This document shows, in pieces, positions 1-43,286 of a DNA stretch of 43,286 nt; the first letter of the stretch is position 1, and every line of letters begins with the position of its first letter. Both the position numbers and the translations under genes were made by a program. Source of the stretch: an uncultured Dehalococcoidia bacterium (GTDB lineage: Bacteria > Chloroflexota > Dehalococcoidia > Lucifugimonadales > CAZGRI01); contig CAZGRI010000002.1 of assembly GCA_964528205.1 (NCBI GenBank), positions 6,912 through 50,197 on the forward strand. Direction: 5' to 3'. The notes under the pieces were generated by a model. The model did not search any database and had not been told where the DNA came from. It was given only the letters and a program-made list of their open reading frames with translations.

Positions 1-612
1 CGCCAGCGTGATGACGCCCATAGTCTTCTGGGCGTCATTGGAGCCGTGGCTAAACGCCACGGCGGCGGCCGTGACCATCTGAAGCTTTCCAAAGATCGCC
101 GAGATCATCGCCGGCGTCACTCTACGTAACGACCAGTAGAGCGCGAGCATAATCCCGAAGCCGGCAGCCACGCCGAGTATGGGCGAGAACGCCAGACCCA
201 GGAGTATCTTCTGTATTCCGGACCCCACCAGGACATCGACGCCCGCCTCGGCGATCCCGGCGCCAGCGACGCCGGCGATGAGGCTGTGACTGCCGCTGAC
301 TGGCATCCCCAGCCGGGTTGCGACGAACACCCAGATCGCCGCGGCGGCCACTCCGCCGGCCACGGTTAGCAGGGTAATCCCATCGGGGTCGACGACTCCT
401 TTGCCAACGGCCTTAGCCACCGCGGTGCCCGAGACCGCTCCCAGGAAGTTCATGACCCCGGCCATGGCGACCGCCGCGATGGGAGACATGACCCGGGTCG
501 ACACGACCGTTGCTATCGCGTTGGCCGCATCGTTGAAGCCGTTGGCGAAGTCGAAGGTGAGGGCAATGAGGATGATCAGGACCAGAAACAGGAGGGAGGT
601 CTGGTCAATCAT
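1..612 (-). CDS. pitA: Inorganic phosphate transporter, PiT family (5' part; runs off the window start)
   Basis: Manual translation from ATG at 612: MIDQTSLLFLVLIILIALTFDFANGFNDAANAIATVVSTRV..., with the PiT signature G.NDAANAIAT and later GMPVSGSH. Follows a DUF47 gene. Absent from the ORF track because it is truncated. Confidence 0.93.
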   Translation of the reverse strand, partial: MIDQTSLLFLVLIILIALTFDFANGFNDAANAIATVVSTRVMSPIAAVAMAGVMNFLGAVSGTAVAKAVGKGVVDPDGITLLTVAGGVAAAAIWVFVATRLGMPVSGSHSLIAGVAGAGIAEAGVDVLVGSGIQKILLGLAFSPILGVAAGFGIMLALYWSLRRVTPAMISAIFGKLQMVTAAAVAFSHGSNDAQKTMGVITLA

Positions 613-663
613 TCGATCAGGCCAGGGGTGTCAGAGATGCCAGAACGAAACGGAGCGCGGCCA

Positions 664-1323
664 TCAGGAGTTCTTGAGCACGATACCCTCGAGTATGTCG
701 GCCGCGTCCTCCGCACGGTCCGTCGCCTGCTCCAGGTCGTCGTAGATGTCCCGCCATTTGAGGACCTGTATGAGCTCGAAGTTCTCGTTGAACAGCTCAT
801 TCCTGGCCTGGGCGGCGATTCTGTCGGCCTCGTTTTCCAGCCGATTTATCTCGACCGCCATGGGCAGGATTTCCTTTAGCTTGGACCCTCGAGTAGAGAG
901 AAGGGAGACGGCCCGCTCCAGTTCGACCGCGCACTGCACGATGATACGCGACAGCGTCTGGGACTGCTCCGTCGGCCCTTCGATCTTGTATTCCAGTACG
1001 TAGTGTGCGGCTTCGTCGATGGCGTCCACGACATCGTCGAGACTGCCCGCCAGCGCCAGGATGTCCTCGCGGTCGATCGGCGTCACAAACGTCCGGTGGA
1101 GCGAGCGCGTAATGTCGTGGATAATGTCGTCGCCGAAGTCCTCCAGGTCCTTGATCTCCTGGACCTTGGCCTCCACATTCTCGAAGTTCTCCAAGAGGTC
1201 CTGAATCCTGAGCGCCACCTGGTGGATATTGGAGGCACTCTGATGGAGCAGAAAGAAGAACCTGTTCTCCCGGGGAAGGAAGGACATGTTCCTGCCGGGG
1301 AGGAACGAGAGAGATAGCCTCAT
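664..1323 (-). CDS. DUF47 family (PhoU-like) phosphate transport regulator
   Basis: Motifs TFVTPIDREDI, LDDVVD, RLENEAD, LEQATDRAED; directly upstream of pit. GGAG lies ahead of ATG 1323; alternative start at 1287. Confidence 0.92.
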   Translation of the reverse strand: MRLSLSFLPGRNMSFLPRENRFFFLLHQSASNIHQVALRIQDLLENFENVEAKVQEIKDLEDFGDDIIHDITRSLHRTFVTPIDREDILALAGSLDDVVDAIDEAAHYVLEYKIEGPTEQSQTLSRIIVQCAVELERAVSLLSTRGSKLKEILPMAVEINRLENEADRIAAQARNELFNENFELIQVLKWRDIYDDLEQATDRAEDAADILEGIVLKNS

Positions 1324-1563
1324 TCTTCATCTCCGTTTACGGGTCCAAGTGCGGAACACTGTGTCGACGTCGGTGGGCCAACGGCCGGTGGGGCGGATAT
1401 CCGCCGTCACAGAACGGACCGGGGCCCGATTCTCCGCGCAATCTTTTTCCCCTGGCGCCGACCCGGCGTCCATTATATATACGGCCGGCTTTCTCGAACA
1501 AGAGCACGCCCGCCTGCATGTGTACTGGCAGAAGGTGCCTCAAAAGCGACGGAGGAGATCGAA

Positions 1564-1592
1564 TTGACTATGGTCGCGCGCGGCCTTATTAT
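1564..1592 (+). promoter_or_regulatory. Sigma70-type promoter for the SRPBCC gene
   Basis: TTGACT (1564-1569), 17 bp, TATTAT (1587-1592). Confidence 0.6.
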
Positions 1593-1647
1593 GGGCACCA
1601 TTCGTATAGGGAGGCTGCGACGGTAGCCCACACAGGAGGTTCTCGAA

Positions 1648-2082
1648 ATGGAGGTTAGAGGATCTATCGATGTCCGGCGTCCTGTTGAAGCGGTCTTCGA
1701 CTACATGGACGACCCGAAGAACAACCTGGAATGGGAGACGGGTGTCGTCGAGATGGAGCTCACGACCGAAGGGCCGGTTGGTGTAGGTTCCAAGGGCCGA
1801 CGGGTGGAGAACTACATGGGTAGGGACGAGGGTGTGTGGGAGGTCACCGCCTACGACAAGAACAGGTCGGTCGCCATCACATTCGACTCCGAGAAGTTCA
1901 CCGGCGATGGCCAGTGGGACATGGAGGCCATCGATGGGGGGACCAGGCTGTCGTACCGTTTCAGCGGCACACCGAAGAATCTTTTCTTCCGGATGCTGAT
2001 GCCCTTTTTCACACTGATGGTGCGTCGGCAAGTCAGAAGGGACTATGAGACGCTGAAGCGGATCCTCGAGTCGCAAGCCTAG
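1648..2082 (+). CDS. SRPBCC (polyketide cyclase/START-like) family protein
   Basis: N-terminal IDVRRPVEAVFDYMDDPKNNLEW, GPVGVGS, C-terminal helix ending LKRILES; RBS AGGAGG. Confidence 0.88.
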   Translation: MEVRGSIDVRRPVEAVFDYMDDPKNNLEWETGVVEMELTTEGPVGVGSKGRRVENYMGRDEGVWEVTAYDKNRSVAITFDSEKFTGDGQWDMEAIDGGTRLSYRFSGTPKNLFFRMLMPFFTLMVRRQVRRDYETLKRILESQA

Positions 2083-2110
2083 CCCGGGGTCCGCGACCGA
2101 GAACAGCCGG

Positions 2111-2977
2111 CTAGCCGGCCATCATCGCTTCCACGACCGCCCGCATCTCGGCGGCGAAGTTCTGGTACGACCGCTGTTGATAGCCCAGGGATCGCTGGGA
2201 ATCGTCGGTATCGTACCAGTCGACCCAGCCCGGCGAGTCCCGATAGACGGCCTCGTCCGCCGGAGCGCCCACGAAATCGTAGAAGTCCCGGACGTAGTCC
2301 CTCCCGGTCAGCTGCCAGCTGGACCCTCCCGCGATGTTGAAGACCCCACCCACCGCGCTCGTCGAGTTGAAAAGGGCCTCCACCACGTCGTCGCGATGGA
2401 CCATCTCGACGCGTTGCTCGGGCGTGAAGGGCCACACCGCCGGGGGTTCGAGAAACGCCGGCACGGCGATGCCCGCTATGCGCAGCGACACGGTCCTCAG
2501 CGACGATGCGCGCACCGACTCCTCGGCTGCGATCTTGCTGTCGGCGTAGACATCGATGGCGCTCTGAACGTGGTCGGTCGAGACCGGAGGGGTTTCGGAG
2601 CTGGTGTCGCCGTAGGTGCTGACCGAGGACGTGAACACTAGCGTTGCGTCGGGGCTCACGGACTCCATTGCGGCGATGATGTTCTCCGTGCCTCCGACGT
2701 TGACGGCGAAGGTGGTGTCGCGGTCCCGCTCGCTGTTGGGCGGAAGCAACGCCGCCAGGTGGACGACAGCGCTCACGCCTCTGATAGCGCTCTCCACCGT
2801 CTCACGGTCGGTTATGTCACCCTTGATCGTTCGGACATCCTCACGGCCGTCGAGGCCCGTGAAGTCCATGAAAGGAAGGTCGAAGACTCGGACCTCGGTA
2901 CCGGCTGCCGCGAACCGCTCGACCAGCCGTCTCCCGACGCTTCCGGCCCCTCCGGTGATGAGGACCGGGCCGGTCAC
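2111..2977 (-). CDS. NAD-dependent epimerase/dehydratase (extended SDR)
   Basis: TGGAGSVG Rossmann motif, VVHLAA, TSSVSTYG, YADSK (YxxxK). The GTG start at 2977 overlaps the upstream TGA (GTGA). Confidence 0.88.
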   Translation of the reverse strand: MTGPVLITGGAGSVGRRLVERFAAAGTEVRVFDLPFMDFTGLDGREDVRTIKGDITDRETVESAIRGVSAVVHLAALLPPNSERDRDTTFAVNVGGTENIIAAMESVSPDATLVFTSSVSTYGDTSSETPPVSTDHVQSAIDVYADSKIAAEESVRASSLRTVSLRIAGIAVPAFLEPPAVWPFTPEQRVEMVHRDDVVEALFNSTSAVGGVFNIAGGSSWQLTGRDYVRDFYDFVGAPADEAVYRDSPGWVDWYDTDDSQRSLGYQQRSYQNFAAEMRAVVEAMMAG

Positions 2978-3303
2978 GTCAGGACGGTCCCCTTCATGCC
3001 GGCCTTTTCGATCAGCGTCTGGGAGCTGGCTATCAGGGTTTCGGTGGCGGGACCGAACGCGGTCCAGTCGCCCTGGTTCCGCAGCTCCAGGAGTGCGGTC
3101 GCATCCCTGAGACACGCCCTGGTAGCAGGCACGCTGGGCATCGTCTTGAAAAAGAAGGTGCCGCTGACCTCGTCGAACTTCGCGACGATCTCCGTGACCG
3201 AGTCCTCCCAGGCCTGGGATGCGCCGGCCTCAGAACCGAGGCCGGCAGCTATCCGCCTGCATGTGGCAACGGCCTCATCGAGCATCTCCTGTCCCGACTG
3301 CAT
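2974..3303 (-). CDS. Hypothetical helical protein (~109 aa), translationally coupled to the epimerase
   Basis: RBS GGAGAGGAG before ATG 3303 (ORF track extends to 3342); stop overlaps the next start; no recognisable motif. Confidence 0.7.
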   Translation of the reverse strand: MQSGQEMLDEAVATCRRIAAGLGSEAGASQAWEDSVTEIVAKFDEVSGTFFFKTMPSVPATRACLRDATALLELRNQGDWTAFGPATETLIASSQTLIEKAGMKGTVLT

Positions 3304-3385
3304 GGTGCTCCTCTCCGGATGTGTTGCCGCCATGACCAGCACCTATTTCTGGCCACGGATCGCGCCGTCGGACTACGCCAGGGGA

Positions 3386-3502
3386 TTCAGAGGCTGTCGT
3401 TCTGAGGAGTAAGGACGACGAAGAACCTGGTGGGGTAGGGGCCTTCGGCGTGGAAGACACTCCCCCCCAGATTCTTCCCTCCACTCAGAATGACAGGCTG
3501 AA
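3386..3502. repeat. REP/MITE-like long inverted repeat
   Basis: Left arm CTGTCGTTCTGAG...GAAGAACCTGG (3394-3430) is complementary to right arm CCAGATTCTTC...CTCAGAATGACAG (3467-3496), with outer TTCAG/CTGAA pairing. Confidence 0.7.
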
Positions 3503-3510
3503 ACATCGGG

Positions 3511-4926
3511 CTAATCGTCGGCAGGCGCCAGCAGATGCTCGTCGACCTCGGCGTGGCCGTTGGTAGAGTGCTCGTAGTGGCGCTTCATGGCCTCCAGGTC
3601 GACCTCATCCTCCCGCGCGTAGCCCTTGCCGTCGTGCCGGTCGTACGGGAACGGCATGAATTTCTCGAACTTCTCCTTGAACCGCTGGCGGCTTGGCCTG
3701 CGGTCGAAGGGGAATCGGAACCTGGCGGGGTCTCCCGGCTCGACCTCGATGAGCTCGTAGTCGCGGCTGCCCAGTCCGTTGGTGTGTCCGGTGTTGATGG
3801 TCGCGACTTCACTCTGGCCGTGCAGGGTGGCCGCGGCGGCCTCGAACTTGGCGTCGCCGGGGTTCGCGGCCTCCATCACCTCGGCCAGCGATCCGGCGAT
3901 GCCGGGCGCATTCCTGGCCGCGTCCACGCAGGCCATGTCTATGGCCACGGGGTCCTTGCTGGCAAAGACTCCCAGATGGGGAACGATGGGTACGTCGGCC
4001 ATCGCTGCACAGTCGCACTTGGGCGACACGTCGATGGCCATGTTGATGTAGCCTACCTTCCCACGCCCCACAGCCTTCTCGACGCCCAGGGCCGCGTCGG
4101 CGATGGCGACGTCGACCGCGTCGAAGTTGATCCCCGGCGGGTCAAGGATGCCTCGTGGACCCAACACTCCAGCGCACCCTAGACAGGTCACGCACTTCTC
4201 ACGCTCCCATTCGATCTGGTCGTCACCGTTGATGTGGTATAGGTCGAACGGGCAGCAGTCTTCCAGGATCTCCCAATCCGGCGTGTTCTCCTTGCCCTTG
4301 AAGGCCTCCGGGTTCCAGCCCGCGGCGGCCCCGAAGCCGTACCTGGGGTGGCCACCCATGTGGACGTTCAGCTTGCCTCGCTTGGACTGCCCGCCTATTC
4401 CCAGGTTCTTCAGGGAGCCGCCGATAACACCCATGGCATGGCCCTTGAAGTGGGTCAGAGCTATCAGGACATCAGCCGCGGCGATGGCCTGGGCTACGTA
4501 CGCCTCTTTCAAGAGATAGCCCTCGGGTATGTCGACGCGGTAGTCGCTGGTGCCGATGAACCCGTCGGCCACGATGAACGGACAGCCCAGCGTCGCGGAT
4601 GTGTAGCCGTTGCGTTCCGCCGTCTGCAGCAGGTCCAGCTCGTTGGTCCGAGCAGCATATGGGCCGTAGGTCTGCGTCGTTGTGTCGCAGACGAAGGGCC
4701 TACCGCCCAGCTCCTTGATCCTATCGGCCAGCGTACGGGCGTACACCGGGCGCAGATATGCCGAGTTGTTCCACTCGCCACAGTGGACCTTGATGGCAAC
4801 CACGTCATTTGGCTTGATCATTTTGTCCAGACCGGCTGCGTCGAACACCGTGATCAGCTTGGCTGGGAGGGCCGTTTCCGGCGTTTCGGAGTGGGCGTCC
4901 ATGTAGTAGACACTAGACTTAGCCAT
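3511..4926 (-). CDS. DUF362 domain iron-sulfur protein
   Basis: VAIKVHCGE, PFIVADG, THFKGH..GGSLKNLGIG, CVTCLGC, SPKCDC, ASKDPVAIDMAC; RBS GGAGGT before ATG 4926. Confidence 0.88.
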   Translation of the reverse strand: MAKSSVYYMDAHSETPETALPAKLITVFDAAGLDKMIKPNDVVAIKVHCGEWNNSAYLRPVYARTLADRIKELGGRPFVCDTTTQTYGPYAARTNELDLLQTAERNGYTSATLGCPFIVADGFIGTSDYRVDIPEGYLLKEAYVAQAIAAADVLIALTHFKGHAMGVIGGSLKNLGIGGQSKRGKLNVHMGGHPRYGFGAAAGWNPEAFKGKENTPDWEILEDCCPFDLYHINGDDQIEWEREKCVTCLGCAGVLGPRGILDPPGINFDAVDVAIADAALGVEKAVGRGKVGYINMAIDVSPKCDCAAMADVPIVPHLGVFASKDPVAIDMACVDAARNAPGIAGSLAEVMEAANPGDAKFEAAAATLHGQSEVATINTGHTNGLGSRDYELIEVEPGDPARFRFPFDRRPSRQRFKEKFEKFMPFPYDRHDGKGYAREDEVDLEAMKRHYEHSTNGHAEVDEHLLAPADD

Positions 4927-5055
4927 TCTTACCTCCATACCTGCATCAGCCCCAGGGATTCGCCCCAAATCGGGTCCTGAACTTGCGTCTTACCGAACGG
5001 TGTCACCGGCGTGCGTCTCCGCGCCTCTACTCCCCGGTGACTTGGGATACAAGTG

Positions 5056-5084
5056 ATGTTATGGCTACTCTCAGCCTTTGTCAA
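5056..5084 (-). promoter_or_regulatory. Sigma70-type promoter for the DUF362 gene
   Basis: Minus strand TTGACA (5084-5079), 17 bp, TAACAT (5061-5056). Confidence 0.6.
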
Positions 5085-5122
5085 TCGTTTGGTATTCACC
5101 CGGTGGTGCTAATGCGGCTTGA

Positions 5123-6856
5123 TCAGAACAGGCCGACCGTCTTGCCCGTCTCGGGGTCGATGTCGACGTCGAAGAAGGCGGGCCTGCTGCCCAGCCCCGG
5201 CATGGTCATCATGCTTCCGCAGATGGGATATAGGAATCCTGCGCCGACGGACGCCCGGACCTCTCTGACCGGCAGCCGGTAGCCGCGCGGCACGCCCTTC
5301 AGGGCCGGGTCGTGGGACAGAGACAGGTGCGTCTTGGCCATGTTTATGTTCAGCTTGCCGTAGCCCAGCTCCGTGTATAGCCTGATTGACCGGTTCGCGC
5401 TCGGCGAGTAGTCGACGCCGCCGGCCCCGAATATCTTGGTGGCTATCGTTTCGATCTTCTCTTTGATGGGTATGTCCTCCGGGTAGAGGAAGTTCATGTC
5501 GTGGGGCAGCTCCACGGCCTTGAGCACCTCGTTGGCCAGGTCTTCGGCGCCCTCGCCTCCCTTGGCCCAGCCCTCCGAGAGGGCTACGCCTGCCGCACCG
5601 GCCTCCAGGGCCTTGGACCGGACCATCTCGACCTCGGCATCGGTGTCGGCATTGAACCTGTTGATGGCGACCACGGCCGGCACACCGAACGTCTTTACGA
5701 TCTCGATGTTGCGGGCCAGGTTGACGCAGCCGGCCTCCAGTGCCGGGAGGTTCTCCGTCTCGGCCGCTTCCTTGACCGACGAATAAGGCCTGCCCGGACG
5801 CAGGTTGAAGGCGCCGCCGTGTTGTTTCAGAGCGCGGACGGTGGCGACTATGACCGCACAGTCGACCTTCATGCCGCTCTGCCGGCACACCACCTCCACG
5901 ATCTTCGCGAAGCCGTTCTCGGCCCCGAAGCCGCTCTCGGTCACGACGTAGTCCGCCAGCTTCAGGGCTATCAGGTCGGCCAGTATCGAGTTGTTGCCAT
6001 GGGCGACGTTGGCGAAAGGGAAGCCGTGGCAGATCATGGGGTGGCCCTCGGTCGACTGAACGAGGTTGGGCTTGATGGCGTCCTTGAGGAGCACGGCCAT
6101 GGCGCCGGCGACGTTCAGGTCGTCCAACGTGACCGGCTTCCGGTCATAGCTGTATCCGACGACGGCCCTGCCAAGCCTGGCCCGCAGGTCGGCGACTCCA
6201 GTTGCCAGCGAGTGTATGGCCGCGGTCTCGGTGGCGACCGTGATGTCGTAGCTGGTGGTCCTCGGGTAGCCGTTGGCCCTGCCCCCGAGACCGACAACCA
6301 CCTGTCTCAGAGCGCGGTTGTTCAAGTCGACGCAGCCCATCCACGTCACGTTAAGTGGATCCAGGTCGTGCTTGTTGCCGTGGAGGATATGCGCGTCCAC
6401 GGCGGCGGCGGCCAGGTTGTGTGCCGTCTCGACGGCGTGGATGTCTCCGGTAAAGTGGAGGTTGATGTTCTCCATGGGCAATGCCTGAGAGTAGCCGCCT
6501 CCCGTGGCCCCTCCCTTGATTCCGAAGGTGGGGCCTTTAGAGGGCTCGCGGAAGGTGTTGATTGTCCGTTTACCGGCCCTGGCCAGCGCCTGCCCGAGCG
6601 CGAACGCGGTCACCGTTTTCCCCTCGCCGAGCGGCGTAGGGGTGATCGCCGTCACCGCTATCAGCTTGCCGTCAGGCCCGTCCTTGAGTCTCTCCAATGT
6701 GTTGACATAGTCGATCTTGGCGACGTTCCGGCCATACATCTCGAGCTCGTCCTCCAGTAGCCCGGCGTCCCGGGCGACGTCCTGGATCGGACGGAGCTCC
6801 GCCTCCTGGGCGATCTCGAGGTCCTCGGGCACAGGCCACCGTACTTGTACCGGCAT
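5123..6856 (-). CDS. fhs: Formate--tetrahydrofolate ligase
   Basis: TAITPTPLGEGKT, GPTFGIKGGATGGGYSQ, NLHFTGDIHA, PFANVAHG, MAKTHLSLS, MTMPGL; RBS AGGAGG. Confidence 0.97.
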   Translation of the reverse strand: MPVQVRWPVPEDLEIAQEAELRPIQDVARDAGLLEDELEMYGRNVAKIDYVNTLERLKDGPDGKLIAVTAITPTPLGEGKTVTAFALGQALARAGKRTINTFREPSKGPTFGIKGGATGGGYSQALPMENINLHFTGDIHAVETAHNLAAAAVDAHILHGNKHDLDPLNVTWMGCVDLNNRALRQVVVGLGGRANGYPRTTSYDITVATETAAIHSLATGVADLRARLGRAVVGYSYDRKPVTLDDLNVAGAMAVLLKDAIKPNLVQSTEGHPMICHGFPFANVAHGNNSILADLIALKLADYVVTESGFGAENGFAKIVEVVCRQSGMKVDCAVIVATVRALKQHGGAFNLRPGRPYSSVKEAAETENLPALEAGCVNLARNIEIVKTFGVPAVVAINRFNADTDAEVEMVRSKALEAGAAGVALSEGWAKGGEGAEDLANEVLKAVELPHDMNFLYPEDIPIKEKIETIATKIFGAGGVDYSPSANRSIRLYTELGYGKLNINMAKTHLSLSHDPALKGVPRGYRLPVREVRASVGAGFLYPICGSMMTMPGLGSRPAFFDVDIDPETGKTVGLF

Positions 6857-6943
6857 CGAACTCTCCTCCTAACTGATTCGGCGACCGAAGGGCCGGTCGC
6901 GATAACGTCGCGGCGAGCGAGGGCCCGCGCCATTCCAATCGGA

Positions 6944-6972
6944 AACTTACGGCTATAGGCCACCCGTGTCAA
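6944..6972 (-). promoter_or_regulatory. Sigma70-type promoter for fhs
   Basis: Minus strand TTGACA (6972-6967), 17 bp, TAAGTT (6949-6944). Confidence 0.6.
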
Positions 6973-7262
6973 GCCTTTTTTCAGATAGCCGGGACAAGTA
7001 GTCTGGTCTGGAGCGCCGAGATCTCTGCTCCGCCATCTTCTCGGATACGCGAGCTGTTTGGAACGACGGGTTTTTTGGCGGCCCAATAAGCATCTCTATG
7101 CCGGCGAGCATACACCGACAGGCCATCCTCAACCCCAAGACTACCATGGTTCGCGGGCGGTCTTGTTGGGAGGGTATGGGCGGTGCGTCGCGTGGAAGCA
7201 GGATCCGGCTTCCACCCTGTCAAGAACTTGGCTTCTTGATGAAGGTGGCGGCTCGTGGAATC

Positions 7263-7796
7263 TCAGATGAGACCGTGCTCACGCAGCCAACGCGCCAACG
7301 AGAATGCCCAGACTGGATAACCGAAGTATAATCCAGCCAGAACGTGCAGAAACATGCCCTTCGGTGACGTTTTGGTGGTCCGGCCTAGATGGCCCGTGAT
7401 GACAAACCAGGCGAGGATTGCCATGAACGCGGCAACCACCATTCCGATCTGCCGGCCGAACGAGAGCACCCCGACCACGAGCAGTATCTGGAGGACAATG
7501 ACGGCAGCCATACCAGCGACTCCGAGCACCAACGCGACCAGGCTCAGGGTCGGCCCACGAGGCTGCAGCAGCCGTTGAAGCGCGAGCACAACGGGCAGCG
7601 CGAGTGTGTACTGCACGATCACGCTGACATCGTTGAGCGTTCCCATCGGTCCGATGAACGTCGTAAAGAAGGCTACTAGGAACCCAATACCGAAAATGCA
7701 GGCAATCCCGCTCGCGTAAGCGCACAATCCGGCCACACGAACAAGCCGGTCCGGTCTGGTCCTGGTTGGGACCGGCGGCTGGCTCCGGTGTGACAC
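7263..7796 (-). CDS. Hypothetical integral membrane protein (about 5 TM)
   Basis: Several long hydrophobic stretches, GTLND motif, C-terminal YPVWAFSLARWL; GTG start uncertain. Confidence 0.7.
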   Translation of the reverse strand: MSHRSQPPVPTRTRPDRLVRVAGLCAYASGIACIFGIGFLVAFFTTFIGPMGTLNDVSVIVQYTLALPVVLALQRLLQPRGPTLSLVALVLGVAGMAAVIVLQILLVVGVLSFGRQIGMVVAAFMAILAWFVITGHLGRTTKTSPKGMFLHVLAGLYFGYPVWAFSLARWLREHGLI

Positions 7797-7888
7797 GGTC
7801 GCGAACCTTCTGAGAATGGCGGTCGCCCCAGTGTGATTTGGACCCTAAGTATTTGAAGCCAGCGGAACGCACTGAGCGACATCGTCCA

Positions 7889-8557
7889 CTACCGGTAATT
7901 GGACTTCGCCGGCTGTACTCCGGCACGGCGGAACATCACCACGCTGATCGCCATCAGCCAGACCCAGAAGAGCAAATACGGAGCGAAGGCTGCTGGACTG
8001 GTCCAGTAGGTCGGGGCTGTAACCAGCCATATACCCACAATCAGACCTGTCCAACCGAGCCATCGAGGGAATGCAGCTAGCCATAGAGATGCGGCGGATA
8101 CCGGTAGGGCGAGGGCACCGAACAAGACCCAGGAAGTGGCGAACGTGAAGTTCCCCAGATCGAAAAGGAGGCGGGCGATCTGAGGGTCAAGCCCTTCGTC
8201 GATCCTGAACACTGCCAGGTACCATGCCCCTCCACCTAGGAGTAGCGCTACGGCCCCCAATCCCGCGCCTACGGCAACAAGTGACAGCCAGCCCGGTTCA
8301 CCCTCTGTCCGACGGAGCGCGCCCCACAGACCGCCCAGGAAACCAAGGAATGCGAGCAGCGAAAGTGCCGATAGATAGCCCCCGATGTTGAAGAGCAAGG
8401 TATTCCTTGATTCGAAGAATTCGACGATCTCCTGTGAGGACGCACCAAAGGACGGCTCTGAACCTCCCACTTGTATGAGGCTCTGCCCGATGAGCTGCAA
8501 AACGACGAACAGTATGCCGCCGGCGGCGCCTACTTGTTCCAGACGGCGAAGTGCCAT
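7889..8557 (-). CDS. DUF4386-like integral membrane protein
   Basis: AAGGILFVVL, P...ASSQEIVEFF, LRRTEG.PGWLS, FPRWLGWTG and LFWVWLMAIS pattern with about 6 TM. Start at 8557 has a GGGGA RBS; the ORF extends to 8629. Confidence 0.7.
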   Translation of the reverse strand: MALRRLEQVGAAGGILFVVLQLIGQSLIQVGGSEPSFGASSQEIVEFFESRNTLLFNIGGYLSALSLLAFLGFLGGLWGALRRTEGEPGWLSLVAVGAGLGAVALLLGGGAWYLAVFRIDEGLDPQIARLLFDLGNFTFATSWVLFGALALPVSAASLWLAAFPRWLGWTGLIVGIWLVTAPTYWTSPAAFAPYLLFWVWLMAISVVMFRRAGVQPAKSNYR

Positions 8558-8689
8558 CGTGATTCCCCTGCGTCCAAGGCTACAACTATGAATCGACATC
8601 GTGGCGGGCTCAGCGTCGGCTGCTTCCATGGCCGTATACAGGCCGTCGTGGCAACCGCCTTCAGGGTGGGGTGGAGGCGCTTCGATTCC

Positions 8690-9484
8690 TTATCCCACGG
8701 TCAGGGTCCCTGTCATGGACTCGTGGCCTGGGATGGTGCACTTGTACTCGAAGGTACCCGTATTCCTTGGAGATAGTGAGAGTGCCTGTTCTCCACGGGG
8801 TCCGACAGTCACATCGACGCCAAGCTCGTCGATAGTGAAGGTGTGCATGTACAGGTCATCGTTCCTGAGGACAAGGCGGAGCGTCTCCCCAGCTTTGGTG
8901 TCCAGCTGAGCGGTCCTAAACTCAGTCCTCTTCATCAACACCTCGACCGCGCCGGCGCGGTCCGCCTCCTCAACGGTATCGCGTGCCGCCAGGGTGACGA
9001 CCACCGAGACGACCACCACGGCGGCTACCACCACCGCAACGCCTCGCAACGCGTTGCGTTCGAATGCGGTCGCCCCATCCCGAGCCGTGCCGCGCCGGAT
9101 CTGTACGAAGGCGACGATCGAGCCAACGAGCGCCAAGATGGACGCTACGGTCGTGACAACGGCCACACCAAAGTCGAACACGCTATTAATGCTGCCGGTC
9201 GACTGGATCAAGTAGGGTCCGTACACCAGGGCGGTTCCCAGCAGACCGGCGATGGCGCCGAACACCAATGGCCATGCCCCAAACCGCCAGATCAGACCGG
9301 CGACAATAAGGGCTATGGCGACGTTGATGATCAGGAAGGCCAGGTTCGATGTGTCACCTGAGGCAAGCTGAACGACCCCCAGAATCACCATCATCACGAC
9401 GATGGTGATCAGGCCCCCGATCGCGAGGCGCGTGTAGAAGGGCATGCTCGTGGACTCGCCCATTGTCGTTTCTTTCTCAGACAT
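8690..9484 (-). CDS. Membrane protein with C-terminal cupredoxin domain
   Basis: About 5 hydrophobic helices followed by LRNDDLYMHTFT...GTFEYKCTIPGHESMTGTLTV, giving a His/Cys/His/Met type-1 copper ligand set; RBS GGAGG. Confidence 0.85.
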   Translation of the reverse strand: MSEKETTMGESTSMPFYTRLAIGGLITIVVMMVILGVVQLASGDTSNLAFLIINVAIALIVAGLIWRFGAWPLVFGAIAGLLGTALVYGPYLIQSTGSINSVFDFGVAVVTTVASILALVGSIVAFVQIRRGTARDGATAFERNALRGVAVVVAAVVVVSVVVTLAARDTVEEADRAGAVEVLMKRTEFRTAQLDTKAGETLRLVLRNDDLYMHTFTIDELGVDVTVGPRGEQALSLSPRNTGTFEYKCTIPGHESMTGTLTVG

Positions 9485-9596
9485 ATCGCCTCCGGGTGCG
9501 GATTCGGGTGTCCCTTGCGCCGACTCCAGTGCGAATCACGTCGTAGAGGACCGGCTGGATCCTGTCTTGCTTCGGGAACTCACTGTCATTTCTACC

Positions 9597-10268
9597 TCAC
9601 TTCGAAGCCTGGGTAACTGGTCGGCGAGACACCCAGAATAGTCTGAGTGCCATGACCTCGGCCCAAGCAAACCACGTCAGTATGTACAGACGCTGCAACA
9701 ACCCGTTCACGGTATCAACTTCGGCGGCCTTGGCAACGCCGATCCAGAGGACGAGGCTTACCAGGGCAGCGACGGCGGCCATCGAGGAAAAGCGAGAGAG
9801 TCCGCGCCAGAGCGGGTCTCTCTGAAGCCTTCTCGAGATTACCCACATACCCCCGATAGCAGCTATGAAACCTCCGAGCCCCGTCAGGTTGTGCATCGTT
9901 CCTGTGAAGGACTGGAATTCGCAGCCGGGATCGCAAGGCAAGAGGGCGTTCGCTAGTCCAGAACTAACGCCGAATACGGCTACGAGCACCGGGCCAAGCG
10001 CTGACCCCTTGCCTCCACCGATACCTCGATGAAGGCCCAGGGCAAAGGCTATGAACAGGGCGCCGGCTAAGAAGAAGTTGATGTTCTGGAGCAGAGGCTG
10101 TTGGGCGCCGTCGCCCCCAAGCTCACTCACAGCCTGGGCGACATGGCTATAGCCGTCGTAGATGAACCCAGCCACCGTCACCAGGGTGGCGAAGACAACA
10201 GGAGCAGCGATGCCGCATAAGGCCAGGAATCTCACCAAGCTGTCGGAGTTAGCGCGACTTTCGAGCAT
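9597..10268 (-). CDS. DUF998 family membrane protein
   Basis: GYSHVAQAVSELG, LPCDPGC, MHNLTG, GLLQRL motifs; RBS GGAGG 7 nt upstream. Confidence 0.85.
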   Translation of the reverse strand: MLESRANSDSLVRFLALCGIAAPVVFATLVTVAGFIYDGYSHVAQAVSELGGDGAQQPLLQNINFFLAGALFIAFALGLHRGIGGGKGSALGPVLVAVFGVSSGLANALLPCDPGCEFQSFTGTMHNLTGLGGFIAAIGGMWVISRRLQRDPLWRGLSRFSSMAAVAALVSLVLWIGVAKAAEVDTVNGLLQRLYILTWFAWAEVMALRLFWVSRRPVTQASK

Positions 10269-10312
10269 TGGTCATCCTCCGTGGGGTCGTCAAGGGTCCT
10301 GTTGAAATCCGT

Positions 10313-10423
10313 TCAGCGGGTCGTGGAGGCAGTCTCTCGCCACACAAGCACCGGCTCCCGTGAGTCTGCCGAAATTGACATCACAGCAAAAGACAACATT
10401 GCGTTCGAACACATGAGACGCAA
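10313..10423 (-). CDS. Putative small protein (36 aa)
   Basis: AAAGGAGG (10438-10431) lies 7 nt before TTG 10423; reads (M)RLMCSNAMLSFAVMSISADSREPVLVWRETASTTR*. It is the first ORF after a predicted promoter. Confidence 0.4.
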   Translation of the reverse strand: MRLMCSNAMLSFAVMSISADSREPVLVWRETASTTR

Positions 10424-10462
10424 GGTCGAGCCTCCTTTCGCGGGTGTTACCCGTCTCCTGGC

Positions 10463-10529
10463 AAGTTAAGTCATGAGAAGTCCCAATGTCATGGGAGCGG
10501 CAACCTGAATCGGCTGGGACTGCCGTCCC
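10463..10529 (-). promoter_or_regulatory. Promoter with GGGAC-N4-GTCCC operator upstream of the DUF998 operon
   Basis: Palindrome GGGACTGCCGTCCC (10516-10529), ATGACA -35-like box (10492-10487), TAACTT -10-like box (10468-10463); same layout as 13908-13973. Confidence 0.6.
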
Positions 10530-10761
10530 GACTTAGGAAGGGACATCGATGACTGGAGAGGGCCTTGAGGAGGCGGTTAGAAGCAGCGCGGCGGTCTCGA
10601 CGTAAGTGGGTGAGGGTGTGTCTAGATCCGGGCGGTGAGCAGCGATCCAAGCCACCGGTCACGTGGTGCAAAATAGGGAAGCCGTCGCGAAAACCTGGAT
10701 ACGCAGTGCCTCCACTTATTGTGGGCGGCGCGACGCGCTGTAGAGTTCAGGCCCAGGAGGG

Positions 10762-11448
10762 CTAGGGCTCCTGGGTGCCCAGCCCGGCCTCTCTCGCCCG
10801 GAGCGCGGCCTGTACTCGGTCGGCCACCTGCAGCTTGCTGAAAATGTTGGAGACGTGGTTCCGTACGGTCTTGGGGCTCAAGACCAGTTTCTCGGCGATA
10901 TCCGTATTGTTGACTCCCTGGGCGACGAGGGTCAGGATCTCTCGCTCCCGATCGGTCAGCTCTGGCAAAACCTCGGGGGGTGCGGAAGGCCGACGACTGG
11001 CAAAGTAGCTCATCATCCGGGTCGCGATGGCCGGACCGAAGATCGCCTCACCGCCAGCCACCGCCTGGATGGCTCTGAGGATCTCAACCTGGTCTGCCCC
11101 TTTCAGCAAGTATCCACGAGCTCCTGCGCGTACTGCCGCAAAGACGGTATCGTCGTCTTCGAACATGGTGAGCATCAGGATTGCGGTACGTGGACTGGCG
11201 TTCAGTATTCGCCGCGTCGCCTCTATGCCATTCACGCCAGGCATCCGGATATCCATCAGGACCACGTCTGGCTGCAGGCTGTCGGCGCTTGCGACCGCAT
11301 CTTCGCCCGTCGAGGCCTCTCCGACCAAGTCGGTTTCCGGCACGGATTCCAACAGTGACCGAAGTCCGTCGCGGAACAGGGGGTGGTCGTCGGCTATGAG
11401 CACTCGGATCGGGTCCATTGGAGGCTCCGGAGATGCAGAGATATTCAT
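10762..11448 (-). CDS. NarL/LuxR family DNA-binding response regulator
   Basis: IADDH, PDVVLMD (phospho-Asp), GYLLK, LTDREREIL..NTDIAEKLVLSPKTVRNHVSNIFSKL HTH. Confidence 0.96.
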   Translation of the reverse strand: MNISASPEPPMDPIRVLIADDHPLFRDGLRSLLESVPETDLVGEASTGEDAVASADSLQPDVVLMDIRMPGVNGIEATRRILNASPRTAILMLTMFEDDDTVFAAVRAGARGYLLKGADQVEILRAIQAVAGGEAIFGPAIATRMMSYFASRRPSAPPEVLPELTDREREILTLVAQGVNNTDIAEKLVLSPKTVRNHVSNIFSKLQVADRVQAALRAREAGLGTQEP

Positions 11449-13799
11449 GGATCGGACCTTACCTGGTCCGGCAAAGGCGGCCCGTACCTCAATGGAAGAC
11501 GGGCCAGGACGCGAGTGCCGCCATCCGGTACTGTCTCGACGACACAGGTGCCGCCCAACTCCTCGGCACGCTCGCGCATAGACGAAATTCCGACTCCGTT
11601 TTGGCGGTCAGCCGCGACCCCAACTCCGTCATCCGTGACCTGCAGCTCAAGGGTATCACGCTCGCCGTTGGAGACCCGGACCGTGCAGCTGGCGGCTTGT
11701 GCATGCCGTACCACATTGGTCAAGGCCTCCATGGCTATGCGATAAACGGCTACCTCCGCGGCTGCCGGTAGGGGCGGCATCTGCTCCGGGGCGTCGATAG
11801 AAACGCGCAGCATGTCGGCACCGGCGCTCCTGCCGTCCCCGGCCGCCGTACCGTTTAGCTGCGTGGCGTACTCGCGGATGGCGGAGATAAGACCGAGCTC
11901 GTCGAGGGCGGGAGGGCGGAGCTCATAGACCAGGCGCCGAATGTCGGCTATCGCCGACTGAGCCTGCGCCTTGAGATCCACGAGTGGCCTGTCAGCCGCC
12001 TCTGGGTCCGTACTCAGAAGGTTACGAGCAGCATCCATCTTCATCGCGATGCCTGCCAGGACCGGTCCCAGCCCATCATGGAGGGCGCGTCGAATCCGAC
12101 GACGCTCTTCTTCGCGAGCCGTGACAAGCCGTTCCCTTGAGCCCTGTAGGTCCGCGGTCAGCCGGACCCCGTGCGCGACAACCCCTGCCTGACGCACAAT
12201 GTCGGTGAGCAGCTGATGGTCGGTCTGGCTGAACGGCTGCTCTGGGCCACGCGTCGCGAGATGCAACTGGCCTATGGTTTCTCCTTGATATGCGAGAGGC
12301 AGGGTCATCGTCTCGCCGAAGGGCTGGCCATAGGCTGCAGCCGGCTCGGCCTCATCGCCGTCGCCAAAGGCGATGGCCGCGTACGGTGATTTGAACGCCT
12401 GAGCGACCGTTTCCACGATTGCACGAAGCATGGCGTCAGGCGCTAGAGTGACCTCCAGGCGTCGTCCAAGGTCCGAAAGCACCTCATAGGGGTCGTCCCG
12501 CTGGCCGTAGATCATTCTGTTGACTAGCCGCTGCAGTCGTTCCCGCAACGGCTGGAAAAGCACCGCCACGACCCCGATCACCAGGACGGAGATCAGCAGG
12601 TTGTCGCTTGTTTGAAACAGGACCCCAGCGACTCCTACGATCAGAACGTAGATACCCACGATGAGGGCGGTGAGGCTGGTGTAAACCAGAGTGCGGTTGA
12701 CCTTCGCCTCGATGTCGAACAGCCGGTATTCCAAGATCCCGATCGCCATCGCGAACAGTACAGGCAAGGCCAACAAGGCTTGTGCGTTCCAGCTTATGAG
12801 CGGCCCTTCCAGCAGTATCTCGGGTAGGTTCCCCAGGGCCACGATCAACGTGAAAAAGACGCCGAAGGCAAGAACCACCCAACGCACCTGGCGACGGCTT
12901 ATGGGGTCCAGGGATGTCCGGTAGCGCCACACCATGGCGGCCAGAGCCAGGACCATGTAGACAACTGGAGTCCACAGATGGGCATCGCCGGATCGCGCGA
13001 GCCAATCAAGGATGCTTGCGGCGGACGGCCACGTCGCCGCTGCGGTGATTATGTTGATGGAATAGGGGAGGACGTACAAAGCGGGGAGCACCCAGGTCCT
13101 ACCTTGGACCAGCTCCACGGGTCTGGGAAACACGAGCCAGAAATGCACCAGCGTGATCCAAACGAGAGTGTATGAAACAAAGTTGGTGGCCGAGAACAGC
13201 CAAAATTCCAAACCCAGTGTGAGATCGATCGGCTCCAGGCCTAGCCCCCAGACCGTAGAGCTTACCCCGGCCGCCGAAAAGAGCAGAAGGACCCTGGCCG
13301 CCGGATCGCCCGGGCGCCTGAAGAAGACAAAGGAACTCAAAAAAACGAACAATAACGCCGCAAGAAAGATACCCCACGAACGCGCCAATATCGGGCCGAG
13401 GGGATATCTCTCAAAGGTCACGCCCAGGTCGATCACGCTGCCGTCGCGCTCAACCGTGTAGGTGACCGTCTGGCCAATGTCCCAGCGACCACGGGCGGCC
13501 CACGGCGCGGACGTGTCCCTGATCCACGATTCCAGAGAGCGTCCCTCGACAGCGACGACCACGTCGCCCTCGTGGATCGACTCAGGCCCCTGTTTGAGAG
13601 GAGCAACCTCCACACCGTTGGGCCGGAACGCCGATGGACTCCACAGAAACCGAGCCCCGTCGGAGGGACTCGTCACATGGATCCCAACAAAGAGTCCGAA
13701 AGTGGCAACGAGCAGCACGGCCAAGCCGAGCACAGCCCAGCTGGAGGCCGTGAAACACCAGGCATTGTGAGGCTCTGCTGCGGTGACGTCCACCTTCAT
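11445..13799 (-). CDS. Membrane sensor histidine kinase (PDZ-like, multi-TM, GAF-like, HisKA_3, HATPase)
   Basis: EERRRIRRALHDGLGP H-box, LRPPALDELGL, EALTNVVRHA N-box, DDGVG, GISSMRERAEELGG; EGDVVVAVEG PDZ-like segment; ATGA overlap with the regulator. Confidence 0.94.
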   Translation of the reverse strand: MKVDVTAAEPHNAWCFTASSWAVLGLAVLLVATFGLFVGIHVTSPSDGARFLWSPSAFRPNGVEVAPLKQGPESIHEGDVVVAVEGRSLESWIRDTSAPWAARGRWDIGQTVTYTVERDGSVIDLGVTFERYPLGPILARSWGIFLAALLFVFLSSFVFFRRPGDPAARVLLLFSAAGVSSTVWGLGLEPIDLTLGLEFWLFSATNFVSYTLVWITLVHFWLVFPRPVELVQGRTWVLPALYVLPYSINIITAAATWPSAASILDWLARSGDAHLWTPVVYMVLALAAMVWRYRTSLDPISRRQVRWVVLAFGVFFTLIVALGNLPEILLEGPLISWNAQALLALPVLFAMAIGILEYRLFDIEAKVNRTLVYTSLTALIVGIYVLIVGVAGVLFQTSDNLLISVLVIGVVAVLFQPLRERLQRLVNRMIYGQRDDPYEVLSDLGRRLEVTLAPDAMLRAIVETVAQAFKSPYAAIAFGDGDEAEPAAAYGQPFGETMTLPLAYQGETIGQLHLATRGPEQPFSQTDHQLLTDIVRQAGVVAHGVRLTADLQGSRERLVTAREEERRRIRRALHDGLGPVLAGIAMKMDAARNLLSTDPEAADRPLVDLKAQAQSAIADIRRLVYELRPPALDELGLISAIREYATQLNGTAAGDGRSAGADMLRVSIDAPEQMPPLPAAAEVAVYRIAMEALTNVVRHAQAASCTVRVSNGERDTLELQVTDDGVGVAADRQNGVGISSMRERAEELGGTCVVETVPDGGTRVLARLPLRYGPPLPDQVRSDP

Positions 13800-13907
13800 C
13801 TGATGCCCAAAAGCCGGCGCCCTCGATTGCGGCGATGGGAGCTCGGAACAGGGACGCCCCGCGCCGCCCCGATCTGTCTGCAGTTCCCAGCCACCGGCTG
13901 ACAGCCA

Positions 13908-13973
13908 ATGATAAACCAGATGGTGGAGGGTGTCATGGGAGCACTGTCACGATCGGTTTGGGTCATCTGTCCC
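13908..13973 (-). promoter_or_regulatory. Promoter with operator upstream of the kinase-regulator operon
   Basis: Near-palindromes GGGTC-ATCT-GTCCC (13960-13973) and GGGAG-CACT-GTCAC (13937-13950), then ATGACA (13936-13931), 17 bp, TATCAT (13913-13908). Confidence 0.62.
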
Positions 13974-14090
13974 AGCCGATCAGGAGCTAGAGTCGGGCTA
14001 TCGATCTGTTGGCGCGTGCGAGACTAATGAGAAGAGGAGCTTGGAGCGAGGCGCCCAGATTCTCCCTGTGGAGTCGCGATGCCCGGGTCT

Positions 14091-14119
14091 TTGACTGAGG
14101 GAGGAGCCGAACCTATACT
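14091..14119 (+). promoter_or_regulatory. Sigma70-type promoter for pabB
   Basis: TTGACT (14091-14096), 17 bp, TATACT (14114-14119). Confidence 0.65.
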
Positions 14120-14201
14120 ACCGGATAGGACGGGTCGAACCCAAGCCGCAACGCGGCTCCGGCCGTCGATCGCACCAGCCGACAACCTGAGGTACTGAGT
14201 A

Positions 14202-15623
14202 GTGGTCAGAACTGTCGCCAGGGGCCGGATATCGGAGCCGGCTGTCCGACCGCTGGGACCGTCGTCCCGTCTGGTCGACGTGTTCCCATCCTTTCTCGAC
14301 CTGCCATACCCCGTGCTGCTGGACAGCACGTCAAGCTCAGGCCGTGAGGCGCGGTTCGCCTACCTGACGGCAGACCCATTCATGGTGGTGCGCTCGAAGG
14401 GCAAGCACGTCGAGACCGAGTTCCAGGGTTCGATCGAGCGCCGCGAGTCAAGTCCCTTCGACGTGCTCCAGGAGCTGTTGAGGGACTTTCGGCTTCCGCG
14501 AGCACCGGGCGCGCCGCCGTTTCAGGGTGGAGCCGTCGGCTACCTCGCGTACGAGCTGGCGCACCATCTCGAACGTCTGCCGCTCACGGTGGCGGACGAC
14601 CTCAATCTACCCGAGATGAACGTCGGACTGTACGACTGGGTAATCGCCCAGGACCGCCAGACCAGGGAGACCTGGGCGATATCGACAGGGCTCCCGGAGG
14701 CATCCAGCGAGAGGGCAGAGGAGCGCCTCCGACAGGCCGTACACCGGATGAACAACAGGCCCAACCCTTCCGACCCGACGGCCATCGCGGCCGGTCCTGC
14801 TCAAATGCAATCGACTTTCACCCGGCAGGAATATCTGAAAGCGGTCCGGGCCGTAAAGACATATATCGTTCAGGGAGACACCTACCAGGTCAACATCTCC
14901 CAGCGGTTCGAGGTGCCGCTGGTGGTCCCGCCGTGGCAGCTGTATCGCCGTCTGCGTGAGGTCAACCCCGCGCCCTTCGCGGCCTATCTCCAGCACCCCG
15001 AGGTGGCGGTGTTGAGCGCGTCTCCGGAGGAGTACCTTCGACTCGAGGGCAGATCGGTCGAGACCAGGCCCATGAAGGGGACTAGGCCAAGAGGCCGTAC
15101 TCCTGCTGAAGACCGCCGGCTGGCCACGGAACTCTATGCCAGTGATAAGGAACGGGCCGAGAACGTGATGATCGTCGACCTCATGCGCAACGACCTGGGC
15201 CGCGTATGCGTCCCCGGGTCCATACACGTGCCGCATCTGTTCACCCTGGAGAAGCATCCCGCCGTGTTCCAGATGGTGTCCACGGTTCGCGGACGGACTC
15301 GCGCCGACGTGGACGCCGTGGACGTGCTCAAGGCCTGTTTCCCGGGTGGGTCGGTAACCGGCGCACCCAAGATCCGCGCTATGGAGATCATCGACGAGCT
15401 GGAGCCTACACAGCGCAGCGTCTACTGCGGGGCCATCGGATACATAGGCTTCGATGGGTCGATGCGGACCTCCATCCCCATTCGGATTCTTCTGGCCAAA
15501 GGCAACAGGGCCTACTTCCAGGTGGGCGGCGGCGTGGTGGCCGACTCCGACCCGGAGGCCGAGTACCGGGAAACACTCGACAAGGCCCAGGGCTCGCTGC
15601 GGGCGCTGGGTATCCACGGCTGA
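14202..15623 (+). CDS. pabB: Aminodeoxychorismate synthase component I
   Basis: VLLDS, PFQGGAVGYLAYEL, YQVNISQR, SASPE, PMKGTRPR, KERAENVMIVDLMRNDLGR, FPGGSVTGAPK. The P.KGT motif favours PabB over TrpE. Confidence 0.9.
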   Translation: MVRTVARGRISEPAVRPLGPSSRLVDVFPSFLDLPYPVLLDSTSSSGREARFAYLTADPFMVVRSKGKHVETEFQGSIERRESSPFDVLQELLRDFRLPRAPGAPPFQGGAVGYLAYELAHHLERLPLTVADDLNLPEMNVGLYDWVIAQDRQTRETWAISTGLPEASSERAEERLRQAVHRMNNRPNPSDPTAIAAGPAQMQSTFTRQEYLKAVRAVKTYIVQGDTYQVNISQRFEVPLVVPPWQLYRRLREVNPAPFAAYLQHPEVAVLSASPEEYLRLEGRSVETRPMKGTRPRGRTPAEDRRLATELYASDKERAENVMIVDLMRNDLGRVCVPGSIHVPHLFTLEKHPAVFQMVSTVRGRTRADVDAVDVLKACFPGGSVTGAPKIRAMEIIDELEPTQRSVYCGAIGYIGFDGSMRTSIPIRILLAKGNRAYFQVGGGVVADSDPEAEYRETLDKAQGSLRALGIHG

Positions 15624-15643
15624 ATAGCGACCAGGAGGTATCG

Positions 15644-15970
15644 ATGCTTTACGAGTACCGCGTCTACGAGGCAATGCCGGGCAAGCTGCCTGAGCTCCAG
15701 GCCAGGTTCCGAAACTATACCCTGGATCTGTTCGAGAAGCACGGGATAAAGAACATCGGCTACTGGACCAGCGTGGCCGGCGACTATAGCGACAGGCTCA
15801 TCTACATCGTCGCTTTCGAGGACTCGGCGCAGCGAGACCGGGCCTGGGACAGCTTCCGTGACGATCCTGAGTGGAAGCGGGTCGTCGCCGAGTCGGAGGC
15901 CAACGGCCCTCTCATCTCTCGCCTGTTCAACAGCCTGCTCAAGCCAACCGACTATTCGCCATTGCAATAG
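15644..15970 (+). CDS. NIPSNAP family protein
   Basis: MLYEYRVYEAMPGKL...FEKHGIKNIGYW...AWDSFRDDPEW...LKPTDYSPLQ; RBS AGGAGG. This is the C-terminal part of track ORF 15206..15970. Confidence 0.92.
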   Translation: MLYEYRVYEAMPGKLPELQARFRNYTLDLFEKHGIKNIGYWTSVAGDYSDRLIYIVAFEDSAQRDRAWDSFRDDPEWKRVVAESEANGPLISRLFNSLLKPTDYSPLQ

Positions 15971-16102
15971 CCCGGAGCGGGTCCCAAAAACGACATAAGC
16001 AACCTAAGTATAGCTTGAATCGGCGACCTACGACGCCTTACGGTTCTCTTCGGACCCTCAGATAGCATCTGGGGTCGAATCGTTATACGTCCAAGGTCCG
16101 CC

Positions 16103-17923
16103 ATGCCGGTAGCCGAAGCGCAGGAGTTTGCGCTGGTCAGGGATTTCGCCGTCATCATGACGGTGGCCGGCGGCGCCATTCTTCTGTTTCGCAGGCTGAA
16201 CCAGCCCCCGATACTGGGCTATCTGATCGCCGGCGTTCTGGTCGGACCCTTCACGCTTCCGCTCATTGGGCTGCAGGCCCCGGTCACCAACGCTGACAGC
16301 ATCAGGCTGCTGGCAGACCTCGGCCTGGTGCTGCTCCTGTTCGCCGTCGGCCTGGAGTTCGGATGGCAACGCATCCGACAGATGGGTCTGAGGGTGATCC
16401 TGATCGGCGCAATCGAGATAACCTTCATGGTGGCCCTCGGGTACGAGGCCGGCATACTGCTGGGGTGGACCGCAACCGAGGCCTTCTTCCTGGGTGCGGC
16501 GCTCTCCATAAGCAGCTCCGCCATCATCGTCAAGATGCTCCGCGACACGGGCCAGTTGTTCAAGCCGCACGGCCGGCTGATCATAGGTATTCTCGTGGTC
16601 GAGGACTTCGCCGCCGTGATCTTGCTCAGCATCCTCTCCGCCGTTGGCACCAGCGGCGCCGCCAGCATCGGAGATATCGGCTCGCTGTCCGGGAAGCTGG
16701 CGCTGTTTCTACTGTCGTCGCTCGTGCTGGGAGCGCTGTTCGCGCCACGTCTCTACAACTTCGTCGCCCAGCTCAGATCGCAGGAGACTCTGCTGATCGT
16801 CAGCCTGGCGCTGTGTTTCGGGCTGGCGCTGGTCGCGGACCACCTGGGGATCTCGGCCGCCGCCGGCGCGTTCCTGATCGGTACCGTACTGGGCGATACT
16901 GACCACTCCGAGGACCTGGTGCGCACCATGAGCCCCGTGAGGGACATATTCGCGGCGCTGTTCTTCGTATCCATCGGGATGCTTATCGATCCGGCACTGA
17001 TCGCCCGGTTCATCGTCCCGGCGCTCATCGTCGCGTCGGTGTTCGTGGTGGGGAAAATAGTCGCCGACACCGTTGGGACGTTCATGGCCGGACACGAGGG
17101 CAAGACCTCGTTGCGAGTAGGGATGGGCATGACCCAGAGCGGAGAGTTCTCTCTGGCCATGGTCAAAGTAGGTGTCGATCACGCGGCTGTCGGGCCGTTC
17201 CTCTATCCGGTAGTCGCTGTGACCACGGCCCTGACGGCGCTGGCCTACCCGGTGGTCTCGGCCTCTTCGGATGCACTGGCTTCTTTGCTGGAAAAGAGGT
17301 CGCCCCGGCTGCTGGCTCAGTACGTCGGCACGCTATCGGGGTGGCTGGTCTCGATGAGGACGGTCTTCAATCTGTCGGGCGAGGTTGCCCAACACGTGCG
17401 TCACTCGGGGCGGGTCATCGTCGTCAACTTCGGTGTCGTAGTAGTCTTGCTGGCGCTGGGGACCTTCGCACTGGCGTACACGCCGGAGCTGGCCGCGTTC
17501 GTGCGGCTCCGCGAGGGGGTCATCGGCCTGGTCATAAGCGGCGTCGTGATCGCCCTGTGCGTTCCGCCCGCGGTATTCATCTGGCGCGCGGTGCAGACCA
17601 TGACGGATGACCTGTCGGGGGCGATCCTGGGACGCGGTCTTACGACGTTCCGGGTCTGGGGCAAGGCCAACCTTCACTCGGTGCTGAGGGACAGCATCCT
17701 CATCGTCATGGTGGTCCTGCTGCTGATCTGGAGCCTGCCGTTCGTGTCGGGACTGATCCAGCTCGGCGCGTTCACCGCCCCCATACCCGTGCTGCTTCTG
17801 GCCGGCGCGATGGCCCTGACATGGCGAACGGTCTTCAAGATCCATAGCACGTTGGAAGCGACTTTCAGACGCACGTTCCTGGGCGAGGCGGAGCGGGACG
17901 CTGAGACCGGCGCCGGCGACTAA
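16103..17923 (+). CDS. Cation:proton antiporter, CPA2 (Kef-like) family
   Basis: LGYLIAGVLVGP, LLLFAVGLEF, SISSSAIIVK, ILVVEDF, GAFLIG, FFVSIGML, QSGEFS. Confidence 0.92.
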   Translation: MPVAEAQEFALVRDFAVIMTVAGGAILLFRRLNQPPILGYLIAGVLVGPFTLPLIGLQAPVTNADSIRLLADLGLVLLLFAVGLEFGWQRIRQMGLRVILIGAIEITFMVALGYEAGILLGWTATEAFFLGAALSISSSAIIVKMLRDTGQLFKPHGRLIIGILVVEDFAAVILLSILSAVGTSGAASIGDIGSLSGKLALFLLSSLVLGALFAPRLYNFVAQLRSQETLLIVSLALCFGLALVADHLGISAAAGAFLIGTVLGDTDHSEDLVRTMSPVRDIFAALFFVSIGMLIDPALIARFIVPALIVASVFVVGKIVADTVGTFMAGHEGKTSLRVGMGMTQSGEFSLAMVKVGVDHAAVGPFLYPVVAVTTALTALAYPVVSASSDALASLLEKRSPRLLAQYVGTLSGWLVSMRTVFNLSGEVAQHVRHSGRVIVVNFGVVVVLLALGTFALAYTPELAAFVRLREGVIGLVISGVVIALCVPPAVFIWRAVQTMTDDLSGAILGRGLTTFRVWGKANLHSVLRDSILIVMVVLLLIWSLPFVSGLIQLGAFTAPIPVLLLAGAMALTWRTVFKIHSTLEATFRRTFLGEAERDAETGAGD

Positions 17924-17944
17924 CGTCGGGGGCGGCCCCTTGCG

Positions 17945-18730
17945 TCAACCTCGGGCGGCCAATCCCTTTATGTCAGCCTCCCATTTGGCCATTCCGTTCT
18001 TGATGAAAGGAAGCAGGCCGGTGCTCATCATCCTGGCGCCCAGATCGTAGTAGTGGGACATGGTGTCGATGGCGTTGTATGGAGGGTGAGCGATGGCGGC
18101 GATCTTACCGGCGCGTATCGTGGCCTCGACAACCCGATCGCAGGCCTCGTCGACCACGCTCTGGCCGGGGAACCCCATCGACTGGGCCATGTCGGCCGGT
18201 CCTAGCCAACCAACATCCAGGCCCGGCACGGCGACTATCTCGTCGATGTTATTGACGGCCTCCTCCGACTCGATCAGGGCTATCACCATCGTCTCACGGT
18301 TGGAGGCCTCGTAGTAGTCCCGGACGTCGGTCATGCCTATGCCGTAGTCGTTATTCCGGCCGCCGCCGTAGTTCGAGCCACGCTCGCCCATGGGGTAGTA
18401 TTTGACCGCCCGGACAGCCTTCTCCGCGTCCTCCTTGGTATCCAGGTGCGGGATTACGACCCCCATCACACCGACGTCCATGAAACGGAGTATCACGTGA
18501 GGGCTGTTGGTGGGCACCCTCAGGATCGGCGTCATATTGTAGATGTCCGCCGCACGGACCATGTTGGTGACCTCGGTCTCGTTCATCGAACCGTGCTCGC
18601 AATCGATGAAGACCCAGTCGAGGCCCATGGCTCCCAGCAGCTCGACAAGGTCGGGAGCGTACGCGCCCACGTTTCCGCCCAGGGCCATCTCGCCCGCAGC
18701 CAGCCGCTCTCGGATCCTGTTCTTGCGCAT
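17945..18730 (-). CDS. HpcH/HpaI aldolase family protein
   Basis: DWVFIDCEHG, ILRVP, KYYPMGERG, LIES, GPADMAQSMG; RBS AGGAGG before ATG 18730. Confidence 0.92.
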   Translation of the reverse strand: MRKNRIRERLAAGEMALGGNVGAYAPDLVELLGAMGLDWVFIDCEHGSMNETEVTNMVRAADIYNMTPILRVPTNSPHVILRFMDVGVMGVVIPHLDTKEDAEKAVRAVKYYPMGERGSNYGGGRNNDYGIGMTDVRDYYEASNRETMVIALIESEEAVNNIDEIVAVPGLDVGWLGPADMAQSMGFPGQSVVDEACDRVVEATIRAGKIAAIAHPPYNAIDTMSHYYDLGARMMSTGLLPFIKNGMAKWEADIKGLAARG

Positions 18731-18841
18731 GTCCCGCCTCCTATTCAAGAGTGATCACGCGTCGGATTCTACCGTGTTCGGGGCTTCCTGGCGACCCGTG
18801 CCGCTGGTCACCGGGTTCAAAGACCTAGTGAGGGAGCTTGA

Positions 18842-19426
18842 CTACCGCGATCGGCGCTCTTGTGAAGATGTTTGCCGAGTCGCCAGGGCTTTCCACTCCG
18901 ACGATAGCATCCCATACACCGTCAGGTCGGCGAACCGATTGTTCTTCCACACACGCTGCCTTAAGACTCCCTCTTGGGTGAAGCCCAGCTTCTCGGGGAT
19001 TGCGCGGCTCCGCAGGTTGTCAGGGTCGCAGCGAATCTCGATGCGGTTGAGTCCCAGGTCATTGAACGCATGGTCGAGCACGGCCCGGCAGGACCTGGTA
19101 ACGAGGCCCTTCCCCTGTTGTGCTTCATCCAGCCAGTAGTGGATATCCGTATGCCTGTTCGTGCGATCGATCTCGTGAAGCCCTACAACGCCAACCAGCT
19201 TTGCTTCGGACCAGATTCCAGCCAGAAAGCCTCCGTTCTCCGCGAACATTCTCATGTCGTGCCCGATGCGGTCCACGGTATGTTGTGGCGAGGTGTGCTC
19301 TGGCACCCAGGGTATCCACTTTCCAAGGTGCTCTCGATTCCGTTCGATGAGGCCAAATAGCTCCTCGGCATGGCGCTCTTCGAGGAGCCGGAGCTCTACG
19401 TCGCCATCAATCTGAAACCGAAACAT
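18842..19426 (-). CDS. GNAT N-acetyltransferase, RimJ/RimL type
   Basis: NREHLGKWIPW, YWLDEAQQGKGLVT, LNRIEIRC.PDNLRSRAIPEKLGFTQEGVLR. Confidence 0.92.
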   Translation of the reverse strand: MFRFQIDGDVELRLLEERHAEELFGLIERNREHLGKWIPWVPEHTSPQHTVDRIGHDMRMFAENGGFLAGIWSEAKLVGVVGLHEIDRTNRHTDIHYWLDEAQQGKGLVTRSCRAVLDHAFNDLGLNRIEIRCDPDNLRSRAIPEKLGFTQEGVLRQRVWKNNRFADLTVYGMLSSEWKALATRQTSSQERRSR

Positions 19427-19689
19427 GCTGCCTACTCGCCTGTCAGGCCTTGGACCCGTGGGAGGATCCCTTCAGCCGGGAGCCGCATACCATTCCGCCA
19501 CCGGGCATGGTCCGCCCCTGATCAAGAGTCGTCACAGGTGGGATTCTACCCTGCTCGCCGCCGAGTGGCGACCCTTCGCCATCCCAACGACCGCTTGCCG
19601 CAGGCTGCGGCGGGCTGCTATTCTGCCGTGGCCACCGCTAAATGCTCGTATCGGTGGTCTTCAAAGCTCCTCAGATAGGATGGTGAGAG

Positions 19690-20484
19690 ATGGGGACGGA
19701 CGCTGAAGGTGGACCGACGCTCAACGGAATGTTCGATCTCTCCGACAAGGTAGCGATCGTCACGGGGGGCAATGGCGGCATAGGCCTTGGCATCGCCAGG
19801 GGTCTGGCGAAGGCCGGCGCCTCGATCGTCGTGGCGGCACGCAACGCCGAGAAGACCGCCGGCGCGGTAAGCGGGCTCACCGCGCTCGGCTCGCCGGTCC
19901 TAGGCGTTACGACCGACGTAAACGACGAGGAGTCCGTTACGGCGATGGTCTCGCAGACCGTAGACCGGTTCGGCGGCGTGGACATCATCGTCAACAACGC
20001 CGGGATAGGGATGCGGAAGCTGCCGCAGGACTACACCGCTGACGAGTGGGACGAGGTCGTGGACATCAACCTCAAAGGCACGTTCCTGTGCTCCCGCGAG
20101 GTATACCGGCACATGGAGCGCGCCGGCGCGGGCAAGGTAATCAACATCGGCTCCATGACCTCGATATTCGGCCTACCCTGGGCGGCGCCCTACGGCGCGA
20201 GCAAGGGTGGGGTCGTGCAGCTCACCAAGGCCCTGGCGGTGGCCTGGGCGCAAAACAACATCCAGGTGAACGCCATTCTACCGGGATGGATTCGCACCGA
20301 CATGACGGGGGGTCTCGAAGCCAACTTCCCGGACCGCTACAGAGAGATCACGTCGCGCATACCCCATGGCCGGTGGGGCAAACCGGACGACCTGGCAGGG
20401 ACTGCCGTTTTCCTGGCCAGCCGCGCGTCCGACTACGTCACCGGTGTCGCTCTGCCGGTAGACGGCGGCTACGCGTCTTATTAG
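19690..20484 (+). CDS. Classical short-chain dehydrogenase (KduD/gluconate 5-dehydrogenase-like)
   Basis: TGGNGGIG, NNAG, YGASK, NAILPGW, VDGG; alternative start at 19729. Confidence 0.92.
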   Translation: MGTDAEGGPTLNGMFDLSDKVAIVTGGNGGIGLGIARGLAKAGASIVVAARNAEKTAGAVSGLTALGSPVLGVTTDVNDEESVTAMVSQTVDRFGGVDIIVNNAGIGMRKLPQDYTADEWDEVVDINLKGTFLCSREVYRHMERAGAGKVINIGSMTSIFGLPWAAPYGASKGGVVQLTKALAVAWAQNNIQVNAILPGWIRTDMTGGLEANFPDRYREITSRIPHGRWGKPDDLAGTAVFLASRASDYVTGVALPVDGGYASY

Positions 20485-20490
20485 CCAGCA

Positions 20491-21282
20491 ATGGGAGTAC
20501 CAATCGTCCAGGTAGACGCGTTCGCCGATGCGCTCTTCACCGGCAACCCGGCCGCGGTCTGCCTGCTCTCAGATCCGCGACCGGACTCCTGGATGCAGGC
20601 CGTAGCCAGAGAGATGAACCTGTCGGAGACGGCCTTCCTCGTCCCTCACGACGATGGCTTTCAGCTTCGCTGGTTCACGCCCGCGGTCGAGGTCGAGCTA
20701 TGCGGGCACGCCACCCTGGCCAGCGCCCACGTGCTGTGGGAGAGGGGGCTGCTAGGCCGGGACGAGCAGGCGAGATTCCACACGCTGAGCGGCCTGCTCA
20801 CCGCCAAACGCGCGGGCGAGTGGATTGAGATGGCGTTCCCGGTTGAGCCGGAGCACCCGGTCGAGACACCCGAAAACCTGTCCGAGGCTCTGGATGTGGA
20901 GCCGGTTTACGTGGGCAGGAACCGGTTCGACTACCTCGTCGAGGTCGAGTCGGAGGACGTGGTAAGGAGTCTGATGCCCGACATCCCCCTACTGCGGACC
21001 GTGCCGTGCAGAGGGGTGATGGTCACCAGTCGGGCAGACTCCGATGAATATGACTTTGTGTCCCGGTTCTTCGCGCCGTTGGTCGGCGTCGACGAGGACC
21101 CCGTCACGGGCTCCGCTCACTGCGGCCTCGGACCATACTGGGCGGCCAAGCTGGGCAAGACCGACGTGGTGGGCTTCCAGGCGTCGGCGCGGGGAGGCGT
21201 AGTGCGCGTTCGGGTCGAAGATGACCGGGTTTACCTCGGCGGCCAGGCGGTTACCGTTTTCCAGGGCGAGCTAGCGGACTAG
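20491..21282 (+). CDS. PhzF family isomerase/epimerase
   Basis: VDAF..GNPAAV, NLSETAF, RWFTPAVEVELCGHATLA, EDPVTGSAH. Confidence 0.95.
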   Translation: MGVPIVQVDAFADALFTGNPAAVCLLSDPRPDSWMQAVAREMNLSETAFLVPHDDGFQLRWFTPAVEVELCGHATLASAHVLWERGLLGRDEQARFHTLSGLLTAKRAGEWIEMAFPVEPEHPVETPENLSEALDVEPVYVGRNRFDYLVEVESEDVVRSLMPDIPLLRTVPCRGVMVTSRADSDEYDFVSRFFAPLVGVDEDPVTGSAHCGLGPYWAAKLGKTDVVGFQASARGGVVRVRVEDDRVYLGGQAVTVFQGELAD

Positions 21283-22196
21283 CTCGACAGGGCGTCCTTG
21301 AGTGCTGAATCGAGCCCCGGGAACCGGAATCCGTAGCCGCTCTCCGACGCCCTTCGGGGCATGACCCGTTTGCTTCCAAGCACCTCACCTGCCGCCTGAC
21401 CGGCGATTAGCTTCACCATGAAGCCCGGCGCCGGCATGAACGCGGGCCGCCGGACGGCCCGGCCTAGCGTCCGCGCAAACTCCCTCTGACGCACCGGCTC
21501 GGGCGCCGTCGCGTTTACCGGCCCTTCCATGTCTCCAATCAGAGCGTGAATCAGTATGCCTACAACGTCGTCCACGTGGACCCAGGGCCACCACTGGCGC
21601 CCCGACCCCATAGGGCCGCCCAGACCCATGCGGTACACCGGCAGGTTGGCATCCAGAAAGCCGCAGCCCTTTCCTGGACCGATCACCAGCCCGTTCCGTA
21701 CAATCACCACCCTGAGGCCGTGCTGTCCGGCCTGCGTAGCCTCCTTCTCGTACTGCACGAGTCCCCGGGACAGCAAGCCGTCGCCCGGCGGGTCCTCTTC
21801 GTCGAGAGAGTCATCGCCATGATCCCCGTAGTATCCGACGGCGCCGGCGACGACCAGCGTCCGGGGCTTGTCCGCGGCTCCGGTGATCCCGTCGATCAGG
21901 CTTCGCAAGACCGCGAGCCGGATGGCGCCCAGCTTTCGCGCTCGACCGGCGGTGACGTGGCCGACCGGCAACCTCTCGCCAGCCAGGTGGACAACCGCCT
22001 CGACGCCTTCGAAGACCTCAGGCGAAGGCGCTGCCTCGGTCGGCCGCCACTCGTGGGCCTGTTGAAGTTGGGGGAGATGATGCCGTGCTCGTTCCGCGTC
22101 CCGCGACAGCGCCGACACGGAGTGTCCATCCTTGGACAACGCGCCGGTCAGGCGGGTCCCGATGTATCCGGTGGCGCCGGTAACGAGAATGTTCAT
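21279..22196 (-). CDS. TIGR01777 family NAD-dependent oxidoreductase (YfcH-like, DUF1731)
   Basis: TGATGYIG, AVGYYGD, GLGGPMGSGRQWWPWVHVDD, GPVNATAPEPV, GYGFRFP. Confidence 0.92.
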   Translation of the reverse strand: MNILVTGATGYIGTRLTGALSKDGHSVSALSRDAERARHHLPQLQQAHEWRPTEAAPSPEVFEGVEAVVHLAGERLPVGHVTAGRARKLGAIRLAVLRSLIDGITGAADKPRTLVVAGAVGYYGDHGDDSLDEEDPPGDGLLSRGLVQYEKEATQAGQHGLRVVIVRNGLVIGPGKGCGFLDANLPVYRMGLGGPMGSGRQWWPWVHVDDVVGILIHALIGDMEGPVNATAPEPVRQREFARTLGRAVRRPAFMPAPGFMVKLIAGQAAGEVLGSKRVMPRRASESGYGFRFPGLDSALKDALSS

Positions 22197-22205
22197 CAGG
22201 CTCAG

Positions 22206-22523
22206 CTACCGCTCCAGGCCCAGCGCAAAACGGAGCGCCGCCTCTACCGCTCCGAGTTTCTCGGCACTAAGGATGGTGATCCGGTCCCGCAGGCGTTTCT
22301 TTGACGCGGTCTCTATGACGTCCAGATTGGCCACGCAGGCTCTTGGCAGACCGTCTTCCGGCCTCAAGGGCACCTCCGTGGGTATCCGCCGGACTCGTGT
22401 GGTTAGCGGCGAGACAATGATCAAGTCCCGGACTGCGTAGGCCTCATCCCTGGAAAGGAGTATTACTGGCCTGAGCCCCGATGGAGGCGGCAGGTCGGCC
22501 CACCAGACTTCACCACGCCTCAT
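22206..22523 (-). CDS. mazF: MazF/PemK family endoribonuclease toxin
   Basis: MRRGEVWWADL...RPVILLS...VSPLTT...DGLP...VEAALRFALGL; ATGA overlap with the antitoxin. Confidence 0.93.
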   Translation of the reverse strand: MRRGEVWWADLPPPSGLRPVILLSRDEAYAVRDLIIVSPLTTRVRRIPTEVPLRPEDGLPRACVANLDVIETASKKRLRDRITILSAEKLGAVEAALRFALGLER

Positions 22524-22783
22524 TCTTTGTCAACAACTTCCCAGGGGTCTTCACCCATTGAGTCGTTCAACGTGGACTCGGCACTCGCAGTCTCCTCGGC
22601 GGCCTCCGGGTACCGCCGGTAGCCCCTCACGTACTGCTCAACGGCTTCCCTCTCACGCTCTCGACGCATGAACTCCTCGACCGCTCGACGGAAGAACTGA
22701 CTGCGGCTCTCGCCGGAAGTACGCCGTTTGGCCTCGACCTCGTTGAGAGTTTCTTCTGGGAGACTGATTGCTATCTTGGCCAT
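22520..22783 (-). CDS. Ribbon-helix-helix (CopG-like) antitoxin
   Basis: KIAISLPEETL...SRSQFFRRAVEEF RHH pattern, YVRGY.RYPE, acidic tail; directly upstream of the toxin. Confidence 0.88.
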   Translation of the reverse strand: MAKIAISLPEETLNEVEAKRRTSGESRSQFFRRAVEEFMRREREREAVEQYVRGYRRYPEAAEETASAESTLNDSMGEDPWEVVDKE

Positions 22784-22816
22784 GATGTGACTTCCTGGGG
22801 CAAAATCGTACTATAA

Positions 22817-22832
22817 TCATACCATGGTATGA
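22817..22832. promoter_or_regulatory. Perfect 16-bp palindrome, likely TA autorepression operator overlapping an extended -10
   Basis: TCATACCATGGTATGA; the minus strand reads TGGTATGAT (TGn + TATGAT) toward the antitoxin. Confidence 0.65.
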
Positions 22833-22835
22833 ACT

Positions 22836-22909
22836 TGGCTGCCCGGCCAGGGATCGAACCTGGGACTTCAGCTCCAAAGGCTGACGTGCTACCGCTACAC
22901 CACCGGGCA
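22836..22909 (-). tRNA. tRNA-Gln, anticodon TTG
   Basis: TGCCCGGTGGTGTAGCGGTAGCACGTCAGCCTTTGGAGCTGAAGTCCCAGGTTCGATCCCTGGCCGGGCAGCCA: acceptor stem TGCCCGG/CCGGGCA, anticodon stem TCAGC/GCTGA with loop CTTTGGA, T-loop TTCGATC, encoded CCA. Confidence 0.97.
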
Positions 22910-22962
22910 TCGTTTGCATGCAGCCGGCCGAGGATCGCTCCTTTTAGGCCGGCAGGGCGCGA

Positions 22963-23262
22963 TCAGGCGAGTGGACTCCTGTTACGTTGGCTGGGGTCCT
23001 CCCCTTCGGGTTCGATCAGGCCCAGCCTGCTGGCTACCTGGTAGGCGTTCACCGACCAGCCGACCCCGAAAACGCGGGGCGTCAGGATGCGTTCGTCGTC
23101 AGGGTTCCACCAGCGCTCTCTGACCCGGTCCAACGTCGGGACCCTGAACTCGAAGGGGACGAAGAGGAACGTGCCGTGGGTTTGCCGCGTTCTCAAGGCG
23201 TAGACCACGGCTCCCACGCTCACCATCGACGTGATTATTCGTAGCAAGTTGCCGGCTTTCAT
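22963..23262 (-). CDS. Small membrane-anchored protein with DUF5808-like domain
   Basis: WWNPDDERILTPRVFGVGWSVN motif, one N-terminal TM, RBS GGAGG before ATG 23262. Confidence 0.78.
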   Translation of the reverse strand: MKAGNLLRIITSMVSVGAVVYALRTRQTHGTFLFVPFEFRVPTLDRVRERWWNPDDERILTPRVFGVGWSVNAYQVASRLGLIEPEGEDPSQRNRSPLA

Positions 23263-23482
23263 TCGGTAGCCTCCGGTGGGGGCCGATTGCACGATGCGGC
23301 TTCGTCACGATCTCAGTAGCATCGTATTCATCTAATATACCCCATACCCGCCCGCACGCACTACAGGGCCAAAATGCCGGTCCTCAACGGCGATGGGGAC
23401 TGGGGCTGGAGAGTATGGTGTGGCTAGAGTGTCGGCGTTCCGTCCCCTATACTGTACCGATTCGAGACCCGCCGGAGTCGAG

Positions 23483-24967
23483 ATGGTGAGCGCCGACAGG
23501 GGTGAGCCGGAGTACGACGTCGTGGTCGTAGGGGCGGGCAACGCCGCCCTGTGCGCCGCGCTGTCGGCCCGTCAGCAGGGTGCGTCGGTGCTGGTCGTGG
23601 AAAAGGCCTCCAGGTCGGAGCAGGGCGGAAACTGCCCATTTACCGGAGGCGGATTCAGGTTCGTCCACGACGGAATCGACGACCTCAGAGATCTTCTGCC
23701 TGACCTTACCGACCGGGAGGTCGAGCGCCTCAGCATGGCGCCGTACACGGCCGGCGATTTTCGCCGGCATCTCACGGCGGTCACGCGCGGTGAGACCGAC
23801 CATGATCTGATGGAGGTCCTGGTCTCCGAGTCCAGGCCGACGGTCGAATGGATGCACGCCCGGGGCGTCACGTGGGAGTTGCCTTCGGGAGCGCGTCCGT
23901 CCTCCGGGGCCCCTTCGGTGGTCCCCAACAGCGTCGGGCTGTCGGCGTCAGGCTCGGGACCGGGGCTCGTACGGATGCTGACGGATGCCGCACGCCGCGC
24001 AGGTGTTGATGTGCTATATCAGACCAGGATGGTTGGGTTACGGCAAGGCCACGACGGTCGTGTTACCGGGGTGAAGATAGAGGACCGCGACGGGACCCAC
24101 ACGGTCGTCGGTTGGGGAGTGGTCCTGGCGTGCGGGGGCTTCGAGGCCAGTCCCGAGATGCGGAGCGAGCATCTGGGCGAGGGATGGGGTAGGGCGAAGG
24201 TGCGCGGCTCCCGCCATAATACGGGTGACGGGCACCGCGTCGCCCTGAAAGCGGGCGCAGGACCGGCCGGCCAGTGGACCGGGTGCCACGCGACCCCGAT
24301 CGACGTCAAGGCCCCTGCGACGGGCGACCTGAGGCTTACCGACGCCATGCCCCGCCGCTCCTACCCTCTGGGCATTACAGTCAACCTGGAAGGCAATAGG
24401 TTTGCGGACGAGGGTGAGGGGTTCGCGGAGCAAACGTTCGTCACGATGGGGGGCCTCATCCTCCAACAGACGAGCGGCATCGCGTTTCAGATATTCGACG
24501 CCAAGGCCCTCCCGCACCTCGAGCCCAGGTACGGAGTAGCCGAGCGAGCGGACGCCGACACCGTAGTCGGGCTTGCGAGGAAACTTGGCGTCGAGCCCGA
24601 GGCGCTCAGTCGAACGGTCGACGCCTTTAACACCGCGGCCCACCGAGGCGAGTACGAGCCCCGGCGGCTCGACGGTAGGTCTACCCATGGCCTGGAGCGC
24701 CCAAAGTCCAACTGGGCCTTGACGCTGGACGTCCCGCCTTTCGTCGCGTTTACGGTCACCGGTGGCATAACCTATACTTACGGTGGGTTGAAGATCGGCA
24801 CAAGGGCAGAGGTCCTCGACCACCGCGACAAACCCATCCCCGGGCTGTTCGCAGCCGGAGAGATCGTGGGCGGGATCTTTCTTCACAACAGCCTGAGGGC
24901 GGCCGGCCTGATGCACGGCGCGGTCTTTGGCAGGCTAGCCGGCATCCACGCCGCACGAGGAAGGTGA
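23483..24967 (+). CDS. FAD-dependent oxidoreductase, tricarballylate dehydrogenase (TcuA)-like
   Basis: VVGAGNAALCAA, GGN, VLACGGFE, VRGSRHNTGDG, GCHA, YPLGI.VN.EG.RFADEG, KSNWA, GITYTYGGL, PGLFAAGE. Start chosen at ATG 23483 (GGAG RBS). Confidence 0.85.
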   Translation: MVSADRGEPEYDVVVVGAGNAALCAALSARQQGASVLVVEKASRSEQGGNCPFTGGGFRFVHDGIDDLRDLLPDLTDREVERLSMAPYTAGDFRRHLTAVTRGETDHDLMEVLVSESRPTVEWMHARGVTWELPSGARPSSGAPSVVPNSVGLSASGSGPGLVRMLTDAARRAGVDVLYQTRMVGLRQGHDGRVTGVKIEDRDGTHTVVGWGVVLACGGFEASPEMRSEHLGEGWGRAKVRGSRHNTGDGHRVALKAGAGPAGQWTGCHATPIDVKAPATGDLRLTDAMPRRSYPLGITVNLEGNRFADEGEGFAEQTFVTMGGLILQQTSGIAFQIFDAKALPHLEPRYGVAERADADTVVGLARKLGVEPEALSRTVDAFNTAAHRGEYEPRRLDGRSTHGLERPKSNWALTLDVPPFVAFTVTGGITYTYGGLKIGTRAEVLDHRDKPIPGLFAAGEIVGGIFLHNSLRAAGLMHGAVFGRLAGIHAARGR

Positions 24968-24971
24968 GCTT

Positions 24972-25931
24972 TTGCAGGAAGCCGTGGAGGTCCAGCGCGT
25001 CCAGGACGTAGCAGCGAAGGTCCGGGACCGTGTCCAGCAGGTGATCGTAGGCAAGGACGAGGCGGTAAACCAGGCCATCATTGCGCTGCTTTGCCGTGGC
25101 CACATCCTGGTTGACGACGTGCCGGGGATAGGTAAGACGACTCTGTGTAAGGCGCTGGCCCAGTCGCTGGGATGCGCATTCCGGCGAATTCAGTTCACGC
25201 CCGATCTCATGCCGTCCGACATCGTTGGTGTCAACTTCTTCAACCAGAAGGCGGGTGAGTTCGAGTTCCAACAAGGGCCGATATTCAGCCAGATCGTGAT
25301 GGCCGACGAGATCAACCGAGCCACGCCGAGGACCCAGTCCGCTCTGCTGGAGGCGATGCAGGAGCGACAGGCGACCGTAGACGGTGTAACGATGGCCCTG
25401 CCGGAGCCCTTCCTGGTGCTGGCGACCCAGAACCCCATCGAGATGGAGGGGACGTTCCCGCTGCCCGAGGCGCAGGTCGACCGGTTCATGGTCCGGATCA
25501 AGATCGGATACCCAACGCCCGAGGAGGAGTCGAGGATTCTGCAGAGGTTCGAGGGCGATTCCGTCGCGCCGCAGGTCGAAGCCGTGATCGATGCCGCCGA
25601 GCTGACTGATGCCCAGAGAGCGCTTGTCTCCGTTACCGTCGACGAAGAGGTCCGGGGCTACATCGTCAGTATCGCCCAGGAGACTCGCGGGCACGGTGGC
25701 CTGGCTCTGGGTGCAAGCCCCAGGGCCGCCCTGGCCCTGTACAAGACCTCACAGGCCCTGGCGGCCGTCGACGGCAGAGGCTTCGTGACCCCCGACGACG
25801 TAAAGCACCTGGCCGTCCCCGTCCTGGCCCATCGCCTGGTCCCCAACTCGACGTCGCGACTCAGGGGCCGGACGACCGAGCAGATCGTGAACGAGGTGCT
25901 GTCGACCGTCCCCGTGCCGATAGAGCGGTAG
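24972..25931 (+). CDS. moxR: MoxR family AAA+ ATPase
   Basis: DVPGIGKT, RIQFTPDLMPSD, DEINRA, ATQNPIEMEGTFPLPEAQVDRF, GASPRA. Confidence 0.96.
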   Translation: MQEAVEVQRVQDVAAKVRDRVQQVIVGKDEAVNQAIIALLCRGHILVDDVPGIGKTTLCKALAQSLGCAFRRIQFTPDLMPSDIVGVNFFNQKAGEFEFQQGPIFSQIVMADEINRATPRTQSALLEAMQERQATVDGVTMALPEPFLVLATQNPIEMEGTFPLPEAQVDRFMVRIKIGYPTPEEESRILQRFEGDSVAPQVEAVIDAAELTDAQRALVSVTVDEEVRGYIVSIAQETRGHGGLALGASPRAALALYKTSQALAAVDGRGFVTPDDVKHLAVPVLAHRLVPNSTSRLRGRTTEQIVNEVLSTVPVPIER

Positions 25932-25934
25932 CCC

Positions 25935-27173
25935 GTGCTGCTGGAGAGAGCTTGGCACGACCTCTGGATCGGCCTTTTCGTGCTCCTCATAGTGATCGGT
26001 GTGTTCGCAGGGCAGGGCCTCGTCATTGGGCTCGGCGCGATGGGCCTTCTGGTGGCTGGCGTCGCCGGGCTCTGGAGCCGGCTCTCCTTGGACGAGGTCA
26101 CCTACACCCGACAGCTATCGCAGCAACGGGTCTTCATCGGTGAAGAGGTGACCCTGACCGTCACGCTCACCAACCGTAAGCCGGTGCCGCTGGGAAGAGT
26201 GAGGGTGGAGGATGACCTGCCCGAGTCCCTGGAGATATCCGATGCGGACATCGGCGCCAGCGCAAGCCCCAACACTCGGTCCCTGCGCCACTTTACGTCG
26301 ATGGCGTGGTACGAGAGGATCAGTTGGGAGTACAAGCTGAGGCCCACCGAAAGGGGCCTCTTCTACCTCGGCCCGGCGCAGCTCAGGAGCGGTGACCTGT
26401 TCGGCTTCTTCAGCTCGGACGCGCGCTCCCCCGACCGTGACCTGCTGCTGGTGTATCCCAGGGTGCTTCCGCTGCCGGAGCTTGGCATACCAGCTCTCCG
26501 GCCAATGGGTGAAGACAGTGGCGGGATAAGGATCTTCCAGGACCCCGCTCGACCCTCAGGGATCAGGGACTATCAGCGCGGCGACCCCCTCAAAACGGTG
26601 GACTGGAAGGCTACCGCGCGAATGCAGCGGCTGCAGGTCAGGACCTTCGAGCCCAGCTCGGCCATGACCATGGCACTGGCGGTCGGCATAGAGACAACCG
26701 CCCGTTACTGGGAGGGCTACTCGCCGGTGAACCTAGAGAGGGTGATCACCGCGGCGGCCTCGGTCGCCACCTACGCCTTCGAGAACCATCACATGCTTGG
26801 CCTGTTCTCCAACGGCACACCCATCCTCTCTGACCGGCCGATGAACGTTGCTCCCAGCAGGGCCCCCGACCAGCTCACGGTCGTGCTCGAGGCCCTGGCG
26901 ACGATAAGGCCGATGGCCCAGGGGCCGATGTCCTCCCGGCTAATGGAGCACGCCAGGGAGTTCCCTCTGGGCACCACAATCGTGCTGGTGGCGGCCCTGG
27001 TCCTCGAGGAGCTGGTGGAGACACTGTCCAGCCTGAAGCGGCAGGGCTTCGAGCTGGCGGTCATCTACGTCGGTGATGAGGACTGCCCCCAGCTACCAGA
27101 GGGCGTCGTTCTCCACGACATCCGAGAGCACTTCGCCAAAATGGAGCTAGCCGGTGAGTTCGGTCCAGCTTAG
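25935..27173 (+). CDS. DUF58 domain protein
   Basis: RGLF.LGP, DLFG, LVYP, IRDYQRGDPLKTVDWKATAR; directly after moxR. Confidence 0.92.
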   Translation: MLLERAWHDLWIGLFVLLIVIGVFAGQGLVIGLGAMGLLVAGVAGLWSRLSLDEVTYTRQLSQQRVFIGEEVTLTVTLTNRKPVPLGRVRVEDDLPESLEISDADIGASASPNTRSLRHFTSMAWYERISWEYKLRPTERGLFYLGPAQLRSGDLFGFFSSDARSPDRDLLLVYPRVLPLPELGIPALRPMGEDSGGIRIFQDPARPSGIRDYQRGDPLKTVDWKATARMQRLQVRTFEPSSAMTMALAVGIETTARYWEGYSPVNLERVITAAASVATYAFENHHMLGLFSNGTPILSDRPMNVAPSRAPDQLTVVLEALATIRPMAQGPMSSRLMEHAREFPLGTTIVLVAALVLEELVETLSSLKRQGFELAVIYVGDEDCPQLPEGVVLHDIREHFAKMELAGEFGPA

Positions 27174-28578
27174 GCTAGTCGTAGTTGCGACGCTGCTGTC
27201 GGAGAGCGCGTGGCTCTACGCGCTCGTCGCCGTGTCGGGGGTGATGTTAGGCACAGGCGCCAACCCTCTGACGTGGACCGCTGTTGTAGTCCTGCTGGCT
27301 CTGTCTTACATCGTCGCGCGAGGCATCGCCATGGTCGCGATGCCGATCACGGTCGCCTATGTTCTTCAGATGATTGCCGGTGCGACGGTCGTCTACGTGA
27401 TGATGGGCACTCAGGCCGACACGGGCGTTCGCGTCCTGGACCTGGGGTGGGCCGCTCACCTGTCCGGCACGACGGACGGGCCCGGCCAGGCCGGAGCCGT
27501 CGGCAATCTGCGGGGAGCCCTCTTGGGCGTGATGTGGTCGGTAGGCCTGTGGTGGCGAGGCGGCCGCACGGCCTCGCTCCTGGAGCCGCTGGTGAACCTG
27601 GAATCCGGCTTTCGGGTGGGCCTTGCGTCGCTGGCCGTCGCTACGACTCTGGAAATCTTCAACGGCGCCGACCTCAACATCTTCCCGGTGATGTTCCTTT
27701 TCTTCGCGTCGGGGCTGGTCGGCCTGAGCATCGGTCACCTCCTCCCGGCCTCCCGGACCGCCACCGAAGAGCGTGCCTGGACTCGAGTCATCGCGGGTGT
27801 GGTCGCGGCGATTCTCGTCGCCGGGCTCATGTTGAGCCTCCTTGGCCGCAGCGTTCTCTCGTGGGTGTCCACGCCCATCCTCACCGTTCTGGGCTGGCTT
27901 GCGACCGTGGTCCTCTACGTCGTTGTGCTGCCCATCGCCTTTGTCGTAGATTGGCTGACCCGGCTCGGGATATACCTGGTCGGCCTGATCGGCGCCGAAG
28001 AGGACGGCCCCGAGCAACAGGGGAGGTCGCTGGCCGAGCAGATTCGGGACCTGCAGGAGCGAGAGGTGCCTGAGTGGCCCGGCATGCTGCTGCAGGCGCT
28101 TGAGTACCTGGTCATCGCCATCGTGGCAATCGCTCTGCTATATATCATGGCCCGGGCGTTCCGCCGCAGGTACAGGCTGCGCCAGACCGATGCTGGAGGC
28201 GTCCACGAGTCGGTGAGGGAGGACGCCGATCCCGCATATGACCTGGCTCGGCTTCTTTTCAACCTGCTCCCCAGCAGGCTGAGACGGGTCAGCACCCGCC
28301 GCCAGTACAGGCTCCCCGACGACGAGTCGGGCGTCGTAGACGTCTTCCGCATCTACTTCGGCATGCTGACGCTGGCGGAGGAGAGGGGTCACCCTCGGCC
28401 CGCCGCCGAGACCCCGGCCGAGTACCAGCGGACGCTGGAGAGCATCTTTCCCGGTGAGCTGGTCCGGAGGGCGACCGCCGCGTTCAACCGAGCCTGCTAC
28501 GGCCACCGCCCCACATCCCCCGACGACATCGACGAGATGCGCACCGCTCTCGACCAGCTCCAGTCGGCGTCACGGTAG
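27154..28578 (+). CDS. Multi-TM membrane protein with C-terminal DUF4129
   Basis: Many hydrophobic helices; C-terminal RGHPRPAAETPAEY...TAAFNRACYG; third gene of the moxR-DUF58 cassette. Confidence 0.82.
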   Translation: MSSVQLRLVVVATLLSESAWLYALVAVSGVMLGTGANPLTWTAVVVLLALSYIVARGIAMVAMPITVAYVLQMIAGATVVYVMMGTQADTGVRVLDLGWAAHLSGTTDGPGQAGAVGNLRGALLGVMWSVGLWWRGGRTASLLEPLVNLESGFRVGLASLAVATTLEIFNGADLNIFPVMFLFFASGLVGLSIGHLLPASRTATEERAWTRVIAGVVAAILVAGLMLSLLGRSVLSWVSTPILTVLGWLATVVLYVVVLPIAFVVDWLTRLGIYLVGLIGAEEDGPEQQGRSLAEQIRDLQEREVPEWPGMLLQALEYLVIAIVAIALLYIMARAFRRRYRLRQTDAGGVHESVREDADPAYDLARLLFNLLPSRLRRVSTRRQYRLPDDESGVVDVFRIYFGMLTLAEERGHPRPAAETPAEYQRTLESIFPGELVRRATAAFNRACYGHRPTSPDDIDEMRTALDQLQSASR

Positions 28579-28587
28579 CGGTCGCCA

Positions 28588-29407
28588 GTGACGACACCGC
28601 TGGAGGACCTGGGGCTGGCGTCGGACCTCCTGGTCTATGAAGCGCTGGTCCTGACCGTGGTGTCCCTCGGTGTCGGCGTGCTCGGCGGATTCGTGGGCCT
28701 GGCGCTGGGGACCATGCGGCTGCCCGCAATGCTACTGATCGGCATGCCCGCGCCTGTCGCCGGCGGAACGAACATCCTAGTGAGCGGCCTCAGCGCGATG
28801 TCGGGCAGTCTGCGCCATCTTCGCGAGGGCCGTGTCGACCGGCGCATCCTGCTTGTGATGGGAGTGCCGGCTTTTATCGGCGCTTTCATCGGCGGATTCG
28901 GCAGCGAATCGGTGCCGGAGTCACTGCTGATCTTTCTCGCGGGACTGCTGGTCTTCTGGCAGGAGGTTCGAGCTCCTGGCGCGAGGCCGCATACTGGCTC
29001 CGGGGCAGGATTCAGCGGGACGCCAGGGGATGTTTACCCGAAACCGCGTGACCGCCGAGGGGCTCATCGGCCTGTCAGTGGGGCTGCTGGGTGGGGCCGT
29101 CGGGCTGATCCTCGGCAGCATCAGGCTGCCCGCCCTGATCCGGATACTGCGAATCGACCCGAGGATCGCCGCCGGCACCAACCTGTTCATAGGGTTCATC
29201 ATGGGCTCCGTTGGATGGGTGGGGCATGTGTTCAAGGGCCAGGTCGACTATCCGCTTCTGGTGCTGATGGGCTCGGCCGCGATGGCCGGTAGCTACTACG
29301 GCGCTCGCCTCACTGGCCGGGTGCGCCTGGACACGCTGCTCCTGAGCATGGGATGGGTGCTGTTGGTCGTCGGAGCGCTGCTGGTGTGGCAGGCCTTCCG
29401 ACCGTAG
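28588..29407 (+). pseudogene. TauE/SafE (TSUP) family exporter split by a +1 frameshift (pseudogene or sequencing error)
   Basis: The first repeat (GGFVGLALG..RLP..AGGTN) is in the frame of 28588; the second (GGAVGLILGSIRLP..AAGTN) is in the frame of 29030. Removing one base at about 28964 restores ...VFWQG-FELLARGR... Confidence 0.8.
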
Positions 29408-29433
29408 TCGTTGTCGGCCAGCCGCGTAGCCGT

Positions 29434-30618
29434 TCAGGCGCGGGGGAGGCCCAGGCCGCGGGTGGCGATGATGTTGCGCTGTATCTCCGAGGTCCCCGAG
29501 CGGATGGTCAGGGATATCGAGTCCATCCACTCCCAGGCCAGGCGGCCGTTGAGCGCCGCCAACCGCGAGTCCTTGTCGAGGACACCATAAGGCCCCAGCA
29601 TGCGGACTCCCAGCTCGTGGATGCGCTGTGCGATCTCGCTGCCCATCAGCTTGGAGATGGACGCCTCCCTGTTGGGCACGAGCCCCTGGCCCTGCATCCA
29701 GGCCACGCGGTAGGCCACCATCCTCCCGGCCTCGTTGGACGCCCAGAGCGCGGCCAGCCGGTTGCGGAACACGGCGTCCTCGCTGATCGGCCTGCTTCCG
29801 AGCTCCGTCTCGCGAGCCAGCTCTATCATCTCCTCCATGCTGCGCTGGTTCGAGGCAAACCGGGCGACTCCGGACCTCTCGAAGTCGAGGCTCGTGGCCG
29901 CCACGTACCACCCACGGTCTCTCTCTCCGATCAGGTTCGCCTTGGGGACCCGCACGTCTTCGAAAAAGACCTGGTTGAAGTAGTGGACGCCGAACAGGTT
30001 GATGATGGGTTTGACCTCGATTCGCGGCGTGTCCATGTCCACTACGAACACGCTGATGCCCCTGTGCCTGGGAGCTTTCGGGTCGGTCCTGGCCATGAGA
30101 TAGCAGTGGGTGGCCCGGTGGGCCCCGCTGGTCCAGACCTTGGCCCCGTTGAGGACGAAGTCGTCGCCGTCCTCGACGGCCCGGAGCTGAAGCGAGGCCA
30201 GATCCGACCCGGACTCGGGCTCGCTGAAGCCCTGGCAGTAGACGGCGTCGCCAGCGGCGATCGGAGGCAGGAGCCGTGACTTCTGCTCGTCGGTCCCGTA
30301 AAGCATGAGGGTCGGGCCCACCAGGTCCACGCCGATGCTCATGTCACGGGTGGGCGCGCGGAAGTAGGCCATCTCCTCGTTGTAGACCATCTGCTCGATG
30401 TGCGAGCGGCCCTGGCCACCGTACTTCTCGGGCCAGGCGAGAGTCAGCCAGCCCTTCTTTGCAAGACCCGACGTCAGCCTCCTGACCAGAGGCCAGTTGT
30501 GGATCTCGAAGTAAGCGTCGGGGTCGATGCCACGCCAGTTCGGCCCGAGGCGATCGATGAGGAATGACCGGACCTCTCGCCGGAAGTCCTCCTGTTGCTC
30601 CGTAAACCGGAAGTCCAT
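29434..30618 (-). CDS. Acyl-CoA dehydrogenase family protein (FadE26/FadE29-like)
   Basis: WPEKYGG, CQGFSEPESGSDLASL, NGAKVWTS, FNQVFFEDVRVP, LDFER, GTSEIQRNIIATRGLGLPR. Confidence 0.94.
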   Translation of the reverse strand: MDFRFTEQQEDFRREVRSFLIDRLGPNWRGIDPDAYFEIHNWPLVRRLTSGLAKKGWLTLAWPEKYGGQGRSHIEQMVYNEEMAYFRAPTRDMSIGVDLVGPTLMLYGTDEQKSRLLPPIAAGDAVYCQGFSEPESGSDLASLQLRAVEDGDDFVLNGAKVWTSGAHRATHCYLMARTDPKAPRHRGISVFVVDMDTPRIEVKPIINLFGVHYFNQVFFEDVRVPKANLIGERDRGWYVAATSLDFERSGVARFASNQRSMEEMIELARETELGSRPISEDAVFRNRLAALWASNEAGRMVAYRVAWMQGQGLVPNREASISKLMGSEIAQRIHELGVRMLGPYGVLDKDSRLAALNGRLAWEWMDSISLTIRSGTSEIQRNIIATRGLGLPRA

Positions 30619-30662
30619 GGGCTAGCAGACTCTAGCGAGCGTCGCCGGCTTCCACCTTTCGC

Positions 30663-31601
30663 TCACTCCGGCCAGGGTTGGCCTTCGATGTACCGGTGGG
30701 CGGCTATGGCGGCGGTCGCGCCGTCGCCGGCCGCGCTCACGAGCTGCGCCGCGGAGTTCTGCCGGATGTCCCCAGCCGCGAAGAGCCCGGGGACTGGCGT
30801 GCGCATCCATATGTCGGTCGGGATGTGCCCCCCGTTATCGAGAGGCAACAGGTCGCGCAGGTAGTCGGTGTTGGGGTCGAGGCCTATATATATGAAGAGC
30901 CCCTCCAGGTCTATGCGGGATGTCTCGCCCGAGGCCACGTCTGTCACGGCGACTCCTTCGACCTGGCCCTCGCCGATCACGGCGTCCACAACCGTGTCCC
31001 ATCTGACCTCGACCTTGGGGTGTCCCAGCACCCGGTCCTGTAGCACCTTCTGGCCCGAGAACCTGGAGCCTCTGCTGAGGACGGTAACCTTCGACGCGAA
31101 CTCCGTAAGGGTGACGGCCTCATCCAGGGCCGAGTCTCCGGCTCCGACCAGGCCCACCTCCTGGTCCATGAAGAAGGCGCCGTCGCAGGTCGCGCAGTAG
31201 GATACACCCGCGCCGTGCAGCTCATCCTCTCTGGGAACGCCCAGCTTTCTGAGGGTTGAGCCGCCAGCGAAGATAACGGACCTGGAAGACCACTCGCCAC
31301 CGTAGCCTTCGACCCGCCATGCGTCCCCGTCCTGCCGGACATCCGAGACCTCGGACAGCTCGATCTCCAGGCCGTATCGCGAGGCCTGGTCCATCAGCAG
31401 CGGGCCAAAGTCGGCCCCGGAGATGCCGTCGGGGAACCCGGGGAAGTTCTCGATTTTCTCCGCGTTGACGACCTGGCCGCCGGGCATCAGCCGCTCCAGC
31501 AGGACCGTCTTCAAGCCGGCGCGGCAAGCGTATAGCCCGGCGGTGAGCCCCGCCGCTCCACCGCCGACGATGACTACGTCGTGAATGGTCTTCTCTGCCA
31601 T
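30663..31601 (-). CDS. trxB: Thioredoxin-disulfide reductase
   Basis: GGGAAGLTA, IENFPGF, GVSYCATCDG, GAGDSA, GLFAAGD, AAGDGATAA. Confidence 0.92.
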   Translation of the reverse strand: MAEKTIHDVVIVGGGAAGLTAGLYACRAGLKTVLLERLMPGGQVVNAEKIENFPGFPDGISGADFGPLLMDQASRYGLEIELSEVSDVRQDGDAWRVEGYGGEWSSRSVIFAGGSTLRKLGVPREDELHGAGVSYCATCDGAFFMDQEVGLVGAGDSALDEAVTLTEFASKVTVLSRGSRFSGQKVLQDRVLGHPKVEVRWDTVVDAVIGEGQVEGVAVTDVASGETSRIDLEGLFIYIGLDPNTDYLRDLLPLDNGGHIPTDIWMRTPVPGLFAAGDIRQNSAAQLVSAAGDGATAAIAAHRYIEGQPWPE

Positions 31602-31621
31602 GCTCCGCTCTGGTGCCGGGT

Positions 31622-32950
31622 CTAGACCAGGCCCAGCTCGCGGACCTCCGAGATGGCCGCCTCGACCGCGCCTACCGTGTCGTCGATGTCCCGCTCGCCG
31701 TGGGCCGCCATGAGAAGGAACCTCGTCCCCGCATGGACGCCGTGGTTGATGAGGGCGAGATTGAGCTGGTTGGTCCTATCGGCGTCCGAGGCGACCTGCA
31801 TCTGTTCGGGTGACAGGACGCAGACCTCCTTGTCGCACTCATGGTCGACCCCGAGGCGCATGAACACGCTGGACGCGACCCCGCTGGCGCAGCCGGGGAT
31901 CTCCATTTTCGAGAACAGGTCGTTGAGGCCGTCTTTGAGCCTCGACGCCATGGAGTTGGCCGTCTCGGTAACCGACGTCGTTGCCACCAGCTCCAGTGCC
32001 TTTGTACCCGCCGCGGCAGACAGAGGGTTCGCGTTGAACGTCCCGTTATGGCCGATCCGGCGGCTGTGGTTGTACTCCGGGTCATCACGGGTCTCGATCA
32101 TGTTGATGATCTCAGCCTTGCCGGCTACCCCGCCGCCGGGCAGGCCGCCCCCGAGGATCTTCGCCATTGTCGTGACGTCCGGAGTGACGCCGTAGTACTC
32201 CTGGGCGCCGCCCTTAGATATCCTGAACCCTGTCACCACCTCGTCGAATATGAGCACTACCCCGTGCCGATGGGTCACGTCTCTGAGCTCCCCGAGAAAG
32301 CTGGGGGCCACGGCATACTGGCCCATATGGGCGCCGGTGGGCTCTAGAATGATGGCGGCGACGTCGCTCCTCTCCTGGAGCGTCTTCTCAACCAGTGATA
32401 TGTCACCGTGAGGTAACACGATTACGGTGTCCGACGTCTCCTGGGGAATGCCCCCGATGCCGCTGCTCCCCACCGACACGTAATCATGCCACCCGTGGAA
32501 GTGCTCCTTGAACTTGATGATCCGAGACTTGCCGGTGTACGCCCTGGCCATGCGCAGGGCCATCATGGTGGCTTCGGTCCCCGAGCTGTGGAAGCGGACC
32601 TTCTCGGCAGACGGGATCAGCTCCCTGACCTGCTCGCCCCAGCGGATCTCCAGGTCCGTGGAGGCGCTCAGATGCGTGCCCCTCTCCATCTGCGCGCTCA
32701 CCGCGGACACGATGTCGGGGTGGGAATGGCCCAGGATCATGGACCCGTGTCCCGTCCAGTAGTCGATCAGCCGGTTTCCGTCCACGTCCCACTTGTGAGG
32801 CCCCAGGCCGTGGGTCGCGTATATCGGGAAGGGTTTGAGCCGGCGGCCGTCGTGGGTCACGCCGTCGGGGAATATCTCCTTGGCTCTGGCGTGTCGCTCC
32901 GCGGAACCGGGGTGGAGCTTGATATAGCTTTCCTCTATAGGGGTGACCAT
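31622..32950 (-). CDS. Class III PLP aminotransferase, glutamate-1-semialdehyde aminomutase-like
   Basis: WDVDGNRLIDY, SGTEA, FHGWHD, FDEVVTGFR, AKILGGGLP (PLP lysine), GTFNANP. Divergent from canonical HemL, so no symbol is given. Confidence 0.9.
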   Translation of the reverse strand: MVTPIEESYIKLHPGSAERHARAKEIFPDGVTHDGRRLKPFPIYATHGLGPHKWDVDGNRLIDYWTGHGSMILGHSHPDIVSAVSAQMERGTHLSASTDLEIRWGEQVRELIPSAEKVRFHSSGTEATMMALRMARAYTGKSRIIKFKEHFHGWHDYVSVGSSGIGGIPQETSDTVIVLPHGDISLVEKTLQERSDVAAIILEPTGAHMGQYAVAPSFLGELRDVTHRHGVVLIFDEVVTGFRISKGGAQEYYGVTPDVTTMAKILGGGLPGGGVAGKAEIINMIETRDDPEYNHSRRIGHNGTFNANPLSAAAGTKALELVATTSVTETANSMASRLKDGLNDLFSKMEIPGCASGVASSVFMRLGVDHECDKEVCVLSPEQMQVASDADRTNQLNLALINHGVHAGTRFLLMAAHGERDIDDTVGAVEAAISEVRELGLV

Positions 32951-32996
32951 GGGGCTCCTTTCCGGTCCGTCGAGTCCGAGGACTGGCTGCTCTGTA

Positions 32997-34055
32997 TTAT
33001 AGTCCTGGAGGTGACGTTCGCAACGCCGCGCCGTCGAAAACCTGTAACCTGTGGCGGTGCTGTTCGGTGACGTATAGCCGACCGGCGTCGTCTAGCATCA
33101 GGGAGACGGGCCCCCAGAACAGCTTCTCTATGTGCGAGGACTCCTCGTGGGGGTCGTCGACGAAGAACTCGATCTCGGGCTCGAGGTCGGCCCTCGCTCG
33201 TGCCTCTGCCTCCTCAGTGTTGACACTCAGGAAGTCCTCCGCCCACGTGGAGTTCGTCGCCTCGCCCCTCAGCTTCTGCACGAACCGGTCGTCCGAGTCG
33301 AGGACCTGCACCCTCTCGTTGCCCCAGTCCGCGACGTAGACGTAGCCGTCGGCGTCCACGGCAACGCTGGCCGGGCGCACGAACTGGCCGTCGCCACGGT
33401 CGGTGCCACCGTACTCGGCCAGGAACTCTCCATCGGCGGAGAACAGCTGGACCCGGTCGTTGCCCCAGTCGGCTACGAACACCTCGCCGTCGGCATTGGC
33501 CGTCAGACCCCACGGGAGGTTGAGCTCTCCCTGGCCTCTCCCGGCGGCGCCGAAAGCTGAGAGGAACCGGCCCTCCTTCGTGAACCTCTGGACACGATGG
33601 CTCCGAGAATCCGACACCAGCAGGTTGTCGTCCGGGTCGAAGGCTATGCCGGACGGGCCGTCGAGCTCCCCTTCGTCCGCTCCGTGTGCGCCCCACCGGG
33701 AGATGAATTCACCCGACTCGGTAAATATGGTGATCCGGTGGAGTTGCTCGTCACTCACGTAGACCCGATCGTCTCTGTCGAGGGCGATGCCGCAGGGCCA
33801 CATGAGCTCACCGTCCCCTTCGCCCCTGGATCCGAATACCCCGAAGTACTCGCCCTCAATGTTTAGCGACGTGACTCTCACTGTGTCGTCGGTGGCCGCG
33901 CGCTCGGCTGACCGGCTCACGACGTAGATGCGCCTGTCTCCGCCCATGGCTGAATCTACAGGGTAGTAGAAGCCACGGCCCCGCATCGTCGTCATGCCGA
34001 CCGTGCGGCTGTACTTCAAGAATCGCTTTTGGTTCTTAGGCCTTGCTGTGGTCAT
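32997..34055 (-). CDS. NHL-repeat six-bladed beta-propeller protein
   Basis: Repeated G.G.G.L..P.GIA.D..D.VYV.D..N.RVQ.F units; no signal peptide. Confidence 0.92.
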   Translation of the reverse strand: MTTARPKNQKRFLKYSRTVGMTTMRGRGFYYPVDSAMGGDRRIYVVSRSAERAATDDTVRVTSLNIEGEYFGVFGSRGEGDGELMWPCGIALDRDDRVYVSDEQLHRITIFTESGEFISRWGAHGADEGELDGPSGIAFDPDDNLLVSDSRSHRVQRFTKEGRFLSAFGAAGRGQGELNLPWGLTANADGEVFVADWGNDRVQLFSADGEFLAEYGGTDRGDGQFVRPASVAVDADGYVYVADWGNERVQVLDSDDRFVQKLRGEATNSTWAEDFLSVNTEEAEARARADLEPEIEFFVDDPHEESSHIEKLFWGPVSLMLDDAGRLYVTEQHRHRLQVFDGAALRTSPPGL

Positions 34056-34103
34056 GGCCTCTGCTCAGTACGATCCTGACACTAAGGTCCATTGAGACGC
34101 CGA

Positions 34104-35543
34104 TCAGGCGCGCTGGAACTCGTGGGTAGCCGCGATTAGCTGTACGACATCGGCCACCCTCCGTCTGGCCGTCTCGTCGGACTCTAGTCCATCAACCTGG
34201 ATTTCTCCGCTCTTCGCAGCGTACGCCACGAGGCTGGACCGGGTGTCGTCCCGGACTGAGATGGCGCCCAGATGGTCGAGGCATACGTCGACGAGCCGTT
34301 GAGGTGTCACCGTACCGCCGTTGTCGGTGGCGAGCCGTCGCATAAGCGCCTGAGAGCCACGCGTTGCCGTGTCGCCGAGCTCCTCCGAGGCGAAGTTAAT
34401 CCGCTCCACCAACGCTCCAGTGTCTATCCAGGCCAGGCCTCCGTCCCAACCCTCGACCGAGGGAGGGTTGTGCAGACTCGGTCCCATGAAGTCCATACGC
34501 ATTCGCTTGCTAGTAGCCTCGTAGTATGGTCTGTCATAGCTTTCCGTGAGTCGAAGCACTCCGCTCACAAACTCGGACGGGCTCTTCACCTTCTCGTACC
34601 AGCAGCTTTCCGACTTGAAGAAATCGGAGTTGAACAGCGCGCTCAGCACCGAGCGCATGTCGTAGTCGTGATCGAAACAGGCCTGGGACAGCACATCGAT
34701 GGCCTCGGGGTCCCTCGGAGGCTGGTACGGCCACTGCGGTACCGGCGGCTCGTCTGCCACGAAAAAGTGGTACAGATGCCTGGATATGAACCGTGCAGTG
34801 GCGGGCTGCCGGCAGATGATGTCCACGATATCTTCCCCGTTGAACCTGCCTTTTTGCCCCAGGAACTCCTTCTCTCCGTCGTCGTGGTCTTCGGCGTCGT
34901 ACGCGAAGTGCCACGAGAGACGGCCGTAAGGCCAGTCCGAGTCCCTCTTCGACCGCAGCTCCATGTACTCCCGATTGCCGATGGTCCAGCCGGTGAAGGC
35001 CCGCGCGCACTCCTTTATGTCGTCTTCGGTGTAGTTGCCAACGCCCATGGAGAAGAGCTCGAGGAGCTCTCTGCCGTAGTTCTCGTTGATGGTCCCTTTG
35101 TGGTTCTGCTGGTTGTCGAGCCAGATGATCATGGCCGGGTCTTTGGACAGCTCCACCAGCAGAGTGCTGAGGTTGCCCATCGCGTAGCGCCTGAACATCC
35201 TGATCTGATCGGCGAGGGGCTTGGAGTTGATTACTTTGGCGTAGCCGGTGGCGAAGATCCCGTGCCAGAACAGCGCCATCTTCTCCAGGAGCGGCGCGCT
35301 CGTCGTCGTCATTCGGTATAGCCATGATTCGAGACCCGCGAAGCCCAGTAGCATGCTGGACTCATCTGGATGGTACCTTCGGATGAGGTATTCCGACATG
35401 CCGACTGGGTTGCTGGTATCCAGCATCCGTTCGACCGTCGCCTCGTAGCCGTCGCGAGCGTACCCCTCAAGCTCGTCGCGAGTTGCGCCGAAACCCGCTC
35501 GACGCATCAGGTGGGCCAATAGTTGGATGTCCTTGTCTGCCAT
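34104..35543 (-). CDS. DUF1800 domain protein
   Basis: HLMRRAGFG, EKMALFWH..FAT, DPAMIIWLD, NENYGRELLELFSMG, ARAFTGW, KVKSP, PPSVEGW, EFQ. Confidence 0.94.
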   Translation of the reverse strand: MADKDIQLLAHLMRRAGFGATRDELEGYARDGYEATVERMLDTSNPVGMSEYLIRRYHPDESSMLLGFAGLESWLYRMTTTSAPLLEKMALFWHGIFATGYAKVINSKPLADQIRMFRRYAMGNLSTLLVELSKDPAMIIWLDNQQNHKGTINENYGRELLELFSMGVGNYTEDDIKECARAFTGWTIGNREYMELRSKRDSDWPYGRLSWHFAYDAEDHDDGEKEFLGQKGRFNGEDIVDIICRQPATARFISRHLYHFFVADEPPVPQWPYQPPRDPEAIDVLSQACFDHDYDMRSVLSALFNSDFFKSESCWYEKVKSPSEFVSGVLRLTESYDRPYYEATSKRMRMDFMGPSLHNPPSVEGWDGGLAWIDTGALVERINFASEELGDTATRGSQALMRRLATDNGGTVTPQRLVDVCLDHLGAISVRDDTRSSLVAYAAKSGEIQVDGLESDETARRRVADVVQLIAATHEFQRA

Positions 35544-35592
35544 GTGACTTCTCTTTCCCTCTCTGCGTCCCGCTGTCTGCTAAGTTCTGGAG

Positions 35593-35621
35593 ATTGTACG
35601 TACGCTCGGGTGCGGGGTCAA
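35593..35621 (-). promoter_or_regulatory. Sigma70-type promoter for the DUF1800 gene
   Basis: Minus strand TTGACC (35621-35616), 17 bp, TACAAT (35598-35593). Confidence 0.65.
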
Positions 35622-36014
35622 ATAATCGGCACATCGTACCCGTTGGGCTATCTGTTGGCATTGCGAGTTCGCCATCGATCGCTTGGAAGTTCCGCATTCG
35701 ATACCGTCGTGACCCACATCACCCCCATTGGCGTCCTGATCGGCTTTGACAGCTCCGATGACGTCTCGCCGCGCTGGCGACCTTCGGCTGCTCCGAGGCG
35801 ATTACGCAATCGGGAGCCGAAGCCCATATTCACGGGTGTACAATAATGCTCGGACCCCGATATCGTTGTCGTTCTAGGCAGACTGCTCCGACCTCCAAAG
35901 GTACGCCGATCCCGCAGCTAGCTGCCTCGGAAACCCGGCCTAACGTTATCCGCCAGAATCGACCGCGGAATGTCGAGCCAACCGGACGGTCAGCCAATCC
36001 GTGAGGACCGAACC

Positions 36015-37181
36015 ATGCGAAGCTACTTGACCCACCTGGAATGCACCTACTGCGGCGCCAAGCACTCGGCGGACGAGCCGCACCGTACCTGCTCGGAGTG
36101 CGGAAAGGTCCTGTACCCGAGGTACGACCTGGCCGCAGCTCGGAGTGACGTCGACCGGGACGCCCTCGTGACCAGGCCGGCCAACATGTGGCGGTACTTC
36201 GAGCTCATGCCGGTCCGCGAAACGTCGAACGTTGTTACGCTGGGCGAGGGGTTCACGCCGATACTGCCGGCGGAACGCCTCGGCGAGGAGCTTGGGGCGA
36301 AGTTGCTGTACATCAAAGACGAAGGGGTCAACCCCACGGGTTCGTTCAAGGCGCGGGGCCTGTCGGCGGCGGTCTCCAAGGCCAAGGAGCTCGGCCTGAC
36401 CAGGCTGACCATGCCCTCCGCGGGCAATGCGGCGGGAGCTCTGTCCGCATATGCGGCGAGGGCCGGCATGGATGCCTACGTCTTCATGCCGAACGATGCC
36501 CCCGAGGCCAACAGCAAGGAGGTCGCCATCACGGGTGCCGACCTCACTCTGATCGACGGCCTGATTAGCGATGCGGGACGTCTCTCGCGCCAGAGGGCCC
36601 AAGAGGAGGGACTGTTCGACGTCTCGACCCTCCAGGAGCCCTATCGGGTTGAAGGGAAGAAGACGATGGGCTACGAGATCGCGGAGCAGATGTCCTGGAC
36701 GCTGCCCGACGCCATCGTTTATCCGACCGGCGGTGGGACCGGCATCGTTGGCATGTGGAAAGCGTTCCAGGAGATGGAGGAGCTCGGCTGGATAGGGCCC
36801 GAGCGTCCCAAGATGTTCTGCGTCCAGTCCGACGGCTGCGCCCCCATCGTGAGGGCCTTCGAGCAGGATGCGGAGTTCGCGGAGCCGTGGGAGGATGCCC
36901 AGACCATTGCCGCGGGCATCAGAGTACCAGCGGCGATCGGGGACTATCTTATCCTGGCGGCGCTACGAGAGAGCGGAGGCGGAGCGCTGACGGTTGCCGA
37001 CGACCAGATAATGGATGCTATGAAAAGGGTCGCCGAGCTGGAGGGCATGTTCGTCTGCCCGGAAGGGGCGGCCACGGCCGCGGCCCTGGAGCTGCTGCTT
37101 GCCGAAGGCGCGTTCTCACCCGACGACAACATACTGCTGCTCAACACGGGCACCGGCCTCAAGTACCTGGAGCTTGTGTAG
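36015..37181 (+). CDS. thrC: Threonine synthase (fold-type II PLP enzyme with N-terminal Zn ribbon)
   Basis: CTYC..CSEC, LGEGFTP, NPTGSFKARG, SAGNA, EGKKTMGYE, PTGGGTG, NTGTGLK; RBS GAGG before ATG 36015. Confidence 0.9.
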   Translation: MRSYLTHLECTYCGAKHSADEPHRTCSECGKVLYPRYDLAAARSDVDRDALVTRPANMWRYFELMPVRETSNVVTLGEGFTPILPAERLGEELGAKLLYIKDEGVNPTGSFKARGLSAAVSKAKELGLTRLTMPSAGNAAGALSAYAARAGMDAYVFMPNDAPEANSKEVAITGADLTLIDGLISDAGRLSRQRAQEEGLFDVSTLQEPYRVEGKKTMGYEIAEQMSWTLPDAIVYPTGGGTGIVGMWKAFQEMEELGWIGPERPKMFCVQSDGCAPIVRAFEQDAEFAEPWEDAQTIAAGIRVPAAIGDYLILAALRESGGGALTVADDQIMDAMKRVAELEGMFVCPEGAATAAALELLLAEGAFSPDDNILLLNTGTGLKYLELV

Positions 37182-37224
37182 GGACAGTACCGGTTTCCGC
37201 CGACCGTGGGAGGGGGATTAAGCG

Positions 37225-37470
37225 CTAGAGCAGCTCCACCTCGGTGACATGGGGGGCGTAGATGCCCAGCGAGGTCTTCATCATGGTGCGGACCATGTCG
37301 GGAGCCGGGACGCACTCCGGACACTCCTCGTTGTAGCCCAGGTTGTATCGGACGGTGAGCCGTCCGTCCGTCAGGTCGACGAACTCCAGCGATCCGCCTT
37401 CAGACGCCACGATGGTGTGCATGTTGTCCAGCACCGTCTTGACGCCCGCGTCCACGTTGTCCGTTGTCAT
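37225..37470 (-). CDS. Small NifU-C (Nfu)-like domain protein
   Basis: 81 aa from ATG 37470 (RBS GGAGG): VLD...EGGSLEFVD...CPEC...VTEVELL, matching the Nfu domain layout with CxxC. Confidence 0.72.
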   Translation of the reverse strand: MTTDNVDAGVKTVLDNMHTIVASEGGSLEFVDLTDGRLTVRYNLGYNEECPECVPAPDMVRTMMKTSLGIYAPHVTEVELL

Positions 37471-37568
37471 TTCGCCTCCCGTGGGTTCCCTCGACACGAC
37501 TGTCGACCAGCGTAAGTCGATCCGGCAGGCCCTGTCAAACCGGACCTCCCCCGTCCGAGGGGGCCTGA

Positions 37569-38009
37569 TCACCGCTGCTCCACCCGGCCGAGCTCTCCCA
37601 CCCAGTGGACCATGGGCATCTGTGGCTGTACGGCACGCACCAGCCGTCGATCGGCGGTCCAGAACTCGCAGCCCTGGTGCTCGGCCAGCGCCACATACAG
37701 GGCGTCGTACACGGCCCCAAGCCGGAACTCTCCGGCCAACGTGATCGCCCTGGAGTAGAGACCGGGTGGCTCGGCTATGACGATGGTCGGTATTAGCATC
37801 CCCAAAGCGTCGGAGGTCTCCTGTCCTGTGATGATCCCTCGGCGCGCGGTCCGATGGAGGACGTTCGCTACTTCTGGCCGGAAGATCGGCGGGGCAATCA
37901 AGGTTTCCGCTTGTAATCTCCAGGCCTGCAGGAGAGCCCAGGCTTCCTCTGTTTGTTCCTCGGGCAGCACCCATTTGAGCGCCAGGCTGGCGTCGACGGC
38001 GATAGTCAA
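37569..38009 (-). CDS. vapC: PIN-domain (VapC-like) toxin
   Basis: VDASLALKW..EE, EVANVL, YDALYVALAE, WTADRRL acidic PIN motifs; TTGA overlap with the upstream gene. Confidence 0.92.
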   Translation of the reverse strand: MTIAVDASLALKWVLPEEQTEEAWALLQAWRLQAETLIAPPIFRPEVANVLHRTARRGIITGQETSDALGMLIPTIVIAEPPGLYSRAITLAGEFRLGAVYDALYVALAEHQGCEFWTADRRLVRAVQPQMPMVHWVGELGRVEQR

Positions 38010-38413
38010 GTCTGCGCAAGGTCGTCGGCGTCGTAGCGACCTTCCCCAAAGACTGCGCCGTAGACTTGGCGAGAGCGTCGTTCCCGTTCCTCCCGGATAA
38101 TCTCGGCGCTATCCTGAGGCATCTTTCCGCGTGCGGCTATCCGCTCCCGCAGCGCGCTAATGCGGGCCAACAACTCAGGAGTCAAGCTCCCGGCGTCTTC
38201 TGGAGTGTCGACGTATGCCATGTCGTTGCCTTCTTCACCGGTGAACCGCAGCGCCGACTCGATGTCTTCGGTGCTCAGCAATGTAACCCGCTCGTCCCGC
38301 GGGTCTTTGGCCGTCCGCAGCCGGCCCTGGGTCGCCAGTCGGTGGAGCTTGGTGCGGCTCACGCCGTAGCGCACGGCCGCCTCTTTGATCATCATGTAGC
38401 CTGGCCGTCTCAC
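38006..38413 (-). CDS. Putative antitoxin: excisionase-like HTH (HTH_17) plus VapB-like C-terminus
   Basis: MMIKEAAVRYGVSRTKLHRLATQGRL HTH; C-terminal LRERI...DSAEIIREERERR; RBS GGAGG; coupled to the PIN gene. Confidence 0.78.
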   Translation of the reverse strand: MRRPGYMMIKEAAVRYGVSRTKLHRLATQGRLRTAKDPRDERVTLLSTEDIESALRFTGEEGNDMAYVDTPEDAGSLTPELLARISALRERIAARGKMPQDSAEIIREERERRSRQVYGAVFGEGRYDADDLAQT

Positions 38414-38458
38414 ACCGCACCTCCATCACTACCTTACCACATTGTATCCGAACCGTCT

Positions 38459-38496
38459 ACTACATACTGTTATGTGCATTATGCACGATATGTAGT
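38459..38496. promoter_or_regulatory. AT-rich nested palindrome between the TA operon and selB
   Basis: ACTACATA...GTGCAT-T-ATGCAC..TATGTAGT. Confidence 0.5.
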
Positions 38497-38507
38497 TCTG
38501 CCCTTGA

Positions 38508-38536
38508 TTGCCCGGCCTAATGCCCTGTGCTATCCT
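38508..38536 (+). promoter_or_regulatory. Putative selB promoter
   Basis: TTGCCC (38508-38513), 17 bp, TATCCT (38531-38536) preceded by TGc (extended -10). Confidence 0.5.
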
Positions 38537-38569
38537 GAAAACCCATCCCCAGGGACATGAGGTCGATGC

Positions 38570-40432
38570 GTGTACGTCGTAGGCACTGCCGGGCACGTAG
38601 ACCACGGTAAGTCCACCCTCGTCGAGGCGCTAACTGGCATAGACCCGGACCGGCTCGCAGAAGAGAAAGAGCGCGGGTTGACCATAGACCTCGGATTCGC
38701 CTGGCTGCGTCTGCCCGGGGGCAACGAGGTCAGCATCGTCGACGTGCCCGGCCATGAGAGGTTCGTCAATAACATGCTTGCCGGCGTCGGTGGAATCGAC
38801 CTGGCACTGCTCGTCGTTGCGGCCGACGAGTCGGTCATGCCACAGACCAGGGAGCACCTTGCCATACTCGACCTTCTTCAGATCAAGGCGGGCCTGGTTG
38901 CGATTACCAAAAAAGACCTGGTGGACCGGGACTGGCTCGACCTGGTGGTTGTGGACGTGGAGGACGTGTTGACGGACACCGAGCTGGAGGGGGCGCCTAT
39001 AGTTCCCGTGTCTGCAATGACGAGGGACGGGCTGGACGAGCTCGTAAGCACACTTGAGGGCCTGCTTCAGCGGACTCCGCCCAAGAAAGACCTGGATCGC
39101 CCTCGTCTCCCCATAGACCGCGCCTTTACCATTGCGGGCTTCGGCACCGTTGTCACAGGAACGCTGGTCGATGGCCGGCTGGAGGTCGGCCAGGAGGTCG
39201 AGCTTACGACATCGGGCAAGCGTGGGCGCATAAGAGGCCTCCAGACGCACGGTCAGAAGTTGGAGAGCGCCGAACCGGGAAGCAGGGTGGCCGCCAACTT
39301 GACAGGTTTGTCACACGAGGAGATCGACCGGGGAGAGGTATTGACCCTGCCGGGCTGGTTGAGGCCCACTGAGGCGATCGACGTTCGGCTCAAGGTGCTG
39401 CCCGACGCGCCGAACCCGATACGCCACAACATGTTCGTTACCGTCCACACCGGAAGCAGCGAGGTCATAGGGCGCGTGCGCCTGCTCGAAAAGCGGGTGG
39501 CCGACCCCGGCGACACGACCTGGGCCCAGATCAAGCTCGAATCGCCCCTCGCGGTGGTCAAAGGGGACTACTACGTCATCAGGTCCAACCAGACCACCCT
39601 CGGCGGCGGCTCGATAGCGGACCCCCATGCCCGCCGACACAGGCGGATGCACCGCCCGGTGCTGGACCGCCTGGACGCCATGGAGCAGGGCTCCGAAGTC
39701 GATCTTCTGCTCAAAACGATCGAGCTTTCCGAGCCCACCGAGTTCCAGGGCCTGGTCAACCGGGCCAACCTGCGGCCCGAAGACGCCAAGGATCGCCTGA
39801 CGAAGATGGCCGAAGAAGGGCTGATCGTGCCTCTAGGGGGGAAGCCGATTGGGCCCGGTGTCCTGATACATACAGGTCAGGGCTGGGCCTCCCTAGGCGA
39901 AAGGGCCCATCACGCGCTCGAGGCGTACCACGGTCTGTTTCCACTCCGTCAGGGGGCCCCTAAAGAGGAGCTCCGTAGCCGCCTGGCACTGGGTCCACAG
40001 GTGTTTAACCAGGTGCTACCCATGCTCGCGCAAAGCGGCGTGATCGTCGAGGATGGCGCCACGGTGCGACTGCCGAAGTTCCGTCCCCAGCTTAGCCATG
40101 AGCAGGAGGGGGTTGCACGAGTGTTTCTTGCGACGCTCGAGGCGCAGCCCTACTCACCGCCCACAGATTCATCGATCGATGCCGAGGTGGTGAACCTGCT
40201 GTCGAACGAAGGCAGACTCGTGAGGGTCAGCGAGACAGTCGCATTCTCCTCCGACGCCTATCGTGAGATGGTGAACAGGGTATCGGCCTTCCTGTCCGAG
40301 CGCGGAGAGATCAGTGTCGCCGACGTTCGGGACATGTTCAACACCAGCAGGAAGTATGCTCTCGCCCTCATGGACCACCTGGACCACGAGCGGATTACCC
40401 GCCGGGTCGGCGACGTCAGGGTCTTGAGATGA
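38570..40432 (+). CDS. selB: Selenocysteine-specific translation elongation factor
   Basis: [37 protein letters not shown]...[10 protein letters not shown]-terminal winged helix [13 protein letters not shown]...TRRVGD.R. Confidence 0.97.
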
Positions 40433-40920
40433 CGTCCGCGCCCGGACCGGCGCGGTTGGAGTTTGCTCTGGACGGCACTGGTCTTCCCGTGTCGAACTTG
40501 TCCTCGATTCTCAGGGTGTTGCAGGCGACACTTAGAGAGGTCGCCCGCAACACCGAAGAGACGCGGGAACGCTTTGCGAGCCAGCCTCAGCCGGTCCTGC
40601 AACTCTCCATCAGTGCGGCCGGCGGAGACATGGTCATGGAGTTCCACTTCGCGGACCCGTCCGATTCCGCGGCCATGACCCAACTCTCGGAGCGAGCGTT
40701 CGCCGAGTTTGTGGACAGGCTGGCACAGTTCATCAAGAGACTGCCTCAGAGGGGTCTATGGGGAGAATCCCTCGCCGGCTCCCAGACCCGGAGTTACGAG
40801 TCCGAGTTGGACCGACGGCTCGACGAGCTCAGAATGGAGCTACGCCGGCTCCCGAGGGCGAAGCTGACCTTCGATCGTCAGACAATCTCAATCGAAGGCG
40901 ACCGCGTGGAAATGGGTTAG
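40429..40920 (+). CDS. Hypothetical protein (163 aa), coupled to selB
   Basis: ATGA overlap with the selB stop; fills the gap before nurA; no recognised motif. Confidence 0.72.
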   Translation: MTSAPGPARLEFALDGTGLPVSNLSSILRVLQATLREVARNTEETRERFASQPQPVLQLSISAAGGDMVMEFHFADPSDSAAMTQLSERAFAEFVDRLAQFIKRLPQRGLWGESLAGSQTRSYESELDRRLDELRMELRRLPRAKLTFDRQTISIEGDRVEMG

Positions 40921-40991
40921 CCCGGGCATCCGGCTCGACCCGAAGCAGACCGTCCTACTTTGAGAGCCCTGGACCGTAGACCGGAGTCCCA

Positions 40992-42206
40992 ATGTCGCTG
41001 GACCTCAACAAGACCGCCTTCCAGGTGGATAACATGGCCCGGCATCTCAAGGCACGCACCGCCGACCGGATGTCTCGCCTTCAGCGCGCCCGGGAGGCGA
41101 TCGAGACGTTCGACCCGGTCGAGCAGGAGTCCAAACGACTCCGCAGCGTCGGGACGCTGGCGTGGAACGTGCCGTCTGTCGATCAGAGCCCTGGCGCCCG
41201 ACATCCGCAGCCTCCCGTGCCTGACGACTTCCGCGTCGTCGGCGTCGACGGCTCCCACATTGACGTCGATCGGAACATCGCCGCCCAGTGCTATCTGATA
41301 AACATCGGCGCCGCGGTCATCACCTATGGCTCTGATGCCAACGCCCGGCTCTTCAACGCGCCGCGTCTCTACGCCGGTGACGACGAGCTCGTCATCGGGG
41401 ACCGTCGCGATCCGTTCCGCCGGGCGCCGATCGAAGGCACCGTGCTCGGGGCCAAGAGAACGGTCGACGAGATGAGAGCCCTTGTCGATGCCGTGAAGGA
41501 GCTGCCGGAGGGCCTGCCGACCCTGGCGCTGGTCGACGGTTCGTTGCTGCTGATCGGTCTCGTGGGCCGCGGTTCCAACGACTTTGTCGCCCGGGAGCTC
41601 ATAGAGGAGGGCTTCGTCCCCGCACTCGAAGAGCTCAGAACGATGGCCCGAACTCGACCCCTCGTGCTGGCCGGTTACATCAGCCTCCCTCGGAGCGGCG
41701 AGCTGGTTAGCGCCCTCAGGCTGAAGCTGTGCCCCTTCGAGGTCGCGGATTGCATGGGACACTGCGGCGAGATCGCATACGGAGAGAGGCCGTGCGACGC
41801 GGGGGCATTGGCGCTAATGGACCGGGACCTCTATGGGGAGATCCTGGCGCCGGGCGAACGGTCCGCCGTCTTCGCAAGCTCCTCCTCGCTGGTGGCCGAC
41901 TACTACCAGGGGCACGGGCTGCACTTCTTCTACGTCAACGGAGGCGACGAGATCGCGCGCATAGAGATACCCTCATGGGTGGCGGATGACCGGGCCTCCC
42001 TGGATCTGGCCCATGCATTGATAGCCGATCAGTGCCGGCGTGGCTTGGGCTATCCGACGGCGCTTATGGAGGCCCACGAGCAGGCGGTCGTGACTGGGTC
42101 CGACCGGGAGTATTTCGTACGGCTGGTGGAGGACGCACTCTCCGCGGAGCGCGTCAGCATCTACTCGTCCCATAAGAGCATGTCCAAGCGCCTCAGGTGG
42201 CTATAA
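40992..42206 (+). CDS. nurA: NurA family 5'-3' nuclease
   Basis: VGVDGS, LALVDGSL, LAGYIS, RIEIP, GYPTALMEAHEQA; RBS GGAG. Confidence 0.9.
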   Translation: MSLDLNKTAFQVDNMARHLKARTADRMSRLQRAREAIETFDPVEQESKRLRSVGTLAWNVPSVDQSPGARHPQPPVPDDFRVVGVDGSHIDVDRNIAAQCYLINIGAAVITYGSDANARLFNAPRLYAGDDELVIGDRRDPFRRAPIEGTVLGAKRTVDEMRALVDAVKELPEGLPTLALVDGSLLLIGLVGRGSNDFVARELIEEGFVPALEELRTMARTRPLVLAGYISLPRSGELVSALRLKLCPFEVADCMGHCGEIAYGERPCDAGALALMDRDLYGEILAPGERSAVFASSSSLVADYYQGHGLHFFYVNGGDEIARIEIPSWVADDRASLDLAHALIADQCRRGLGYPTALMEAHEQAVVTGSDREYFVRLVEDALSAERVSIYSSHKSMSKRLRWL

Positions 42207-42216
42207 AGTCCCCATC

Positions 42217-42245
42217 ATGAGACCGGGCTTCCCATGCTGTATAAT
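42217..42245 (+). promoter_or_regulatory. Putative speD-speE promoter
   Basis: ATGAGA (42217-42222), 17 bp, perfect TATAAT (42240-42245). Confidence 0.5.
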
Positions 42246-42286
42246 ACCGACTCGTCGATTCGCCATCGAACTCCCCGACTGAGGAC

Positions 42287-42664
42287 ATGTGTTTGGACGC
42301 GCTAGGCACCCATCTGCTGCTGGACCTGAAGGAGTGCGACCCCGACTTTCTGGACGACATTGCTCGAATCAAGCGAGGGATGATAAGTGCGACGGAGCGG
42401 GCGGGCGCGACCATAGTCGGTGAAAGCTTCCACAAGTTCAGCCCCTTCGGTGTGACAGGGATCATCGCCATTGCGGAGTCGCACCTTTGCATACACACTT
42501 GGCCCGAGCACCGGTACGCGGCCGTCGACATCTTTAGCTGCGGCTCGGCGTTCCGGCCTCGTGAAGCGGCCGACCTGATCATCGAGCTTCTCCAATGCGC
42601 CCAGCCCGCGATCACAGAGCTACCGCGTGGCGTGATCCCCTCCGCCACCGTCTCGTCCACCTGA
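42287..42664 (+). CDS. speD: S-adenosylmethionine decarboxylase proenzyme (short class 1B)
   Basis: LGTHLLLDL, FHKFSPFGVTG, AESHLCIHTWPE (ES self-cleavage/pyruvoyl site), DIFSCG. Start may be TTG at 42293. Confidence 0.95.
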   Translation: MCLDALGTHLLLDLKECDPDFLDDIARIKRGMISATERAGATIVGESFHKFSPFGVTGIIAIAESHLCIHTWPEHRYAAVDIFSCGSAFRPREAADLIIELLQCAQPAITELPRGVIPSATVSST

Positions 42665-42669
42665 ACCGG

Positions 42670-43286
42670 ATGGGTCCGTCCGATCCCACAATGGATGATC
42701 TCCGCGACGGTCACTGGCACCATGAGACGATCACTACCGGCCTCGTTCAGTCCGAGCGTATTCGGCAGGTCTACTTCCAGGGCAGGACCGAGTTTCAGGA
42801 CATTGCGATTGTCGAGGCCGAGTGTTTCGGCAGGTCCTTGATCCTGGACGGCAAGACGCAGTCTACCGAGGTGGACGAATTCGTCTACCACGAGGCCCTG
42901 GTCCACCCCTCGATGCTGGCCCACCCGGACCCTCGGACCGTTTTCGTCGCCGGCGGCGGCGAGGGCGCGACCATCAGGGAGGTCTTCTCACACCGGTCGG
43001 TTGACAGAGCGGTGATGGTGGACATTGACGATGAGGTGGTCGAGGCCTGCCGGGAGTACCTGCCCAATCACCACCGCGGCTCCTTCGACGACCCCCGGCT
43101 AGAGCTGCACCACGCGGACGCTTTCCGATTCCTGGAGGAGACGGCCGAACGGTACGACGTGGTGGTCATAGACGTCCCGGACCCTCTCGAGCAAGGCCCG
43201 GCGTACCGGCTCTTCACCCGCGAGTTCTACTCGCTGCTCAGGGAGAGGTTGAACCCCGACGGGATCATGGTCGCGCAGGCGGGACC
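42670..43286 (+). CDS. speE: Polyamine aminopropyltransferase / spermidine synthase (runs off the window end)
   Basis: Manual translation: ...RTEFQDI...FGRSLILDGKTQSTEVDEFVYHEALVHP...VAGGGEGATIREV...MVDID...VIDVPDP...; start at 42670 or 42691. Confidence 0.94.
   Translation, partial: MGPSDPTMDDLRDGHWHHETITTGLVQSERIRQVYFQGRTEFQDIAIVEAECFGRSLILDGKTQSTEVDEFVYHEALVHPSMLAHPDPRTVFVAGGGEGATIREVFSHRSVDRAVMVDIDDEVVEACREYLPNHHRGSFDDPRLELHHADAFRFLEETAERYDVVVIDVPDPLEQGPAYRLFTREFYSLLRERLNPDGIMVAQAG

Follow-up and report, generated by a model that had tools for sequence, protein, structure and literature searches.

The LiaFSR and VraSR systems, which act in cell-envelope stress in Firmicutes, control very small, locally encoded, autoregulated regulons of membrane proteins, and they include a LiaF-type accessory gene and a small intramembrane-sensing kinase. 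DosS and DosT, the kinases of the DosRST system, are soluble tandem-GAF haem sensor kinases. The mycobacterial dormancy regulator of that system, DosR (DevR), recognizes the consensus TTSGGGACTWWAGTCCCSAA (PMC2275270) and reads GGGACT through residues K179, K182 and N183 (PMC13486717, section 7). A DevR promoter never has fewer than two tandem boxes (in one example they lie at −42.5 and −63.5), and its weak secondary sites fill cooperatively (PMC3177182). OsdR of Streptomyces coelicolor is reported to bind the palindrome AGGGCCGATCGGCCCT, found by comparing the upstream regions of orthologues, and to bind around its own locus (PMC5069765).

The window (the whole stretch of 43,286 nucleotides analysed here) comes from the genome of an uncultured marine Chloroflexi bacterium and contains two matching promoter cassettes. 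The genes of the two operons and the cassette elements are as follows.

11445..13799, minus strand: sensor histidine kinase, 784 aa, with a weak PDZ-like N-terminus, a polytopic membrane region, a weak GAF match, HisKA_3 and HATPase_c
10762..11448, minus strand: NarL/LuxR-type response regulator, 228 aa; acceptor Asp66; recognition helix KTVRNH (K193, R196, N197)
9597..10268, minus strand: DUF998 membrane protein, first gene of the predicted target operon
8690..9484, minus strand: membrane-anchored cupredoxin-domain protein
7889..8629, minus strand: membrane protein, 246 aa; sub-threshold DUF4386 match (E 0.024)
7263..7796, minus strand: 177-aa membrane protein without a Pfam family; loci L026 and L027 have homologues downstream of the cassette
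13960..13973, minus strand: distal dyad of the kinase-operon cassette, GGGACAGATGACCC, one mismatch; predicted centre about −66.5
13937..13950, minus strand: proximal dyad of the kinase-operon cassette, GTGACAGTGCTCCC, abutting the −35 box; predicted centre about −43.5
13931..13936, minus strand: −35-like hexamer ATGACA of the kinase-regulator operon promoter, 5/6 to TTGACA
13908..13913, minus strand: −10-like hexamer TATCAT of the same promoter, 17-bp spacer; predicted start near 13901
10540..10544, minus strand: extra upstream half-site GTCCC of the DUF998-operon cassette, 10 bp before the distal dyad
10516..10529, minus strand: distal dyad of the DUF998-operon cassette, GGGACGGCAGTCCC, perfect; predicted centre about −66.5
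10493..10506, minus strand: proximal dyad of the DUF998-operon cassette, AGGTTGCCGCTCCC, with a degenerate left half, abutting the −35 box
10487..10492, minus strand: −35-like hexamer ATGACA of the DUF998-operon promoter
10480..10484, minus strand: GGGAC half-site in the DUF998 promoter spacer (alignment columns 49–53)
10463..10468, minus strand: −10-like hexamer TAACTT of the DUF998-operon promoter, 18-bp spacer; predicted start near 10456, giving a 188-nt leader
14255..14268, no strand assigned: third perfect dyad, GGGACCGTCGTCCC, within codons 18–22 of a divergent chorismate-binding-enzyme open reading frame; status uncertain

The 12-mer TGTCATGGGAGC lies on the plus strand at 10487–10498 and 13931–13942 and has no other exact copy in the window or elsewhere in the 1.76-Mb assembly. 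In both cassettes a GGGAC-N4-GTCCC dyad starts 29 bp after the start of the 12-mer: GGGACTGCCGTCCC at 10516–10529, which is perfect, and GGGTCATCTGTCCC at 13960–13973, with one mismatch. The minus-strand promoter pairs are ATGACA-18-TAACTT (10492..10463) for the DUF998 operon and ATGACA-17-TATCAT (13936..13908) for the kinase operon, the latter scoring 10/12 matches with a promoter scanner. All of these elements, including the 17–18 bp between ATGACA and TAnnnT, had been proposed in the initial annotation and were found where it had put them; the gene calls also agree with its placing of one copy before the kinase-regulator operon and the other before the DUF998/cupredoxin operon. It had proposed a single-dyad operator; the operator consists of two tandem dyads, and the shared 12-mer combines the −35 box with the proximal dyad's right half. 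Read on the minus strand, each cassette of about 70 bp runs from the distal dyad, over 9 bp, to a weaker proximal dyad, ATGACA, 17–18 bp and TAnnnT. The proximal dyads had been overlooked, as had the spacer half-site at 10480–10484 and the third perfect dyad at 14255–14268, the region of which is 86% identical over 21 nt to the copy at 10513–10533.

The regulator has an N-terminal receiver domain (Response_reg, 2.8e-28), with Asp66 corresponding to D54 of DevR by alignment coordinates, and a C-terminal GerE domain (3.7e-20). It shares an operon with a HisKA_3 kinase (HisKA_3 2.7e-16, HATPase_c 9.1e-14), the stop codon of which overlaps the regulator start (11445–11448), and it is by these features a NarL/FixJ (LuxR-type HTH) response regulator. 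Its DNA-binding domain aligns with the DevR chains 3c3w and 1zlk without gaps, 61 residues to 61; by the coordinates of this alignment, K193, R196 and N197 fall at K179, K182 and N183 of DosR, the replacement of K182 by Arg being conservative. KTVRNH is present in 10/10 regulators of the first set of loci, and K-x-x-R-N occurs in only this regulator out of the seven GerE domains found in the 68%-complete genome. As judged from sequence, the motif matches the DosR/DevR box.

In several respects the locus resembles the Mycobacterium tuberculosis system: the palindrome core is GGGAC-N4-GTCCC, tandem boxes pair a strong site with a weak one that it would aid, a NarL-family regulator carries the base-reading helix residues, and the kinase has its HisKA_3 core after a GAF-like region. 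The predicted −10 and −35 boxes would put the proximal box, which lies beside the −35 box, near −42.5/−43.5. The differences are that the host phylum is Chloroflexota, that K182 is Arg, that box centres are 23 bp apart rather than 21 bp as in DevR, that an extra conserved half-site lies in the promoter spacer, that one or two local promoters are predicted to be controlled rather than about 50 genes, and that the targets are membrane proteins of unknown function instead of dormancy genes. We considered orthology with DosRST and set it aside, as LiaR/VraR (168.8 and 151.7 bits) and NarL (146.7) outrank DevR (137.5) in overall similarity. Likewise rejected were a DosS/DosT-type kinase, since this one, of 784 aa, is a polytopic membrane protein (a 10-helix sensor) that has a long hydrophobic region, a weak PDZ-like N-terminus (PDZ_2, E 0.0059) and one sub-threshold GAF_2, and a hypoxia or dormancy regulon, since the targets belong to other families (DUF998, cupredoxin, cytochrome c, DUF4386 and DUF6220).

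The regulator resembles LiaFSR/VraSR in its best matches to structural databases (5hev, 1.2e-48; for the DNA-binding domain 4wsz, 6.6e-16), and its PDB matches include LiaR, VraR, NarL, DevR and DesR. However, the recognition helix of LiaR/VraR reads K-T-V-K-T where K-T-V-R-N stands here, the binding motif of LiaR probably differs from the present dyad, and the kinase architecture is different, being large and polytopic here. With OsdR/OsdK the locus shares a DevR-like regulator outside the mycobacteria, and several proximal dyads here are GGGAC-N4-GGCCC, like the OsdR site; OsdR is reported to have about 50 predicted targets and devR gene synteny, whereas the present locus has no such synteny and a different sensor.

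The dyad by itself does not exceed chance. With up to one mismatch, 4 bare dyads occur in the window against 4.65 expected, which is no excess, and genome-wide the perfect dyad shows no enrichment either, with 8 copies where 10 Markov-2 simulations gave 5.4 on average. Perfect dyads are somewhat enriched within the window alone (2 against 0.18 expected, a count reached by 1/100 shuffles). The composite, in contrast, lies far beyond chance expectation. A template of 26 positions (two dyads 23 bp apart plus ATGACA), derived from the two sites themselves, has 3 and 4 mismatches to these sites and at least 6 everywhere else among 3.5 million positions, and neither the reversed template nor five Markov-1 genomes gave any match at up to 6 mismatches. 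At up to 5 mismatches the composite cassette occurs only at the two window sites in the 1.76-Mb assembly, although, with the genome being 68% complete, further targets may sit unassembled. As the template was derived from these sites, independent support comes from conservation at orthologous loci. A matrix built from the four closest orthologues alone ranks the DUF998 cassette first genome-wide (21.9 against 11.9 bits). Matrices derived from orthologues describe the kinase cassette less well: this cassette is missing from the top 15 of the genome scan with the full four-orthologue matrix, ranks ninth with a six-orthologue proximal matrix, and is missing from the top 12 with a nine-sequence matrix, with which the DUF998 cassette is only fifth.

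Conservation at orthologous loci, on which the initial annotation had staked its reading, was observed in 6/6 orthologous loci (kinase identity 39–54%, regulator 64–75%), and the cassette also adjoins the pair in 3/4 class-level and 11/20 phylum-level relatives, i.e., in 20/30 non-window loci with differing gene neighbourhoods, always pointing toward a same-strand gene. It was not detected at one of the four class-level and nine of the 20 phylum-level loci, six of the latter having a KT[VI]RN regulator. The 20 phylum-level loci (0.49 million positions) contain 12 sites of at least 16.9 bits, in 11 loci, and TAnnnT lies 17–18 bp past the −35 box in 9 of these 12 new sites; in genome G000 no non-cassette site among 3.51 million positions reaches 16.9 bits (best, 16.5). 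The gap between distal and proximal dyads is 9 bp in 6/6 cases, which comprise both cassettes of the window and those of the four closest orthologues. An ungapped alignment of 11 cassettes spans 70 columns (consensus nnCGnGACnnnnGTCCCGnCCnGATCGGGACACCGGnCCCATGACAnCGGGACnnnnCCnGnnTTAnnnT) and keeps the GGGAC-N4-GTCCC core; the proximal dyad is invariant or at least 90% conserved, as are the −35 box at its ATG and the −10 box at its final T. The extra upstream half-site recurs at the same distance, exactly in WinD, L022 and L025 and as ATCCC in L024, and the predicted start lies about 27–29 nt ahead of a Shine-Dalgarno-bearing start codon in L022, L024, L026 and L027. The cassettes are real, conserved, predicted operator-promoters of a NarL-family regulator.

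The kinase-regulator family is present in 62 of 401 sampled Chloroflexota genomes. Besides the DUF998, cupredoxin, cytochrome c, DUF4386 and DUF6220 genes at the window and orthologous loci, candidate targets at phylum-level loci are BNR-propeller, SRPBCC and quinone-reductase genes. In Enterococcus, the DUF998 protein DrmA is reported to be tied to membrane-lipid homeostasis (PMC13370385). The two-cassette layout is seen again in L074 (36.7 and 20.3 bits) and weakly in L070 (21.0 and 9.0 bits), and the cassette before the kinase, as claimed earlier for this locus, recurs in L034, L035, L037 and L074, again weakly in L070; however, the closest orthologues, L022–L025, have TATAAT promoters instead of a cassette ahead of the kinase. 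The putative autoregulation is thus lineage-variable. The earlier description of the regulon as self-contained has held as far as it is testable, in that the assembly has no third composite site and two relatives' genomes, G033 and G088, have the exact proximal pattern only once, beside the pair; of the 10 one-mismatch matches to that pattern across five genomes, none is accompanied by further features of the cassette. No promoter beyond these two appears to belong to the regulon.

We consider it highly probable that each locus is a regulator-dependent sigma-70-type promoter with tandem operators for the adjacent NarL-family regulator (10762–11448). The polytopic kinase (11445–13799) would phosphorylate Asp66 of the regulator, dimers of which would occupy the strong distal dyad, centred at about −66.5, and then cooperatively the weaker proximal dyad 23 bp downstream, at about −43.5, a centre derived from the predicted −10 and −35 boxes alone. 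From this proximal site abutting the −35 box, the regulator would recruit RNA polymerase in the manner of DosR/DevR, switching on the DUF998-cupredoxin-membrane-protein operon. In this lineage it would also switch on the kinase-regulator operon, a positive feedback. We infer the adjacent regulator as the binder, activation rather than repression as its effect, and the positions of the transcription starts. The kinase promoter, already near consensus, may need no activator, and repression or fine-tuning is therefore possible there. The conserved GGGAC in the spacer would put the regulator beneath RNA polymerase, a point against this reading. Our guess is that the signal is a membrane or envelope cue, because the sensor has 10 helices and the targets are membrane proteins.

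A repressing or dual role of the same operators, with the proximal dyad and the spacer GGGAC being occupied and RNA polymerase blocked until a signal arrives, is unlikely in our judgement. The near-consensus −35 box and kinase promoter speak for it, as do the CGGGAC conserved between −35 and −10 in the 11 cassettes (C48, G50 and G51 at least 90%) and the plain TATAAT kinase promoters of the closest orthologues. However, most target −10 boxes (TAACTT, TAGTTT, TACTGT, CAAACT) are weak, as is typical of activator-dependent promoters, the box positions fit the activating layout of DevR, and the kinase cassette lacks the spacer half-site. We regard it as very improbable that another transcription factor or an alternative sigma factor binds the conserved element, with the pair being merely linked to it. 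The cassette follows the pair through different neighbourhoods, DosR reads this motif with its K/K/N head while K/R/N is confined to this regulator among the seven GerE domains found in the genome, and GGGAC lies only 11 bp from TAnnnT, too near to serve as a −35 element; on the other side stand the sequence-based nature of the protein-DNA link, the six KT[VI]RN loci with no detectable cassette, and an incomplete genome in which other regulators may be unseen.

That the dyads act as RNA hairpins, either terminating the regulator gene or structuring a leader, or are chance matches is scarcely credible, even though the folds of two of six cassette RNAs outdo every one of 200 shuffles (z −3.7 and −3.2), other perfect dyads in the genome resemble terminator hairpins, and bare dyads are as frequent as chance predicts. 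The other four RNAs are unremarkable and the predicted folds vary between sequences. Across the 11 sequences, RNA structure is disfavoured, base-pair covariation giving no support (0.145 against 0.122 in shuffles, reached by 122/500 of them): compensatory changes occur in 0/5 proximal pairs, and an A-T pair is broken in 7/11 sequences. The dyads have neither a following T-run nor an Rfam match, they sit upstream of the predicted start, and the kinase copy has no upstream same-strand gene needing termination, while the same 70-bp layout recurs at related loci beyond chance.

The mechanism is not new in kind, and the motif is already known from DosR. A wider reading is possible, though we hold it to be doubtful: polytopic kinases, phylum-wide and often multi-copy in Chloroflexota, may be wired to K-x-x-R/K-N regulators that use the DosR box at local regulons of one or two promoters, with the head-to-motif code kept or re-invented across Actinomycetota and Chloroflexota independently of sensor and regulon content, and the spacer GGGAC contact might be a built-in repression/activation switch, unlike in DosR. 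For the Chloroflexota, which are mostly uncultured and in which almost no regulation has been mapped, the finding gives an uncharacterised two-component family a concrete predicted operator, promoter and target set. The DosR recognition-helix pattern would predict the same DNA box in a distant phylum, which is of use when binding sites are to be attributed to NarL-family regulators purely from sequence, and the DUF998, DUF4386 and DUF6220 membrane families may be linked to one sensory pathway.

The kinase-regulator pair and the genes behind it belong to a metagenome-assembled genome of 1.76 Mb (128 contigs, 68% complete), in which the window spans C2:6912-50197; Chloroflexi MAGs are the closest relatives with a name. 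The genes and the two putative operator-promoter units, here called cassettes, are arranged as follows:

13908-13973, minus: kinase cassette
11445-13799, minus: HisKA_3 kinase, 784 aa
10762-11448, minus: REC-GerE regulator of the NarL type, 228 aa, overlapping the kinase gene
10463-10529, minus: DUF998 cassette
9597-10268, minus: DUF998 protein, with a 493-bp gap from the regulator gene
8690-9484, minus: membrane cupredoxin protein
7889-8629, minus: further membrane protein
7263-7796, minus: further membrane protein

No minus-strand promoter-like or intergenic terminator-like site was found between the last four genes, and we infer that DUF998, cupredoxin and the two membrane-protein genes form one operon. 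A 36-aa ORF with a TTG start (10313-10423, minus), preceded by AAAGGAGG, lies within the predicted 188-nt DUF998 leader; at L022, an orthologous locus, a 72-aa membrane ORF follows the cassette at the equivalent position. Divergent from the kinase promoter, a TTGACT-17-TATACT promoter-like site (10/12; 14091-14119, plus) faces a gene for a chorismate-binding enzyme.

The initial annotation had placed a 12-mer at 10487 and 13931, with a GGGAC-N4-GTCCC inverted repeat (dyad) 29 bp after each copy (perfect at 10516-10529, one mismatch at 13960-13973), and had read, on the minus strand, ATGACA 17-18 bp from a TAnnnT box. All of these positions were confirmed, the TAnnnT box being TAACTT at the DUF998 copy (18-bp spacer) and TATCAT at the kinase copy (17-bp spacer). 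Aligning the two upstream regions of the window, and then the orthologous regions, revealed a longer unit. On the coding strand, its order is a distal dyad, a fixed 9-bp gap, a weaker proximal dyad (AGGTTGCCGCTCCC and GTGACAGTGCTCCC in the window) and ATGACA directly after, the 12-mer combining the proximal dyad's right half with the −35 box. The orthologue alignment also placed CGGGAC within the spacer and TAnnnT 17-18 bp after ATGACA. If transcription starts 7 nt past the −10 box, near 10456 and 13901 on the minus strand, the dyads would be centred at −43.5 (proximal) and −66.5 (distal). The DUF998 cassette has an extra GTCCC half-site 10 bp before its distal dyad, as do orthologous loci L022 and L025 (ATCCC in L024). 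In the kinase cassette, the spacer GGGAC is absent, the proximal left half is GTGAC, and the promoter matches at 10 of 12 positions.

The bare dyad is not above chance. Allowing at most one mismatch, 4 were found in the window with 4.65 expected; perfect dyads numbered 8 genome-wide, where ten Markov-2 simulations averaged 5.4, and GGGAC ranked sixth among 20 permuted half-site palindromes in the genome. The composite, by contrast, exceeds chance. Assembly-wide, the two window copies are the only exact matches to the 12-mer, and the two sites differ at 3 and 4 positions from a 26-position template (dyad, 9 bp, dyad, ATGACA) derived from them; no other among 3.5 million positions came closer than 6 mismatches. 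Neither the reversed template nor five Markov-1 genomes gave a match at up to 6 mismatches. As the template was drawn from the sites themselves, the decisive evidence has to come from other genomes.

Using the kinase sensor region as the query, a search of species-representative genomes gave 34 pattern matches, and 6 loci were confirmed; the same search of metagenome contigs gave 74 pattern matches with none confirmed. Kinase identity was 52-54% at four of the six loci (L022-L025) and 39% at the other two (L026 and L027), with regulators at 64-75%. In all six, a cassette lies just 3' of the regulator gene and is aimed at the next operon, while the intergenic DNA around it is unalignable at this divergence. 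Both dyads and the 9-bp gap are retained at L022-L025; L026 and L027 have a perfect proximal dyad, with a direct TCGGGACAC repeat in place of the distal part. A class-level search of 401 genomes yielded 5 with a match, including the window's own, and four further loci. At three of these (L034, L035 and L037) the proximal dyad, followed by ATGCGN, lies 5' of a DUF4386 or cupredoxin-like gene preceding the kinase and regulator, and at L036 no site exceeded 4.7 bits.

At the phylum level, 62 of 401 genomes had a kinase match (E ≤1e-25), several with tandem paralogues. Scanning the best-scoring 20 loci (19 genomes, 0.49 million positions) with a 30-column matrix built from 11 cassettes gave 12 sites of at least 16.9 bits in 11 loci, nine of the 12 having TAnnnT at the expected 17-18 bp. 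The window's own genome (3.51 million positions) has no site at or above 16.9 bits beyond the two training sites, the best other scoring 16.5. One locus, L074, repeats the arrangement of the window, with cassettes in front of the kinase and behind the regulator; so does L070, where the second copy is weak (9.0 bits). No cassette was found in nine of the 20 loci, one of which (L060) is a 6.7-kb contig. The initial annotation had named a lack of motif conservation at orthologous loci as grounds for rejection; the motif is conserved at 6/6 orthologous, 3/4 class-level and 11/20 phylum-level loci. Contigs of four DNA runs covered 10200-14300 in short pieces, mostly at least 99% identical; no listed difference fell inside either cassette, in a population too uniform to reveal selective constraint. 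None of the 20 sequencing runs listed for this DNA was an RNA run.

Several other elements were seen near these kinase genes. At L022 (~5985-6003), L023 (~4893-4910), L024 (~4208-4222) and L025 (~5961-5976), a perfect TATAAT stands 6-8 nt before the likely kinase start codon, with no Shine-Dalgarno sequence, which suggests that these kinase transcripts may be leaderless and constitutive. In an orthologue from another genome (G033; L021, 7316-7331 and 7464-7479), TGTGACCTGTT(A/G)GT occurs twice 5' of the kinase, the second copy overlapping the −35 region of the kinase TATAAT promoter; this may be a different operator. Two phylum-level loci with no scoring cassette carry variant repeats followed by a TAnnCT box: AGGACA/ATGACAC arrays at L063 (~10530-10590, minus), where the regulator head is S-T-V-R-N-Y, and a GGGACAATTTCCCAG variant repeat at L067 (~3900-3945, minus). 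Both could be operators that have diverged. In some Chloroflexota genomes, four to six paralogues of the kinase family stand in tandem within 12-30 kb (G623:C23:40882-57943, G467:C5:101056-129955 and G551:C9:196124-207872).

Tests with independent models gave mixed results. A matrix from the four closest orthologues placed the DUF998 cassette at the top of the genome (21.9 versus 11.9 bits), with the kinase cassette outside the top 15. With a proximal-only matrix from six orthologues, the window cassettes ranked fourth and ninth among 3.5 million positions; with a nine-sequence matrix, the DUF998 cassette was fifth and the kinase cassette outside the top 12. The case for the kinase cassette rests on the shared 12-mer, the same dyad register, the 10/12 promoter and the kinase-upstream cassettes at L034, L035, L037 and L074. 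The regulon had been called self-contained, which agrees with the assembly (68% complete) having no third composite site. Two compared genomes, G033 (81% complete) and G088 (84% complete), have the exact proximal pattern solely beside the pair; the 10 one-mismatch matches in five genomes were as frequent as those of a control pattern, and none had other cassette features.

An inverted repeat could also act as RNA, and the hairpin reading was rejected on the basis of folding and pair counts. In an 11-row alignment, 69.1% of cells were paired versus 66.6% in shuffles, and the covariation score (0.145 versus 0.122) was reached by 122 of 500 shuffles. The proximal helix showed no compensatory change, and its A-T pair was broken in 7 of 11 sequences. 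Single-sequence folds were mutually inconsistent, with two of six beating all shuffles, and Rfam gave no match at E ≤1 in 10200-14300. Half-site degeneration on one side is typical of protein-binding sites. A small ORF from the conserved ATG in CCCATGACA was rejected, as the conserved columns have no three-base periodicity and the reading frames downstream vary from locus to locus. Reading GGGAC as a −35 element in its own right was likewise rejected, since only 11 nt separate it from TAnnnT. A mobile repeat was also dismissed, there being just two copies in the assembly and equivalent positions being occupied in other genera.

Three other perfect dyads in the genome (C14:12970, C7:26198 and C38:4218) are intergenic, with tetraloop-like centres (TGAA, TTCG and TTCT) and T-rich tails after them, and look like intrinsic terminators, not operators. 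A third perfect dyad in the window, GGGACCGTCGTCCC (14255-14268; context 14252-14272), falls within codons 18-22 of the divergent ORF for the chorismate-binding enzyme (14202-15623, plus). It lies 295 bp from the distal dyad of the kinase cassette and shares 86% identity with the 10513-10533 copy over 21 nt; the odds of a chance dyad within 400 bp of either cassette are ~0.005, a rough estimate from ~5.4 per 1.76 Mb. This dyad could be a chance match or could act as a remote or roadblock site.

The candidate binder of the operators is the regulator, whose best solved relatives are LiaR/VraR (1.2e-48), NarL and DevR (4.7e-39). Its DNA-binding domain aligned 61 residues to 61 with DevR chains 3c3w (146-206) and 1zlk (24-84). 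Read from the alignment coordinates, with the N-terminal offset that puts Asp66 on D54, residues K193, T194, R196 and N197 fall on DosR K179, T180, K182 and N183. A 2026 cryo-EM study (PMC13486717) assigns recognition of the GGGACT and TGTCCC motifs to DosR K179, K182 and N183. LiaR and VraR have K-T-V-K-T at the equivalent position in the alignments. KTVRNH occurs in 10/10 regulators of the first locus set, and K-x-x-R-N in this regulator only among seven GerE domains found in the genome. Of the 20 regulator matches in the 20 phylum-level loci, 15 carry KT[VI]RN; a strong cassette was present at 9/15 loci with this head versus 1/4 with only S, Q or other variants, a hint, from small numbers and related loci, that the head may track with cassette presence. 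At L061, L076 and L062, where the head is K-T-V-S-N or K-T-V-Q-N, the cassette is missing or weakened.

Published work on DosR/DevR describes a similar arrangement. The DosR consensus is TTSGGGACTWWAGTCCCSAA (PMC2275270), and Streptomyces OsdR binds AGGGCCGATCGGCCCT (PMC5069765). Every DevR-regulated promoter contains between two and four boxes in tandem, such as those at −42.5 and −63.5, and DevR bound at a conserved box brings further DevR to neighbouring boxes that are poorly conserved, helical phasing being important (PMC3177182). By this analogy, the cassette is predicted to work like a Dev-box promoter. However, the pair is not orthologous to DosRST: its regulator resembles LiaR/VraR more closely than DevR; its kinase, a polytopic membrane protein, begins with a weak PDZ-like region and has a sub-threshold GAF match only; the boxes are spaced by 23 bp; and the regulon is local. 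No description of this Chloroflexota system was found in the literature covered, which excludes subscription journals.

The genes behind the cassettes vary between loci. Those in the window are DUF998, cupredoxin and two membrane proteins; elsewhere they are a dihaem cytochrome c, a 12-helix protein and DUF998 (L022 and L024), DUF6220 (L026 and L075), DUF4386 (L034, L035, L058 and L064) and, at other loci, BNR propellers, an SRPBCC protein, an F420H2 quinone reductase and a PEBP protein. Among them, small multi-pass membrane proteins are a recurrent type. An enterococcal DUF998 protein has been tied to membrane-lipid homeostasis in a 2026 preprint (PMC13370385). Our guess is that the signal might be a membrane or envelope cue. 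The initial annotation's overall reading holds, with the refinements of a longer cassette and a second, proximal dyad, and we consider the finding real: a predicted DosR-like operator-promoter in an uncharacterised Chloroflexota two-component family.
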